Source: Cladosporium halotolerans
Taxonomy: Eukaryota
Length of the DNA: 64,000 bases
Assembly: GCF_011745625.1 (NCBI RefSeq)
Contig: NW_027191488.1
Coordinates: forward strand, 1-64,000
Direction: 5' to 3'
Made by a program: the position numbers and the translations under genes. Positions 1 through 64,000 of the stretch are shown here, in pieces (within the stretch, counting starts at the first letter, position 1; each line of letters starts with the position of its first letter). The notes under the pieces are model-generated. The model made no database searches. It was not told the origin of the DNA and saw only the letters and a list, made by a program, of their open reading frames with translations.

Positions 1-401
1 CTCGGTATGACCATCATCGTCGTTCTCTTCGCCCCTCCCGCCTTCGCCTTCCCTCTCGTCACCATTTGCCACTCCGCACCCCCTCCGCCCTCCGACCCCG
101 CATCAGCGGCGAAGCCGGCGGCGACAGCGGGCGTCGAGCTTCGAGCTCCAGCACCTCCCCCACATCCACCGCCACCTCCCTCAACATCGATAACATCGTT
201 TTGAATGGTTTCAGTCATATCAGATTCCTTCAACGTGCCTGGTTCTCCTTGGACTGCATGTTTTTGTCCGTCCATCCTTTCCTGCAAGGTACCACTAGTC
301 CGCCCAGCCGGGGTCCCGCGCTCCGGCCAATCAGCGCGCCGCCTCGCTTCTGCTTCTGGAAGGCCACTCTGCGAGTCGGTCGTGTAGCTTCGGTTTGCAG
401 G
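1..401 (-). CDS. Partial hypothetical protein (exon running off the window start)
   Basis: Minus-strand frame open from a CTAAC...CAG acceptor near 402 to the window edge (...ERMDGQKHAVQGEPGTLKESDMTETIQNDVIDVEGGGG...). No family recognised and the 5' exon was not found. Confidence 0.35.
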
Positions 402-809
402 CTGGACGGGGTTAGTTGGTTAGGTCTTGTTCTGCGATGTTAAGGGGCACGGTTGCGCCATATGCCGGATGGCGATGGTAGAGGTGTCTATAGTGGTGGT
501 GACGCGATGCCGATGCGATCGGAGTCTGGGCCGTTTGTGTGTTTTTTGGGATGAAACGTGGGCTTGTGGGTTTGGTGACACGCTTGTGTTGACTATAGGC
601 CAAGGGAAGACTTCAGAGTGTAAGCATCATTGTGAAGTCTTATCATAGTGCCTCTTCTACCTCTGCGAAAAGAGAGGCTGCAAAATATCCAGACAATCAA
701 TCAAGCCTACATCCAGAGCCCATGTCCCCACCACCAGATGATCTGCCAACCCAAACTCTCACCAATGTCATACAATCTATCCACAACAAAAATACTTCTT
801 CAAATAACC

Positions 810-2948
810 CTACACCCACCCCTCCATCTCCCCCTCCCACCTCCCACCCATCCCCCCACCATAAAGCTCAATAATCGAGCCCCCCACACTCTTCACCGTC
901 TCGCCCCTCCTTAGCTGCGGGCTATACGCCGGCGGCGGGCTGCTCTCTTCCACAACCGACGGCGGAGGGCGCGGGAGTTTCTTGTGAACGCCTAGGGGCG
1001 GGGTGCGAGGGTTTGTGAAAGTGGTGGGAGGGGAGGTTGTTGCGAGGAGGTGCGTGAGGGTTGTGGAGGGGAGGGTTCGGGGGGTGGTGGGGAGGGTGAT
1101 GCCGAGGGGGGAGGGGTTGGTTGAGGAGGGGGTGGAGGGGGAGGAGTGCTGGTGGGAGATTGGAGGGGAGGGGTGGTAGTGCGTGTGGGATTCCGTGGAT
1201 GGCGCGGAGCCAGTAGGCCTGCTTGCTACGGAGTGCGCGGTCAAAGCAGGGGTTTGAGAGTGCGGCGAAGGTGTGCGTGATGATGTGCTGAGGTGGTTCT
1301 CCACGATCCCGCGTGGGTTTCTGTCTTCTTCATATGTGTCTGACAGCGCCGCGATGTGCAGATCCTTGTCCAGCAAGTCGTTCTCCAGCTTCGCGATCTG
1401 TGCTAGCAAGGCGCCGGTGGTCGTGTTCTGGTGGCCAACGTCAGATTTCGCCCGATGATGTCTCGACCTAGCGAGCAAAGTGTCCTTCGCAGCAGAGCCC
1501 TGCGACGCGCTCGCCTCAACCAAGCGTGCATTCCGCTCTCTGAGCTCGTCAGCCTCCCGCACAAGGCTAGCTTCCCGCTCTGTAAGTCTGCGAACCTGCG
1601 TGCAGACCTGGTGGAAATCCTTCTCGACGTCGAGGCGCTGATTCTTCGCGTCTGTCAGCCGAGATTTCAGGTCCTCGGCGGTGCTCTGCAGTGCCGACTC
1701 TGATGCTTGCAAGACGCGGATTGTCTCGCCGGCTATCGAGACTTGTTGTTGGCTGGCTTCGAGGGCGGCGCGGAGGGAGTTGCATTCGAGCCATACTTCG
1801 CCGCAGCCTTTGGAAGAGCGACATGGGATGCTGGGTGTTGGGTGGAACTCGCTTGCTCGCCTCTCGCTGAGGTGTGTCGGAGCAAACGCGCTGGAGTTTT
1901 CGGTCGTGTTCAATTGTAGATGAGTCGGCAAGCTGTCGGCGTGGGCAGATATGCTGCTCCGAGACCGCTGCCTTGTGTTGGGGGCGTTGCGAACCTCATT
2001 GCTTCGTGAGAGACCCTGTCGTCGTTCGAGAAGCGAGACGTATTTTTGATATGATGCGATCTCGCATCTGTGCGCCTCTTTTAGCGCCATTAAGTGGGCT
2101 TCGTGCGATCTACGCAAGAAGAACAGATGGGCTCCTTGAGCCGCATCTGAGCTCATGTTAGGTGCATTACCGTCGACAGGCGGGGATTCCCCGTCTGTAT
2201 GTTCCCACGATGCGGGAGGCGTCGATCGATCTACATCGCGTGTGACTGCTTGATTGGCGTGGCTAATGGTCCTTTCAGCCTCAGATGGCCAGGGTGAAGG
2301 CTGAGTATCCGTCAAAGCACGACCATCTTGCGGAAAGCCTCTCGCTTCCTGCGAGCGCGTTGAGTCCTGGCTAGTTCGTGCATCGGATGATTGGTTTGGG
2401 CTTTCTTTCAGCCGCTGCTCCGCGAGCATCTGCTCATGACGCCTAAAAGGTAGCTGCAGCCATGGGTGCGTTGGTCGTCTTGTCGTTGTGGCAGATCGCT
2501 GCTCGTGTCCATCTAGAGCCGATGATATCCTTCGGTTCCCATCAAATGAATGGTATTGACGTTGAGATGCCTTAGGTCTTTCAGGGAAGGACCCTGGGAG
2601 CTCTACCAGAGAATGAGTGGGCGCTTCTTGCAAAGGTGTAGGTGGCGCGGTGTATGCTCTGGGTCTTGAATGATGTGGAGGTTGAAGCTGCGTCGATGGA
2701 TTGGGCGACCTCAGCATGTCGTTTACGACAGCAATGAGAGAAGTTGCCGACTTCACTGCAGCATCCTGAAGCGCCGAAGAGTCGTTCGGCTTTTGTTCAT
2801 CATATGACGAGCGGTTTTGGGTTGATGTAAGATTCAAAGGAATCGGCCGACGATGCCCGCTCTGCAAGTCTTCATTAGCTGTGCGTCTTGTTGTGAGAAC
2901 ATGGTCAATGTCATACCTTCGGCGATCTTGAATAGTCAAGCCCTTCAA
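810..2948 (-). CDS. Hypothetical protein with central coiled coil and S/T/P-rich disordered regions (5' exon(s) unresolved, probably up to about 3300)
   Basis: 712-codon open frame with heptad-like segment (LRAALEASQQQVSIAGETIRVLQASESALQSTAEDLKSRL). The ORF starts at a non-ATG codon, and donor-like GTAGGT/GTATGT sites lie upstream. Confidence 0.7.
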   Translation of the reverse strand: MKGLTIQDRRRYDIDHVLTTRRTANEDLQSGHRRPIPLNLTSTQNRSSYDEQKPNDSSALQDAAVKSATSLIAVVNDMLRSPNPSTQLQPPHHSRPRAYTAPPTPLQEAPTHSLVELPGSFPERPKASQRQYHSFDGNRRISSALDGHEQRSATTTRRPTHPWLQLPFRRHEQMLAEQRLKESPNQSSDARTSQDSTRSQEARGFPQDGRALTDTQPSPWPSEAERTISHANQAVTRDVDRSTPPASWEHTDGESPPVDGNAPNMSSDAAQGAHLFFLRRSHEAHLMALKEAHRCEIASYQKYVSLLERRQGLSRSNEVRNAPNTRQRSRSSISAHADSLPTHLQLNTTENSSAFAPTHLSERRASEFHPTPSIPCRSSKGCGEVWLECNSLRAALEASQQQVSIAGETIRVLQASESALQSTAEDLKSRLTDAKNQRLDVEKDFHQVCTQVRRLTEREASLVREADELRERNARLVEASASQGSAAKDTLLARSRHHRAKSDVGHQNTTTGALLAQIAKLENDLLDKDLHIAALSDTYEEDRNPRGIVENHLSTSSRTPSPHSQTPALTAHSVASRPTGSAPSTESHTHYHPSPPISHQHSSPSTPSSTNPSPLGITLPTTPRTLPSTTLTHLLATTSPPTTFTNPRTPPLGVHKKLPRPPPSVVEESSPPPAYSPQLRRGETVKSVGGSIIELYGGGMGGRWEGEMEGWV

Positions 2949-3871
2949 TGCGAATGCACTCTACCGGGATAGGTACAACGGCGCCAGTGTACTGGACTTC
3001 CGGAGCGTTTCTTCGGTCTCCCTTCGTCCAGGTAAAGAACTTCGAAGACATACCAAATACATTAATTGCAACCTCATAAGGTAAAACAAAAGACAGAAAG
3101 CAAGCTGAGGATCCTTTGAAACATGAGAAGCTGAGTGAGAACCTACCATTGATAATACTGTTGTTCTCGTCTACATTGCCATCACGGCTGGAGGATTTAG
3201 CGCGGTCGGAGTAGGCGCTGAGCCGCCTCGGCGAGCACGGAAGGCTGTGCCTCTTGACCGGACGACAATAGCACACTTTGGACAGGTCAGGAGAGGTGGT
3301 TTGGCTCGGCAAAAGTAGGTTCGGCGTTACAACAGCCGCCCAGCGTCATGATCGAACGGATTTCCAGGTGCCGCAATTAATCCCGACATCCTCTGAAACA
3401 CTTCTTCCTTGCAGAATGTCGATCCTGCGTGCAGCATGTGTATGCTGCCAATGATGTGTTCGCGTCTAAGCGCTGGGAAGTGTGGTGGATGAAGTCGCAG
3501 AGCGCGCGCGCACGAGCCATCCCTCCGCAGCTTGTTGCTTGCCATCTCGCCCATCTCGAGGCTGCGTGGCTGCGCCACTCCACCATCCATGCCAGACTCG
3601 CCTTGCTCGATCAGACCACACCATCTCCGAAGCTTTGCACCAGACCTGCCGCCAAGTCGCGGCTTGCCGACTCGTTCCCATTTTGTGAGATAACGGGCCG
3701 GTTCAGTCACTCAGCCTTACCATTCGGAGAATTGCCTGATCCTTTTATATCAAGCTTTGCGGAATCACCTTTGAAGAAACGCCATCGTCCAGGCTCGCCC
3801 ACTCATGTTCTACGAACCCTGAACTTTTGATCCAGATTGGAAGCCATCGATCTTGGCGCTTGGACAGCAGC

Positions 3872-4780
3872 ATGCCTGCGTCTCCAGAGGGAACGCGTGA
3901 GAGATCACGGAGAGACCGTAGAAGCAGCTATTTCGATGACGAAGGTCGCGAACGCAAAAGCTATCGCGGCATGAGCCACAGCAGTGATGAGGGCTATTCA
4001 CGGCGACGACGTACTGGAGACGACAGAGATGGCAGCCACCGACGCAGGAGAGACCGTTCTCGCGAAGACTCTTACCGCCGGCGCGACCGGGACGACGACC
4101 ACAGCCATCGACGGAGGAGATCGCGCGACCGCTCACAGCAGAGGCGCCGCTCGAGGTCACCGGATCCAAAGCGGAGGAAACGATCACCAAGCGTGTCGCG
4201 CTCGAGATCGCCACCAGCAAGGAAGTCTCGGGGGCCCTTGCCTTCCCAGAACGACCAGTTTCGCGGTGAGGTAGCGCCGCAAGCAGCCGGAGACCAGCCT
4301 GTCAAAGAAAAGCCAAACTTCAAGCCCACCGGCTTGCTGGCGAAGGAGGCCAATACGGTCGCCGGCACGAGCACGGTGCTAAAGTATCATGAGCCAGCTG
4401 AGGCGCGTAAGCCGCCAGCCAAAGAACAGTGGCGCATGTACGTCTTCCGGAAGAAGGATCTTGTCGATACAGTTCAGCTCTATCAGCGAAGTTGCTGGCT
4501 CATGGGACGCGATCAAACCGTCACGGATCTGAAGCTAGAGCACCCCAGCATTTCGAAGCAACATGCTGTCATACAGTTTCGCTTCCAGACTACGACTAAT
4601 GAATACGGAGACAAGACGAACAAGGTCAAGCCTTATCTGATCGATCTTGAGAGCGCGAATGGAACTAAATTGAATGGCAAAGCAATCGGGACGAGCCGAT
4701 ATGTGCAGTTGGTTGATGGGGATGTGATCTCGTTTGGTGACAGCGAGCGGGAATATGTTATGATGCTGCCACCACCCTAG
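3872..4780 (+). CDS. FHA-domain protein, SNIP1/Pml1-like (RES splicing complex)
   Basis: RS/RD-rich N-terminus, KPNFKPTGLLAKEAN and LKYHEP motifs, and FHA core GRD...HPSISKQHAVIQ...DLESANGT. Confidence 0.9.
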   Translation: MPASPEGTRERSRRDRRSSYFDDEGRERKSYRGMSHSSDEGYSRRRRTGDDRDGSHRRRRDRSREDSYRRRDRDDDHSHRRRRSRDRSQQRRRSRSPDPKRRKRSPSVSRSRSPPARKSRGPLPSQNDQFRGEVAPQAAGDQPVKEKPNFKPTGLLAKEANTVAGTSTVLKYHEPAEARKPPAKEQWRMYVFRKKDLVDTVQLYQRSCWLMGRDQTVTDLKLEHPSISKQHAVIQFRFQTTTNEYGDKTNKVKPYLIDLESANGTKLNGKAIGTSRYVQLVDGDVISFGDSEREYVMMLPPP

Positions 4781-5066
4781 ATGAATTTTGTATAACACCA
4801 AGAATACATTGCTCAGATACCAGATAATGCAGCAATATTTAAGGACCGTCATTATTTTCATTCATCTATTGGTTTCCATTATCCTAGTCGCCTCGGCAAA
4901 GCTGCCTCACGAAGCTCTCCAAAGTGCCCGCGCTTGAGGAATCTTGAAGCCAGCGCCAAATATCGCCGTAGCAATATCGCCCGCCCGCCTGCACGACAAC
5001 AGCTAAAGCTTGCGAAGTCAGGGCACTTACTTTTCCCGTTCCTTCGACTCAGCAAACTCTACAAAC

Positions 5067-6797
5067 ATGTCTTTCGGCGGCCAAACGCCGACGGTCATCG
5101 TCCTCAGAGAAGGTCAGCAAACCCTCGAAACCCCCGCGCCTGGGCGACAGATTTACTGAAACACCACAGGCACCGACCAGTCGCAGGGCAAAGGCCAGGT
5201 CGTCTCGAACATCAACGCATGCGTCGCCGTCCAGGCAACTGTCAAGAGTACTCTCGGTCCCTACGGCGGTGACCTGTTGCTCGTCGACGAAAATGGCAAA
5301 CAAACGATCACCAACGACGGCGCGACAGTCATGAAGCTCCTCGACATTGTGCACCCCGCCGCGCGAGTACTTGTCGACATCGCAAGATCACAGGACGCTG
5401 AGGTCGGCGACGGCACAACTTCCGTGGTGGTTCTGGCGGGCGAGATCCTGAAGGAGGTCAAGGAGTACGTCGAGGCGGGCGTGAGCAGTCAGACGATCAT
5501 CAAGGGCCTGAGAAGAGCGAGCACAATGGCGGTGAACAAGGTTAAGGAGATCGCGGTCAACACGAGCGAGAACAACCAGAGGGAAACGCTGCGGAAACTC
5601 GCCGGCACGGCCATGTCCTCGAAACTGATCCACCGCAACTCCGACTTTTTCACGAAGATGGTGGTGGATGCCGTGCTCACTCTGGACCAGAACGACCTGA
5701 ACAACAAGCTTATTGGTGTCAAGAAGGTTACCGGTGGTGCGCTCCAGGACTCGCTCTTCGTCAACGGTGTGGCTTTCAAGAAGACATTCTCGTACGCCGG
5801 TTTCGAGCAGCAGCCCAAGTCTTTCAAGAACCCGAAGATTGCTTGCTTGAACGTGGAGCTGGAACTGAAGGCTGAGAAGGACAACGCCGAGGTGCGCGTG
5901 GAGCAGGTCTCGGAGTATCAGGCGATTGTCGACGCTGAGTGGAAGATCATTTACGAGAAGATGGAGCTGCTCTACAAGTCTGGCGCGAAGGTGGTGCTCT
6001 CGAAGCTGCCTATTGGCGATCTTGCGACACAGTACTTCGCCGACAGGGACGTTTTCTGTGCCGGACGTGTGTCTTCGGAGGATCTCGAGCGCGTGTGCCA
6101 GGCGACTGGCGCGAGCGTGCAGTCGACTTGCTCAGACATCCAGGATAAGCACCTCGGAACTTGCGAGACTTTCGAGGAGAGGCAGATCGGTGGCGAGCGC
6201 TTCAACTTCTTCGAGGGTTGCTCGACCGCAAAGACTTGCACACTCGTGCTCCGTGGTGGTGCCGAGCAGTTCATCGCCGAGGTCGAGCGCTCCCTCCACG
6301 ACGCCATCATGATCGTCAAGCGCGCCATCAAGAACCAGACCATCGTCGCCGGCGGCGGCGCCTGCGAGATGGAAGTCTCCGCCTACCTGCACAACTTCGC
6401 CGACAAGAACGTCGCAACCAAGCAGCAGAGCATCATCAAGGCCTTCGCCAAGGCCCTCGAGGTCATCCCCCGCCAGCTCTGCGACAACGCCGGCTTCGAC
6501 GCCACCGACATCCTCAACCGCCTCCGCGTCGAGCACCGCAAGGGCAACATCTGGGCCGGCGTGGACTTCGACCACGAGGGCATCCGCGACAACATGGAGG
6601 CCTTCGTCTGGGAGCCCGCGCTCGTCAAGATCAACGCCATCCAGGCCGCCATCGAAGCCAGCTGCCTCATCCTGTCTGTCGACGAGACGATCAAGAACCA
6701 GGAGTCACAACAGCCGCAGGCACCTCAGCGAGGGCTGCCTCCTGGCGCCGCCCAGCGGGCCATCAGAGGCAGGGGCCGCGGCATGCCGCGCAGGTAA
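5067..6797 (+). CDS. CCT7: T-complex protein 1 subunit eta (CCT/TRiC chaperonin)
   Basis: Exon 1 5067-5112, intron 5113-5169. Chaperonin motifs TITNDGAT and GDGTTSV, plus eta-typical [14 protein letters not shown] and C-terminal GRGRGMPRR. Confidence 0.95.
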
Positions 6798-7174
6798 GCG
6801 AGATGACAAAAGGCAATGAAGCGATGACTTTTGCGCTGGAAAGTTTTACGGCGTAGCATAATACGTATAGAGTTTATGTACAAGCTGTACGTGATACTGC
6901 ACCATTGTCCGTGTTCCGAATATTGAAATGATAGGGGTGTGTCTGAAACGGGATTTGCCCCTAGCTCACCTTCTGGTCAATGGGGGCTCTGCTATTGACT
7001 TGATAAAACGGACACCAGCCCTCGCGATCATTGCTCGCATGGAATGGCAATTGGTGCAACAATCTAACTTCGTTCAGTCGTTTACTTTGAATCTATTTCA
7101 GCTAAGCTACTGAGAGAAGATTCGCTCGCACACACATTCAGTCTATGCTGCCAACGCAGCCCTCAATAAACCAC

Positions 7175-8944
7175 TCACTCCTTAGCCTCCCTCAGCTTCA
7201 ACGTAACCGGGTTAGCCGGGCAGCTCGTCAGCGTCAAGTTGCTCCTGACCACCTTCTCAAACTGGCCCTCCGCCGCCTCAATTGCATCGAAGCGCTGCAG
7301 CAGCCTAACGACCACATAGCTGGCTTCGGTCAGCGCAAATTGCTGCCCAATACAGATCCTGGGACCACCGTTGAACGGCAGGAACTCCCAGCCCGGCTTG
7401 CGTCCGACGAAGCGCTCGGGCTTGAACTCGTCCGCGTCCGGGCCCCAGAGGTCCTTGCGCCGGTGCATCACGTGGATGCTGTAGTTGACCTCTGCGTTCG
7501 CGGGGATCAGCACGGGGCTCTCGCCGTCGGGTCCGCCGCCCTTGGGCAGCGTCGTGATCTTGTTCGCGCGGCGTGAGTTCCCGGGCACCACGGTCCAGAG
7601 GCGCAGGGTCTCGTTGAGGCAGTGTTGGAGGTAAGTGCAGCCCTTGAGCGTGGAGAAGGTGATGTCGCGCGGGTCGGAGTAGGTGCCGAAGTCGGCGATG
7701 ATGGCGGCGCGGAGTTTCTGGAAGACCTCCGGGTTGCGCAGGAGCTGGTGGAAGAGCCAGGAGAGCAGCGAGGCGGTGGTGTCGCGGCCGGCGAGGAGGA
7801 TGTTGAGGAGCTGGGCGCGGAGCTCGACGGGGTCGCGGGTGCGCGAGGCCAGCTCTTCGAGGAAGACGTAGCGTTGCTTGTGGTTGCCTTCTTCGGCGAG
7901 CTTCTCGCCGCCGGCGGACTTGCGAAGGGCGAGGTTCACATAGTGGTCGATGAAGCTTTGGATATTCTTATTGTTGTCCTTAAACTCGCGCGGGTTGTGC
8001 AGCCAGTAGAGATCTCCGAGGCGGAAACGCTTGGCGAGGTGAGCCTGAGCACCGTCGAAGTTGCGGGAGAAGGACGTTTCTCTGGCGAAATAAGTATTAG
8101 CATGTGGTTTCCATTGTAGGAATTGTATATTTCTGTTGCTTACCTGGAGCGTTGAGCTTCGCTCTTTTCGTTTCCAAGGCCGGCTTCGGAAAGCTGGCTG
8201 TCAACGGACTCGCCAAAGAGAAATTCAGTCGCAGAGTCAATGGTGAGGCGGAAGAAGAGCTGTTGAATGTTTGTCTCGGAAGTCCACCCATCCGCTTGAA
8301 TAGGCATGACCTTGAAGAGGTCTTGGACGTGCCTCTCCTCAAGCTCCAAATCAGAGACCTGGTCTCTCACGAAGTTTGGCCTCAGCAGGGCTCGGCTGTG
8401 TTCCCACGGCTTGCCATCTTGGGTGAAGATACCAGATCCCAAGGTCTGGCCCATGTTTCCGCTGCGGGCAGGCCCGAGGTCAAAGTCGCCAAACTGGGTA
8501 GCGAGCATGGCCTGGATGTTGCGAGGGTCCGATGTGAAGTGGATGTCCTGGAACATTATGTACGATTTGAAAGTAGAAACTTCACGGCCATATAGCTCAC
8601 TCATAACGCGTTCGCGTCGGATCATGAGGTCAGGAAAGAGCTGGTCCTTGTCTGCTTGCATCAGTTGATTGAGATGGGTGAGGCCACCGAAACCCGCGAT
8701 CGGGTATGAGACCGCAACCTGAGCTCCAGTCTGACGAGCTTTGGCTGTAGAATCTGTCAGTCCGAGTCCATTCCCAGGCTGCTCGAAGCCATTTTCATGC
8801 CTCGCCACAATCACGATGATATCAAGCGACCATGACGACAATGTACTAACCTGCCAGCTGACGCTTTTCCACAACAAGGTTGATCAACTTGTAGATAATG
8901 AAGGCGGCGACGCCCCAGGCCGCAAGACCGGCGTAGAGATGCAT
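7175..8944 (-). CDS. Cytochrome P450, CYP52 clan (alkane/fatty-acid hydroxylase-like)
   Basis: Introns 8850-8745 and 8143-8082. N-terminal TM anchor, GIFTQDGKPWEHSRALLRP, AGRDTT, ETLR, PERF and heme motif FNGGPRICIG. Confidence 0.93.
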
Positions 8945-11091
8945 GATTGCAGAGTTGCTGCCAATCGATTCACTGGTTCTGACCGAGTGAAGGCAACAGC
9001 GGTGGTTTTGACGTTCTGACAGGGAGGTGTAGTAAGCAGCTCCACTCCGAATCGTCGATATTCAGAGATAGATCCGAGATAAGATGCCGAAATCAGCGTG
9101 TGATCGGCCGTTCACTGCGGAGTCTGAGAGATCGCAACGAGCATACAAGGGAGAAATCCTCGAGCAACGTAGAAGTGAGAGCGAGTTGTCTCTTGTACTG
9201 TTCAAAGAGTGACCGCGGCGCTAAGGCCTCCACGAGCCAAGGGTGCAAGGAGTGGGCTCGCCTCGGATGGATTTCAAGTCCGGCCGCAGTCGCATTCGCG
9301 CTATTAAGCTGAGTGTGCTCTCAGGCGGCGAGACCGATACAAGGGTCATCTTCTATTCAGTGGAGCGTATCTTCGCCCTAGGTTACCGAGGCATCTTGGG
9401 CAAATGTGGCGGAACGGGACACTCCTCACACGGTGCCCCAAGGGGAGGGGGAAACAAGGTTTGGAGCTCAGTCTTCCCCCACACCGCAGGAATGGGTGTC
9501 GTGATGCCATGGCGAGCGTGGCTCCCTCGTGGTGGCCTGTTGCGTACATGAACCTCGTGCGCAGAATCTTAGACTCGGGGCCCGGCGGACCCGTCGTCTT
9601 GATGACCCTGGCGGCCAGGGTAGTATCGGTAGCGCGCGGTGTAACTGTCCACATTTCACACACATGGGCCGCTCCATCCGCCAGTAGGCCCGTGGCGATT
9701 TCATCTTCTCCCCGATGTCTAGGGCTAAGTGATGTAGGGCCTCCAAAAGGATTCCCTTGGCCTCATATCACCGTCCCTATGTCTTCATGAGCAAGTTGGC
9801 ATCCTCATGAAGGTTTGATTCTGCATAATTGCACTCGGCCGTAGGCGCAGCGCGTGGGATCGACGGTAGCTGGGTGCTACGACATGCCATGGCCTCGTGG
9901 TATATTCTATCATGTATCATCGGTCGAATGTATAGTCGCCATGACCCGGACCTCTATTTTAGCAGGCATTGTGGAGAGGTGTAGGTCCGACGGATTTCCA
10001 GCTTCCTGACATCGTAAGCCTGTGAACTGGGTCACGTAATAATGCAAACCCAGGCACCAGGATACACTCTGCACAATGTACATCGGATACGGATAGATGA
10101 ATAGCGCAGTTGACACAAGAGCTGCCCACAGATTTTGCGTGTTAGTAAGAATGGAGGATTCGGCTGAGGTGAGCCAACCTGCAAGATGCATTCCCGGCCC
10201 ACCGGCCTGAAACCTCGTCTGACGGGTTGGGGGCGCATAAGCGAGCGGGTCATCAAACCAGATTGGTGCAGTACGGATGAGGAAGATTTTGAGCGATGTG
10301 TCTGAGCTGATCAAGCGAATACTGTCCATTGTCATAATGGAATGTGCATGGGATCGAGGCGCAAGGACATGCATAAAAGGCTCAAAGCACCACTGAAAGA
10401 TTTGGCCATCTGCTCTTTTTAGGGCGCAGCTGCGATACATTGCTATGTGCAACAACCCGCCTGGGACTCTTGTGCCACCCGGCATGCTCCTGACAAATAG
10501 CACAATCTTGTAAAGTTCAAGCCATGGATCTTCTCCGGCTATCATTTCGCTGGCTTCATGAATATGATTTTCGGAGGCGCCACGCAAATCCGATTTACAA
10601 TATTAGCTTTGACAGTGGCAGAATTGTTACAATCTTGTAGATTCTGTTTTCGCTTCTCTCTCCTCCTGCTGCTGCTATATAATCAATTCCTCTATGACTC
10701 AATGATATTGTGACAAGGCCCGTTGCAGCCATCGTGATGAGGGGTCATTCATAAATCTTTACACAGCCGGCACGTGAACACGTGAACATGAAGGTTGTGC
10801 TGCAGAAAGCAAGAAAGTCGATCAAGGGGGCAAAGGGCCAAAGGGGCCCGCCCCGCTGGCCTGCACCCCTGTCCAACGTCAACAGCGGGTATTCCCGTGC
10901 CTCGCTGGGCGGCTGCCGAAACATTCACAGGCCATAGGTGAACTAACCTTGAACTATAGTGGCCAAGAGACGTTTCGTCGGTGGGTGCCATTGCTTTCAT
11001 CCTCTCTCAGGTGTAAGATTGGATCATCAAGGACCCTTTCACCGCCTGGCTGAATTTTGTCCTTAATTCAAGGATGCATCCTCACTGAGCC

Positions 11092-11940
11092 ATGGAACTG
11101 GAAGATATCGATCTGCTTTTGTCCTCGACGCCGGAACATGGCGATGTCGCCATTCCGGATGGCGCTATCGATCTCTTTCCAAGGAACATAGGTCCAAAAA
11201 TATTGTTGTTGCCCGACCAAAATCAGATCATGAAGGCTGGCTCAAACGTCAAAATGTCGGAGGCGGAAGCCATGCGATACGTCGCACTCCACACATCTGT
11301 TCCTGTGCCCGATGTACGAGAAGCGTACATCAAGGACGGCTGCGGCTACATTGTCATGTCTAAAGCTGACGGCGAACCGCTGGGCGACGTATGGCAACAT
11401 CTGGGTTCTGAACAAAGAGCTTCCGTGGTCAGCCAACTCCGGAATTATGTCGAACAGTTGCGATCATTAAATGGAGAGTTCTACGGTGCCCTCTGGCACC
11501 AGCCTAGCGAGGACATATTTTTCAAGCACCTTCCCTTCCGTCATGAGGATGTTCGCTATGGACCATACTACACTCGTCGACAATTCAATGATGGTCTCGT
11601 TGCTGCCCTGGAGAATTCACGCCCTGGCACGTTAGATGAGGTTGACAAGCAACTTGCGCAAAAAATCCAAGCCCTTACCGACGAATCGATGACCTTTTCA
11701 CACGGCGATCTCCATTCATTGAACATCCTCATCAATAGTATGGGCGATGTAACTGCAATTGTTGACTGGGAATCCGCCGGGTTCAGCATTTGTGGTCGGG
11801 AGTACTACGAGGCCCGAAGCCGATCACGGAACGCAGATTGGGATGCTGTTTTGGATGAAATCTTCCCGGAGGAAACGAGGCTGCATTTCGACATTTTCAG
11901 GGAGTTTGATCAGGCACTGACTCAATACACTGGTTTGTGA
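11092..11940 (+). CDS. Aminoglycoside-phosphotransferase (APH)-like protein kinase-fold protein
   Basis: Intronless 282 aa with EAEAMRYV...VPVPDV, Brenner-type HGDLHSLNILI and IVDWE motifs. Confidence 0.85.
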   Translation: MELEDIDLLLSSTPEHGDVAIPDGAIDLFPRNIGPKILLLPDQNQIMKAGSNVKMSEAEAMRYVALHTSVPVPDVREAYIKDGCGYIVMSKADGEPLGDVWQHLGSEQRASVVSQLRNYVEQLRSLNGEFYGALWHQPSEDIFFKHLPFRHEDVRYGPYYTRRQFNDGLVAALENSRPGTLDEVDKQLAQKIQALTDESMTFSHGDLHSLNILINSMGDVTAIVDWESAGFSICGREYYEARSRSRNADWDAVLDEIFPEETRLHFDIFREFDQALTQYTGL

Positions 11941-12009
11941 CGTGGTGACTCGGCCGGCTACGCGACGATTTCTCGCAGACTGCGATATCCATTGGCGTAG
12001 CTTGCACTC

Positions 12010-12459
12010 CTATTTTACCGCAGTACGGACCCATCTATTGCCAGCAGCCTGTGCCACCATGATCGCTGCTTGCCCTACCAGTGTTTCGATCCACGCTGAT
12101 GTGCCCGAAGGCACAATCTCTTCTGCCTCTAATGAAATCATGGCCCTTAGCACCCAGTCTTGACATCTCTCCACACCATCTTTGGGTGCCGGCTCTTCGC
12201 GAATGACCTTTATGGCTTGCCGAGCTTGATCTTTTGTTAATGAAGTGACCGTGAATGATCCCTCTGAGCTTCTACTGCGGATGTCGACACCTCGTCGCTC
12301 GTCGTATTGATAGATCAACTTGCCCATGTCAATCAATTGGACATGCAGTAAGGTGCCCCTTCCAGAAGTCTCCTCGTGGACCGCAAATGCCCAATGCGAT
12401 CGATGGTCCGCAGTAGTCCCCAGGCCGTGAACCACAATTGAAAGGGCGTGAGACGCCAT
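12010..12459 (-). CDS. Small conserved-looking fungal protein with His...Cys pair (permuted papain-like candidate)
   Basis: Intronless 149 aa with SHWAF near the N-terminus and CQDWVLRAMISL near the C-terminus. The fold assignment is inference. Confidence 0.7.
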   Translation of the reverse strand: MASHALSIVVHGLGTTADHRSHWAFAVHEETSGRGTLLHVQLIDMGKLIYQYDERRGVDIRSRSSEGSFTVTSLTKDQARQAIKVIREEPAPKDGVERCQDWVLRAMISLEAEEIVPSGTSAWIETLVGQAAIMVAQAAGNRWVRTAVK

Positions 12460-13777
12460 GGTCTATGAGATAGCAAGTAAGCCTGGGATCCGTATTGGGC
12501 TCAGTTGACTTACGCGCGTGTTCGTCTGCGCAACGTTTGGCAGATTGAGCAATGGAGGTAAATTTGTGCGATCGAGATTCTTTGAGCCTTGTATCAGAAT
12601 TAGAAGTATGGGTAGAGTTCTGAGAAGGTGTGTCTTCCACTTTAATAAATGGTCTCTTTCAGTCGCTTTCTGGGCGCCAGTACTAATGCAACATAAGCGC
12701 CCTCTGAGTGCACAGTCTGATCCCTCTCTAGATCTCACTTTGCCAATCACTTACAACCGATTGAAGGTGTCAATTCTTGCATTCTTCATACATGAGCGTG
12801 ATGGTCCCCGAAGCGCGCGGCTACGGTCTTGCCGTTCGATCCTACAGCATCGATCAACGCACCTTGTAGGCGCTTGGAACGGATGTGGGTAGCAGCTGCC
12901 GCCCGACCACAGTCTGCCTCAGACTCCTTTCCTTGAACACCTTGGAATACATTCTTGATTACTAACATGTGGTCTTGTGGTTTGCAAGTGCAGTCGATGT
13001 GGCTAAGGTGGCGTGAAAATGTACAATTGAGCCAATCGATATTGCTTCTGTCAAAGGACATGGCTCAAATAGGAATGAAACCCGGCACTGGAGCCAGACA
13101 TAGTCTCCCTTCCCAAAAGCAACAGTGCCTCCTCATCATTAGATTCATGAGATGGTGGCCATACCCTCTTGTGCTGACGCAGAGGCCAAGTGGTTAAGCC
13201 CGAGAACTGCACAAAACATCAGGGAGCTGAAGACCGTCATTGACACAGTGGAGCCAGGTATAAGCTCAAACCAAACCTGTTCATGGATGGAGAAGAGAGC
13301 ATGAGAAAGCAAAATATATCCCACTGAGCTGGAAGCCGCCGATGACTCCGTGTGAAAAGGTATGAGCTCAAGCATTGTCCATTTTTGAAGTGAAAGAGGG
13401 TTCAGGAAAGCAGATAGTTCCCAGTACCCAGAATGCAGAGAGTATAATTATATTCACAAACATCTGCTGAGGTACTATTGAGTCGCGCAGAGGGAAAGCT
13501 ACGACGCGCGCATCACTAGAACGAATCGACGGAAAGTGATTGAAATTTCTTCAGTAAAACGTACAGTTCCTATCACCGTTTCGCCTAGTACAAGAAAAGC
13601 AAACAAATATGCACATTGCTAACAACCCCACACGTCCTGTGTCTGCCTCCCCAGAAGTCTCCGTTGGATATATACTTCGTGTTCCTCTCATCATAGCTCT
13701 TTGTTGGCTTTGTGCAATCTAAAGCAGCGTACCAGGATGGAATTGCGGGTAAACATGTTCCATGCTCTTTTCACTGC

Positions 13778-16700
13778 TTAAGAGGCCTTGGCCATGGTGT
13801 TGAGGGCAGAGCCGTTCTTGAACCACTCGATCTGGCCCTCGTTGAAGGTGTGGGAGAGAGAGACGTCGTAGGCGGAGCCGTTGGCGGGGTGAACACGGAG
13901 GGTCATGGGCTTGCCGACGGCGAGCTCAGTGCAGAGCAGGTCAACCTTGTCGTCGGGCTGGATCTTGTCGTAGTCCTCGGGGTTGGAGAAGGTGAGCGGG
14001 AGCATACCCTGCTTCTTCAGGTTGGTCTCGTGGATACGAGCGAAGGAGCGGGTGATGATGGCGAGACCACCGAGGTGGCGGGGCTCGAGAGCGGCGTGCT
14101 CACGGGAAGAGCCCTCACCGTAGTTCCAGTCACCAATGACGACCCACCTGATGCCCTTGGCCTTGTAGTCACGGGCAGTGGCAGGGACAGCGTCGAACTC
14201 GCCAGTGGTGAAGTTCTTGACCTTGTTGGCCTCGCCGTTGGCAGAGTTGATGGCACCGATCAGCATGTTGTTGGAGATGTTGTCAAGGTGACCACGGTAC
14301 TTGAGCCACGGGCCGGCCATGGAGATGTGGTCGGTGGTGGTCTTGCCCTGGGCCTTGATGAGGATGGGCAGGTCGGTGGCGTCCTTGCCGTCCCAGGCCT
14401 TGAACGGCTCGAGGAGCTGAAGACGGTCGGAGGTCGGGGAGACGGCAACATTGACGGAGGCGCGGTCCGCAGGCGGGGCCTGGTATGTATTGGCACCAGC
14501 ATCGTATCCGTTCTTGGGGAGGCCATCACCGGTCGGCTCCTTGAGCTTGAACTCCTTGCCGTCCTTGTCCTTGAGGGAGTCGGTGAGCGGGTTGAAGTTC
14601 AGGGTACCAGCGAGAGACATGGCGACGACAAGGTCGGGGGAGGTGACGAAAGAGTGAGTGGCAGGGTTGCTGGGAAGCGGTCAGCGAGAGTCAGCGAGGA
14701 GGGAGGGGAGACTAAATACGCATCGTTGCGCCCAGTAAAGTTACGGTTGTAGGAGGAGATGATGGAGTTGGCCTCGCCCTTCTTCACATCCCTTCTGTCC
14801 CACTGGCCTAGAAGAACGATATTGTCAGCATGCGATTAAGATGGTGGGTGAAATTATGCAAGTGAAGTCTGTGCGGCAAGTGAAAATCAAGGCAGATGGG
14901 CTTGATGAAGTTCGTTGTCTCCGCGGTAAAAGGCGCCTAGGATAGTCGATGCCAGCAGGTACGAGCTCGTAGAATCCGGAGACGCCAGACGCAGGGCTTG
15001 ATGAAGGAGGCGAAATAGCGCCGCATCTCCGCGGTCGATGTTTTCGAAGACAGTCGATGCCAACAGGTATGAGCTCTGAGGGCCTGGAGATGCCAGACGC
15101 AGGGCTTCATGAACGAGGCAAGGTAGCGCCATGTCTCCGCGGAACAGCATGTCCAAAATACTCGATACCAGCAGGTATGAGCTCGTCGGAGCGGAAATGC
15201 CAGATTCCAGGCCGGATGGCAAAGGCGGAGGCAGTGCCACATCTCCGGACTGCAAAACATTTTGGGGCGTACGTGCCACATGTGGAAGCTGATGGAGCTG
15301 GGAGATGAGTCGCAACCATGGAGGGAGCAGGAGGCAGCTTCAGATTGAACGTTGCAGGGAGGTGGCCGAACCCAGATCCATATCAGGAGCCAGTGTGATT
15401 CACCCCGGTGAAGTGAGGATCAAATGGAAACGATTGTCGATGTGTGGGGAAGAAAGGGAATACGTACCAATGCAGGGGCCGCAAGCGTTGGCAAGGACCA
15501 TGCCACCGAAGTCCTCGAGGGTCTTGAGCTGGCCATCGCGCTCGATGGTGGCGCGGATCTGCTCAGAACCAGGGGTGACGGTGAACAAGCTCTTGGACTT
15601 GATGCCGTGGCTGAGAGCGTCCTCAGCGATAGAAGCAGCGCGGCTCATGTCCTCGTAGGAGGAGTTGGTGCAAGAGCCGATGAGACCGACCTTGAGCTCC
15701 TCAGGCCAGCCGTTGGCCTTGACGGCCTCCTTGAACTTGCTGATGGGAGTGGCAAGATCGGGGGTGAAGGGACCGTTGATGTGGGGCTCAAGCTCGCTGA
15801 GGTTGATCTCGATGAGCTGGTCGTACTCGGCGCCCTGGTCCTCCCTGAGCTCGGCGGCGTACTCGCGGGAGAAGTCACCAATCTGGCTACGCTTGGTAGC
15901 GGCGAGGTAGTCGTACATGCGGTCATTGAAGGGGAAGAGGGAAGTGGTGGCACCAATCTCAGCACCCATGTTGCCTGTTCATTGTTAGTCAGTTGAACCT
16001 TCAGCAATGATTCGAGTTGTCACGTACAGATGGTGGCCATGCCAGTGGCAGAGATGGTGTCAACACCGGGGCCGAAGTACTCGACAATGGCGCCAGTGCC
16101 ACCCTTGACGGTGAGAATACCAGCGACCTTGAGGATGATGTCTGGGAAATGGTCAGCTCGGGAATTCTTTTGGGCTGGATGGATTCAAGGTATTCATACC
16201 CTTAGGAGCAGTCCAGCCGCTCATCTTGCCAGTGAGCTTAACACCGATGACCTTGGGGGCCTTCAGCTCCCAAGGCAGACCGGCCATGACATCGACGGCG
16301 TCGGCTCCACCAACACCAATAGCGGCCATACCGAGACCACCGGCGTTAGGAGTGTGAGAGTCGGTACCGATCATGAGACCACCGGGGAAGGCGTAGTTCT
16401 CGAGGACGATCTGGTGAATGATACCAGAGCCGGGCTTCCAGAAACCGATGTTGTACTTGGCGCAAGAGGTGCTCAGGAAGTCGTAGACCTCCTTGTTGAT
16501 GTCGTAGGCGCGGGCAAGATCCTTCTCGCCACCGATCTGGGCCTCAATCAAGTGGTCGCAGTGGACGGTGGAGGGAGTGGCAACACTGGGCATGCCGGCG
16601 CTCATGAACTGCAAAAGAGCCATCTGAGCGGTGGCATCCTGGCAAGCAACTCTGTCAGGGCGCAGCTTGAGGTAGCTGGAGCCACGCTCGATCTCCTGAC

Positions 16701-17027
16701 CGTGAGGGTCGTCAAGGTGAGAGTACAGAATCTTCTCGGCGAAGGTGAGGGGCCTGTTGTTCAACCTCTGCCTGACAATGCCCAGGTTCTCGCTCATCTT
16801 TTGGTAGTTGATAAAGTGGCCCTTCTCGGCGTTGGTCATCTCGACCTTCTTGGAAAGGGGAGAGTCCTGGACGGTGGCAAAGGTGCGGCGGCCCATGGCG
16901 CGCGGCTGTGACGCTGCTGTCAGTTCAGGTCTTCAATATTCACTACGACTCGCCGCCATCCACAGGCAGGCGGCGCAAAACGAGGGAGACGTACCAGCTG
17001 CCGCGCAGCGGCTCTGGCGGACAGCAT
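13778..17027 (-). CDS. ACO1: Mitochondrial aconitate hydratase
   Basis: Six exons; introns 16994-16906, 16199-16142, 16027-15975, 15467-14808 and 14719-14670. Motifs [44 protein letters not shown] and [10 protein letters not shown]; Arg-rich presequence. Confidence 0.97.
14887..15290 (-). repeat. 108-bp tandem repeat (about 3.5 diverged copies) inside ACO1 intron 4
   Basis: The unit start AGCTCRTACCTG (minus strand) recurs at 15183, 15075 and 14967, an exact 108-bp spacing. Confidence 0.9.
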
Positions 17028-17224
17028 GTTGAATCAACCCTGTGCTGACTTGAAGGTTGTCCTGGAGCTGTGTTTCAAGGCTCTGCAGGTCCAGCAGCAA
17101 GCCTCAGGCGATGTGTAAGGAATTGGATGAGGGGAGAGGAGGTGTTGTAGTTGTCGTCGTGTGGCAGAAAGCAGCGGAGAAGAAGCTGCTCGCGCGGGCT
17201 CGGCTGCTAAGCTCAGACAGTGTA

Positions 17225-17244
17225 AACACCCGAGCTGTGATTGG
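17225..17244 (-). promoter_or_regulatory. CCAAT-N12-RWT bipartite CBC/HapX-type site upstream of ACO1
   Basis: Minus strand CCAAT-cacagctcgggt-GTT, about 200 bp upstream of the ATG. Confidence 0.5.
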
Positions 17245-18068
17245 CTACCCGCGGAACCGGGGGATTATCGTCACAGGGCAACGCGATTTTGAGGAAGAGC
17301 CGGCAACTCGGCTAATGGATGTTCTGATGGCGGCGACTGCTTATCCTACATCCAAGCTCTATATACTCTTTGATCCGGTCGCTTTTGGTTTGCGACATCG
17401 CTCATAGATGCGTGTATAATCAATTCACGTGATCCGTCAGCCCTCTATCTCGCCCCCGTTAGCCTTCAGCGCGGATCCGGTGGGCCGGCTTCTGGCTGCG
17501 GTCAGCCACCGAAGGGGTACAGCCGCGGTTAACTACCACGCGAACATTCCGTCCCATTGCGCGTTATCGTGAGCGTGCCCCCGAGGCCAGGCCAGAGCTG
17601 CAGCCAAGATGCGATTTCGGCGGGACGGATCGCCGTGGCCTGCTGTCGTCACATTTACATGCACCTTGTACATAGATACTGCCCATCACTAGAGAGAAAC
17701 CAACGTCGTTGACCATGTGTGGGCAGCGTGGATGGTAACAGCCATCGGCTCCAAGGTGGTTGAGGCATGCTGGACTTGCCTGTAAATGCGTAGCACGCGG
17801 AGACATGGCGGAATGCGGATGTGGCCAAAAAGAGTGAAACCGGGTGGTCTGTGTTCGACAAGTGAAGTCCAGGCCGGGGCTCCGCCCGAGGTAATCCCGC
17901 CCACCCACTTGCCGCGGAAAAAAAAGTTCCCTGGAAAGATCACATGCCAAAGGCTTCGGTCCAAAACACGGGTCTTGCAGATCTTACGACAGAGGCTGCA
18001 CCGCTGTCGACGAACTACTCGAGCAGAGCACTGAGGATAATTATCACGCGGGAAGCTTTGTTGCCAAA

Positions 18069-18416
18069 ATGCCTGCTATTCGTGGAGTCGACTCCAAGAA
18101 GAAAACCCGCCGTCACACGCGCGACTTCGACCAAATTCACGCCGACCTTCACAACAAACGCCATCTGGAACAATACCACGAAACCCAGGCTCCCGAGGAA
18201 CTCCCAGCGTTTGGCGACTTTTACTGTATCGAATGTGCGAAATGGTTTGAGTCGGATACCAACTTCACTGCGCACAAGAGGGGCAAGCCGCACAAGCGTC
18301 GCGTGAAGGCCATGAAGGAGGAGCCATACACCCAGAAGGAAGCTGAGGCCGCCGCTGGCTACGGTACGGACATTGCAAAAAAGCAGGATGTGGAAGATTC
18401 CATGATCGAGGAATGA
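18069..18416 (+). CDS. BUD20: C2H2 zinc-finger 60S biogenesis protein (Bud20/ZNF593)
   Basis: RRHTRDFDQIHADL, FYCIECAKWF...HKRGKPHKRR and EPYTQKEAEAAAG. Confidence 0.92.
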   Translation: MPAIRGVDSKKKTRRHTRDFDQIHADLHNKRHLEQYHETQAPEELPAFGDFYCIECAKWFESDTNFTAHKRGKPHKRRVKAMKEEPYTQKEAEAAAGYGTDIAKKQDVEDSMIEE

Positions 18417-18523
18417 AGCGGTGTCGAGAGGAACTGGTCTGCACACAAACGCCCAGTGAAGAAAGAAATTCTTCTCCGAAGCTCTGAGAATGGTCTCTTC
18501 AAAACGCACCGGCCCCTTTGCCT

Positions 18524-19546
18524 CTATGCCATGGGATGACCCCCGAGCCAGAATCCTACCATTCCCGCCACGACCAAAAGACCTGCTGTCAGCAAGGTAG
18601 CGCGATGTTCTTTGGACTCTCGAACCAGATTCGCCATGAAAGAGCCGGCATCTGGAGGATTTTGTCGAGCAGCCTGTTGGCGCCTTGTTTTGCCCAAAGA
18701 TTGGCGACCATGACCATGTTCTGTATTTGTCTTCGCCCTTCTCACTTTGCTGCGTCCGCCGTCGGACTCGTACAGCAGATCCGGAGAGTCAGGCACATCG
18801 GGTGCGACCTTACGAATCACACGTGCTGGATTTCCAGCAGCGACATGATAGGCAGGGACATTCTTCGTGACTACCGACCCGGCTCCAATCACGCAGCCAT
18901 CCTCGATGGTTATACCGGGCCTGTGCGATAGCATTAGCATTGCCATCAAACATCGGATGGCTCAGATGGACTCACAATACTATCACATTAGCTCCAATGA
19001 AGCAATTCTTTCCAATCACATCATCACCCGCCACACTGGGGCCTTGTCTTCCCTTTCTTTCTCTCCAATCAATCGGATGTGTAACACCCAATATCCGGGC
19101 ACTGACCCCGATGATAGTGTGCTCTCCAATTGAAACCATGCAATCGGGGGAGTCTGCAATGAAGCAATCCCGGTTGATGAAGCACGAAGGATGGATTCGC
19201 ACGTTCAGACCATAATCGATCTGAATCGGTGCCTTGATCATTGCTACATCTGAGCCGTCGTAGCTGGTTCTCGGGCTGACAATGCTGGAATGTACATCAG
19301 TATTTTCCCTTGCTTTCACGAGCAAGAAGCTAAATACTCGTGCCAAGCTCGAGCCCGATCAACATCTGGAGCATCGATTGGAAGCGAGTTCAAGGCATCA
19401 CAAAGGATTGCTGCACGCTTGCGGAGATACCGGTATTCATCATTGGCGGCTGGAAAAGATAGTAATGAGTCCTCTCGTCGCGTATTGAGATTTAGAGACG
19501 ACTCAGAATTATTCTCTGTCATAGTGACATGTGTGATTCCTGCCAT
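18524..19546 (-). CDS. Maltose/galactoside O-acetyltransferase-like (trimeric LbH) protein
   Basis: Introns 19337-19285 and 18975-18921. Motifs PIQIDYGLN, hexapeptide repeats [36 protein letters not shown] and AAGNPAR. Confidence 0.85.
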
Positions 19547-20266
19547 TGAGATTTGTGCTCGAATACAGACTTGATAGTGCTGCCGCAAGTGGTGCTATGT
19601 ATTTATGATATCCTAGTAAATCGAATGATTGCATTCACTGCCAATATCGTCACTACTGGCAGTTACCGTAATACCTAGATGCGTTGTTTGTACGAACGAC
19701 ACGCGTGGTGGTCCCCCGATTTATGAACTTTTGCGAAGCGACAACATCTCTAATACACTAATTGCCCGAGTTACTGCGAGAGCACTTGTAGAACGAAGAT
19801 TGAGGACCTGGAATTTATGTAAATTTTTAGTATTCCGTTAGAGCCTTGAGACACTCCTCAGCGGTTCGATGCCTGAGTCTCTTCAACCATAATTATAACA
19901 GCGACATCTCAAGCTGGTACTCTTCAGGACCTATCGGGCCCGTGCGCTGTCAAATGCGATGAACGGTACTTCTTCATCGAAGAGACGCGGACTAGGATAA
20001 GTCAAGGCGTTTTCAAACCGAGTATGCAGCTTATCAAGTTATACCAATCGAATACGTTATTGCAAGTAAAGCCTAATCAATTAATGTGACGTTCTCTCAA
20101 CTTCCACTCTTCTCCAAGTACAGGCGAAGCTGTGGGTGAAGTTGACGCCAAGAAGTGTCCGTGCGTCCGCACAAATTCGCTTCCTCACCTTGTCAAGCAG
20201 CGGATTCTAGACGACCACGCCAAACGAAGCCGACACATAGCCCTTTGACACGAGCAAGCCGTCGCC

Positions 20267-20696
20267 ATGGCCAGTACGTTCAGAATCCGCGCGCGAACTA
20301 CTCGAGGACAAAACTGACTCTTCGCAGAGTCAAAGAACAGCTCGCAGCACAACCAGAGCAAGAAGGCTCACAAGAACGGGTACGCCGCACCACTTCCTCG
20401 ATCGCCATTCGTCTTCGCACCGCCGCGCCGATGAGGGAGAATGGGAGAAAGAGAAGCATTTCAGCAAGGAATGGATGACTGACGAGAATGCGCACACAGT
20501 ATCAAGAAGCCCAAGACCCACAGATACCCCTCGCTCAAGGGTACCGACCCCAAGTTCCGTCGCAACCACAGGCATGCTCTCCACGGCACCATGAGGGCCC
20601 TGGTACGTTTCGCTTCCACCGACAGCAATACCGGCGACTGGATGCTAACAACCACCGCAGAAGGAGGTTAAGGAGGGCAAGAGGGATGCGGCTTAA
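20267..20696 (+). CDS. RPL29: 60S ribosomal protein L29 (eL29)
   Basis: Exons 20267-20273, 20328-20379, 20500-20602 and 20661-20696 splice to [65 protein letters not shown]. Confidence 0.96.
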
Positions 20697-21644
20697 GCGA
20701 CGACCTAAGGAAATCTTTTCGGAGCAAGCAAACTTGGGCGTTTACGATGGCAAGCCGGCACCTTTTTTGAGTTTTACGGGACTGTTCTGTGCGTAGCTCA
20801 GTTGAGGTGGCTATGAGACCCGAATCCTTCAACCTTTCACGACTCAAGTCTTCTTGTCCTGGTTTGTACCGTCTCAGACTTCTCTATTTCCCATTACGAC
20901 CGCGCTATGGCTGGTTCCCTCCCCCCTAAGACGCTGCTTCCTCAGCAGCGCAAGGCATATGTGTGTACAGCGCCGAGCCATCTCCATGCTCGGCAGACTG
21001 AAGGATTATCTTTACGTGCCAAGATCGAGTCCTTTCGGGGACTGCCTGCTCATTACCAAACACCGGTGTCGGTTACTACATCTGCGTCGGTGCATGAAGA
21101 GGTGGCGACAGACCTTGACGGATACTATAAGTTATTGTTCGTACATACCCCAAACTAAATACGAAGAATCCGTTGAATTCCAATATAGATATACCCCGTG
21201 CTATGAAACACTCATCATCCGTGCTGCTTCATGTGCAATTGGATAGAAGTAGGACTATGTTGACGCGTCAAGAAACAACTCGCACGCGCAGGTTGGGCAA
21301 GAAACGGGAGGAAACCATCTAGAGCTGTCGAAGGCCTTCGAACCGATCCAGCGCTTTAATGAGCATCTTACAAAATGGCGCATCTCATCCAGCTCACGGT
21401 ATTCTACAGGAAAGTAATCAAAGCCGCTGTAGGAGAGACTCGAGAGACTCGAGGCTGGCTTCTGAAGACGACGGGAGGAAGGCGCGCGACGCACACCTGC
21501 GACTTCCTCAATGCTCACAACTCAAAGCCAACGTCACATCATCCGCCATTCACCTCTCTTTGCTTGTTTCCCGTCACTGCTCGACCAACAATCGTTGGAG
21601 CACCCAAACTTTCTACAGCCAACAAACAACCCTCTCCAGCAGAG

Positions 21645-23852
21645 ATGTCTGATATCCCACAATGGCGGCTCAAGATCCCACCGTCCAGATCCAGGACGCC
21701 TATGCTCGAGAGCCCCGAGATCGACCAGGGAATGCGTCCGCCGTCTGCCTTGGCCGGGCCATCAACCCGCCCGCCTACGCCGAAGAGAGGCTTGCGTCCC
21801 AAGCTGTCCTCATACCTGTCGCAATCTGCTCCCTTCGGAGCAGCGAGCAAAGAGCCTGAACCCTTCTTCGCAGACCACCTTACACCCAGCTTCCCCTCAT
21901 GGGCCGTGGAGGATACCTTTCCTAACACGAGCGCGGAGCAATTGATTCACGCTGTAATGTGCCGGCTCATGGCTCGGCCGTACGAATCGCTGGAGTCGCG
22001 CTTCAACGGCTCGCTGTTGCAGATCTTCGAAGCATACAGGCAGCTGGCCGACGAGCGTGATCGTTTGGAAAAGAGGCTGGCTGAGGAAGTGGATGGCCGG
22101 TCTGCTGATAGATCAGCCATGCAGAAGGCGGAGCGGAGATGGGAAGATGAGAAGGAGACGTACAAAGCTGAAGTCAAAAGGCTGGAGCTCGTGATCGCAA
22201 AGGGGAAGCGTGGCGTTGCGGAGGTCGCCCTTGTGAGGCAAGATAGTCTGATTCGTGGGAGGAAGATGATGGCTGGCAATCATGATGATGAGGACGATGG
22301 CAAGGAGACGGTCTTCGAGTTCCTGGAGAAAACTAAGATGTTTGAGCCAAAGGATTGGAGTGGTCAAAGAGGTAAGTACATCGCAGTCATCAGACGTCAA
22401 ACATTTTCACTGACGACGACAGCGACGATGAAGCTCCGACCGGCATCACCTTCAGCTAAGATGGCAAGGCTTTCGAAGCGGCTTGCGAAGAAGACATCGA
22501 AAACGAGCATTCATGCAGAGCTGCCTTTCGGTTCGCCACCGCCCAACATACCGAGTACGTCTTTACTTCAGGCGTCTTACTTGGAAGACCAAGCCAAACT
22601 CGAGAAAACCAAAGTCGAAGACCGTCCACAAGCAGCCGCGGAAGCAAGAGTCAGCTTTTCTGACGACACTGCTTCTACTTTCAGTTGTGCAGGAGATTTT
22701 CTCCCTGACGAGACCGGAGAACGACTCCCACTGAGCAGCATTTCTGAACCTCTCCCAGACAGCGATATCTTGGAGCTCCGCCAAATGGCAGCCACAATCT
22801 CCCGCCGCAGGGATGTCAATATCGAGTCTGTCATGCCGCGCCTGGTTGAAATGTTCCGCTCGCCGTCTAGCCCTGAGGAGCCATCTTCGCAACGCTACGA
22901 AAGAACACTAGGTCAGCGCATGATGACCGCTCCCGTCGCAAATGCGACAAGCGCACCTCCCGCTCGAAAGTCCTCACATATTAAGGGGTTCTTTAACAAA
23001 TTGAGAACCCAGGCTAGCCTCGACACCGTGTCTGACACTAGGAGATTCTCATTCGAGTTCGGTGACGATGCAGAGCCGATACGTACCGCATACGAGACAA
23101 CAAGTCGAGACAGTCCGCTTCGCAAAAGCGCATCGCTGTCGTCGTTGCCAACAGTGACTCACCATGTAACCAATCCTACCGCACCTGTGTGTCTCTCGCC
23201 CATCGAGTCAAGCCCAGCAACGTCGGTTCGCACGACAGACAGTCGAAGGACTTCGAAGATTCCTAGCCCGTCGTACAATGCAGCCCTAGCGAAGCCGAGA
23301 CAGGAACGTGACGGTTCCGTGTCCAGTCTTGGGACTGTAATGAGAGAAGCCGACAAATCAGCGCCCAGAACCGCCTCCGCAGGGAGTTCCGTGTACAGCG
23401 CACATTCCTCGCTTCATTACGCCGCCGACGAGGCAATCAGTGTGCCGCGCGTGGCACCTTCCCGCGCATCCGAAAGGTCCTCGAACCGCTCGGAGCTCGA
23501 AAGACTGCGTGGCAACGTGGGCATCAGCTCCGACGGTGCTGCAGGGTCGCTGCAAGCCCGACACCTGCCGGACCATACAGACACAGTGACCGCAAGTAAC
23601 CCTAGATGCGCTGGTAACGTCCCTGTCAAGGGCTGTGGCAGTGTTTCCGGGTTGACCGCGAACGCCACTCCAGGGCAGCGGGTACCTTCTCCCACGCGAG
23701 GCGGTTCTGACGGTCGATCCGGGCTCGTCTACGATGCAGGCTTGCGTCCATTGGCCACAATGCTGGAAAACTCGCGTCCGCTGCTGCACTCTCCCCGCAG
23801 CGACGGTGCCGACATCAATAATATTAGAAACCCGCCGGGCCGCGGAGACTGA
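21645..23852 (+). CDS. Hypothetical fungal protein with N-terminal coiled coil
   Basis: Long ORF with coiled coil (LLQIFEAYRQL...YKAEVKRLELVIAKG) and a probable 51-nt intron at 22372-22422 (GTAAGT...CTGAC...CAG). Confidence 0.8.
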   Translation: MSDIPQWRLKIPPSRSRTPMLESPEIDQGMRPPSALAGPSTRPPTPKRGLRPKLSSYLSQSAPFGAASKEPEPFFADHLTPSFPSWAVEDTFPNTSAEQLIHAVMCRLMARPYESLESRFNGSLLQIFEAYRQLADERDRLEKRLAEEVDGRSADRSAMQKAERRWEDEKETYKAEVKRLELVIAKGKRGVAEVALVRQDSLIRGRKMMAGNHDDEDDGKETVFEFLEKTKMFEPKDWSGQRGKYIAVIRRQTFSLTTTATMKLRPASPSAKMARLSKRLAKKTSKTSIHAELPFGSPPPNIPSTSLLQASYLEDQAKLEKTKVEDRPQAAAEARVSFSDDTASTFSCAGDFLPDETGERLPLSSISEPLPDSDILELRQMAATISRRRDVNIESVMPRLVEMFRSPSSPEEPSSQRYERTLGQRMMTAPVANATSAPPARKSSHIKGFFNKLRTQASLDTVSDTRRFSFEFGDDAEPIRTAYETTSRDSPLRKSASLSSLPTVTHHVTNPTAPVCLSPIESSPATSVRTTDSRRTSKIPSPSYNAALAKPRQERDGSVSSLGTVMREADKSAPRTASAGSSVYSAHSSLHYAADEAISVPRVAPSRASERSSNRSELERLRGNVGISSDGAAGSLQARHLPDHTDTVTASNPRCAGNVPVKGCGSVSGLTANATPGQRVPSPTRGGSDGRSGLVYDAGLRPLATMLENSRPLLHSPRSDGADINNIRNPPGRGD

Positions 23853-26800
23853 TCAGCCACGAGTGTTGCAATGATTGACAGTGCGGCACGTCAAACGCAC
23901 TGCGCCACATGGAATTAATCAACCGGACGATCGTAGAGGCCAGACTTCCCTGGAATTGCGAGCTCAGTGGCTCGTCGTTCACTTTCTTCAGCATTAGCGT
24001 AGTTTTTCATTGCATATCCTGCTGCCTGCCCCTGATGCATCTCCTTCCCTCGTGACAACGATAGCGGCACAAGCTGCGTACATCAGTGACAACGAGTGAC
24101 CACATGAAACGAAACCCAAAGCACGATGAGACCACACGCGACCCGGCAGCGGCATCTCACTGGGTTTTGACGCGGCGCAATTACGACACTATACATCACT
24201 CCTGCATCGACAACGACCGCGTCGAGAGCGGTATGGAACAATCGATGAGCTGGCGGGCCGTGGACGAATGAAGTCCCATCAGCGACAGCCGCGGCGAGCG
24301 CCTAGCCCAGGAACGCGGAGGCGTGGCGCGTTTCACCTTCTGAGCCTGATCGAACGCTCGAGCGTCATGTTCGCTGCAGCAAACGGCTGGAGCGGGCGAC
24401 AACGGCTGCGTCGGTCGACGGCCGGGTGGGCTTTTCTTTTTCCCTCGACGTTGCTGCTACCGCTTGGCGACGTGTGGCCGACGGCGCCGACACGCGAGCA
24501 CCGGGGGCCCACGCTGTAGTATCTAGACCGCGCGTGACACGGCTCCTGGGCAGCGGCGGGTTCCGGTCCTGCTTGCTTGGCGGATGTCACGGGAAAGACT
24601 CCAATCGCGATTTCAGCTTGTGCGCGACTCGCGCTGCCACATCACGGACAATCCTTCACCGACCGGCACTCTTCACCCCTTCCAAATCACATAGTAACGC
24701 CCAAACCTTGCCCGAGACAGCGATGCAGCGAGGGTACAGTAGCGTTCCAAGATCCCCCCTCCCCCATAATGGCCGGAGACTTTACTTTCCTCCCATCGCT
24801 GGTACCTCCATCGCGAAAACCCTCGTATCGCGGCGCCCGCATGCGCAATGACACCATCGCGCCGCAAAACTGCTGCGCCAGGTGTGGCGCGTGAAGGGCG
24901 ATCGTCACCAAACGGTTTTTCCTTCTGCCAGCCCAATCCTTGTAGGGACGGTGTGCGTAAGCCACGTCGGCGGGCGCAAATCGCCGCTCGCGCGTGGGTC
25001 CAGCTCGTCAATCAACGCTTGGAGATCGTCGGCCGGGCCAGCCTTGTGCCACAGTCTGCATTTCGCGCCGCACAGCCACAGCCACAGAGCTCGCGAGCGC
25101 TGTGGCGCGTGAGGTGAGGCGAGGCGGGCGAGATCGAGATGGGCCTGCGCAGCGCATTGCATGCTGATGAACTGTATGCGTCTGCTCGAGAGGCGTGCAT
25201 TTATTCTGTAGCCTTGCGCCACAGCATCGATTACCTTGCTGATGCTGATGTGTCGTCGCGCGCCCCGATGGATGCTTCTCCGAGGGTCAAGGCGTTCGCG
25301 TACCGAGCTCGCGAAGAGTTGTCTACAGTACACTAGAGTACAGTCCTGCTACACGGCTCTGCTCGCCCGGCCGTCCGTCTCTTCGGCCGTCCGTCTCTTC
25401 TGCCGCGCGCCTGTCAGTTCGGTGTCGAAACACGACAGCCTACAGTAGAGCCTCGTCAGAGCCACTGTTGCGGAGTAGGTCAGACGCTGTAAATCTACCG
25501 CGCCCTACATCAGGTAGGTAGCAATCCGACGATTAGCGTCCAGAAAACCTCTACGGGTAGTGACATCGCGGCCCCATCTGGTGAGCCACAGCTGCGGCGT
25601 TCCAAATCAACTGTGAGGCCGGTAGCCACACTTTTTTCTTTCGTCAGTAGCGTCCGAAAAGACTCTGGGGGGTTAAAGTGACATCGCGCTCTGTGGCTCT
25701 GCGACTGAGTGACTGAATGACTTCACCCGGCGCGCTGAGCCTGAGCCCGAGCCTGAGCCTGAGTTTAAAAGTAGCGAAAGGGCAAGGTAGCGAACGAATG
25801 CGCCACGGCGAGCCGCGATTAGACGGCGCAGGCGCGGACGTCATTTCGCTTCGCTGGAAGCCTACCTACCTTCGCCCTTTCTCGCTGTTTTCCCCCCTCT
25901 CGCTATTTGGGGGATAAGGTAGGCGTGCTGCCGCCCATCATCGCCGAAAGGACGGGAATTTTTCTTTGGAACAACACGGCTCGCGGCCGTTTTTGCTCTC
26001 TTCTCGCGCCGCGCTGATCGACGGGCCTCAACGGGTACTGAGCTCTTTTAGGCGCTCCCGATTGCGCGGATGGGGAGCGCGCGAGTGGCGCAGATCGCAA
26101 AACTCTATGTTCGCTCTTTCGCTCCAACGTTCGCTCGAGCGGCTTTATTGTTTGGCTATCGGTGTCACCGTGGCTGGTGCGATGGGTGGCTGCCCCACGC
26201 GCACTACTCTTACTCTGTCTGTCTGCCGCGCCGCACGCGGCATGCCGTGCCGGGATGGAACGGGATGGCATGTCAGGATGTCTAGTGAGATACGCAGCCG
26301 TGCCAGCAGCGCCCGTGTCGGCGGCCAATATCATCGCCAGCGCCCATCGACCGTAACGCTCGCCCGCGAAAAGCGCGATCACTGCGGTCGCACGCGATCG
26401 CGTCCGCAGAGGGCAAGACAGCCGGCTTGGTTTGATTGCAGCGGCGCTGCGGGCGGGCCGGGCTGGAAATTGGCCTGCTGGGATGCGGCGGCTCAGCGAG
26501 CGCGGTTAGGTCCTGCGCGTGCGGCTCGGGGGTTTTAGGGCGTGCGCATCGCGAGCGCAGGGCTGACGCTACGGTTGCGGTTGCGGCTAATGCCTACGGG
26601 GGAGTGGAGGGGAGGGAGAGGTTCGCGACGCTGGTGCGTTGCTAGCGTGGTGGGAGATGGGAGGAGGGAGATGGGTGGACGGCCTGGACGCGGCGGCGAG
26701 GATGGACGGTCAGGTGCTGTTGGTGAGGTAGTGTGGCCGTGGCCGTGGCCGTGGCAGTTCGTCGTCATGACGCCAATGGCCAATGGCGCGGCGGTGGCAT

Positions 26801-27153
26801 GACGGCGTGGAGGGGGAGAGACGTGAGGGAGCTGAGGGAGCTGCTCCTGCTGCGCCACAGCTTGCCCGCGCCTCTGTGGCTCGCGTGCTGGGATCAGGCC
26901 TGTTCGTGCGTGGGGCCTCCTCCTCGCCCTCCCCACCGCGGGCAGCCAGACGCGGCGGATCAGCCACGGCACCCCGCAGCTGGCGCCACAGTGCACCGCC
27001 GCATGAGGCGCGAGTGGGGCGCGCACCGCTCGCGCGGGCCAATGCGGGCGCAGGGGACACGCGGCGCCGCTGCTGCTGCTCGGCGCGGCTGCAGGCTGCG
27101 CTCAGACGCTGTGCACCCCGGTCGCTGCAGCGCCGGCGGGCGGGTGTGGCGGT

Positions 27154-27208
27154 CATTAGAAGTGGCTGCTGCTCCTCCGCCGGCCATTAGAAGTGGCTGC
27201 TCCTCCGC
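27154..27208 (+). repeat. Near-perfect direct duplication in the proximal promoter/5' UTR of the CP2 gene
   Basis: CATTAGAAGTGGCTGCT(GCT)CCTCCGC at 27154-27180 and 27185-27208. Confidence 0.85.
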
Positions 27209-27363
27209 TGCGACACACGGCCACCACCTCCTCGCCGCCTTCGCCCTCGAGTTTCGTTCCACTCGCCTCGCCAGCATATCAAGACGGCCTGAGCACCCGC
27301 CTGACGCCTGCCGCCGCTCCTCCTCCACCTCCTCCATGCTCCGCTAGCCCGTCGCCGCCCAAA

Positions 27364-30205
27364 ATGTTCAGCAGGTGCGTGTTGCGCCCCGCCAGCTGGC
27401 CCGGTGCAAAGCCTCCACGGCCACACCGCGCTGCCCAGCTCAGCGAGCCCGCCCCAGCCTGCGCCGTGAGGCAGAACCACACCGCGACCACGAGCTGACA
27501 CCACCGCGCCCGCAGACGGACCTCGCACAAGCCGCCCGCCGAGTTGTTCGAGGACTTCAAGTCCAAGTTCTCCGGCCTGGGCCCGCACAATGTCTCGTCC
27601 GCCGAGATGCAGCAGCACGTCGAGCCTGCCGCGCTCGCGCCCTCCACCGAAGCGCAGGACGCCGCTGTGAGGTGAGTCCGCTACGCCATCGCGCGTCGAG
27701 CCACAGAACAGATGCGGCAGACACTGCTGCGCCCGCTCTGCAGCACCGCTGTTTCTTTCGTCGAGGGTGTTTGCTGATCGATCGACAGTTCGACCGTCGG
27801 CGCTGTTCATTCGCTCGACGCGAAAGCGATGAACCTCGACTCGCACGATGCAGAGCCCACACCTCGCCTGTCCAAGGACTGGAACTTCGGCTCGACAGGG
27901 ATGACACCGTCGCTGTTCGATCCGAATCATCCCAGCTACAACTTTGCGAATCAGTTCTCTGGCTACTACACTCCCACGCCCGGCGGCACCAACACCATCT
28001 TCCACCCTACCGCCGGCGACCTTCACACACCATCCTTCAATCTCGGCCTGGGCACGCCTCTGTCCATGCCCACATCTGAGAGCGCGATGCACGGCGGCCT
28101 GCATGCAGGTCATTCGGCCGCCTTCAACAACGCCTTCCAACCGCACATGCAGCACCACTTCCAGCAGCAGCCCCAGCCACACTTCCAGAACATGAACCCT
28201 TTCCAGCTCCATCACGTCCACGCGCAACCGCCGCCGCAAACGTTTGCGCCGCATCAGTTGACGCACCAGCCGAGTTTCGACCAGCCGCACATGGATCACT
28301 CTCCAATCGGCGACATCAGTCTTGACATAGACACGGCGCAGCACTCGCAGCATCAATCGCCGGACATGCTGATGCACCAGCAAGGATTCAGCCAGTTCAT
28401 GCCGCCGCCATCATTCCACCCGGATGGTGAAAAGTACGTTTCTCGTTCTCGGAACAACCAGGGGTTCATTGCTGACTTGCAACAGATTCCGATACCATGC
28501 CACCCTCAACGCGCCCACCGCCATGATCAAGCACTCCGACGAAATCCCCATCACCTACCTCAACAAAGGCCAAACCTACACTCTCAACGTCGTCGACACA
28601 CATATCCAGCAACCAATCGCTCCCCTAAGATACCGCACTTTCGTGCGCGTTTCCTTCGAAGACGAACAGCAGCGCTGCAAACCCGCCGCGTGCTGGCAGC
28701 TCTGGAAAGAAGGCCGCGGCACCAACGAAGCCCACCAACGAGGCGGCCGCCTGCAGGCCGTCGAGTTCGTCGATAACTCGCCCGCGACCGGCACCGAAGA
28801 CCCCAGCAAGCCTCGCGTCGAGCTGGAAAGCGCCTCATTCGACGGCTTCTGCGTGACTTGGACGCCTCCCGCTGGAACTTCAGAGTGCCCTATCGCCGTC
28901 CGATTCAATTTCCTCTCTACCGACTTTAGCCACTCGAAAGGCGTCAAGGGCATTCCCGTGCGCCTCTGCGCGAAGACGGAAATCATCGGCGACCTTTCTT
29001 CGAACGCGAAACCTTCGCCCGATCCCGAGGTCTGCTACTGCAAGGTCAAGCTGTTCCGCGACCACGGCGCAGAGCGCAAACTTGCCAACGATGTCGCGCA
29101 CGTCAAGAAGACGATGGAGAAGATGAACCAGCAGATCGCGCAGATCGAGGCCGGCAGTCGCGATAGCGGCAAGCGCAAGCGCAGTGGTTCGTTCGTCGCG
29201 AAGGCTGGCCTCATGGACAGGCACGGCAAGGTCCCGAAGCACAGGCGGACTTGGTCTGCGGATTCGTCCGCGCAGCCTGGTTCGCGCGGCGGTGCGGAGG
29301 ATGATTTGCAGATGAAGCTCATGACGCTGCAGGATATGTTCAGCTCGACGAGGCCGGCTTCCGTTCTCTACTTGCGCGGTGCGGAGCAGGATGATCCTGA
29401 TCTCCACCCGGTCAATATTCCCGGCGAGAGCGAGCAGGTCAAGGCGGAGTCGGTCGACAACGCTACCTGGGAGAAGCAGAGCACCAGCAACGGCGACGCC
29501 CTCTCTCTCGTCTCCCCAACCCCCAGCAACAAATCCTACAGCGAAGGCCGCCGCGACTCCACCCTCCAGCAACCCACCCCCTACGCCGGCGTCTCCCGCG
29601 CCAACTCCGGCGACTGGCGCTCGCAACCGCAAAACGCCCTCGGCGACCTCAAATCCCCCAACCAACACCAAACCCAACACCAACTCGCCAGCCCCCCCGA
29701 CAACCCCCAACCGACCAAAATCCAAACCCGCTCCCCCAACTCCGGCGCCGTCTCCGGCTGGGTCGAAGCCCTCGGCGTCGACGCCGCCTACCGCCCGCCC
29801 CCCGACCGCCCCCTCAAGCCCGCCGCCTGCCTCTACATCCAGCCCCGCGTCCCCGGCCGCCCCGCCACAGACCCCTACCACCGCGCCGTCTACCTCCCCG
29901 CCAGAACTCACAAAGACCTCGTCCACGCCGTCGCGACCAAGTGCGACCTCGCGCCCACGGACGTCGTGCGCGTCGTGCGCGTCAGCCGCGCCGGCTTGCA
30001 GGTGCTGTTCGACGACGACTGCGTGCGCGAGCTGGCCGAGGGGCAGGACATGACGGCGGAGTTTGTGGAGATCGAGGCGGGGGAGGACGATGCGAATGCG
30101 AATCCCTGGGGGGATGACGACGCGCTGGAGCTGCAGTGCGATGGCGAGCTGACGACGTTGAGGGATGTGCCGAGCGCGGGGTGGGAGTTGAGGTTGCTGT
30201 TTTGA
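27364..30205 (+). CDS. CP2/Grainyhead-like transcription factor (csp-2/GRHL family)
   Basis: Introns 27375-27515, 27672-27788 and 28434-28485. CP2 domain FRYHATLNAPTAM...PITYLNKGQTY...FNFLSTDFSHSKGVKGIPVRL...KLFRDHGAERK. Confidence 0.92.
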
Positions 30206-33200
30206 TCTCGATGTCTGCGGCGGGGCCGCGGAATGAAGGGGATGGGACGCTTTTTTTTTTCCTTAATATCCACACCACTTCACGACCGAAACGAGCCACA
30301 CGATGCACAACACACCGACCTCGCCAACGGGCTAGAGGAACACACTCGAAGCATTTTGCTCGTCTCACGCGACCGGGCGACCGACACTTCTGGGCTCTTT
30401 TACACACCTCACATCCGGCATCATCGCCAGACCGTTCCTCAAAGACGACGGAAGGTCTGCGCATCGCTAAAGACTGCTGTCCTCGTTTTTCTTTTTAATC
30501 ATCTCCTTTTGTCGAGTGTCGGGTCAGGATTGGACTGGATTGGATTGGATGATACCCACTTTCGCGCGCTTTTTTGGACTCCTTCCCTTGATACTTCTCT
30601 TCGCTATTCTCAACTTACTTCCTGGGGAGAGGACGGGTTGGATGTGGGTATGGATTATTTTGTTCTGTTTTAGGGGGTGGTAATTTAGCTAGTCAGTTGG
30701 TTGGTTGGTTGTTGGAGGTAGTCGTTTTAATATTTGTCTACTTTTCACCTTGATTCACTTCAATCATAATATCGTGAGCTCTTGAATCTATCCTCGGACT
30801 CTCCCAATTTACTACGTGTCAGGGTCCAGCCTCGTCTCACGTCCGTCGCCAGCAGAACTGACTTCCCTTTATCCGACTATATCAACAGCTACCTTACCAT
30901 CACTCGCAGATCCCACATTCCAATAGCGTCTCCCATCTCACCTACCTATTCACAGTTTCCTCCTCTCTCCTCATCCACGCATCTCATCCTCGGAATATTT
31001 TTTTTGCCCTTCTAACTTTGCGATTTTAAGGGGCTCCTGTGGCTGCTGTGGATTCTCCTGTGGGATTGTGGATGCGTTTCCCGTGCGCCACGGCTGGCGA
31101 CTGGGATGGGCGATGTACGGCGCGTAGGTACTTGGTTCACTCCCTGCAGCAGCGGCTGGCGTGTTTGTTTGTTATGGCAGGGTAAGTCGTCTGGAAGGTC
31201 TCCTTTTGTGGATCTGGTGGGGGACTTTCTGATTATGGCATTTCGGATGTTTGTCGTCGGTACAGGGACGGAATACACGCCTCCCTTTTCCCGCAGAGGA
31301 CGGGGTGAGCCTTGTTGAGTCTGCATCCAAGATCCTGGTAACTGGCACCCATGCGGTTCTTCTTACTAAATATGGCGCTCTGCTCTTGCTAATCTCGGCA
31401 TCGACTACCTTACAGGCGCCTCCTTTCTCACATCGGGAATTACTTCGACATTTTCTCCATCTCTCTCGCAAAAGCCCACTACGTACCACCTAGCCCTAAA
31501 GAATCTACCTACCTCCTACGTATGGGCTCAGCACCGAGCCTCGGCTCTCTTTCCCTTCGAGCGTCAAGTCTCATCAAGCCCCAGGCATCCTCGCCAGCCA
31601 GCCAGCCCAGCCCAGGCTTGACCGCCACACCTCCCTCCCTCCTGCATCTGCCTCGAGCCCACGTGGACTACGCTGTGACGTCGCCTTGCGTCTGCGCGGC
31701 GTCTTTGCTTTTTCGGTGCGCCGCAGACGTGCACGCCACTCCACATCAAGGTGCCGCCGTGAGCTGCCACGTCGCATCGCACAGCCACAGCGAGCTTGGG
31801 AGGGAATACGTAGGTGCCCGGCCGGGTATAACGGCGGGCGATCGACGAGCGGTACAGTATGGGCTGGGCTGGACTGGACCGGACGATCATCTGCTCGTAG
31901 ATCTGTCTGTCCACGCGCCGCTGCGTGCGCGGAGGCGTCTATTTGAAACGTGCTCCTGCGCGCCGGGCGATCCGATGTCATCGCGCATCTCAGCCCTCAC
32001 ATGCGCTGGCGACGCGATCCCGTCAATCAGTCAGTCAGTCAGTCAATCAATCACGACGAAGGCGTACGTGCCTGCGGGAGGGAACGCGGTGCGCTGTCGC
32101 TATCGCTGTGCGGCGCGATGACGTTCTCGCCTCAAAGAAACGCCCCTGCATGACGAACGCCGTCCGCCCGGTCGCTCGCTGTCAGGTAGGTAGGTATGGC
32201 GTCTGTGGCGCCGACAAGACGTGGCGCCGTGCTCTCAGCCCTGCGTCCTGCCAATGGGGTCTAGATTTCTTGGGAGCGTGCTGCTTGGAATTCTAGCCGC
32301 GCTTTCGCGCTGCTGGCTTTTTGCGATTTCTCTGGGGTGACGTGCCGTGCCGTGTCGTGACGTGACGTTGGCAGTAGCGAGATGAGATGAGGACGAGACG
32401 AGACGAGCCCTACGCCACGGTTCTTCACGGAGGCGGCGTCCGGGTGACGGGCGACGGCGCTTGTGCTACGGTTACGTGGTTAGAAGCCTCGGTTGAGCGG
32501 TATGATGTTATCTTTGGCGAGGCGTTGGTGTGGCGCTGAGGATGGATGCACGTGGTGGCGCGGGTGATGTGGCGCTTACTGGCTGTGGCGAGGTCATGTG
32601 GCGAGTGGATATGGCTGGTGAAAAGAGTTCGCGCTGCTGAGGCGTTGAGGCTGGTGAGGTGGAAAGTATAAGCGAGTGGGGCCGTTGAGGCGAGAGTTTT
32701 TGCTAAGGCATTCTCAAGGAGGCATTTTGAGGCGCTGTGGCTGGTGCGAGAAGTGTAATAAGCGACTGATGGGGCCTTTTGAGGCCTCCACGGCAGTTGC
32801 TGGTGTGGAGTTAGCTTTGCCTGCATACGGAAAGTGGTAGTTGAGAGTGACGTTCGGGGCTTTCTGCTTTGGGGCGGAAGGATTAAGGGGCGTAGACGAA
32901 TCGGCGATTTGATTTGCATCACTTAGGGAGTGAGGCGTCTATGGGCGGGAGAAGTGGTTCTGCTGTTTCGGTCGCAGGCCTGTGGCCGAAAAAGAGAGCG
33001 AGGATGGAGGGCCTTGCGCTGTAGGATGCGTGTAGTTCAGGTCGGATAGAGAATTTCTGTGAGCTTGCAGACCGCATTGGTTCGAGGCTATTGCCACAGC
33101 GTGCAATGGCTTGAGGGCCCGATGTTTCGTAATTCTCGTACTGAAGGTTAGCAGGATGAGTTGCAATTTCAAATAGTGTTCCAATGCCTGGTCAGATGTG

Positions 33201-33942
33201 AGGGCTTACAACTTCGAACAACATTACCCAAACACTGAGTGTGAGAACATCTTTGAGATTGCAATGTTCGAAATGCTTGAGGCTCAAATTCACGGAAGGC
33301 TGTTTTGACTCCGTGTAAGTGGGTGCGTTCTTGGAGTGATTTCAGTAGAATGACAAGTGACATGTAGACAGTTGTGGAAGCCTCAGGTGGAACGTCACCT
33401 GAGGCTCGCTGAACCATCGAAGATATGCCGTTAGGAAGAACAAGACTCGAGATGATGATTTGCAAGGTCTCAATTATGACTGACACCTGTGATTTCAGAT
33501 CACTCAAAAGATCTCAACTAAGCAATCATCGGACTTCGAAATTCTGTTACCTGCAATCATCGATTTGTCCAAATTTCAAGCAAAAATCTCTCCACTATTG
33601 TGTTTCTTCCTCTTCATCTCACCAGTAACTCCTCGCCAATGCCAATTTGTGCAAACCCGCTCCCAAAAAATTCAGGGGGAAGAGGAAGAAACATTCCCCT
33701 ATCCCTCTCGCCCGCACCCAAACTTGAAAACCGAACGCATCGCAGCCGGCAGCTGGGGGGAATCACATAAGAGGCTTCAATCACATTCGATCAAACACCC
33801 GAAAAGCGCCCAGTCGACAATTGACTCGCTTTCCCTTCAAATCAATTCGCTTCCGTAGATCCAACCGTTCGTTTCTCATATGTCGTCTCCAGCGCGCACT
33901 TATCGCTAATCCTTGCTCTTGCCAGAGCAGAGACCAATCGCG

Positions 33943-35472
33943 TCACGACATCCAGCCGTCCATCTGCTTCGAATCCGTCGGGATGGAGTCTTGATCTTCT
34001 TCTTCGGGGTCGACGCCGTCCACGAGCCCTGGGCCCGCTTGAAAGCTCATCCCGGCGTGCTTGTGCGCGTAGCCCCGGAGGGACAAGAGCGTGCCTCGTA
34101 CGCGCCGAGCTTCGACGAAATCAGACCGGTTGGTGGTTTGGGAGGCGGAAACGGCTTGCTCATCAAGGCTTTGGGCGAGGGAGAGTCCGAGGTCTGGATG
34201 GTGGTAAGTGGACGTTTTGCGTGGGATTCCGAAGGGACTCACCAATGTAGACGAATGCTAGTAATGATCGACTCAGGATGTTGGCGAGCGCGAGCATGGC
34301 GCAGACTTTGAGGGGGACGAGGTGGGGGAGGGGGGATTGCATGCAATCTTCGAAGAAATGCTTTGCGGCGTCTGCTGTTTGTCAGTAATCCGCACCGAGA
34401 ACGCGCAAATTGGGTGTAAACTGACCGTAAAAGAAGTCGATCAAGCCGGGCTGGATGGCGCCTCGAACGTACTGCGCTGCAACAGCAGCAATACTGCTGA
34501 GTTCGCACAATCGACTTTTGGGGATTTCATGGTCCGCCTGCACTTCGACCTCCCGAATCAACCTCTCGATTTGCGCATCGCTGTAAGCTGAGCACGATTC
34601 CGGCATCGATCGGCTTTGTAATGCCATCCCATGGCGAACGATTGGGAGATTCGTCCGAAGCATGCCCGGTACATGGTTCTGGAAGAGTTGTCGGGCAGAC
34701 GGTGTCGATTCGCTCGCTATTGATGTCCCATACATCTGGAGACCGGGACCTTGATTGAAGGAGCCTTGCATCATGGCCTGCTGGGCGAAGCTGCTGGAGC
34801 CTGATTGGCCCATTTGTTGAAGCTGCGGATCCAGCCCAGACAACGCCGGATCGATCGGGATGTCGTCGCCCATGCTGCCGTAGAAGGGAATCGGAGTGAA
34901 CGGGTTCTGCTGTATGTCGCCGAAATCACTGAGGGGTGTTCGTGATGAGTCCCATTTCGCATCGCTCGCCCCGTCCTCCGTCGAATCCATCCCATCAGGA
35001 AGCCCGTCGGCCGTGATGCTGCCTTGCTCCAATGGCGCCCTGACTTCGGGAAAGTCTTCAGCCCTGATCCGGTTCACCAACGCTGCGACTTCGTCCGGCT
35101 GGCCGTGCTTGAGTTGTGAATGTAGATCGACGAGGCTCCCGTAGTCAAGCTCCAGCTGCTCCAGTCTGCCCTTCAAGGCTGCGGTCCGCGTGATGCCCTC
35201 TTCGACATCGTATCGGCACTCGGCCCGCCGTTGCTCGCAGGCTCTGCAAGTCGGTCGCGCGCCATCGCACTGCCTTCGCTGTCAGTGACGGCCCACAGCA
35301 TTTCGGGCATGAAAAAGATTAAAGGGACACGCACTCTTGTCTTGCGTTTCCGGCAAGGCGCACATGCGCAGCTGGACCCTCAGGCGAGGCGTCTGTGAGC
35401 TGGTGTTTCCCAATCGTCTTAAGGGGCTTCACGGCTCCGCGCTTACCTGGCAATCGACCCTCGCTTAGGCAT
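33943..35472 (-). CDS. Zn(II)2Cys6 transcription factor
   Basis: Spliced cluster CAPCRKRKTR|CDGARPTCRACEQRRAEC followed by a coiled coil. Introns 35446-35372, 35334-35270, 34425-34372 (NAGNAG acceptor) and 34242-34194. Confidence 0.87.
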
Positions 35473-36501
35473 CACTTTGCGCCCATGGTACAGCGCTCAG
35501 TTGCGGTCTGTCACGCCCTGGCTCGGTGTATGCGCGCGAGGGCTGACCAATCCGTGTCGGTGATTGAAAGGAAGTGTGCGGCAGCCGGTGGGTGGTGCAG
35601 TTAGCTCGGCGCACTCCGGGATGGTAGTACGTTGCTCGTTTCGACAATGCAAGGCCTGTGTTAGGAGGCCAGAGTCAGGCCTGGGCGGATCCGATCCTTG
35701 GGGGGACTGTTGAGCAACCGCCACGCCCGAAGATGATTAAGGTAGTAAAACGACGTCGTCATCGCTGATGGTACGAGGCATCGAGATTTGCAGGGCGAGG
35801 ACACCGTCTCGTCCGTTCGGTCGTCCAATCCGTGGGCATTGGGAGCATGTACGGAGCTACCTCCTGCGGCTAGTGAGCTGCCCCGCTGCGGCGATCGGGA
35901 GACCGCGTCATGTGGCGAATATCGCCGGGTACCAACCAGGGGCCTGCTTGATAACAGCGGAGAGGGGTCCGATCACGCCTCGAGCAGGTCTGGGTGCGCA
36001 CCGGCGCGCGAATAGCACGGAGTCGAGTCCGCGGCAGCACAGGGTCGCGTCCGCCTCCGCCCGTCTCGAAGGCCAGGCGCGTCTTCCTCTTGCGCCATAC
36101 GGGCCACTGCAGCGACGGCATGCAGCGTGTGGCTGCCGTGCCTGGTCTGACTGGGCGATCGAGCCATCTCTGGGCTTACGGTGCGATTAACGCAGTATTT
36201 GTGGCAAAAAGGCGAGACCTGTGGACCTGTGCGTCTGGCGACCGGCGATCCTCGCTGCGGGAGTCAGGCTCCGGCAGCCTTCCCCGGAAACGCGTGACAA
36301 AATTGCTGGAACGGCCATGGTTGTCGTTGCAAAGGAGCAGCCTGGGACCAAGTGCGGGCGACAGCTTCTACGCCAAGCCCGATTAGGCCGTCGGACGGGA
36401 TTTGGAGAAACACGCGATAAGGTACATATTTTCACAGGCTCTATACTACAAATGATACACGGTCGGCATCAATCATGTTTCGATCACTTCGATCCATCGA
36501 T

Positions 36502-39500
36502 CTAGAGCGTCCTCTTCTCGCTCCTCTCCTCGTACGTCTGGATCGTGTCGCCAACCTCGAACTTCTCCCAGTCCCCGAAGCCCATACCGCACTCAGTGCC
36601 CTTGCGCATCTCCTGTACGTCCTTCTTGACGTTCTTCAGCGACGAGATCGTGCCGTCGTAGACCTTCTCATCGCCTCTCATGACCCTCACTCTCGAGCCG
36701 TGGCCGATGACGCCGTTCCTGACCTTGCATCCGGCAATCTTCATCTTCTTCCTGCCGCCGATGCCAATCTCGAACTCAGCACCGATCTCAGCTTCACCCA
36801 GCACGCGCTGTGTGATGAGCGGCGGAAGCCTCTCTTCGAGCACGGCCTTGACGTCGTCGAGCACGCGGTAGATGATGTTATTTTCGAGCACCTTGACGCC
36901 TTTGGCCTCTGCTTGCATCTTTAGACCCTCATTCGGAGGTAAGTTGAAGGAGATGATGTGGCCTTGAGTGGCATCCGCAAGCTCGATGTCAGACTCGTTC
37001 ATCGCACCGACTGAGGATGAAAGAACGAGCGGTGCGACCATGGGAGAGCTGACGCTCATGATGTAAGCCTCAACAGCCTCGGCCGAACCGGACACGTCGG
37101 CCTTGATGATAAAGGGTACCTCTATGCGGCCGCCGGAAGATGCATCAGCCTGAGCGGCAGCAGATTTGGCATTGGTGTCTTCGCCTTCCTCACCGGCTGC
37201 GCGTCGCTTGGCTTCCGCAGCAGCGCGTTTCTCGTTCTCACGCTTCTCCTGCGCCACGCGGCGGGCCTCATTGATGGCTTCCATGTCTTCGGCCGTCTTT
37301 TCGCGCTCGACCTTCTCGAGGCGGTACTCGACGACAGACGTGGCCTTTTGCTCGGTGGGGGCCTGCAAAACCTCGTCACCGGCGGCTGGCTGATCGCGCC
37401 AACCGTCAACCTCTACAGGCATACCTGGAGTGGCTTCCGAGATGGCAACACCGACTTCGTTGTGCAGCGAACGCACACGAGCCCAGGTGTTGCCTGCGAC
37501 AATGACGGAGCCCAGCTTCAGCGTGCCTCTGCGCACAAGCACAGTAGCGACGCGGCCTGCCTTCTTCGTGGTAGCCTCGATGACCCAACCCTCCACCGCA
37601 CCATCACGGTCGGCGCGGTGGTCGAGGATTTCACCGAGAGTGACAGCAGCTTCTTCGAGCTGGTCCATACCCTGTCCGGTCTTGCCCGAAACTTCAACGA
37701 CCTGTGTGTCACCGCCGAAGTCTTCGATCTCCACACCGTGGCGGGCGAGATCCTGCTTGACGCGCTGGATGTCCGCGCCATCCTTGTCAACCTTGTTGAT
37801 GGCAACGAGCATCGGGACACCGGCGCCCTTGGCGTGCTTGATGGCTTCGAGCGTCTGCGGCTTGACAGAATCGTCAGCAGCCACAACGAGAATCACGATG
37901 TCCGTGACGTTTGCTCCGCGCTGGCGCATGGCAAGGAAAGCAGCGTGGCCGGGTGTGTCGAGGAACGTAATGGTCTTTCCAGATGCCGAAAGAGGGACGC
38001 TGAAAGCACCAATGTGTTGTGTGATGCCACCAGCTTCGCCAGCAGCAACGCTAGACTTGCGCAGGTAATCCAGAATGGTGGTCTTTCCATGGTCGACGTG
38101 ACCCATGATAGTGACGACGGGCGGTCGGGTAGGCAGTAATTCCTTGTCTTGAGCATCAACCTCCGGCCTAGCCTTCAGGTCGCGCTCTTCCTCCTCGCGG
38201 ACGCTTGTGTCGAAGACTGGCTCCAAGTCGTATTCCATCGCAATGAGACCGCTGACTTCTGTGTTGAGAATCTTGCCAGGGAACACATCGTCGTAGCCGA
38301 GATCCTCCAGCCTGTTCACGAACTGCTCGTAGCGCACACCGAGCGCCTGAGAAAGCTGCTGCACAGAGACGAACTCGGGCAGCTTGATCTGATTCTTCGC
38401 CTCGGCTTGTGCCGCGGCTCTCTCGGCTGCACGCTGGGCCTTCTTCTCAGCGCCCTTCGCTTGCTTCCTCTCCGCCTTGCGCGAGAAGCGCCCGCCGTCG
38501 TCATCGTCTTCGAAATCGCGGCCACGGCGCGAGCGACGTCCCGGGCGATCGTCATCGTCCTCGTCCTCGTCTCTTCGGTTGCGTCGGCCCGGCTTCTTTT
38601 CGCGCGGCTCCTCGTCTCGGAATTTGCGAGACCTGAGCACGCGCTCCTCGGGCTCTTCCTCTCCCTCACCCTCATCCTCAAAACCCTTGCTTCGCATACG
38701 TGCCAACATCTCTTGGCGCGGATCAGTGCTCCTGGCGTCGTTGTCCATCCGAGTACGCTGGTAACGCTCCTCTGCTGCTCCCCTATCGAAGTCGCGATCG
38801 AGACGCTCCTCTGAGGCGTTCTCGTTGGATTCGCGATCGTTACGCCCTCTTTGCATCTCTCTGCGATTGTCTCGGCGACCATTCCTGCGGTCGTCTCTCG
38901 ACCTATCGCCGGGCTTGCTGGGGCACTCGGAAGCTTTGTGGCCGACGACATTGCAAAAGTTACATCGCGTAGTCATCGGGTTTGGACATTCCCGCGCAAT
39001 GTGCCCTTTCTGTCCGCAGCGCCCGCAAGTCCTCGTCGTGCCAGAAGTTGAGTTTGGGTTGGCGAATTCCGGCTTCCAAGTTCGCGACTGGGGCTGCAGG
39101 TGCGAGGTCATGGGACGCCGGAGAGCGGCGCGCTCTTGCTGGTGCTCGGCGAAGCGGCGGTCGATCCAGGCGTCGTCTTCCATTCCGGGCTGGGCTTGCT
39201 CGGGGGGAGCTGGAGGCGCTGGTTCGGGTTGACGGCGACCGAGGTGCTGCCAGTTGTCCGGCGCGTCGGATTGGGGAGGGGTGAAGCTGTACTCATCGCG
39301 GCTGATGGTCCTCGCACGAGTTGGTGGCGGCTGGGGCAGGTCTTCTTGCCCCATGTCGAAGTCGGGGTCGAGAATGTCGGAGATGGAGTGCTTAGAGGGT
39401 TGCGGCTTTTTGGGTCTCTGAGGTAGGCTTGCACCAAGTCCAAAACCTCGATTAGGCTTCTTAGGGGCTTCTGCTTGTGGGGGAGTCACGACATCAGGCT

Positions 39501-40400
39501 GAGCTTCAGGTTCGGGCTCCACTTTGGTAGGTGGAGGTGTAGGCTCATTCAATCCGTATTCCAGAGGCTTACGCTGGGAAAATCCAGAGCCCCATCCTGT
39601 AGCCTCGGGCTTCTCCTGGTTAGCTGACTTGGCTTTCAAGAAGCTCGGCATAGAAGGAAGTGCAGGAGGTGCTGATGATGCTTGTGCCGTGGATCCCTTG
39701 CCGGATGACGCCTGATGCCGTCTGTGTCTCCCCGCTTCACGTTGTGGATGTTCTTGTTTCTCTCCTTCGTTTGGTACCTGACGACCATTCGAAAAGCGTA
39801 TGTTTAATTGAGGCCGGCCGTGCTGCTGACCGGCATTTCGAGGGCGCTGCGCATGCTGCTTTTGCTGTTCTTGCCTTCGCTGTTCTTGCCTTCGCTGTTC
39901 TTGCCTTCGCTGCTCATGACTTCGCCGCTCGGCAGCCTTATGTTCTTGTTGACGTGCCCGTGCAGCCTCCAAAGCCTTCTTGCGCGTTTCCGCTTCTTGT
40001 GCTTCCCTTTGAGCCCTTTCTTCTGCTACCCGTCGGGCTTCTAACTGTGCTTTTTCCGCCGCCTCTCGCCTTGCTTTTCGCTCTGCTTTTTCCTTCTGCT
40101 CGGATGCTGAAAGTGACGAGTTCGGATCGAAACCGGTCCAGCGAGGGGCCGCATTGTTGGCGCTGTTGTCGCCCGACGACGCTTGTCCTGATGCTCCATT
40201 CTCATCTTGCCTCTGCCATCGACTGATGCTAAATGCTCTCTGCTGCACAGCTGGCGACGCCCTCACGGTGAAGTCGCCGCCGAGCCGACATGCGCAAAAC
40301 GCGCATACATTCTGCGCCGAGGTTGTCTGTGATGGTCAGCAGGGAACAAGGATAACGTAATTATGGTGGCATTCACCTTCAGCAACCTCTGCGACCTCAT
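36502..40400 (-). CDS. IFM1: Mitochondrial translation initiation factor 2 with long N-terminal extension
   Basis: Exon 1 40400-40377, intron 40376-40327. G-domain RPPVVTIMGHVDHGKTT, GGITQHIGAF, DTPGH, NKVD, IIKADVSGS and C-terminal KGTECG. Confidence 0.95.
39864..39923 (-). repeat. 15-bp coding tandem repeat (EQRRQ unit) in IF2
   Basis: Plus-strand GCTGTTCTTGCCTTC x3 followed by a degenerate fourth copy. Confidence 0.9.
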
Positions 40401-40644
40401 TACTGATTATTACCCTACACAAGCGAACGAGGTTGTTCTTCGATGCGAGACAAGTCAAGTTTCCCTTTTCGGCAATGCTGCTCGCCCGCAAATTGGCTTC
40501 GGGGGAGACTCGCAGTGGCCGCGCGACGACCCTGCAGGCTGATCGGCCACTTTCTCTCCATGACGCGCTCCATTGTATTAGAGCTCTACTAAAACAGCTG
40601 CTCGCCCTCGTCGCCCTTTCTGGATACTAACTCATCCAGCAAAC

Positions 40645-41034
40645 ATGTCTCGTCAGGTAAGCGCGTCAATGTCGTTCATTCGTCTCATTCACTGATCAAT
40701 TCTTCAGCAAATCGCCCTACACTACTCTCGTCTCCTAAGCCGCTGGCCCGTCGACCGCCTGCGCCCAGCAGAGCTACACTTCCAGCGTCTCCTGCAGAAC
40801 CGCATCCAGGAGGCACCTGCAGGTTCCAGAGACGAGTCTCACGACGTTAATGCCGCCTACCTGCTCTTGGACAATGCCATCCGCAAGCGTCATCCGCTCT
40901 CCGACTCTATGATGCACCCTGCCAGCAAGCCGGATCATTACGATGCTTTGGCCAAGGAGCTTGATGAGGCGCCTGACAGGACTTGGTTCGCCAATGTGGT
41001 CAAGAGGATGCAGAACCTCATTAGGTTCAAGTAA
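40645..41034 (+). CDS. CBP6: Cbp6/UQCC2-like cytochrome b synthesis / complex III assembly factor
   Basis: ATG at 40645, intron 40657-40707. Product MSRQQIALHYSRLLSRWPVDRLRP...MMHPASKPDHYDALAKEL...IRFK shows the WPxDxLRP and PxSxPxxY family pattern. Not in the ORF track. Confidence 0.75.
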
Positions 41035-41293
41035 GATGGCGCTTCGGTGAACCACGGACATAAGGAGTGGCTTCGGTCAATGATGGGGACTGAGGTTCAT
41101 GGCATGCTGAGATCTGACGCTCATGGCGCACCTGATGCGCATTGCATGTCGCCTTGTGCATACTGGCTGGGCTATAAGAACGACTCACCATTTCTGTTGG
41201 CTTTCTGCAAGACATCAACTCTCCCAAACCACTTTTCATCGAACGCAGACCAGCCTCAAGAAGCGCATATCGGATTCCAACCCGAACGACAAC

Positions 41294-41917
41294 ATGACCA
41301 CTACCGCTTCACCGGTTTCATTTGCGACGATTTCGCCGGCTCCAGATCACCAGCCTGCACCAATCTCAATCGACCACCTCCTCCACCTTCTTGGCCAAAT
41401 CCGGGTGCCACAAGAAGGGCCCGCCTCTCCTGCCGCCCCCTCGCCCCCATTCATTCCTGTCACTGCCACTGCGACTGAAGAACCGAACGTCACTCTCAGC
41501 ATCTCTCTATCTTCTATCCCGCCGCCTGCTCTACCGCTTGACTCAACCATCGCCAATCGCGTCATTATTTTGACACATAAGGAGGCCTCGAGGGCCGAGC
41601 ACGCTCTGAATGAGCCGCACCCAGCTTGCTGTCACCGTACCGGCCTGGCTGACGGGAAGGTCGACGCCAGTACCTCGACGATGGACTCGACCAACAAGAA
41701 TCCGGTTCCAGGCCGCAATCGCGCTCTCTCGGCCCCAGTCAACGGCGTGAACTTGCCTTCGAAGGCTGCGCTACCCATGATTAAACCTGTCCATCTAAAG
41801 AAAGAGGCCCCGTCGCAGAAGCAGACCAACCGCGAGTGGAGAGCAGACCTCGATCGTGTGTCGGACGTCTTGAGTGCGATGTTTGCAGATGGGGATCGTG
41901 TTGTTCACTACACCTAG
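41294..41917 (+). CDS. Hypothetical protein
   Basis: Open frame of about 207 codons from a good-context ATG; P/S/T-rich; no family recognised. Confidence 0.45.
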   Translation: MTTTASPVSFATISPAPDHQPAPISIDHLLHLLGQIRVPQEGPASPAAPSPPFIPVTATATEEPNVTLSISLSSIPPPALPLDSTIANRVIILTHKEASRAEHALNEPHPACCHRTGLADGKVDASTSTMDSTNKNPVPGRNRALSAPVNGVNLPSKAALPMIKPVHLKKEAPSQKQTNREWRADLDRVSDVLSAMFADGDRVVHYT

Positions 41918-42199
41918 TCGCAAGTCGCTCAGTATGTAACCAGATTGCCATTATGGGAGCATGACGTTTCCAGAGCTCGTAGGAGTATGAATTTAAGGCT
42001 TTGCGCTCACCATTTCATATCTGTGTTGCCATTCGTCATGGTTCTCATTGACGCTGCCAATCGAATTTTGAGACGCACGTTCTGAAACATCAGAAAGGTC
42101 AACTCCTGGCCAGTCTTTGGATTTTCATAAAGATCAGAAATACAGGTCACCAGAGACCACTGTGTAGCCTGTGACCATCACTCAATTCATCCGTCCCAT

Positions 42200-43408
42200 T
42201 CATCTTCCCAAAGACCCCTTCCGCAACCTCTCCCCCAACTCCGCCACCCGCCTCGCAACCCTCTCCCCATCCTCCTCCGGCCCAAATCTCTCCCTCACCC
42301 ACTCCAAATCCCTCTCATGCTGCGTCGCAGCATAATACTTCCAACACCCCTCCTCGCGACTCCACTTCCGATTCGGCACGTACGCTTCCAGATTATAGTA
42401 ATTGTCCCTGTGGAACGGGAACTCGTACGACGGCGGGCCTTTGCGCGCCAGGTACTCATCGGACTCTTTCGCCACGTCCGCGAGCGAGAGCTGGTACGGT
42501 CTGTGCTCGGGCAACACGGGGCGGGCTTTGATATATTTCGAGCGGCGGAGGATGGTGCGTGTTGTCGTATCGAGGTGGCGGGCGAGGAGCGCCGCGTAGA
42601 CTAGTGGTTGGGTCATGGCGGTGTAGACGAGCGTGGCGTTGCGGGCGAGGAGCTCGCGGTTCCATTCGGGCGACTGCCCGCGAGGGATCATGGGAATCGG
42701 TTCGCGGTTGTCCAGGGATGATTGCCAGTGGGCGAGGTCGGCGATTGTACAGAGGTTGTTGTAGGCGAAGACGCAGGTCATGCAGGTGCAGATTGCTAGG
42801 GGGTCGAGGGGCTGGACGTGTTGGTAGGGTTTCTTGTGGATGGCGAGGAGGTCTTGTCGTTTGGCCGAGAGGAGTGAGGGGTGGTATATTGGGTCGATTG
42901 TGGAGAAAGAGACTGGGAGAGGGAAGCACTTGCTAAGGATAGAGTAGCGGGCACGGATGAGTTCCTTCGCAAGTGAGGATTCGTTCTCGTGAATGTAGGC
43001 TTGGGTGGAGCGGTTGAGTCGCTGCAACTGCAAGAGATCATTTGGCCTCAGGTATGTGAAAACTTCATGGAGGAGTTCGGAAGGTAAGTCTAGGAAAGAC
43101 TGAGGTTTGGGCTTGGGTTTCTTCTTGGATCTCCTCTCAAGCCGCTTCTGTAAACGTTCTGTCTTCTTGGAACGCAGCTGCAATGCTGCTGTTGTGTCGA
43201 TTAGAGGCTCATCATTTTCTTCGTCCGCTGTGAGTGCTTGCTTCCTGGGTTTCTTGCCCCATGAAGGTGCTGCCACATATTGGTATGCTTGTACTTCTTC
43301 AGCTGGCGGGCTTGCAGTGAGGACGGAGTTTGACCGATCTGTATCTGGCCTTGGGTATAGCGGCTTAATCGATGTAGATGCTGGTTCATCTTGGCCAGTT
43401 GACATCAT
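42200..43408 (-). CDS. F-box domain protein
   Basis: FLDLPSELLHEVFTYLRPNDLLQLQRLNR F-box, followed by a conserved-looking CTCMTC-containing domain. Confidence 0.85.
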   Translation of the reverse strand: MMSTGQDEPASTSIKPLYPRPDTDRSNSVLTASPPAEEVQAYQYVAAPSWGKKPRKQALTADEENDEPLIDTTAALQLRSKKTERLQKRLERRSKKKPKPKPQSFLDLPSELLHEVFTYLRPNDLLQLQRLNRSTQAYIHENESSLAKELIRARYSILSKCFPLPVSFSTIDPIYHPSLLSAKRQDLLAIHKKPYQHVQPLDPLAICTCMTCVFAYNNLCTIADLAHWQSSLDNREPIPMIPRGQSPEWNRELLARNATLVYTAMTQPLVYAALLARHLDTTTRTILRRSKYIKARPVLPEHRPYQLSLADVAKESDEYLARKGPPSYEFPFHRDNYYNLEAYVPNRKWSREEGCWKYYAATQHERDLEWVRERFGPEEDGERVARRVAELGERLRKGSLGR

Positions 43409-44008
43409 GTCGTGGCATCAGATACACTTCTTGTTCGCAGTGATGGCTGTGCAAGTGCCACGTCTTGCGCCACGAGCAGTTTGAAGCTGCGCTTCGCCAC
43501 CCCCAAACTGCCTTTCTAGACCAGTCGGCCTCATCCATCTCCCATCGCGCCTATGCCTTTCGTGATTCAAGCACTCAACACACCTTGCAAAAAATACAGC
43601 TTGACGCATACATCATGCAAATAGTGTGGAATTGTCGGTGCTATGACTACGTGACACAGCATATGCAAGCATGGCTATATGCAGGTAGCGAGTCCAGACC
43701 ATGCGACACTTGATGCAGGATGCCGCCTGCGGCTGACATTACGGCCTATCACCGTTCGCTTGCACGTATGCTGCGGTGCAGCTTCGTGCAGATGCAGACG
43801 GAATGGCACAGCCTACAACTGCGCCTCCAGGCCAGCGGTGATTAAATACGTTAGAAGGCCCATGATGGATGCGCGAATATCAGCCATCTACCAGCTCATC
43901 AAACTCAAAATCACAGTGCTACGGCTACTCCAGGGTACTAGATCTGTCGCGGCCACAGGGCAAAAAGGGCACAGTCACCCATAAGCGGTTTACCTCGAGA
44001 TTACGAAT

Positions 44009-45807
44009 ATGCCCGAAGGTATTACTCAACATCAAAGTGTGGAAGAAGCGGATGAAGAAGTGGAGCTTGTCACTGCCTCGGCACGTTCTATGAATGCGGA
44101 CCGGAGATTCAATCAAGGCAGGCGCGAGTCCATCGAGACGGTTATAAACGTGAATGGACGGTTCGCCGAGGACGGCAAAAAGAATTCTACACCTGAGGTC
44201 CCCTCGCCGGGCAGACATTACGACAATGTTTACGCGTCGGTCAAAGTCGATGGCAACTCAAGACAGCACTTCGGAGGCAATCATTACTATTTTCAACCGA
44301 GTCATCGAGAGTCAGCGAGTGACTTCCAGGACACTGGGCGAAGAACTGGTATTCATTTCAGCTTCGAAAAGCGACTCCTCAGCAACCGCAGAAACTCAGC
44401 GCAACGTATGCGAGAGCTGTACGTCGCAAAGAAAAAGCCCACGGTACGAAATTTGATTGAGGTCCTCTTGTAACAACTTTCAGTCTGCTCATAACTACTA
44501 GGTCAGTTCATCGCTTGACCACTTAGGAGTTTACACTTCATATGTTGGAGTCAAAACTCCAAAGGTTCAGCAATGTCTGAAACAAATGGCCAGCCGTTTC
44601 CAGCAAGTGGACAAGCTATTTGCAGCGATGTTCGCGCACGTCATTGAATCCCGCGACCACCGTGATTTGGAAAATATACTGCTCAACATTCGCAAAGAGA
44701 TATCCAAACATCAACCAAAAGGGGCCACTGCTGGCTCTGATACAGACGACACATACCTCGGCGACTTGGGACACTATTTCGAGGACCTTCTATCCAATGA
44801 AGCAGCGAAATCAGCACCACAGCGTCAAGAAACGACGAAGAAACTGGCAAGCTTTCGGGTCACCAGTGGTACCGGCGACTCGTTGCTTCAGTATTTACAA
44901 GACGGGCTTGAAATACCGTACTGGGAGATCATTATAGACGCCTTTTCAGCATCCCTGGCAAATGAAACTACACTAGGCAGTGGCATGATATCGCTGCAGC
45001 TCAGGACGACCAGAAAAGAAATGCGAGGATTGCGTGATGGACTACGAGATGTCCTTGCAGAGCCTTCATCAGCGGACGAAAGCATCGATGCCATTTTGCT
45101 TGGTATCGACAAGCGCATGGCCGTGCTGGACAATTTCACGGACAGTCGTGTCAGTGATCTCTACGATCCAGGTCTGGATGCAGAACCAGGCCATTCGGAA
45201 TTGGCTGATTCTCAAAATCCGGGAGACGAGGCTGTCTTGACGTCCTACGCCCAGCAATCGACGAAGGTAATCTGAAGACAAGTTTCCTACCAACAAAAGT
45301 ATCCGAGAATTGACAGTAGTACAGCAATTGGTCATTCTTACGGCAGCCATCATCCTGGCACTGATCGGAGCTTTCGTGCCTTTCGTCAAAGGTTTCGCCA
45401 TATCCTGGAGTGACAACGAACCTGGAAAGAAAACAGACTCGGATTACTGGTACAACATCTCTAGCAGCATTGCTGTCATTATGGGGAATCTGGCAATGGT
45501 GATTCCACTGATCAAAGGCTCCTGGTTGTCTGCACCCTACATTGTCACATGGATGTGGTTTGGTGTGGGCTTAGGATGCGCTGTCATGTCTATTGTGATC
45601 TACCCGCTGTGCAACCCGGGTTGGAGCTCACTCCTCGCCTTTTGTGCTACTATCGCTGGATTCGGTGCAACTCTGAGCATTACTATGGCTGTAGGAAAAG
45701 ATGAAACAAGCGGCCAAACGTCTGCGGAGACCATGCAAACCAAGGGCGCGAACAGTCGATCGAGCATGCCACAGCACAACAATTCTGGGAAATCAAAATT
45801 TGAGTAA
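44009..45807 (+). CDS. Hypothetical protein with helical middle domain and four C-terminal TM helices
   Basis: Three ORF-track pieces join in frame through two 58-nt phase-0 introns (44444-44501 and 45267-45324); four hydrophobic segments lie in the last exon. Confidence 0.7.
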
Positions 45808-46336
45808 AAGGAGGTCATTGGTCAAAGACATCCCATCATCGCAGTTTGTACAGGTGGTCCGTGAGATTACTCGCTTCGACGTCCGATAGCCAGCCATGAT
45901 CTCTTAGGCTCCCTATCTTAGCCAGTCATGTACGACGAACCATCTATTTTCGGCATCATTACATCAGGAGCAACGACTTATTAGATGATACAAAATTCCT
46001 CTGGTGTCACCTCGTAAATGCTTTGTGTAGAATCCCGTGTCCAATAGGCAGGAAGCAGGAGGCCTTCCGACCACTCAACGTACTCTTTCCGTCTTGCCAG
46101 CATTCATGGAACACCCAAAGCGGGAACGTTGGTCGAAAGGCCTTGCACAACACCAAATTCCTCAGCAAAGGAAGGATCACTCCACGTCATGACCCAAATC
46201 AACCGAATTCATTTTGGCATCTCCTGTATCATGCATTATTAGCATCTATACGCACTTAGAATCAATCGCTCGCAAGCATCACATATCGACTTCGCTTCAT
46301 ACCTTATTTCTACACCCCACCACCTCACCATCAGCC

Positions 46337-47116
46337 ATGTGCCGCCTCCCAAACATCAACCTGCAGAGTCGCTTCCCGCTACAAAACACGCACAATCTCT
46401 CCGCACAAGACCGCGACGGCAATCCCCACCTAACCAACGACGACATCCTCGCACAAGCGAACAGACCCGGACACCCACTCCTGCGCACCTCCGATCGCCA
46501 ATGGTTGCGCAACGAGCTCTCGCCCGCCATCGAAGTCACCGACACCCGAACCGAGCCCGAAGCCGGCTAGGCGCCCGGCGACGACACGCTCAGCATCATG
46601 CGCAGTCTCGCGACGTGGAACAACGTGGTGCGAACTGATTTTGAGTCACTGGATCCTGACGACGATGGCAATGGGAGCTTGACGCTGAATCGGCGAGCGG
46701 ATCTTGGTAGGCGCCGCTTCTTCCAGGATGGGCGCAGTTTGGGTAGGGATGAGGACTTTCGAATTGTGATTACCGCGCGGTCTCCGGACGGCAGCGAAGA
46801 TGTCGTGGCGCACATTTTCACGCCTGAGGGTCTCCGTGATCCAGACGTTCTGAGCAGGTTCGAGAGCGCTGTAATCGGGGAGGAGCCAGCACCGCCGCCG
46901 CCGCCACCACCGCCACCTGCCCAGAGGAGGAGGCAGATCGCATGGGATGACTGGACTACGGAAAACTTACGGCGTGCCCCAACACCGACGAGCGACTCTG
47001 ATTTGGATGACCAAGTGGCAAGGATGCGAGCTGCGTTTCGCGAACCACATTTCATCTCATCGGACGGACTGTTCATTGACCACACCATGCTCCGACGAAA
47101 TCGACACGCGCGCTGA
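46337..47116 (+). pseudogene. Hypothetical gene interrupted by one in-frame TAG (46568-46570)
   Basis: ORFs ending at 46570 and starting at 46598 share a frame, with only sense codons between them and no canonical intron across the stop. Confidence 0.5.
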
Positions 47117-47751
47117 GCTGTGGCCGCAGACGCGGCCGAATCAAACAGAAGGTAATTTAGCGTTTTCATGGTGGCGACGAGTCGTTATCGAGAGTTTCTA
47201 TTATAGAAGAGAAGAGAGCGCTCAACAAGGGCATGGAAGCCGGCCTTGTAGCCGTCCACAGTCTTTACCTCGCCAATGCGATAGCTATTGAACAAATTAC
47301 AAGGAGCTGGTGTTGTGTCTTGAGGAGAAAGATGCACATGAGCGCATGATACACAAGAGGAGGCTTCAGCGGCAAATGGACAGATCGCTAGAACGTTCCT
47401 TGGACTTTGTCAAAGTACCGCTTGTTTCTCCCAAACATATATCCGACAGGATACTACATAAACAAGAGTTGAGACACGCGAAACGAATCGCAAATACTCC
47501 ATTGCGCCTACTCTAAAAGCCAGAGTCGCTTATGTTCTCCATCTACCACATCCCATGTTACCCAATCGAACACGCAGTAGCACTCATATCCCTCGTGGAC
47601 CTGCCTTCCTATGTCTACATCATATCTCACCAACCAGAGCATGAAAAGGATATCAAGATTGTCAGGAACACCAAGTAGATTGCAGAGCTTTCAAAGCAAG
47701 AGACAGACATTTCACATTCTTTCTTTCAAAATCTGAGGGTAAAATCATGAT

Positions 47752-49425
47752 CTAAAGCTCATCGTGGGTGTCAGTGGGCTCGTCCTCGTCGACGACGGCC
47801 TCCTTGACCTTCTCAGCAGCCTCCTTGACCTTCTCCTTGATGCCCGAAGCGGCGGCGGCCTGCTGGGGCATGCCGTCGGTCTCGACGCCCTCGGTGGCGG
47901 CATCGTCGGCGATGGCGACCTTGTGGCTGCCGTTGTCGCGGATGAAGTCGGCCAGGGCCTCGACGGTGCGGGCACCGCTGTACTCGACGGGCTCGTCCTT
48001 GGAGCCGGCCTTGAAGAGCTTGATGGTGGGGAAGCCGGAGATGTCGTCGGGGACGTCGTTGGCGGTCGCGTCGATCTTGGCGATCGTCACCTTGTCGGCG
48101 AACGCGGCGTACTTCTCAGCGAGCTCGTCGTACTTGGGGGCGAGAGCCTTGCAGTGGCCGCACCACGGAGCGTAGAACTCAAGGAGAACGTCCTTCTCGT
48201 TGTTGATGACGAGGTCCTGGTAGCTCTTGGCGACAACGACGGTGGTAGGGCCCTCCTGCTTCTCGGGGATGGGCTCGCTCTTGATGCTGGGCTCGACCTT
48301 GCCCTCGACGTAGTCCGAGACGAAAGAGCCGATGGCCTTAGCGCTGATGTCCTTGATGCTGCCCTGCTTGGCGAAGGGGAACTTCTGGTTCTTCTGGATG
48401 TCCTGGATAGCGAAGGCGGGCCAAGTGCCAACCTCGAGGTTAAGGTTGCCACCGTGCTGGCCGAAAGCGGCGGCGTCGATGGTAGCGAAGTTGACCTTGC
48501 CGCGGTGCTTCTCAGCGACGGGCTTGAGGTCCTTGGCGAGCGACTCGCGCTCCTCAGGGGTCTCGGCGAAGATGTAGGCGAGGGGAATGCCGGACTGTTA
48601 CGATAAGTCAGTTTCTGTTTCAATGGAGCGATTTCTCGAAGCAAGCACTTACAGCCATGTAGCCGGCGTAGGTCTCAGGGCCGACCTCACCGATCAGGGG
48701 AGTGGAAGCGGTCTTGGCGAACTCGGAGATGGCCTCAGAGGTGAAGCCATCCTCGTAGACGCTCTTGCCCTCATCGAACTGCTTGTACAGAACGACGGCG
48801 GGCTGCTTAATGCCCTCAGCCTTGGCCAGAGCCTCGTCAGAGGTAGCGCCGAAGAGGAAAGAGTCCCTGAGCTCCTCAGCGACGGTGGTGAAGGTAGCGT
48901 TGCTCGACTTGTCGTCGGCGGCGAAGTAGGCGACCAGGACGACCTTGTCGGCGAGCTTGAACTCCTCGAGGGCAGAGCCGCTCTCAATGACGGAGACAGG
49001 CGGGAGCGACTGCTTGGTCATGTATGAGACGATGGAGGCGGCCTTGCGGGGGCCCTGGTACGGCTGGACGTTCTCGGTGCCGCGGAAGACCTTGAGAGTC
49101 GGGTATCCCTCCACACCGTATGACTGGCAAAGCTCTTGCTGCTCGGTGCAGTCGACCTTGGCGAGGGCGATGTCCTTGTCCTTCAGGGTAGTGGCGGCCT
49201 CCTCGTACTCGGGCGCGAGGGCCTTGCAGTGACCGCACCAAGGCGCGAAGACTGAAGAGATGGTTAGCATGGATCAATGCGGCGGGTACATGTAGAAGAC
49301 GTACACTCCGCAAGGACGAGGTCGTTCTCCTTGACGAAAGGCTCAAAGGTGTCCTTTGTGAGCTCGTGAACATCGCTGGCGGTAGCCAGGGCTGCCAGAG
49401 CAGCGAGACCGAAGGAATATCTCAT
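47752..49425 (-). CDS. PDI1: Protein disulfide-isomerase
   Basis: Signal peptide, two APWCGHCK sites and C-terminal HDEL. Introns 49304-49252 and 48652-48595. Confidence 0.97.
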
Positions 49426-50529
49426 TGCGAATACTGTGAGGGTCCTGCCTTTCCTGGTATTCCCCAATGTGTAAGTATGGCAAGAAGATCGACTCCTTGA
49501 AAGAAAGACAATGGGCGGTCGTGGGTGTTAAGAAGGAGGAGGAGGTGCCGGCGGTGGTGAGAAGACAAGGCGCGGGCGCTGATAAAGCCAGCTAGTTGCG
49601 TCAGGGTCCGGCGGTTTTTGGACAGCTGGCAGCGCAAAGGCACGCGAGTAGTGAACCTCCAAGTCGCCTCCTCGCCGCCCCTGCAGCACCGTTGCCTCCT
49701 GATTGCACGCAGAGAATCCCTTCTTGTCGCGGGCTGCCCATAACACCCGCTGCTATAAGGGGACTGCGGAGGGCGCCGGTCCGTACCATGATTGGGATCA
49801 ACCGCCTGCCCTGACTACTGCTCTAGTATCTCTACTCTATTTCAGCCACAGCCTAACGTTATGTACGGTTTGGTGGAGTTTGCGCCGACGAGCATCGATG
49901 CCCATTGCGACTTTCCGGGACACCCGAGCTCGCATTTTCTTCTATCTCGAACCCTTTTCTGTTGTCCGAGTACCTGGGCATAATAAGATCCATCGACATC
50001 TCAGTCTATCTCCGCCCGTTGACAAGGAGACTCGACCGCGGCTGTCTCTCAACGATCCTCCTATCCGTCTTTGTTCTACCCGTCGCGCCCACCATGACCA
50101 AGCAATGTCTCACTTTTCGGGTAATGTCATTCTTCGTCTTTAGACCACTTGTCAATTACTGCACTTTATTCAGCATAAGTGCAGGGTTGGTCTCTTGATT
50201 AGTGATCTCGTCACATTCGAAAGACCAAAATGTCGAATCTGAAGCTGCATCAGTCAAGACGAATCTCAGCAATCTTAGCAATCTCGTTCACGTCAGTCTA
50301 GACTCTAATCGATAAAATACCTCGGTAGTCTGGTGGCTTCCCTGAACGTGGATCAATTTTCGACATTCTTTCATCGAAGGCCATAACGCTTGAAGGTGGC
50401 GAGTATCAATTCCATTGCTATTTCTCATGAACCATTCCGAATCCATCCATTCATCAACCCTTTTCACACAAAGTTCCCCAAAACCCCCCCAAAAAAGCGT
50501 TACCCCTAACCAACCAACCCTCCACCCCA

Positions 50530-51819
50530 TCACAACCTCCACCCCCTCCCCCTCGCAAACCCCACCTCCCTCCTCACCGCCAAATCCGCAATAACCTCCT
50601 CGCTCCCGCCACCCACAACCATCATCCTCAAGTCCCGCGAAATCTGCTCCACCGCGTTCCCCCTCTGATACCCCCTCCCGCCCAGCACCTGCTGGGCCTC
50701 CCTGCTCGCCTCCTCCAGCATCCGCCCGCCCGCCACCTTCGCCAGCGCAATCCGCCCCGCCACCTCGCCGTCCTGCCACCCCTGCGGCGAGCTCTGCACC
50801 GCGTACGCGATCGCCTCCAGCCACGCCCAGTGCGCCTCGACCTGCCGCGCGAGCGTCGCGAATTTCGCGCTGATGATCTGGTTTGCAATGAGCGGCTTGC
50901 CGAACGTCTCGCGCTCGCAGGCGTATTCCAGCGCCGTGGACAGGCACGTGCGCGCCTTGCGGTTGCACCCGACGGCCATGATGTAGCGCTCGCGGTTGAA
51001 GTTGGTCATGACGATTTTGAAGCCTGCGCCTTCGGCGCCGAGGCGGTTGGAGACCGGCACGCGGACGCCGTCCAGGTCGACGAGGCAGGCGCCGCCGGCG
51101 GCTTGGCCGCTGTTGGCGATGCGCGTGATGGTTATGCCGGGGAGGTGCGTGGGGATGACGAGGACGGAGAGGCCGGCGGCGCCGGGGCCGGAGGTGCGCA
51201 CGGCGGTCGTCATGTGGGTTGCCCAGGGGGCGCCGGTGATCCATTTTTTGGAGCCGGTGACGGTGTAGTGCGTGCCGTCCGGGGAGAGGGTGGCCGTTGT
51301 CTTTATGTTGGCAACGTCGGATCCGCCGGAGGGCTCGGTGATGGCGAGGCAGAAGGAGGTAGTGAAGGAGAAGAGGCCGGGGAGCCAGGCTGCCTTTTGC
51401 TCTGAGGTGCCGTGGTGGAGGACGGGGGGGACGCCGATGACGGATGCGCCGCCGAGGCTGGTCATCACGCCGCCTTCGACGCGGGAGGTTTCGTCGGTTG
51501 AGACGAGGAGGTGGAAGACGTCGAGCTCGTCGACGGGGATTCCGGCAGGGCCTGGGATGTCTTTGGGCCTGTATTGGGATGGGACGTCGGCGAATGCGAA
51601 TCCAGAGGCGGCCCATTTCTGGCGGTCTTCTCGTGGAGCTTCGCCTTTGGCTTCCCAGTCCAGAGATTTGGGGAGTACATTTTCGTCGATGTACTCGCGT
51701 AGAGCATTCCGAAGCTTTCGGTGAGAGTCGTTGTAGTATGGTGAAGCAATGCCGTGAGACCAGGCCGGCTCAGCCCAAGGAGCCAGTTTGCCGAATGAAG
51801 TCGACGAAGCTGGAGCCAT
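50530..51819 (-). CDS. Acyl-CoA dehydrogenase family protein
   Basis: CLAITEPSGGSDVA, GSKKWIT, RETFGKPL, QQVLGGRGY and GGGSEE; intronless. Confidence 0.92.
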   Translation of the reverse strand: MAPASSTSFGKLAPWAEPAWSHGIASPYYNDSHRKLRNALREYIDENVLPKSLDWEAKGEAPREDRQKWAASGFAFADVPSQYRPKDIPGPAGIPVDELDVFHLLVSTDETSRVEGGVMTSLGGASVIGVPPVLHHGTSEQKAAWLPGLFSFTTSFCLAITEPSGGSDVANIKTTATLSPDGTHYTVTGSKKWITGAPWATHMTTAVRTSGPGAAGLSVLVIPTHLPGITITRIANSGQAAGGACLVDLDGVRVPVSNRLGAEGAGFKIVMTNFNRERYIMAVGCNRKARTCLSTALEYACERETFGKPLIANQIISAKFATLARQVEAHWAWLEAIAYAVQSSPQGWQDGEVAGRIALAKVAGGRMLEEASREAQQVLGGRGYQRGNAVEQISRDLRMMVVGGGSEEVIADLAVRREVGFARGRGWRL

Positions 51820-52777
51820 GGTTTATCGTGTTATCAGCTTGTTGATTGCAGAGCCAGTATGCGACATACTGAATGGTCTTTGTCGTTTAGCCTGCTGACT
51901 ATGGCTACTTTTAGTGACCGACGTGGTCGGTTGTTGATGAGGAGAGTCGCAGCAAGTGCCTCGGCTCGCTAGGAGCTCCTGATCGTAGCTTGCATGCTTG
52001 CCGACAACAGCTCTGGCGGGTGACGACTCTCCGGATATAATGCTAGTCCTATCACGCCTGTCATTTGAGCTGATCAAAGCTTGAAAACAGAGAATATTTG
52101 TGCCACCACAAGCTTCCCTTATGAAGTCTGGAAGCACATGATGTCGGCCGTGCAAGCTCTCGTGAGCGCAACCACTTCAGGCAAAGGAGACCAAACTCAT
52201 GTCCGGATCAACCAATTTGTATCGCAAAATTCGTTCCAATTCCGTGACGCTCAATGGACAGCTCTATCAGGGTAGTAGATTATCATACATACAAGCCTCT
52301 CCCTCCCTAGCCGCCCGATCCTCCTCCCAGCGCCACGCCTAGTGACGTCGCGTTTTCCATAAAGAGTTGCGCCGAATGTTTTGTGTCCCATATGCCGCCA
52401 GAAGTAGAAAGAAGAAATCCATCCCGAGAGCAAGCGTTGTCCGGCCGTCTGCGGCAGATCAACCGCGCCCTCGTTGTGCAAACCGCTCGACATTGTTGTT
52501 GTTTTTCGCTGCAGTCCTTTCCAACCCGAATGATGCGCTGAGTCTGGCTTGGTGGCATGGTGTGCGAAGAATGTTGCCAGCCGCTCCAGAAGATTCCGCC
52601 GCTTTAGATACATGGCCGACGCGTTTCGTTTCGTCGGTGGGGCATAAGTCCCGCGCCTTTCTTACCATGGCGCTTCCTGAAGTCTGCCCAAGACTGCACA
52701 AGAGTATCCGCATCCGCTGGCCCCAACTCCGCAACTCACTCACCTCCCACGTCCGCCGATCCCAGCTTACGCCGCGT

Positions 52778-54007
52778 TCATTTCTCCTCTTCGATACGGA
52801 TAAAGTACGCCTTGGCGACCTCGTAGGCCGACCAGCAGATGGCCGTGCTGGGCGCAGCGGTGACGATTCGGGCGTTCATGCCGCGGAAGAAGCCCTTGGC
52901 GCCCTCGCGCCTGTAGATGATGCCTGCGGCGTTGAAGAGGCCGCGGGCGTTGCGGATCTCCATGTCGGTGCTGGTTCCTCGCGTCTGGAGCAGGGTCTTG
53001 ACGACGTCCAGAGGTGTGGTCGCGGCTGCGGCGACACCGCCGGCGAGACCACCGGCGGTGCAGTGGGTGAGCGGGTCGTAGCCGGGTTTTCGGCGGCTCT
53101 GCATGGCCTTTGTGAGGGACTCGTATGCGGCGAATTGCAGGGCCGTGAAGGGGACGGTCATGGCGAGGGTGGTGGGGTAGGAGGCGTAGAAGGCACGGAT
53201 GCCTTCGGTTCTGTAGACGGTGCGCGCGCACTCGCCGATGTTTCGGAAGGTGGAACCGTGGACCTGCATGCGTTGCTTGATCACGTCGAAGGGGTTCATG
53301 AAAGCGTCGCTGGCGATGGTAGCGCATGCTCCGCTGGATGCTGTACCCGCTTGTCAGTTTTGTTGGCGCAATGGAGGATGTTGGCATGCCTACCTGCAGC
53401 AATCGGGTGGTGGCCTGCGGCGTTACCACCCATGGCTTGCTTTACGACTTCGTATGTTGCAAAGTACACAGCGTGCGCAGGGCCTTAAAATTTGTCAGAA
53501 AATGTACAAACTCTTGTGATATCCGCGTATCTCACCTGCGCCGAGCACGACACTGGAGACACCCCTCCACAATGACATGTAACCCTCTGCTCTTGAAATT
53601 GTTGAAATGGCATTTCCGAGACCGGTGTAAATGGCGGCGGGTGTAGGGTTCACAACTTGCATTCGTGTCTGTGGGCGCCCAAGTCAGTATTTCTGCGCTC
53701 AACGTGACATATGCCTCGGCTGTCGAAAAAGCATACCTTCAGCAGATCAATAGGGTACATGACCGAGTGTTCCTGTATAAGGTCAGAGTCTACTTTCACG
53801 CCTCTAAAATATTCGAGAGCCATACTGCAATGCCAGCGAATGCGCCGGCGGCCATGTTGGCCGCCAGAGAGAAGTTGGGGGGAAGTCCCTCATAGCTGCA
53901 AAATCGTCCCGTCAGCGCGTTTCGTCCTCTCTGCGCGCTCGGATGGAGCCCACGACGTACTCGTATTCCTCTTCCTCAGCGATGATCTTGTCGTGAGGAG
54001 CTGCCAT
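52778..54007 (-). CDS. Mitochondrial iron carrier, Mrs3/Mrs4 (mitoferrin) family
   Basis: Introns 53960-53896, 53825-53773, 53736-53669, 53535-53484 and 53393-53341. N-terminal DYEGLP, AGIAEHSVMYPIDLLKTRMQ, GPAHAVYF and three carrier signatures. Confidence 0.92.
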
Positions 54008-54336
54008 GTGGGGTGGCTGGGCCACAAGCGTCTCGATCTTGCCGGCGGCAGACATCCAAGAAACTCGCTTGCAACGACGGGGAGCTGAAATCCGGAGGCG
54101 AACAAGGGCGCAAGGTCAAAGCGGCGACGGCGCTGGAGGACAATGGGCTGCGCGGTGTATATGCGACGTTGAAGAGTGCTGCGGCCGAGTGTATGGATGG
54201 AAGGGCGACGGTAGAGGCAGTTGATGAGGCTCGGTGGTCCTGCGGCGGCCAATGTAGTCTAGCACGACCGTTCGCTTTCGACTTTCCAGGCGCACGGACT
54301 CTCGTCTCTCGGGGAAAATGACGATGAGATGCGGCT

Positions 54337-54679
54337 TTATCAGATGCGCGTTGCGGCAAGGCACGAATCGCAGTCTGTCCCAGAGGCTGGGGTTTTGTTT
54401 GAGAGAGGGGGATGTCCGATATCAGATGCGTCGCCACAAAGAAGACGTCCGGTCCGGAGACACATCTGCTCTTTCGCTGGTGACGCTTGCTCTTTTCCTC
54501 GGAGCCGATGTCGCCGGAGACGTGGCGGAGATTAGGAACTCTGGGCGCTGCCCTGCCTTTCGCTCTTCTATTGCCTATCTGGGCGCCGCCTCTGCCGTTT
54601 GTAAGCATCTGATACTACCTGCGCCTGCGCCTTGAGATACTTTGCTTGGCCATGTTGGATGGGGGAAAGGATCTGATAA
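54337..54679. promoter_or_regulatory. ATCWGATAA (SreA/Sre1-type GATA) motif cluster upstream of the iron carrier
   Basis: Perfect ATCTGATAA at 54337-54345 (minus) and 54671-54679 (plus); one-mismatch copies near 54419-54427 and 54607-54615. Confidence 0.7.
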
Positions 54680-55406
54680 GAGTCGCCTTCCCGAAGTCCC
54701 ATTCGAAGCGACTACATCGCGGCGTCTCGTTTGGTCAGGCCTTCTTGTCTTCCAACAGAAGAACCTTCGACACTTCTGGCAGATATATTATGTCCGGCCA
54801 TCGTATCGCCGACCCGGTTCGTGGTTTCTCCTTTCATCGCCCTTGCAATTCATCCACACCGTGCGTTCTGCTATTCTTAGGGTTCGCTGGGCCGTAGGCT
54901 TCCGAAACATTCGTGCTGCAATGTTTGATATGACACGCGACTGTCCTTCTAACATAAAGGGGGGACTACGTCTATGGCAACCTCGAGGCGAATTATTCAA
55001 GACCACCAACTTTCGCAAGAATGACTTGACTAAGGCGACACAACTTTTCTCTGCAGGTCGCTGGGTTTTTGGTCTCGCTGTTCGTGTCATCACTCCTTCT
55101 CAACGCTATAATTGAGGTCGAACTTCACATCTGCCGCGCTGCTACCACGTCCTGGGTACGATCCATGTGGTCAACTTGGTAATGCTCGCACAGGGCCTTA
55201 CTCGTCCTTGACACGGTAACCAAAAGCATCAGCTCTAGGCGCTCAAAAGAAGTCTAGCCTCGCCCAAGCGACTCTGGTCTTCAAGCTAGGCGATAAGTCC
55301 CGCCCTCAGCTGAACAACAAGCATATAAACACAAAACATCTCAAGCTCACTACCAACACACGTAGGTGTCAATCACCATCCTCCTCAACTCCCAAACCTC
55401 ACCAAG

Positions 55407-56462
55407 ATGTCCCTAACCCAACCCCACCCACTCACCTCCACCCCCTCCCCCCTCACAACCCTCCTCCCGCACCTGACCCCCTCCCAACTCGCCTCCCTCC
55501 CCTACCCACCAACCCTCTACCCCGGCGCGCGCGATGTCCCCACCTCCTACGGCCCCATGCGCGTCTACGAATGGGGTCCCCCAACCGGCCGCAAAATAAT
55601 GCTCGTCCACGGCGACGCCACCTGCTCGCCACTCTGGGCCCGCATCGCGAACCGGCTCGTCGAGCAAGGGTGCAGGGTCATCGTCTTCGGTAAGCGCACA
55701 TCCTGAGCTCTCCTTTTCTGCGGGAGTGATTGCTCATCGGTGGTGGGAACAGACCTCTGGGGCCGCGGCTACACTTCCTCCCCCGACGCGCCGCACGACG
55801 CCCGCTTGCTGGCGCTGCAGCTGCTTTTCGCCGCCTCGTCGTCGCCGCTGCCGTGGTGCGCGGACCGCTTTAGTATTGTCGGGTTCTCGCTGGGCGGCGC
55901 CGTGAGCATGGATTTCGCGGCGGCGTTTCCGCAGTTCGTGCGCGGCGTGGCGTTGCTGGCGCCGGTGGGGTTGTTGAGGGGGTTGCCGGGGTCGTATGAG
56001 GAGTTGCGGCGGGCTGGGAGGGATGGGGAGATGGGCGAGGAGGAGCTGAGGGGGCTGTTGAGAGGTGTGTTGGGCGTTGGAGGGGAGGAAGCGGCGGATG
56101 AGGTGGTGAAGAATGCGGATGCTGTTGTCAAGTGGCAGTTTGAGGAGCATGAGGGGTTTGCGAGGAGCTTTGTTAGTACGTTGGTGTGTGGGCCCTTGCA
56201 AGGACAGGAGGAGGTTTGGAGGAGGGCTTGTGGAGAGTTGGAGGAGAGGCGGCGGGAAAGGGGTGGGAGGGAGAGGATGGTGGTTGTCTGTGGCGATGAG
56301 GACTGGGTGGTGCCTGCGGAGCATGTGAGGGAGGATTTGAGGGGGATGATGGACGAGGACGGATTTGTGTTCAAGACTGTGAAGGGTGGGCATGGGTTTC
56401 CGTTGGATGAGATGGCTTGCGAGCAGGTTGTCAAAGCACTTGTCGCCGAGTGGGAGCTTTGA
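55407..56462 (+). CDS. Alpha/beta hydrolase
   Basis: Intron 55690-55752. LVHG oxyanion loop, DLWGRGYT, nucleophile GFSLGG, GDEDWVVP and GGHGF. Confidence 0.9.
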
Positions 56463-56933
56463 TGTCCCTGATGTCATGAAGATGGAACTCGATACAAGTC
56501 GCTGTCGAGTTAGAAGACTTCTCAACCAAATAGTGTGGACGTATGGCGTAAACTGTGGCCTTTGGCATTGGCTGATTCCACTGCTTTTTCAAGACACTAC
56601 GCATACGAAGCTACAAACGTGATTCTCGCCAGCGCCGCCTAGCAACACTTGAAAGAGGAATAACAAAAAGCAATGTACTAAGTTATCTTAGGCACCATAG
56701 AAATCATGTTGCACGATTAAGGGCAGTGTTTGGAGAGAACGTGAGAAAAAAGATTCTGAACAGGAGCGAATCGATCAAAACGGGTTAAACATTCGTTCAA
56801 GTGAAGGTCTGCAAGTCCGAACACAAATCAGACAAAATAACACTTCGTGTTCAAACCACCAATCATTCTACCCAAGCCCTCCACGGCCAACAACCTCTGC
56901 AGCTAGCCGTGAAGCTAGCCGTGAATAGGCGCC

Positions 56934-59048
56934 TCACTTCGTCTTCTCCACAAACTCGTGGCCCTCCGCACCAGAGTCTGACTTCTGCTCCATGCCGCTG
57001 TCGTCGCCAGTGAGTAGAGCAGTGAGCCCGATCTCCCTCTCGATCCTCTCCTTACGAGCCTGGTCTTCAGCGGCGAAGCGCGCGTCGCCGGAGCCGAAAA
57101 TCTCGTCCATCTCTTCGAGGGTGCGACCTTTGGTTTCGGGGACCTAGTGGGGACGAAGTTAGACTTGCAGAGCGGCGACAAAGGGTCAATGGTGGGACTT
57201 ACGAGGAAGTAAACCCAGATCACGCCGATGGTGGTGATGACGCCGAAGAAGATGAAGGCGCCGAATTGCGAGGTCTCGATGAAGTCGGATGTCGACATGG
57301 CGACGGCGAACTGTGGTCTCTTAGAATTCGCAGGCAACAGAGGTGTCAAAAGCAGCGGTCACTTACGTTGTTGAGCCAGTTGGAGCTACCACCAATACTG
57401 ACACCCTTGGCACGCAGGCCGAGAGGGAAGACTTCGGAGATGATGATCCATGCAACCGGTCCCCACCTGTTGAAGTCAGCAATCATGCCGTTGCTGTTGT
57501 TTGGGCTTTTGACTTACGAGTAACCGAAGTGGATGGCGTACAGCCAGATGAAGACGACGGCAGTCCAGGCCGCACCCTGGTTGTTTTCCCAGTTGTCCTT
57601 GTACGCGCCAGTAATACCAGCGACGATGAAGTGGGAAATCGCCATGCCGAGACCTCCAACGATGAGAATTGTCTTACGGCCGAAACGATCGACGAAGAGG
57701 ACGGCAGGGATGGTGGCGAGGAACATGACAACGCCGACCACACCGGTGGCAAGAAGAGAGATGGTACCGCCAGTCAGACCGACACCCTCGAAGACGAAGG
57801 GGGCGTAGTAGAGAATCGCGTTCACCTGGGATTAATGTCAGTCACGAATGGAGTGATCGGGCTGTAAGACGAAGTTGACATACGCCGTTCCATTGTTGGA
57901 AGACCATGGTGAGGACGGCAACGATGGTGCGCTTGAACATCGACTTGTTTGTGACGAGAGACATGTAGTCGTTGAGTCCGATCATGAAGTTGCTCTTGAA
58001 GCTGCCATCCTGGTACTGGGGGAACTTCTCGATAGAACGCTGACGCTCGAACTCTCGCAGGGCCTTGATTTCGAGGAACTCAACGCGGACTCTGATGTCG
58101 TCGATGCTAGTGCTGCGAAGGCGCGCCAGAGTAGCGAGGCACTCCTCTTCACGGCCTCTGTTCATCAAGTGACGAGGGCTTTGAGGCATGAAAGCGATCA
58201 TGCCGACCGCGAGAATGGTGGAGGGCAGAAGTTGGATGCAAATAGGAATCAGCCACGCCGAGTCGCTGAGCGCTGGGTCGGTCAAGTTCTCCGGATCCGA
58301 ACCAGTGCCACCGAGGAAGTTAGTGCCGTATCCGATCCAGTAAGAGACCATGATACCAAAGGTGATGGCAAGCTGCTGCAGAGCAACCAGAGCACCGCGG
58401 ACCTCAGGAGGAGCAAGCTCAGCGTTGTACAGCGGGACCAGCATACTGAAGGCACCGACACCGATACCAGTGACGAATCGTCCGGCGAGAATGTATGCTT
58501 GGTCCTTGAGGTTGGCTTGGACGATCACACCCGCAGTGAAAACGACACAGGCGATCACAACGGTGACCCTACGTCCCACTGCATCGGCAAGCCAGCCGTT
58601 GATCAAGACACCGATCCAAGCTCCGAGCTCCAGGATAGCCGTGAGAAGACCTCTGGCAGTACCGGAACTGTTGCTGTACCAAGGTTCCATCTTTTCAATT
58701 GTTAGCATGATGTGTCGCGATCTCGACAGTGAATGCATCATGGCTTACGTAGCGTGTGAAGGCGGTCATGGTCAAGATCTGACCGAACATGCCCTGGTTG
58801 TCTACATAGGTCGTTAGCTGAATGCGACGTGTCCCGACGTGCGCAGGATGACTTACATCCATAGACGAAACCACCAAGAGCTGCGAAAGTCGCAATCGCA
58901 GAAGTCTTGCCATTGCTGATAATACCTGTCTATTGTAAGCGGACCGGCCATTTTACAGCTTTGCAGAGAAGTCGTTACCTTTCATGCCGGTGGGACCAGC
59001 GAATCTAGCTCGCTGGGCCGAGAGGCCCTCGCCGCCGACAGGTGCCAT
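56934..59048 (-). CDS. MFS sugar porter family transporter
   Basis: Multi-intron gene with LGGFVYGYNQG, DAVGRR, AELAPPEVRG, FQQWNG|VNAILYY, DRFGRK and PETKGRTLEE. Confidence 0.93.
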
Positions 59049-59560
59049 AGTCGATGGTGATGTTTCGAAAAGGCAATGGATATGGAGCAAGCATTCAGAC
59101 TGCAGGCTCCCGGAACTGGAAGGTTATGTAGGGCTCGCTCATCCCCATGCTGCTCCACCAGGATGGGTCAGCATGGGTCAGTAGATGAGTCGCCTAGACC
59201 CGAAGCTTCTTAGCATGAGGGGAGAAGGATGCGGCAGCTCGCATGGTCAGGCAATTTGGTAGGCTGTGAAAGCTGGGAGGCTCTCTCGGCTCGCGGAAGC
59301 ACTCATTCAGGCTGAATTGGAGGGTGATGAATGCCACGCCTGACGCCGAGACGCGGCTTGGAACGAACGGCATGTCGCGGCAAGTCACGGGATGTAAGCT
59401 TTCAGCTCACGTGTTGGTACCTCGACGTGGTTAATAGCCGTGAAGGAAGGGAGCTCTTTTGCCTGAAAAGCCAAGAGTGGCGAGAGACGGATTGTGAGTG
59501 GTATGTATCGCGGTTGAGGATGGGTTTTTGATGCCGTGTGGAAACGAAGCTTTCCGAAGC

Positions 59561-59624
59561 CTGGGGTGTGGAGACTGGAGACTGGAGACTGGAGACTGGA
59601 GATTGGAGATTGGAGATTGCGGAG
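59561..59624 (+). repeat. 7-bp microsatellite (CTGGAGA/TTGGAGA) in the sugar-transporter upstream region
   Basis: About 8 units at 7-bp period, read directly. Confidence 0.92.
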
Positions 59625-60112
59625 GCTCGCGTGGCCGTCTGTCCCACCACTATGTGGGACTTGGCCAGAACGCCACTCGCTGCAGTGGCGATCGCCTGAG
59701 CATGCTCCCTTGATGACTCGTTTTGTTGCCACAGCTTATGCGAAAAATCGTAAGAGGCTCTTTTCTACTAGAGTCTAAAATTGGCGTGCCATCTCCTTCT
59801 CAAGACCGCGGAAATCCAACTCTCTTCGGAGAGACATCAGTTTCGAGCTAAGTCGGTGTGCTCATATCTGAGGAACCCGTCACAGAGCTGGTGCGCTATG
59901 AAAATTTAGAAAAGCGATGATGTCAAATGGTGCATTGATATCTCATTTATGTAATCGAGCGATGCACTGTATACTTCCGCTTTCATATTGTTTGTATGAC
60001 TGGCGAATTGACGCGTTATGCAGTGCAATGCTTGTGCTGTTGGGTCCTAGCCACGGCGTATTGCCTACAGTGGTCTTCTGCCTTACGACGCATTTCGAAG
60101 CTATCCACCGTT

Positions 60113-61173
60113 TCATCCGCTCTTCTTCTTCGCAGGGAAGATCTTGCCACTCAGGTCGAAAACGGGCAACGGGCACGGAATCTGGACGGCTTCACAGACT
60201 TCGAGGATCGCGAGGTACCTTTTCAGGATCGAGTCAGCATCGCTAATACCTCCATGTAAAACAAACTTGGGGTCTGTCAAGCAACTTACCATCCACAGAC
60301 CAGACCGATGAAACCAAATCCGCCTCCTATCTTGAGCAGCTTCAGAATGTGTGCCTCGTCGGCTGCGGTGGTAGCCGTCGGGATGGCAGCATCTGCTGCC
60401 GCAATGAAAGCGAACAGCATGCAAAGACCGAAGAACAGGGCGACGAATAGTGCGTTAACTCGGAGTGTGCCGATCATGATGACGAAACTGACCATGCACC
60501 TATATCAAAAATGTCAGCAGTCGGCCAAGTCGAGCCATCGTAAGCCGTATTTACATAGTGATGTTGTGGAAGCATTGCGACGAATTGTACGGCGCGCCGG
60601 TAGCTCCGCCCTCTTCAGCGAACGCCGACGTGATCTGGTGCATCGGGTCCTGGTTGTAGGCCAAGGAGCCCCAGTGGGTTCCATAGATGATGAAGACCGC
60701 GAAAGGGAATGCTGATCAGCTGTCAGCCCTCTTGTCCGATCCTTTACCATAGTAAGGTCGATCCTACTGTTGCCGAGAATGAATTCTCCAATGCCTGCAA
60801 TCACCATTGCGATCGATCCGAGAAAATAGTAATCGGCGCTAATTCCGACGAGAGAGTAAGGTGGGACGGCGCCTTGGAATTGACACAAGATGAGGATCGT
60901 GGATGTGTATGGAATAAGGAAGCCGATGAGGCCGAGCAGACTAGGGTTGGCTGGAGTGTATTGTCAGGAATGCATGGCTCTGATATCGATACTCTGATGC
61001 ATACCGAAACGCTTCGCCAGGTCACCACGCTGTGGTTTCGAAGGCTGGAAGAACAGGCGCTCATATTGTTCGTTGGAAAGCGTGATCGATGTATTCTCGC
61101 GAGCGAGTGGTCCACCGTCGACGTGCATAGCACTTTCGAGATCGGGGGTAGCGTAATCCTTCTCAGCCATCAT
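60113..61173 (-). CDS. GPR1/FUN34/YaaH family (Ady2/AcpA-like acetate transporter)
   Basis: Multi-intron gene with ANPTLLGLIGF signature, EFILGN and about six TM segments. Confidence 0.88.
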
Positions 61174-62059
61174 GAGCAAACCACGTGTTGAGTAATCTTT
61201 CAGACAACGAAATCACAGCGAACAGTTGAGATGAGTGATCGGAGTTTCTGCATGTTCTCCTACCCTCGTACATGTAATGGATCACTCTAGGCATTTTAGC
61301 TTTTCCCCGCTTTGTGGAGAAACGTTGCTCCCCACGTTAACACCGGGGTTGTCCAGGACAGAAGGGCGTCTGGAAACAACGATTGACGCGTTGATTGCTC
61401 AGGATGTGGTCTTGTACGAGCCTCCTGCCTCATTGAGACAAGCTTTGAGGGCTGAAGGTTAACACACGTGGCGCTAGCCACCCGCCTGTCAAGCATCCTC
61501 GGCTATAGCCAAGTTATGGAGCCAATTTCAGGAGGCGTCCCGAGGTAAGAGGCAAAAAAGTCCTCGCAAATGTGGTTCCCCGCGGACTTTTCGGTGGTTT
61601 ATCGCGCGGCCGGCTTTCCCAGTCGGGATCACTGAGGATCCGTGCCGCTTTTTTCGGGGTCTTGGATACATAACGACACGATTCGGCTTCGGGATTCCCC
61701 AACCTACGAGTCTTGGGGGTGCATAATACCCCGGCTCGGTGACGAAGGCGTGAAGCATGTAGAGCTGTGACCGGGGCTGTACACGCCTCTGACATCTTTG
61801 CCAAGTCCAGGACACAGCCTTCGGAATCCAGTAGTCTTCCTGCGCGAGCCCGCGGAGACAAGCCAAGCAAGACTATCGTCGTGAACTGGTTCGATCCGTT
61901 GCAAGGATTGATACAGAACTTGATGATCGCTAAATCCGATTCCTGTGGAACTGCATTGTCCTACTCAGAACTGACGCACCAGTTTTGACACCTCGGCTCC
62001 GTGCTGATGGCGGGCACTGCGGTCTGCCCAACTCGTCTATGTTTAGTTCATGGTTTGGG

Positions 62060-62971
62060 TCACATGAAAACATTGCCGAACGCGTCACCCAATCCTCTCT
62101 CGACAAGATAAGCCTCCAGGGCCTTCATGTCGCTGCGATTCGCCCTTTCCCCTCGTCGTTCACCAACCGTCTCAGTTATCTCCGACATATCGGTGAACGC
62201 TCTAGTGAGAGTCGGTTCTGCCTCTCTGTATCGTTCGCTGACCTTCTTGTGCTGAGAAGGAATGTCACCCCAGCTGTCCGTCTTGATGAACTTCATAAAA
62301 TCATCAATGGCGACCGAGCCTCCTTCAAGACAGAGAATGCCAGGTTTGCCGGCCATCAAGAAGCCCGTCAAGCCGTATGTTGGCGCGAAGTTGACCAGGT
62401 CATCTCGCTTCGCACGCGTGCTGATGGAGGGAAAGTAGAACCAGGCTCGTACTATCGGAGCGTCCTTATCAAAGAGCTCATTCGTCTCTAGAGGGGCTCC
62501 GTTCGACTTCACGGCGAGCTGAGACGCCGCTTCTTTGACGTGCTCTATGACCGTCAGGATGTCTTCCTCCGGTAGATCCGAGTTTAGCTGCGCAACTTGA
62601 CTCTTGCTAAGCCATGATGGCTGCTGCAGTCTCGATTTTATCGATGGCGGATCCAACTCCAGTGCTCCCTCGTGCACCAGTGGTACCGAAAGGCTGAGCT
62701 GCAGAAGCTTTGCATCGCTTCCAAGATTGCTGTCTATGTCGGATAGGTCCAGGTTGAGCAAGATGCTTATGCAGGGATCCGAAGTCTCGGGAAACGCTTC
62801 TGCGTCACCATCGCACCAGCTCCGCAGCGCGTCAACTTGGGCCATGGCGCTGGAGTCCATGGATATCGCGTCATCGGGCGCGTACATGGCCATCAGTAAA
62901 TCGATCTGGCCCAGCTGCATTGCCATTAGGTCTTTGGGTAAGACATTTTTACGCTTCAAGTCTGAGAGCAT
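62060..62971 (-). CDS. RWD-domain / DUF1115 (RWDD2-like) protein
   Basis: QIDLLMAMY RWD-like start; C-terminal WFYFPSIST...LTGFLMAGKPGILCLEG pattern. Confidence 0.8.
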   Translation of the reverse strand: MLSDLKRKNVLPKDLMAMQLGQIDLLMAMYAPDDAISMDSSAMAQVDALRSWCDGDAEAFPETSDPCISILLNLDLSDIDSNLGSDAKLLQLSLSVPLVHEGALELDPPSIKSRLQQPSWLSKSQVAQLNSDLPEEDILTVIEHVKEAASQLAVKSNGAPLETNELFDKDAPIVRAWFYFPSISTRAKRDDLVNFAPTYGLTGFLMAGKPGILCLEGGSVAIDDFMKFIKTDSWGDIPSQHKKVSERYREAEPTLTRAFTDMSEITETVGERRGERANRSDMKALEAYLVERGLGDAFGNVFM

Positions 62972-63499
62972 CCTTGACACGTCAAAATTGACACAATGCT
63001 TCGATCAAGCCAATTTTTGCCTTTCCCCGACCGGCACAGCAATAGAGCTACGATTGGACCACAAAGATAGAGCAATGGTGAGATGTAGAAATGCGAGTCC
63101 GCTTGAGGAAGACTTGAAGGCTGCTCGGCCGAGATTGGCCCGACTCACGCGCATGCCCTCGCTCTTTCACCTGCATGGCTGCTAAAAATCTGATACCAGG
63201 TATATATAAGACACTTTTCATCACGAAAAATTCTTTCAGCGCAATGTAGTCTCATGAATTTCACGGGCAGTTCTTAAGATCGCTATGACAAGGCTCTCCA
63301 GAACGTTGTCGGATGTCTGCTTTCGTTGCAGCTACGTGCTGCCGGAGAGAATCTCCGACTTCACACTGTCAACATTACTCTGACTATCGACTCTGCTAAT
63401 TGATTAAAACGTTTCAGAGCAAGCAAGAATAGGAGGAAGTGTCTCAATGATGCTAATCTATATTCTAAGCATTGAACTTTTCTATACAACAATCGGCCT

Positions 63500-64000
63500 T
63501 CACTCGACCTTCACACGCTTGCCCCAAGTCAGCGCGCCCAGCTGGTCTTTGCTAGCTTCAACAAATCTGCACGACCGCATCGTCCGCCACAGCGCGGTGT
63601 AGAACGGCGTGTCGTCGACGATGTACCTGTCGCCAAGGACCGGCTTGATCGCCTCCGTGGCTTCCTCGGCGTGGTAGAATGGGATGCGACTGGAGCGGGA
63701 ATGTTAGCTGGCGTTTCACTTTCAAGAGTTGGGTTGCGAGTGCTTACGTGAAGAGGTGGTGCACGACGTGGCAGTCGATGATGCCGTGGAAGAGGTACTT
63801 CCCGACGAAGCCGTAGGGGCGGTCGATGGTGTTGAGCGCGCCCTCGGTGAAGGTCCAAGAGTCAGCTTCGAAGTGAAGCGTGGATTCGTGCGTGTGGTGC
63901 AGGTAGGTGATCGCCACTGGTAGGTTTTCTGTCAGCTCATGTTCTCGCGGATCTTCAATGGGGATCGATAACATACCAAGCCAGTTGTTCACCCAGAGAT
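63500..64000 (-). CDS. Delta-12/omega-type fatty acid desaturase, 3' part (truncated by the window end)
   Basis: NNWL|VAITYLHHT, TIDR, third His box HVVHHLF and |RIPFYHAEEAT. Two introns (63976-63917 and one after HHLF). Confidence 0.9.

Follow-up and report, generated by a model that had tools for sequence, protein, structure and literature searches.

The mitochondrial IF2 (mtIF2) encoded in the window (the whole 64-kb stretch of DNA that we analysed) carries two tandem zinc knuckles in a long disordered N-terminal arm. On balance, we think these knuckles are probably a selected add-on: a flexible, low-specificity RNA grip at the shoulder of the small ribosomal subunit, which would load mRNA or anchor IF2. 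The gene itself is, judging by its sequence, the ordinary and sole mtIF2 gene of a Cladosporium-like fungus. Its model predicts a protein of 1282 aa and one 5′ intron, and the minus-strand frame 40335-36502 (1277 codons from stop to stop) holds both the knuckles and the GTPase. The preliminary description had the extension in one uninterrupted frame with the GTPase. This is correct for the arm and the core, but the start codon lies in an upstream exon (40400-40377), and the extension, put at roughly 620 aa, has to be enlarged, as the arm ahead of the IF2_N subdomain measures 653 aa. The gene and its neighbour comprise the following features:

40377..40400, minus strand: first exon of the mtIF2 gene, 8 codons that open the putative presequence (gene model; the models of named homologs start likewise)
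40327..40376, minus strand: 50-nt intron, GT..AG, with a CTGAC branch-like site (model; run X2 points to the spliced form)
36502..40326, minus strand: exon 2, with the entire N-terminal arm and the IF2 core in a single frame (ORF and model; knuckle region without a joint in four runs)
40294..40305, minus strand: CxxC (aa 16-19) in the presequence-like N-terminus (sequence)
38224..38379, minus strand: IF2_N (N2-like) subdomain (PF04760, E 5.4e-4, here under the curated cut-off)
37639..38115, minus strand: GTPase (G) domain (PF00009, E 1e-33)
36541..37596, minus strand: domains II, III and IV of IF2; a charged insert separates II from III (PF22042, PF11987, PF03144)
40645..41034, plus strand: head-to-head neighbour CBP6/UQCC2, a cytochrome b synthesis and assembly factor (PF20180, E 9e-21)

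In a profile search of the ORF, every member of the core Pfam set (PF00009, PF22042, PF11987 and PF03144) scored above its cut-off. The best solved relatives are mammalian mtIF2 (E 6.6e-137) and, after it, E. coli IF2 (1.1e-119), a ranking that sets the protein nearer to mtIF2 than to bacterial IF2 or eIF5B, and domains II to IV align end to end with the mammalian factor. Of 127 other representatives, 119 have an IF2_N match at E<=0.005. The fungus's own genome gave a single full-length IF2 match, the next being eIF5B-like. At the 5′ end, a run X2 contig has a loose end at 40328 that agrees with exon 1 in 11 of 12 letters (by eye). The first 48 residues are basic and Ser/Thr-rich, with a single acidic residue, and a CxxC falls within the first 45 aa in 60 of the 144 representatives that start with Met. 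The ATGs of IF2 and CBP6/UQCC2 are 244 bp apart; the CBP6/UQCC2 intron is spliced in run X2, and a metagenome scan for this head-to-head arrangement returned no relative.

The knuckles lie where they had first been reported, as two CX2CX4HX4C motifs on the minus strand with seven residues between them, within an arm that holds several further features:

39871..39915, minus strand: three EQRRQ repeats of variable copy number (sequence; 15-nt deletion in runs X2 and X6)
39583..39651, minus strand: short motifs, hydrophobic-P-x-F and then G-W-G (alignment A4: P 40/42, F 40/42, W 40/42)
39232..39252, minus strand: W-x-x-L-x-R motif, common to other Pezizomycotina classes (W invariant in A4)
39130..39174, minus strand: conserved short helix upstream of the knuckles (identity 0.77 in 25 Cladosporium-like homologs; AlphaFold pLDDT ~82)
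38986..39027, minus strand: zinc knuckle 1, aa 442-455, consensus C-[GA]-R-C-x3-G-H-x-A-R-x-C, the conserved one
38923..38964, minus strand: zinc knuckle 2, aa 463-476, which keeps its ligands and Gly, varies in its surface and has been lost from some genera
38401..38913, minus strand: R/D/E-rich disordered linker ending in a 31-residue charged helix, with one conserved island at 38646-38620

The CX2CX4HX4C pattern has no further match in the six frames of the window. Pfam zf-CCHC (PF00098) reaches 31.3 bits (cut-off 20.8; E 1.9e-7; two stretches), and only 4 of 100,000 shufflings of the 652-aa arm give even one such motif. AlphaFold predicts a knuckle-like local structure (pLDDT 64-75, against 32-34 in the flanks). 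The genome holds 35 zf-CCHC matches, and a protein atlas search for the origin of the knuckles gave no usable match. As for their surroundings, the R/D/E-rich tract noted behind them is confirmed (R 24%, E 15% and D 14% over aa 480-650); the EQRRQ repeats noted ahead of them are indeed upstream, but ~280 aa away, and one 15-nt unit is absent in two of four runs (X2 and X6). A regex for W-x-x-L-x-R matches 46 of 150 representatives, finger-less ones among them, and the remaining conserved short motifs of the arm look like motifs of the protein-docking type.

An artefact, with the knuckles coming from intronic sequence, from a piece of a retroelement or from a gene wrongly joined, might be suspected from one Hortaea model (P0047) that ends inside knuckle 1, and from the retroviral nucleocapsids found among the best structural-database matches of the knuckle pair. 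However, the remaining listed Hortaea clusters with a full arm have both knuckles, and named species of 23 Dothideomycete genera carry them at the same position. The ORF contains no reverse transcriptase or integrase family, and our search for Gag/Pol domains or element remnants beside the knuckles found no such Pfam family in it at E<=1. A knuckle-removing intron was considered and rejected: the frame is open throughout, no in-frame donor/branch/acceptor set would excise the knuckles, and no joint appears in the four runs, whose contigs drop rare variants and could therefore miss a minor isoform. That the knuckles are not spliced out, as the preliminary description presupposed, is borne out by contigs of runs X2 and X6, from close relatives, which retain both; in X2 one gap-free contig covers them through the G1 motif, and in X6 a second contig covers both. 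These two runs are treated as RNA solely because spliced forms appear in them, neither X1/X11 nor X2/X6 being recorded as RNA, and X1 and X11 are uncertain. We consider the artefact reading largely refuted and give it next to no chance. Ancient Gag and CNBP-like origins could not be told apart because the motifs are only 14 residues long. An internal start yielding a presequence-less isoform was also provisionally rejected: the Met at 39651 is kept in just 18 of 42 homologs and is therefore not a conserved internal start, and the next Met is not kept. Near 39520 run X2 shows a step in depth that is missing from the three remaining runs, and depth along a contig says nothing about starts.

In a knuckle-biased search, 101 of the 102 homologs in which G1 is preceded by 450 aa or more had knuckles. 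Among the Cladosporium-like homologs, 25 of 25 keep every one of the eight ligands, with flanks of 12-18% identity, so that the cysteines and histidines are conserved as the first reading supposed. The non-ligand positions of knuckle 1 are 0.72 and 0.61 identical, against 0.12-0.18 in the flanks. Knuckle 1 has C[GA]RC in 77 of the 78 homologs with two knuckles, and 20 of the 21 with a single knuckle also have it; Arg follows the first Gly/Ala in 99%, and Ala and Arg follow the His in 100% and 85%, respectively. Gly precedes the His in 100% of both knuckles (78 homologs), and the linker between them measures 4-10 aa in these homologs, 7 or 8 in 55 of the 78. Knuckle 1 is thus, to judge from these alignments, conserved beyond its zinc ligands, including across orders.

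These data bear on the idea that the knuckles are near-neutral passengers, small zinc modules that drift into a tolerant, expanding arm and persist there with little function. The arm varies from ~400 to 1300 aa and the knuckle number from 1 to 4 across homologs, a weakly supported tree implies repeated losses, with CCHC changing 6 times and the C4 finger of other lineages 11 times, and the surface of knuckle 2 drifts at flank-like rates (non-ligand identity 0.19-0.23), all of which passengers would explain. The invariant ligands amid diverged flanks, the surface of knuckle 1 conserved across orders and the identity of the last knuckle standing, which is knuckle 1 in 20 of 21 homologs, argue against them, and we regard passengers as improbable.

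The lineage-specificity proposed at the outset holds at about class level: the knuckles are Dothideomycetes-wide, and none of the named IF2 proteins examined from Sordariomycetes, Leotiomycetes, Pezizomycetes and Taphrinomycotina has them. Within the clade they were lost in Piedraia hortae, and Zymoseptoria has kept knuckle 1. Among 150 core-selected representatives, 37 have CCHC knuckles and 20 have a RanBP2-type C4 finger (shuffling expectation 0.005 and 0.01), never together; 93 have neither (76 of them with an arm of at least 400 aa), Neurospora included, and the IF2 proteins of Neurospora and Tuber that we examined indeed contain neither. The RanBP2-type finger is found in the mtIF2 of Eurotiomycetes and Lecanoromycetes. 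In Aspergillus and Penicillium it stands in place of CCHC, and among the Eurotiales 98 of 104 long proteins have it and 6 lack it. A. similis and A. mulundensis, which belong to the same section as A. nidulans, are among the carriers. CCHC lies downstream of a shared W motif in 23 of 23 cases and C4 upstream of it in 8 of 8, which, together with the lack of co-occurrence, points to independent gains. Finally, an RRM with intact RNP1 and RNP2 was added in a Mycosphaerellaceae-like subclade (5 of 5 proteins, all environmental sequences). At the RNA-contact positions of ZRANB2, the Eurotiales finger has Asp in 80%, an aromatic residue (Phe 78%) and a basic residue in 68%, and the one C4 finger tested resembles those of RBM10, ZRANB2, TAF15 and FUS more closely than those of nucleoporins.

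The preliminary description took the knuckles for an RNA-binding accessory. The idea is plausible and is strengthened by the RanBP2-type finger or RRM that other clades carry in the same arm, binding itself being inferred. Three unrelated modules of RNA-binding type in one arm point to selection for RNA contact there, and their meeting in this arm suggests a possible RNA grip at the ribosome. Alternatively, knuckle 1 might be a surface for binding protein; together with the short motifs beside it, it would bring in translational activators or a mitoribosomal protein. Knuckle 1 lacks a stacking aromatic but has small and basic residues that do not vary, conserved short motifs surround it in the disordered arm, and in yeasts the activators Aep3 (excerpts of PMC3978653) and Ppr10 (excerpts of PMC8258696) contact mtIF2. 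However, this would leave unexplained the RNA-type RanBP2 finger and the RRM with intact RNP motifs in the same arm, and the invariant Arg residues fit RNA equally well; we think it quite unlikely.

Selection of particular mRNAs or start sites, which had also been suggested, finds no support in our tests: knuckle 1 has Gly/Ala at the critical position and we found no shared upstream motif. In nucleocapsid and Lin28 knuckles an aromatic residue or His after the first Cys stacks on guanine. Knuckle 1 has Gly/Ala where its HIV nucleocapsid and Lin28 matches have Trp, Tyr or His (an aromatic or His in 1 of 78 homologs, against 35 of 78 for knuckle 2; in this genome the residues are Gly and Asn, respectively), and the canonical guanine pocket is therefore missing. 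The mitochondrial 5′ flanks are G-poor, and GGAG is absent from the 120 nt upstream of the 13 mitochondrial start codons examined. No shared word, G-containing or other, emerged from the 11 flanks tested, two genes abutting an upstream gene being excluded; some 4-6-mers reached nominal p<0.02 among the many tested, in at most 6 of 11 flanks, and were not accepted as a shared cis-element. The module appears, from its distribution, to be dispensable in some lineages (Piedraia; the finger-less Neurospora IF2). Moreover, bovine mIF2 can substitute for the yeast protein (PMC3978653, in the part consulted), and the fungal arm is therefore not generally needed.

How could the RNA grip that we favour operate? 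In bacteria, N2 binds helix h16 at the shoulder of the 30S subunit (excerpts of PMC9192638). Likewise, once the protein has been imported and its presequence removed, IF2_N would dock at the shoulder of the small subunit. Tethered to the docked subdomain by ~180 flexible residues, the zinc-folded knuckles would be kept close to the side where mRNA enters and would bind single-stranded RNA there with low sequence specificity, aided by the Arg-rich linker. Such a grip could raise the local concentration of mitochondrial mRNA, in which we saw no Shine-Dalgarno-like word, the residence of IF2 on rRNA, or both. The module would tune the efficiency of initiation and leave the choice of start codon alone. 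Against this reading count the missing guanine pocket of knuckle 1, the representatives with neither finger, the loss in Piedraia hortae, the replacement of the yeast protein by bovine mIF2, the G-poor flanks, the docking-like short motifs and the six long Eurotiales proteins that lack C4.

The knuckles might instead serve the maturation of the small subunit, chaperoning or checking its rRNA, and not initiation. Their tandem layout with a 7-residue linker is like that of nucleocapsid proteins, which are RNA chaperones, and this genome has its uS3m-like gene, a diverged one, in the nucleus. However, the module varies between classes whereas small-subunit assembly is shared, and Aspergilli have the finger despite a mitochondrially encoded uS3m. 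A link between the module and the nuclear move of uS3m was set aside, as clades that keep this gene in mtDNA have fingers too. In trypanosomes, the N-terminal domain of mt-IF-2 touches the decoding centre of assembly intermediates, and 9S rRNA drops when the domain is lost (excerpts of PMC8784144), and in E. coli an N-terminal deletion of IF2 is cold-sensitive, with immature particles (excerpts of PMC6511846). Our results do not separate rRNA from mRNA as the ligand, and a maturation role seems to us unlikely.

Another thought is that mtIF2 moonlights as a CYT-18-like helper of group I intron splicing. A plant mitochondrial RanBP2-finger protein reportedly acts in splicing (PMC8034646), and in the mitochondrial contig of this genome intron-like interruptions affect cox3, nad1 and nad5, the last with a LAGLIDADG ORF. 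However, this contig is intron-poor, with an uninterrupted cox1, an Rfam search returned no group I intron match, and Zymoseptoria keeps knuckle 1 despite an mtDNA that we take to be intron-free (a literature search gave no confirmation). Although the CYT-18 tyrosyl-tRNA synthetase provides a precedent in the same subphylum, Pezizomycotina (PMC4275181), we hold a splicing role to be very improbable.

Returning to the RNA grip, a broader and clearly more speculative reading, which we offer as a tentative possibility, would make filamentous ascomycete mtIF2 an mRNA-loading factor, with CCHC, RanBP2-type and RRM modules independently attached to the same arm as readers of single-stranded RNA that bring mitochondrial mRNAs to the small subunit. 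If so, mtIF2 of these fungi would do part of what separate activators do in budding yeast. How mitochondrial ribosomes find mRNA without a Shine-Dalgarno sequence has mainly been worked out in budding yeast, fission yeast and mammals, and the literature searched yielded nothing on filamentous fungi, nor any description of zinc knuckles on mtIF2. The zf-CCHC label is already in the automatic Pfam annotation of these proteins, so that the novelty lies in how the modules are distributed and how we read this pattern, the domain assignment itself being known. Four to eight cysteines and histidines would offer a small mutable handle on RNA contact.

Compared with known systems, the protein shares with bacterial IF2 and its N1/N2 regions a long, variable, charged arm ahead of the IF2_N subdomain; we know of no zinc knuckle in bacterial IF2. 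Mammalian MTIF2, yeast Ifm1 and S. pombe Mti2 have the same core (G domain, II, III, IV and a charged II-III insert), whereas the present protein adds an arm of 653 aa that comes with IF2_N and bears short conserved motifs as well as the zinc knuckles. A review describes mIF2 as being without the first two bacterial domains (PMC3978653, in the part consulted), and the word zinc does not occur in the main texts of PMC3978653 and PMC3401457; the general picture of an mtIF2 stripped of its N-terminal domains is corrected here, as these fungi keep and extend IF2_N. Trypanosome mt-IF-2 also has a lineage-specific N-terminus with RNA contact beyond canonical initiation (excerpts of PMC8784144, whose main text does not contain the word zinc). 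Retroviral nucleocapsid, Lin28 and Air2 likewise have CX2CX4HX4C twice, with a 7-residue linker and G-H-x-A-R in the first knuckle, but our knuckle 1 lacks the aromatic after the first Cys, and it belongs to a mitochondrial translation GTPase whereas their setting is cytosolic or viral. The Eurotiomycete and Lecanoromycete module, absent from the window's own protein, keeps the Asp-Trp, four Cys, aromatic and basic pair of RanBP2-type fingers (ZRANB2, RBM10, FUS/TAF15 and plant organellar OZ); the two Asn of ZRANB2 that read the third base are not kept, and its specificity may therefore differ. CYT-18, the mitochondrial TyrRS of Pezizomycotina, is also a housekeeping translation protein with lineage-specific RNA-binding additions (PMC4275181); in CYT-18 these are surface adaptations with a proven splicing role, whereas in mtIF2 whole small domains have been added, with a putative role.

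The two CX2CX4HX4C knuckles that the preliminary description had placed in the N-terminal arm of the mitochondrial IF2 (mtIF2) are indeed there: they are the sole matches to this pattern in a six-frame search of the window, and Pfam scores zf-CCHC on the IF2 frame at 31.3 bits (cut-off 20.8). The claim that they share a frame with the GTPase also holds, as both lie in a 1277-codon open frame which terminates in a complete IF2. This frame has no early Met itself, and the start codon is supplied by a short exon 1:

40400-40377, minus strand: IF2 exon 1, 8 codons, with the start codon
between exon 1 and the long frame, minus strand: IF2 intron, 50 nt, GT..AG
39027-38986, minus strand: knuckle 1, CX2CX4HX4C, aa 442-455
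38964-38923, minus strand: knuckle 2, CX2CX4HX4C, aa 463-476

The resulting gene model encodes 1282 aa, with IF2_N (the N2-like subdomain preceding the GTPase) from about aa 654 and G1, the first GTPase motif, at aa 750. When the arm ahead of IF2_N was shuffled 100,000 times, a single CX2CX4HX4C arose in 4 shuffles, and it is hardly credible that the knuckles are an artefact.

The best structure matches of the IF2 core are mammalian mtIF2 (E 6.6e-137), E. coli IF2 being weaker (1.1e-119). The genome holds one full-length IF2 match, the next being eIF5B-like, and the nearest named homolog comes from Cladosporium fusiforme. Residues 1-48 are basic with a single acidic residue, as in a presequence, from which we infer a mitochondrial location. 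The putative presequence also carries a CxxC (window 40294-40305); this motif, mostly followed by Arg, occurs within the first 45 residues in 60 of 144 Met-starting IF2 representatives of filamentous fungi. The mtIF2 and CBP6/UQCC2 genes, which both serve mitochondrial gene expression, stand head-to-head with starts 244 bp apart (40400-40645), suggesting that one promoter may be common to both. An F-box protein gene (PF00646) lies nearby on the minus strand, at 42200-43408.

Retention of the knuckles in RNA was checked in 4 of the 23 listed sequencing runs, none on record as RNA and all from relatives diverged by a few percent, in whose contigs any rare isoforms would be hidden. Run X2 contains spliced RNA, since the CBP6 intron is removed in it and the loose contig end at 40328 agrees in 11 of 12 letters with IF2 exon 1. 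A gap-free contig of this run, 38035-39073, spans both knuckles and G1. Run X6 has the spliced CBP6 start, and its contig 38661-39078 again keeps both knuckles. At contig level, no joint skipping the knuckles is found in the 4 runs. Contig depth in X2 rises from 35 on the gene's 5′ side to 509 on the 3′ side at 39507-39536, a step which is absent in the other three runs; transcript starts are not readable from contig depth.

Conservation of the Cys and His residues in relatives, on which the preliminary description depended, is borne out in a search whose query, the knuckle-to-GTPase region, included the knuckles and thus favored their bearers. Of 8000 proteins scored, the best 120 include 102 with one strict knuckle or more. 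Where G1 is preceded by at least 450 aa, strict knuckles are present in 101 of 102 proteins (two in 78, one in 20, three in 2 and four in 1). The shorter, probably truncated entries are knuckle-less in 17 of 18 cases, and the sole long-arm exception, P0047 from Hortaea, ends within knuckle 1, its full-arm sister clusters being intact. Knuckle 1 of the two-knuckle proteins begins with C[GA]RC in 77 of 78, the Gly, the His and the Ala after the His being invariant, and of the 21 proteins with a single knuckle (one is truncated), 20 have retained this one. Knuckle 2 conserves its ligands and Gly, and little besides. For 25 Cladosporium-like homologs, non-ligand identity to the window protein comes to 0.72 in knuckle 1 and 0.19 in knuckle 2, with 0.12 and 0.18 for the flanks; among 30 of the remaining 76 homologs, picked at random, the two knuckles give 0.61 and 0.23. 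Beside this pattern, near-neutral carriage of the knuckles appears improbable. An alignment of 42 homologs, uninformative on ligand conservation since its members were picked as two-knuckle proteins, reveals further conserved islands elsewhere in the arm. AlphaFold on this alignment (overall pTM only 0.34) predicts a disordered arm apart from a short helix, the knuckles (pLDDT 64-75) and a helix of 31 residues that runs into IF2_N. One knuckle-bearing entry filed as Quercus suber, P0074, is of fungal-type sequence and probably derives from a contaminating fungus.

An unbiased search with the IF2 core alone returned 150 representatives: 37 combine IF2 with strict knuckles, 20 have a C4 finger (C-x2-C-x9-11-C-x2-C), none has both and 93 have neither, 76 of these with an arm of at least 400 aa. 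Shuffling predicts 0.005 proteins with a knuckle and 0.01 with a C4 finger. Pfam matched zf-RanBP in 9 of 127 new representatives. Taxon look-up, covering 30 representatives (7 without a name), found knuckles in Neodothiora, Lentithecium and Microthyrium, the Bogoriella form being one residue short. With 20 genera from the knuckle-biased search, the total is 23, which we take to be Dothideomycete. Piedraia hortae has lost its knuckles although it falls within the knuckle clade. C4 fingers occur in Aspergillus, Penicillium, Ascosphaera and the lichen fungus Gyalolechia. Among the named core-search representatives, neither finger is found in Neurospora, Gaeumannomyces, Zalerion, Cadophora, Erysiphe, Tuber, Saitoella, Letrouitia, Icmadophila, Piccolia, Vezdaea or Pseudovirgaria.

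When the core alone of an Aspergillus protein served as the query, 120 Eurotiales entries were recovered, of which 103 have a C4 finger (98 of the 104 with an arm of at least 400 aa) and none a CCHC. In 136 Eurotiales fingers the Trp and four Cys are invariant, Asp precedes the Trp in 80%, Phe lies five residues after the second Cys in 78%, and Lys/Arg two further on in 68%. According to the available text of PMC6384913, RNA binding by ZRANB2-type fingers requires that Asp, and arginines read the guanines; the two Asn by which ZRANB2 reads the third base are not conserved in the Eurotiales fingers. One Penicillium finger scored better against RBM10, ZRANB2, TAF15 and FUS (E 6e-4 to 0.011) than against RanBP2 (0.36) and Nup153 (0.71). 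In addition, an RRM whose RNP2 and RNP1 motifs are intact is found in 5 IF2 proteins, all environmental sequences, forming a clade adjoining Zymoseptoria (support 0.81); in its 2 long members the RRM stands straight after the knuckles. Relative to a common W-x-x-L-x-R motif, CCHC lies downstream in 23/23 and C4 upstream in 8/8, counts that leave out 15 CCHC and 12 C4 proteins without the motif by the pattern used. The CCHC and C4 modules would have been gained separately and then lost many times (6 and 11 changes, respectively, on a tree with a weakly supported backbone).

What could the knuckles bind? Their proposed role in selecting mitochondrial start sites finds no support. The 120 nt ahead of 13 mitochondrial starts contain 4-19% G, no GGAG/AGGA, and no common word after multiple-testing correction. 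Together with the missing aromatic in knuckle 1, these G-poor, motif-less flanks speak against a sequence-specific start-site reader and favor binding of low specificity, or else a ligand that is rRNA or protein. A protein hub (supporting passages in PMC3978653 and PMC8258696) is rather unlikely. In the mitochondrial contig (32.7 kb, 28.7% GC) cox1 is uninterrupted, and three other genes are interrupted. Action of the knuckles in intron splicing, with a precedent in part of PMC4275181, is very improbable.

The interruptions (cox3 and nad5 in L010, nad1 in L011) resemble introns. One of them contains a LAGLIDADG ORF; in the two small ones, group I-like core words are visible by eye but Rfam gives no match. 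The cox1 frame (L011:1166-3718) has 851 aa, about 320 residues past the usual end, the extension comprising, among other sequence, short GGNANNNP-like repeats and having no Pfam match. An unassigned ORF between cox3 and nad4L (L010:7336-8244, 178 aa from the first Met) has an upstream flank like that of nad4L: an A-run, then G, a T-run and GTTC/GTTCC. No VAR1/uS3m match is found in the mitochondrial contig; the only one (G000:C317:96032-96550) is on a contig of 54% GC, where it seems to be split over two exons and to begin like a presequence; rps3 thus appears to have been relocated to the nucleus.

The 30S shoulder adjoins the mRNA entry channel. Since IF2_N is retained in these fungi (119 of 127 representatives), it would sit at the small-subunit shoulder and hold the knuckles there via about 180 flexible, Arg-rich residues; bacterial N2 contacts h16 at this shoulder, as described in part of PMC9192638. 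Small-subunit maturation, which has precedents in passages of PMC8784144 and PMC6511846, is an unlikely role, if the least so of the alternatives. We lean slightly toward the knuckles as an RNA grip that may aid mRNA loading or IF2 anchoring, a mechanism of which we infer every functional step.

In conclusion, the mtIF2 knuckles are a real, expressed and conserved feature. Automatic Pfam annotation already assigns PF00098 to many of these proteins, and we found no description of zinc fingers in mtIF2 in the literature searched, which excludes most subscription papers. The word 'zinc' gives no match in the accessible main text of two mtIF evolution papers (PMC3401457, PMC3978653), the latter of which describes mIF2, in the portion available, as being without the first two bacterial domains; PMC12776268, as far as its accessible part goes, deals with plants. 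What makes the case interesting is that one arm of a core initiation factor appears to have repeatedly acquired unrelated modules of RNA-binding type, and that simple mutants of these become possible. The knuckle-bearing IF2 is a known protein altered, and not a new system.
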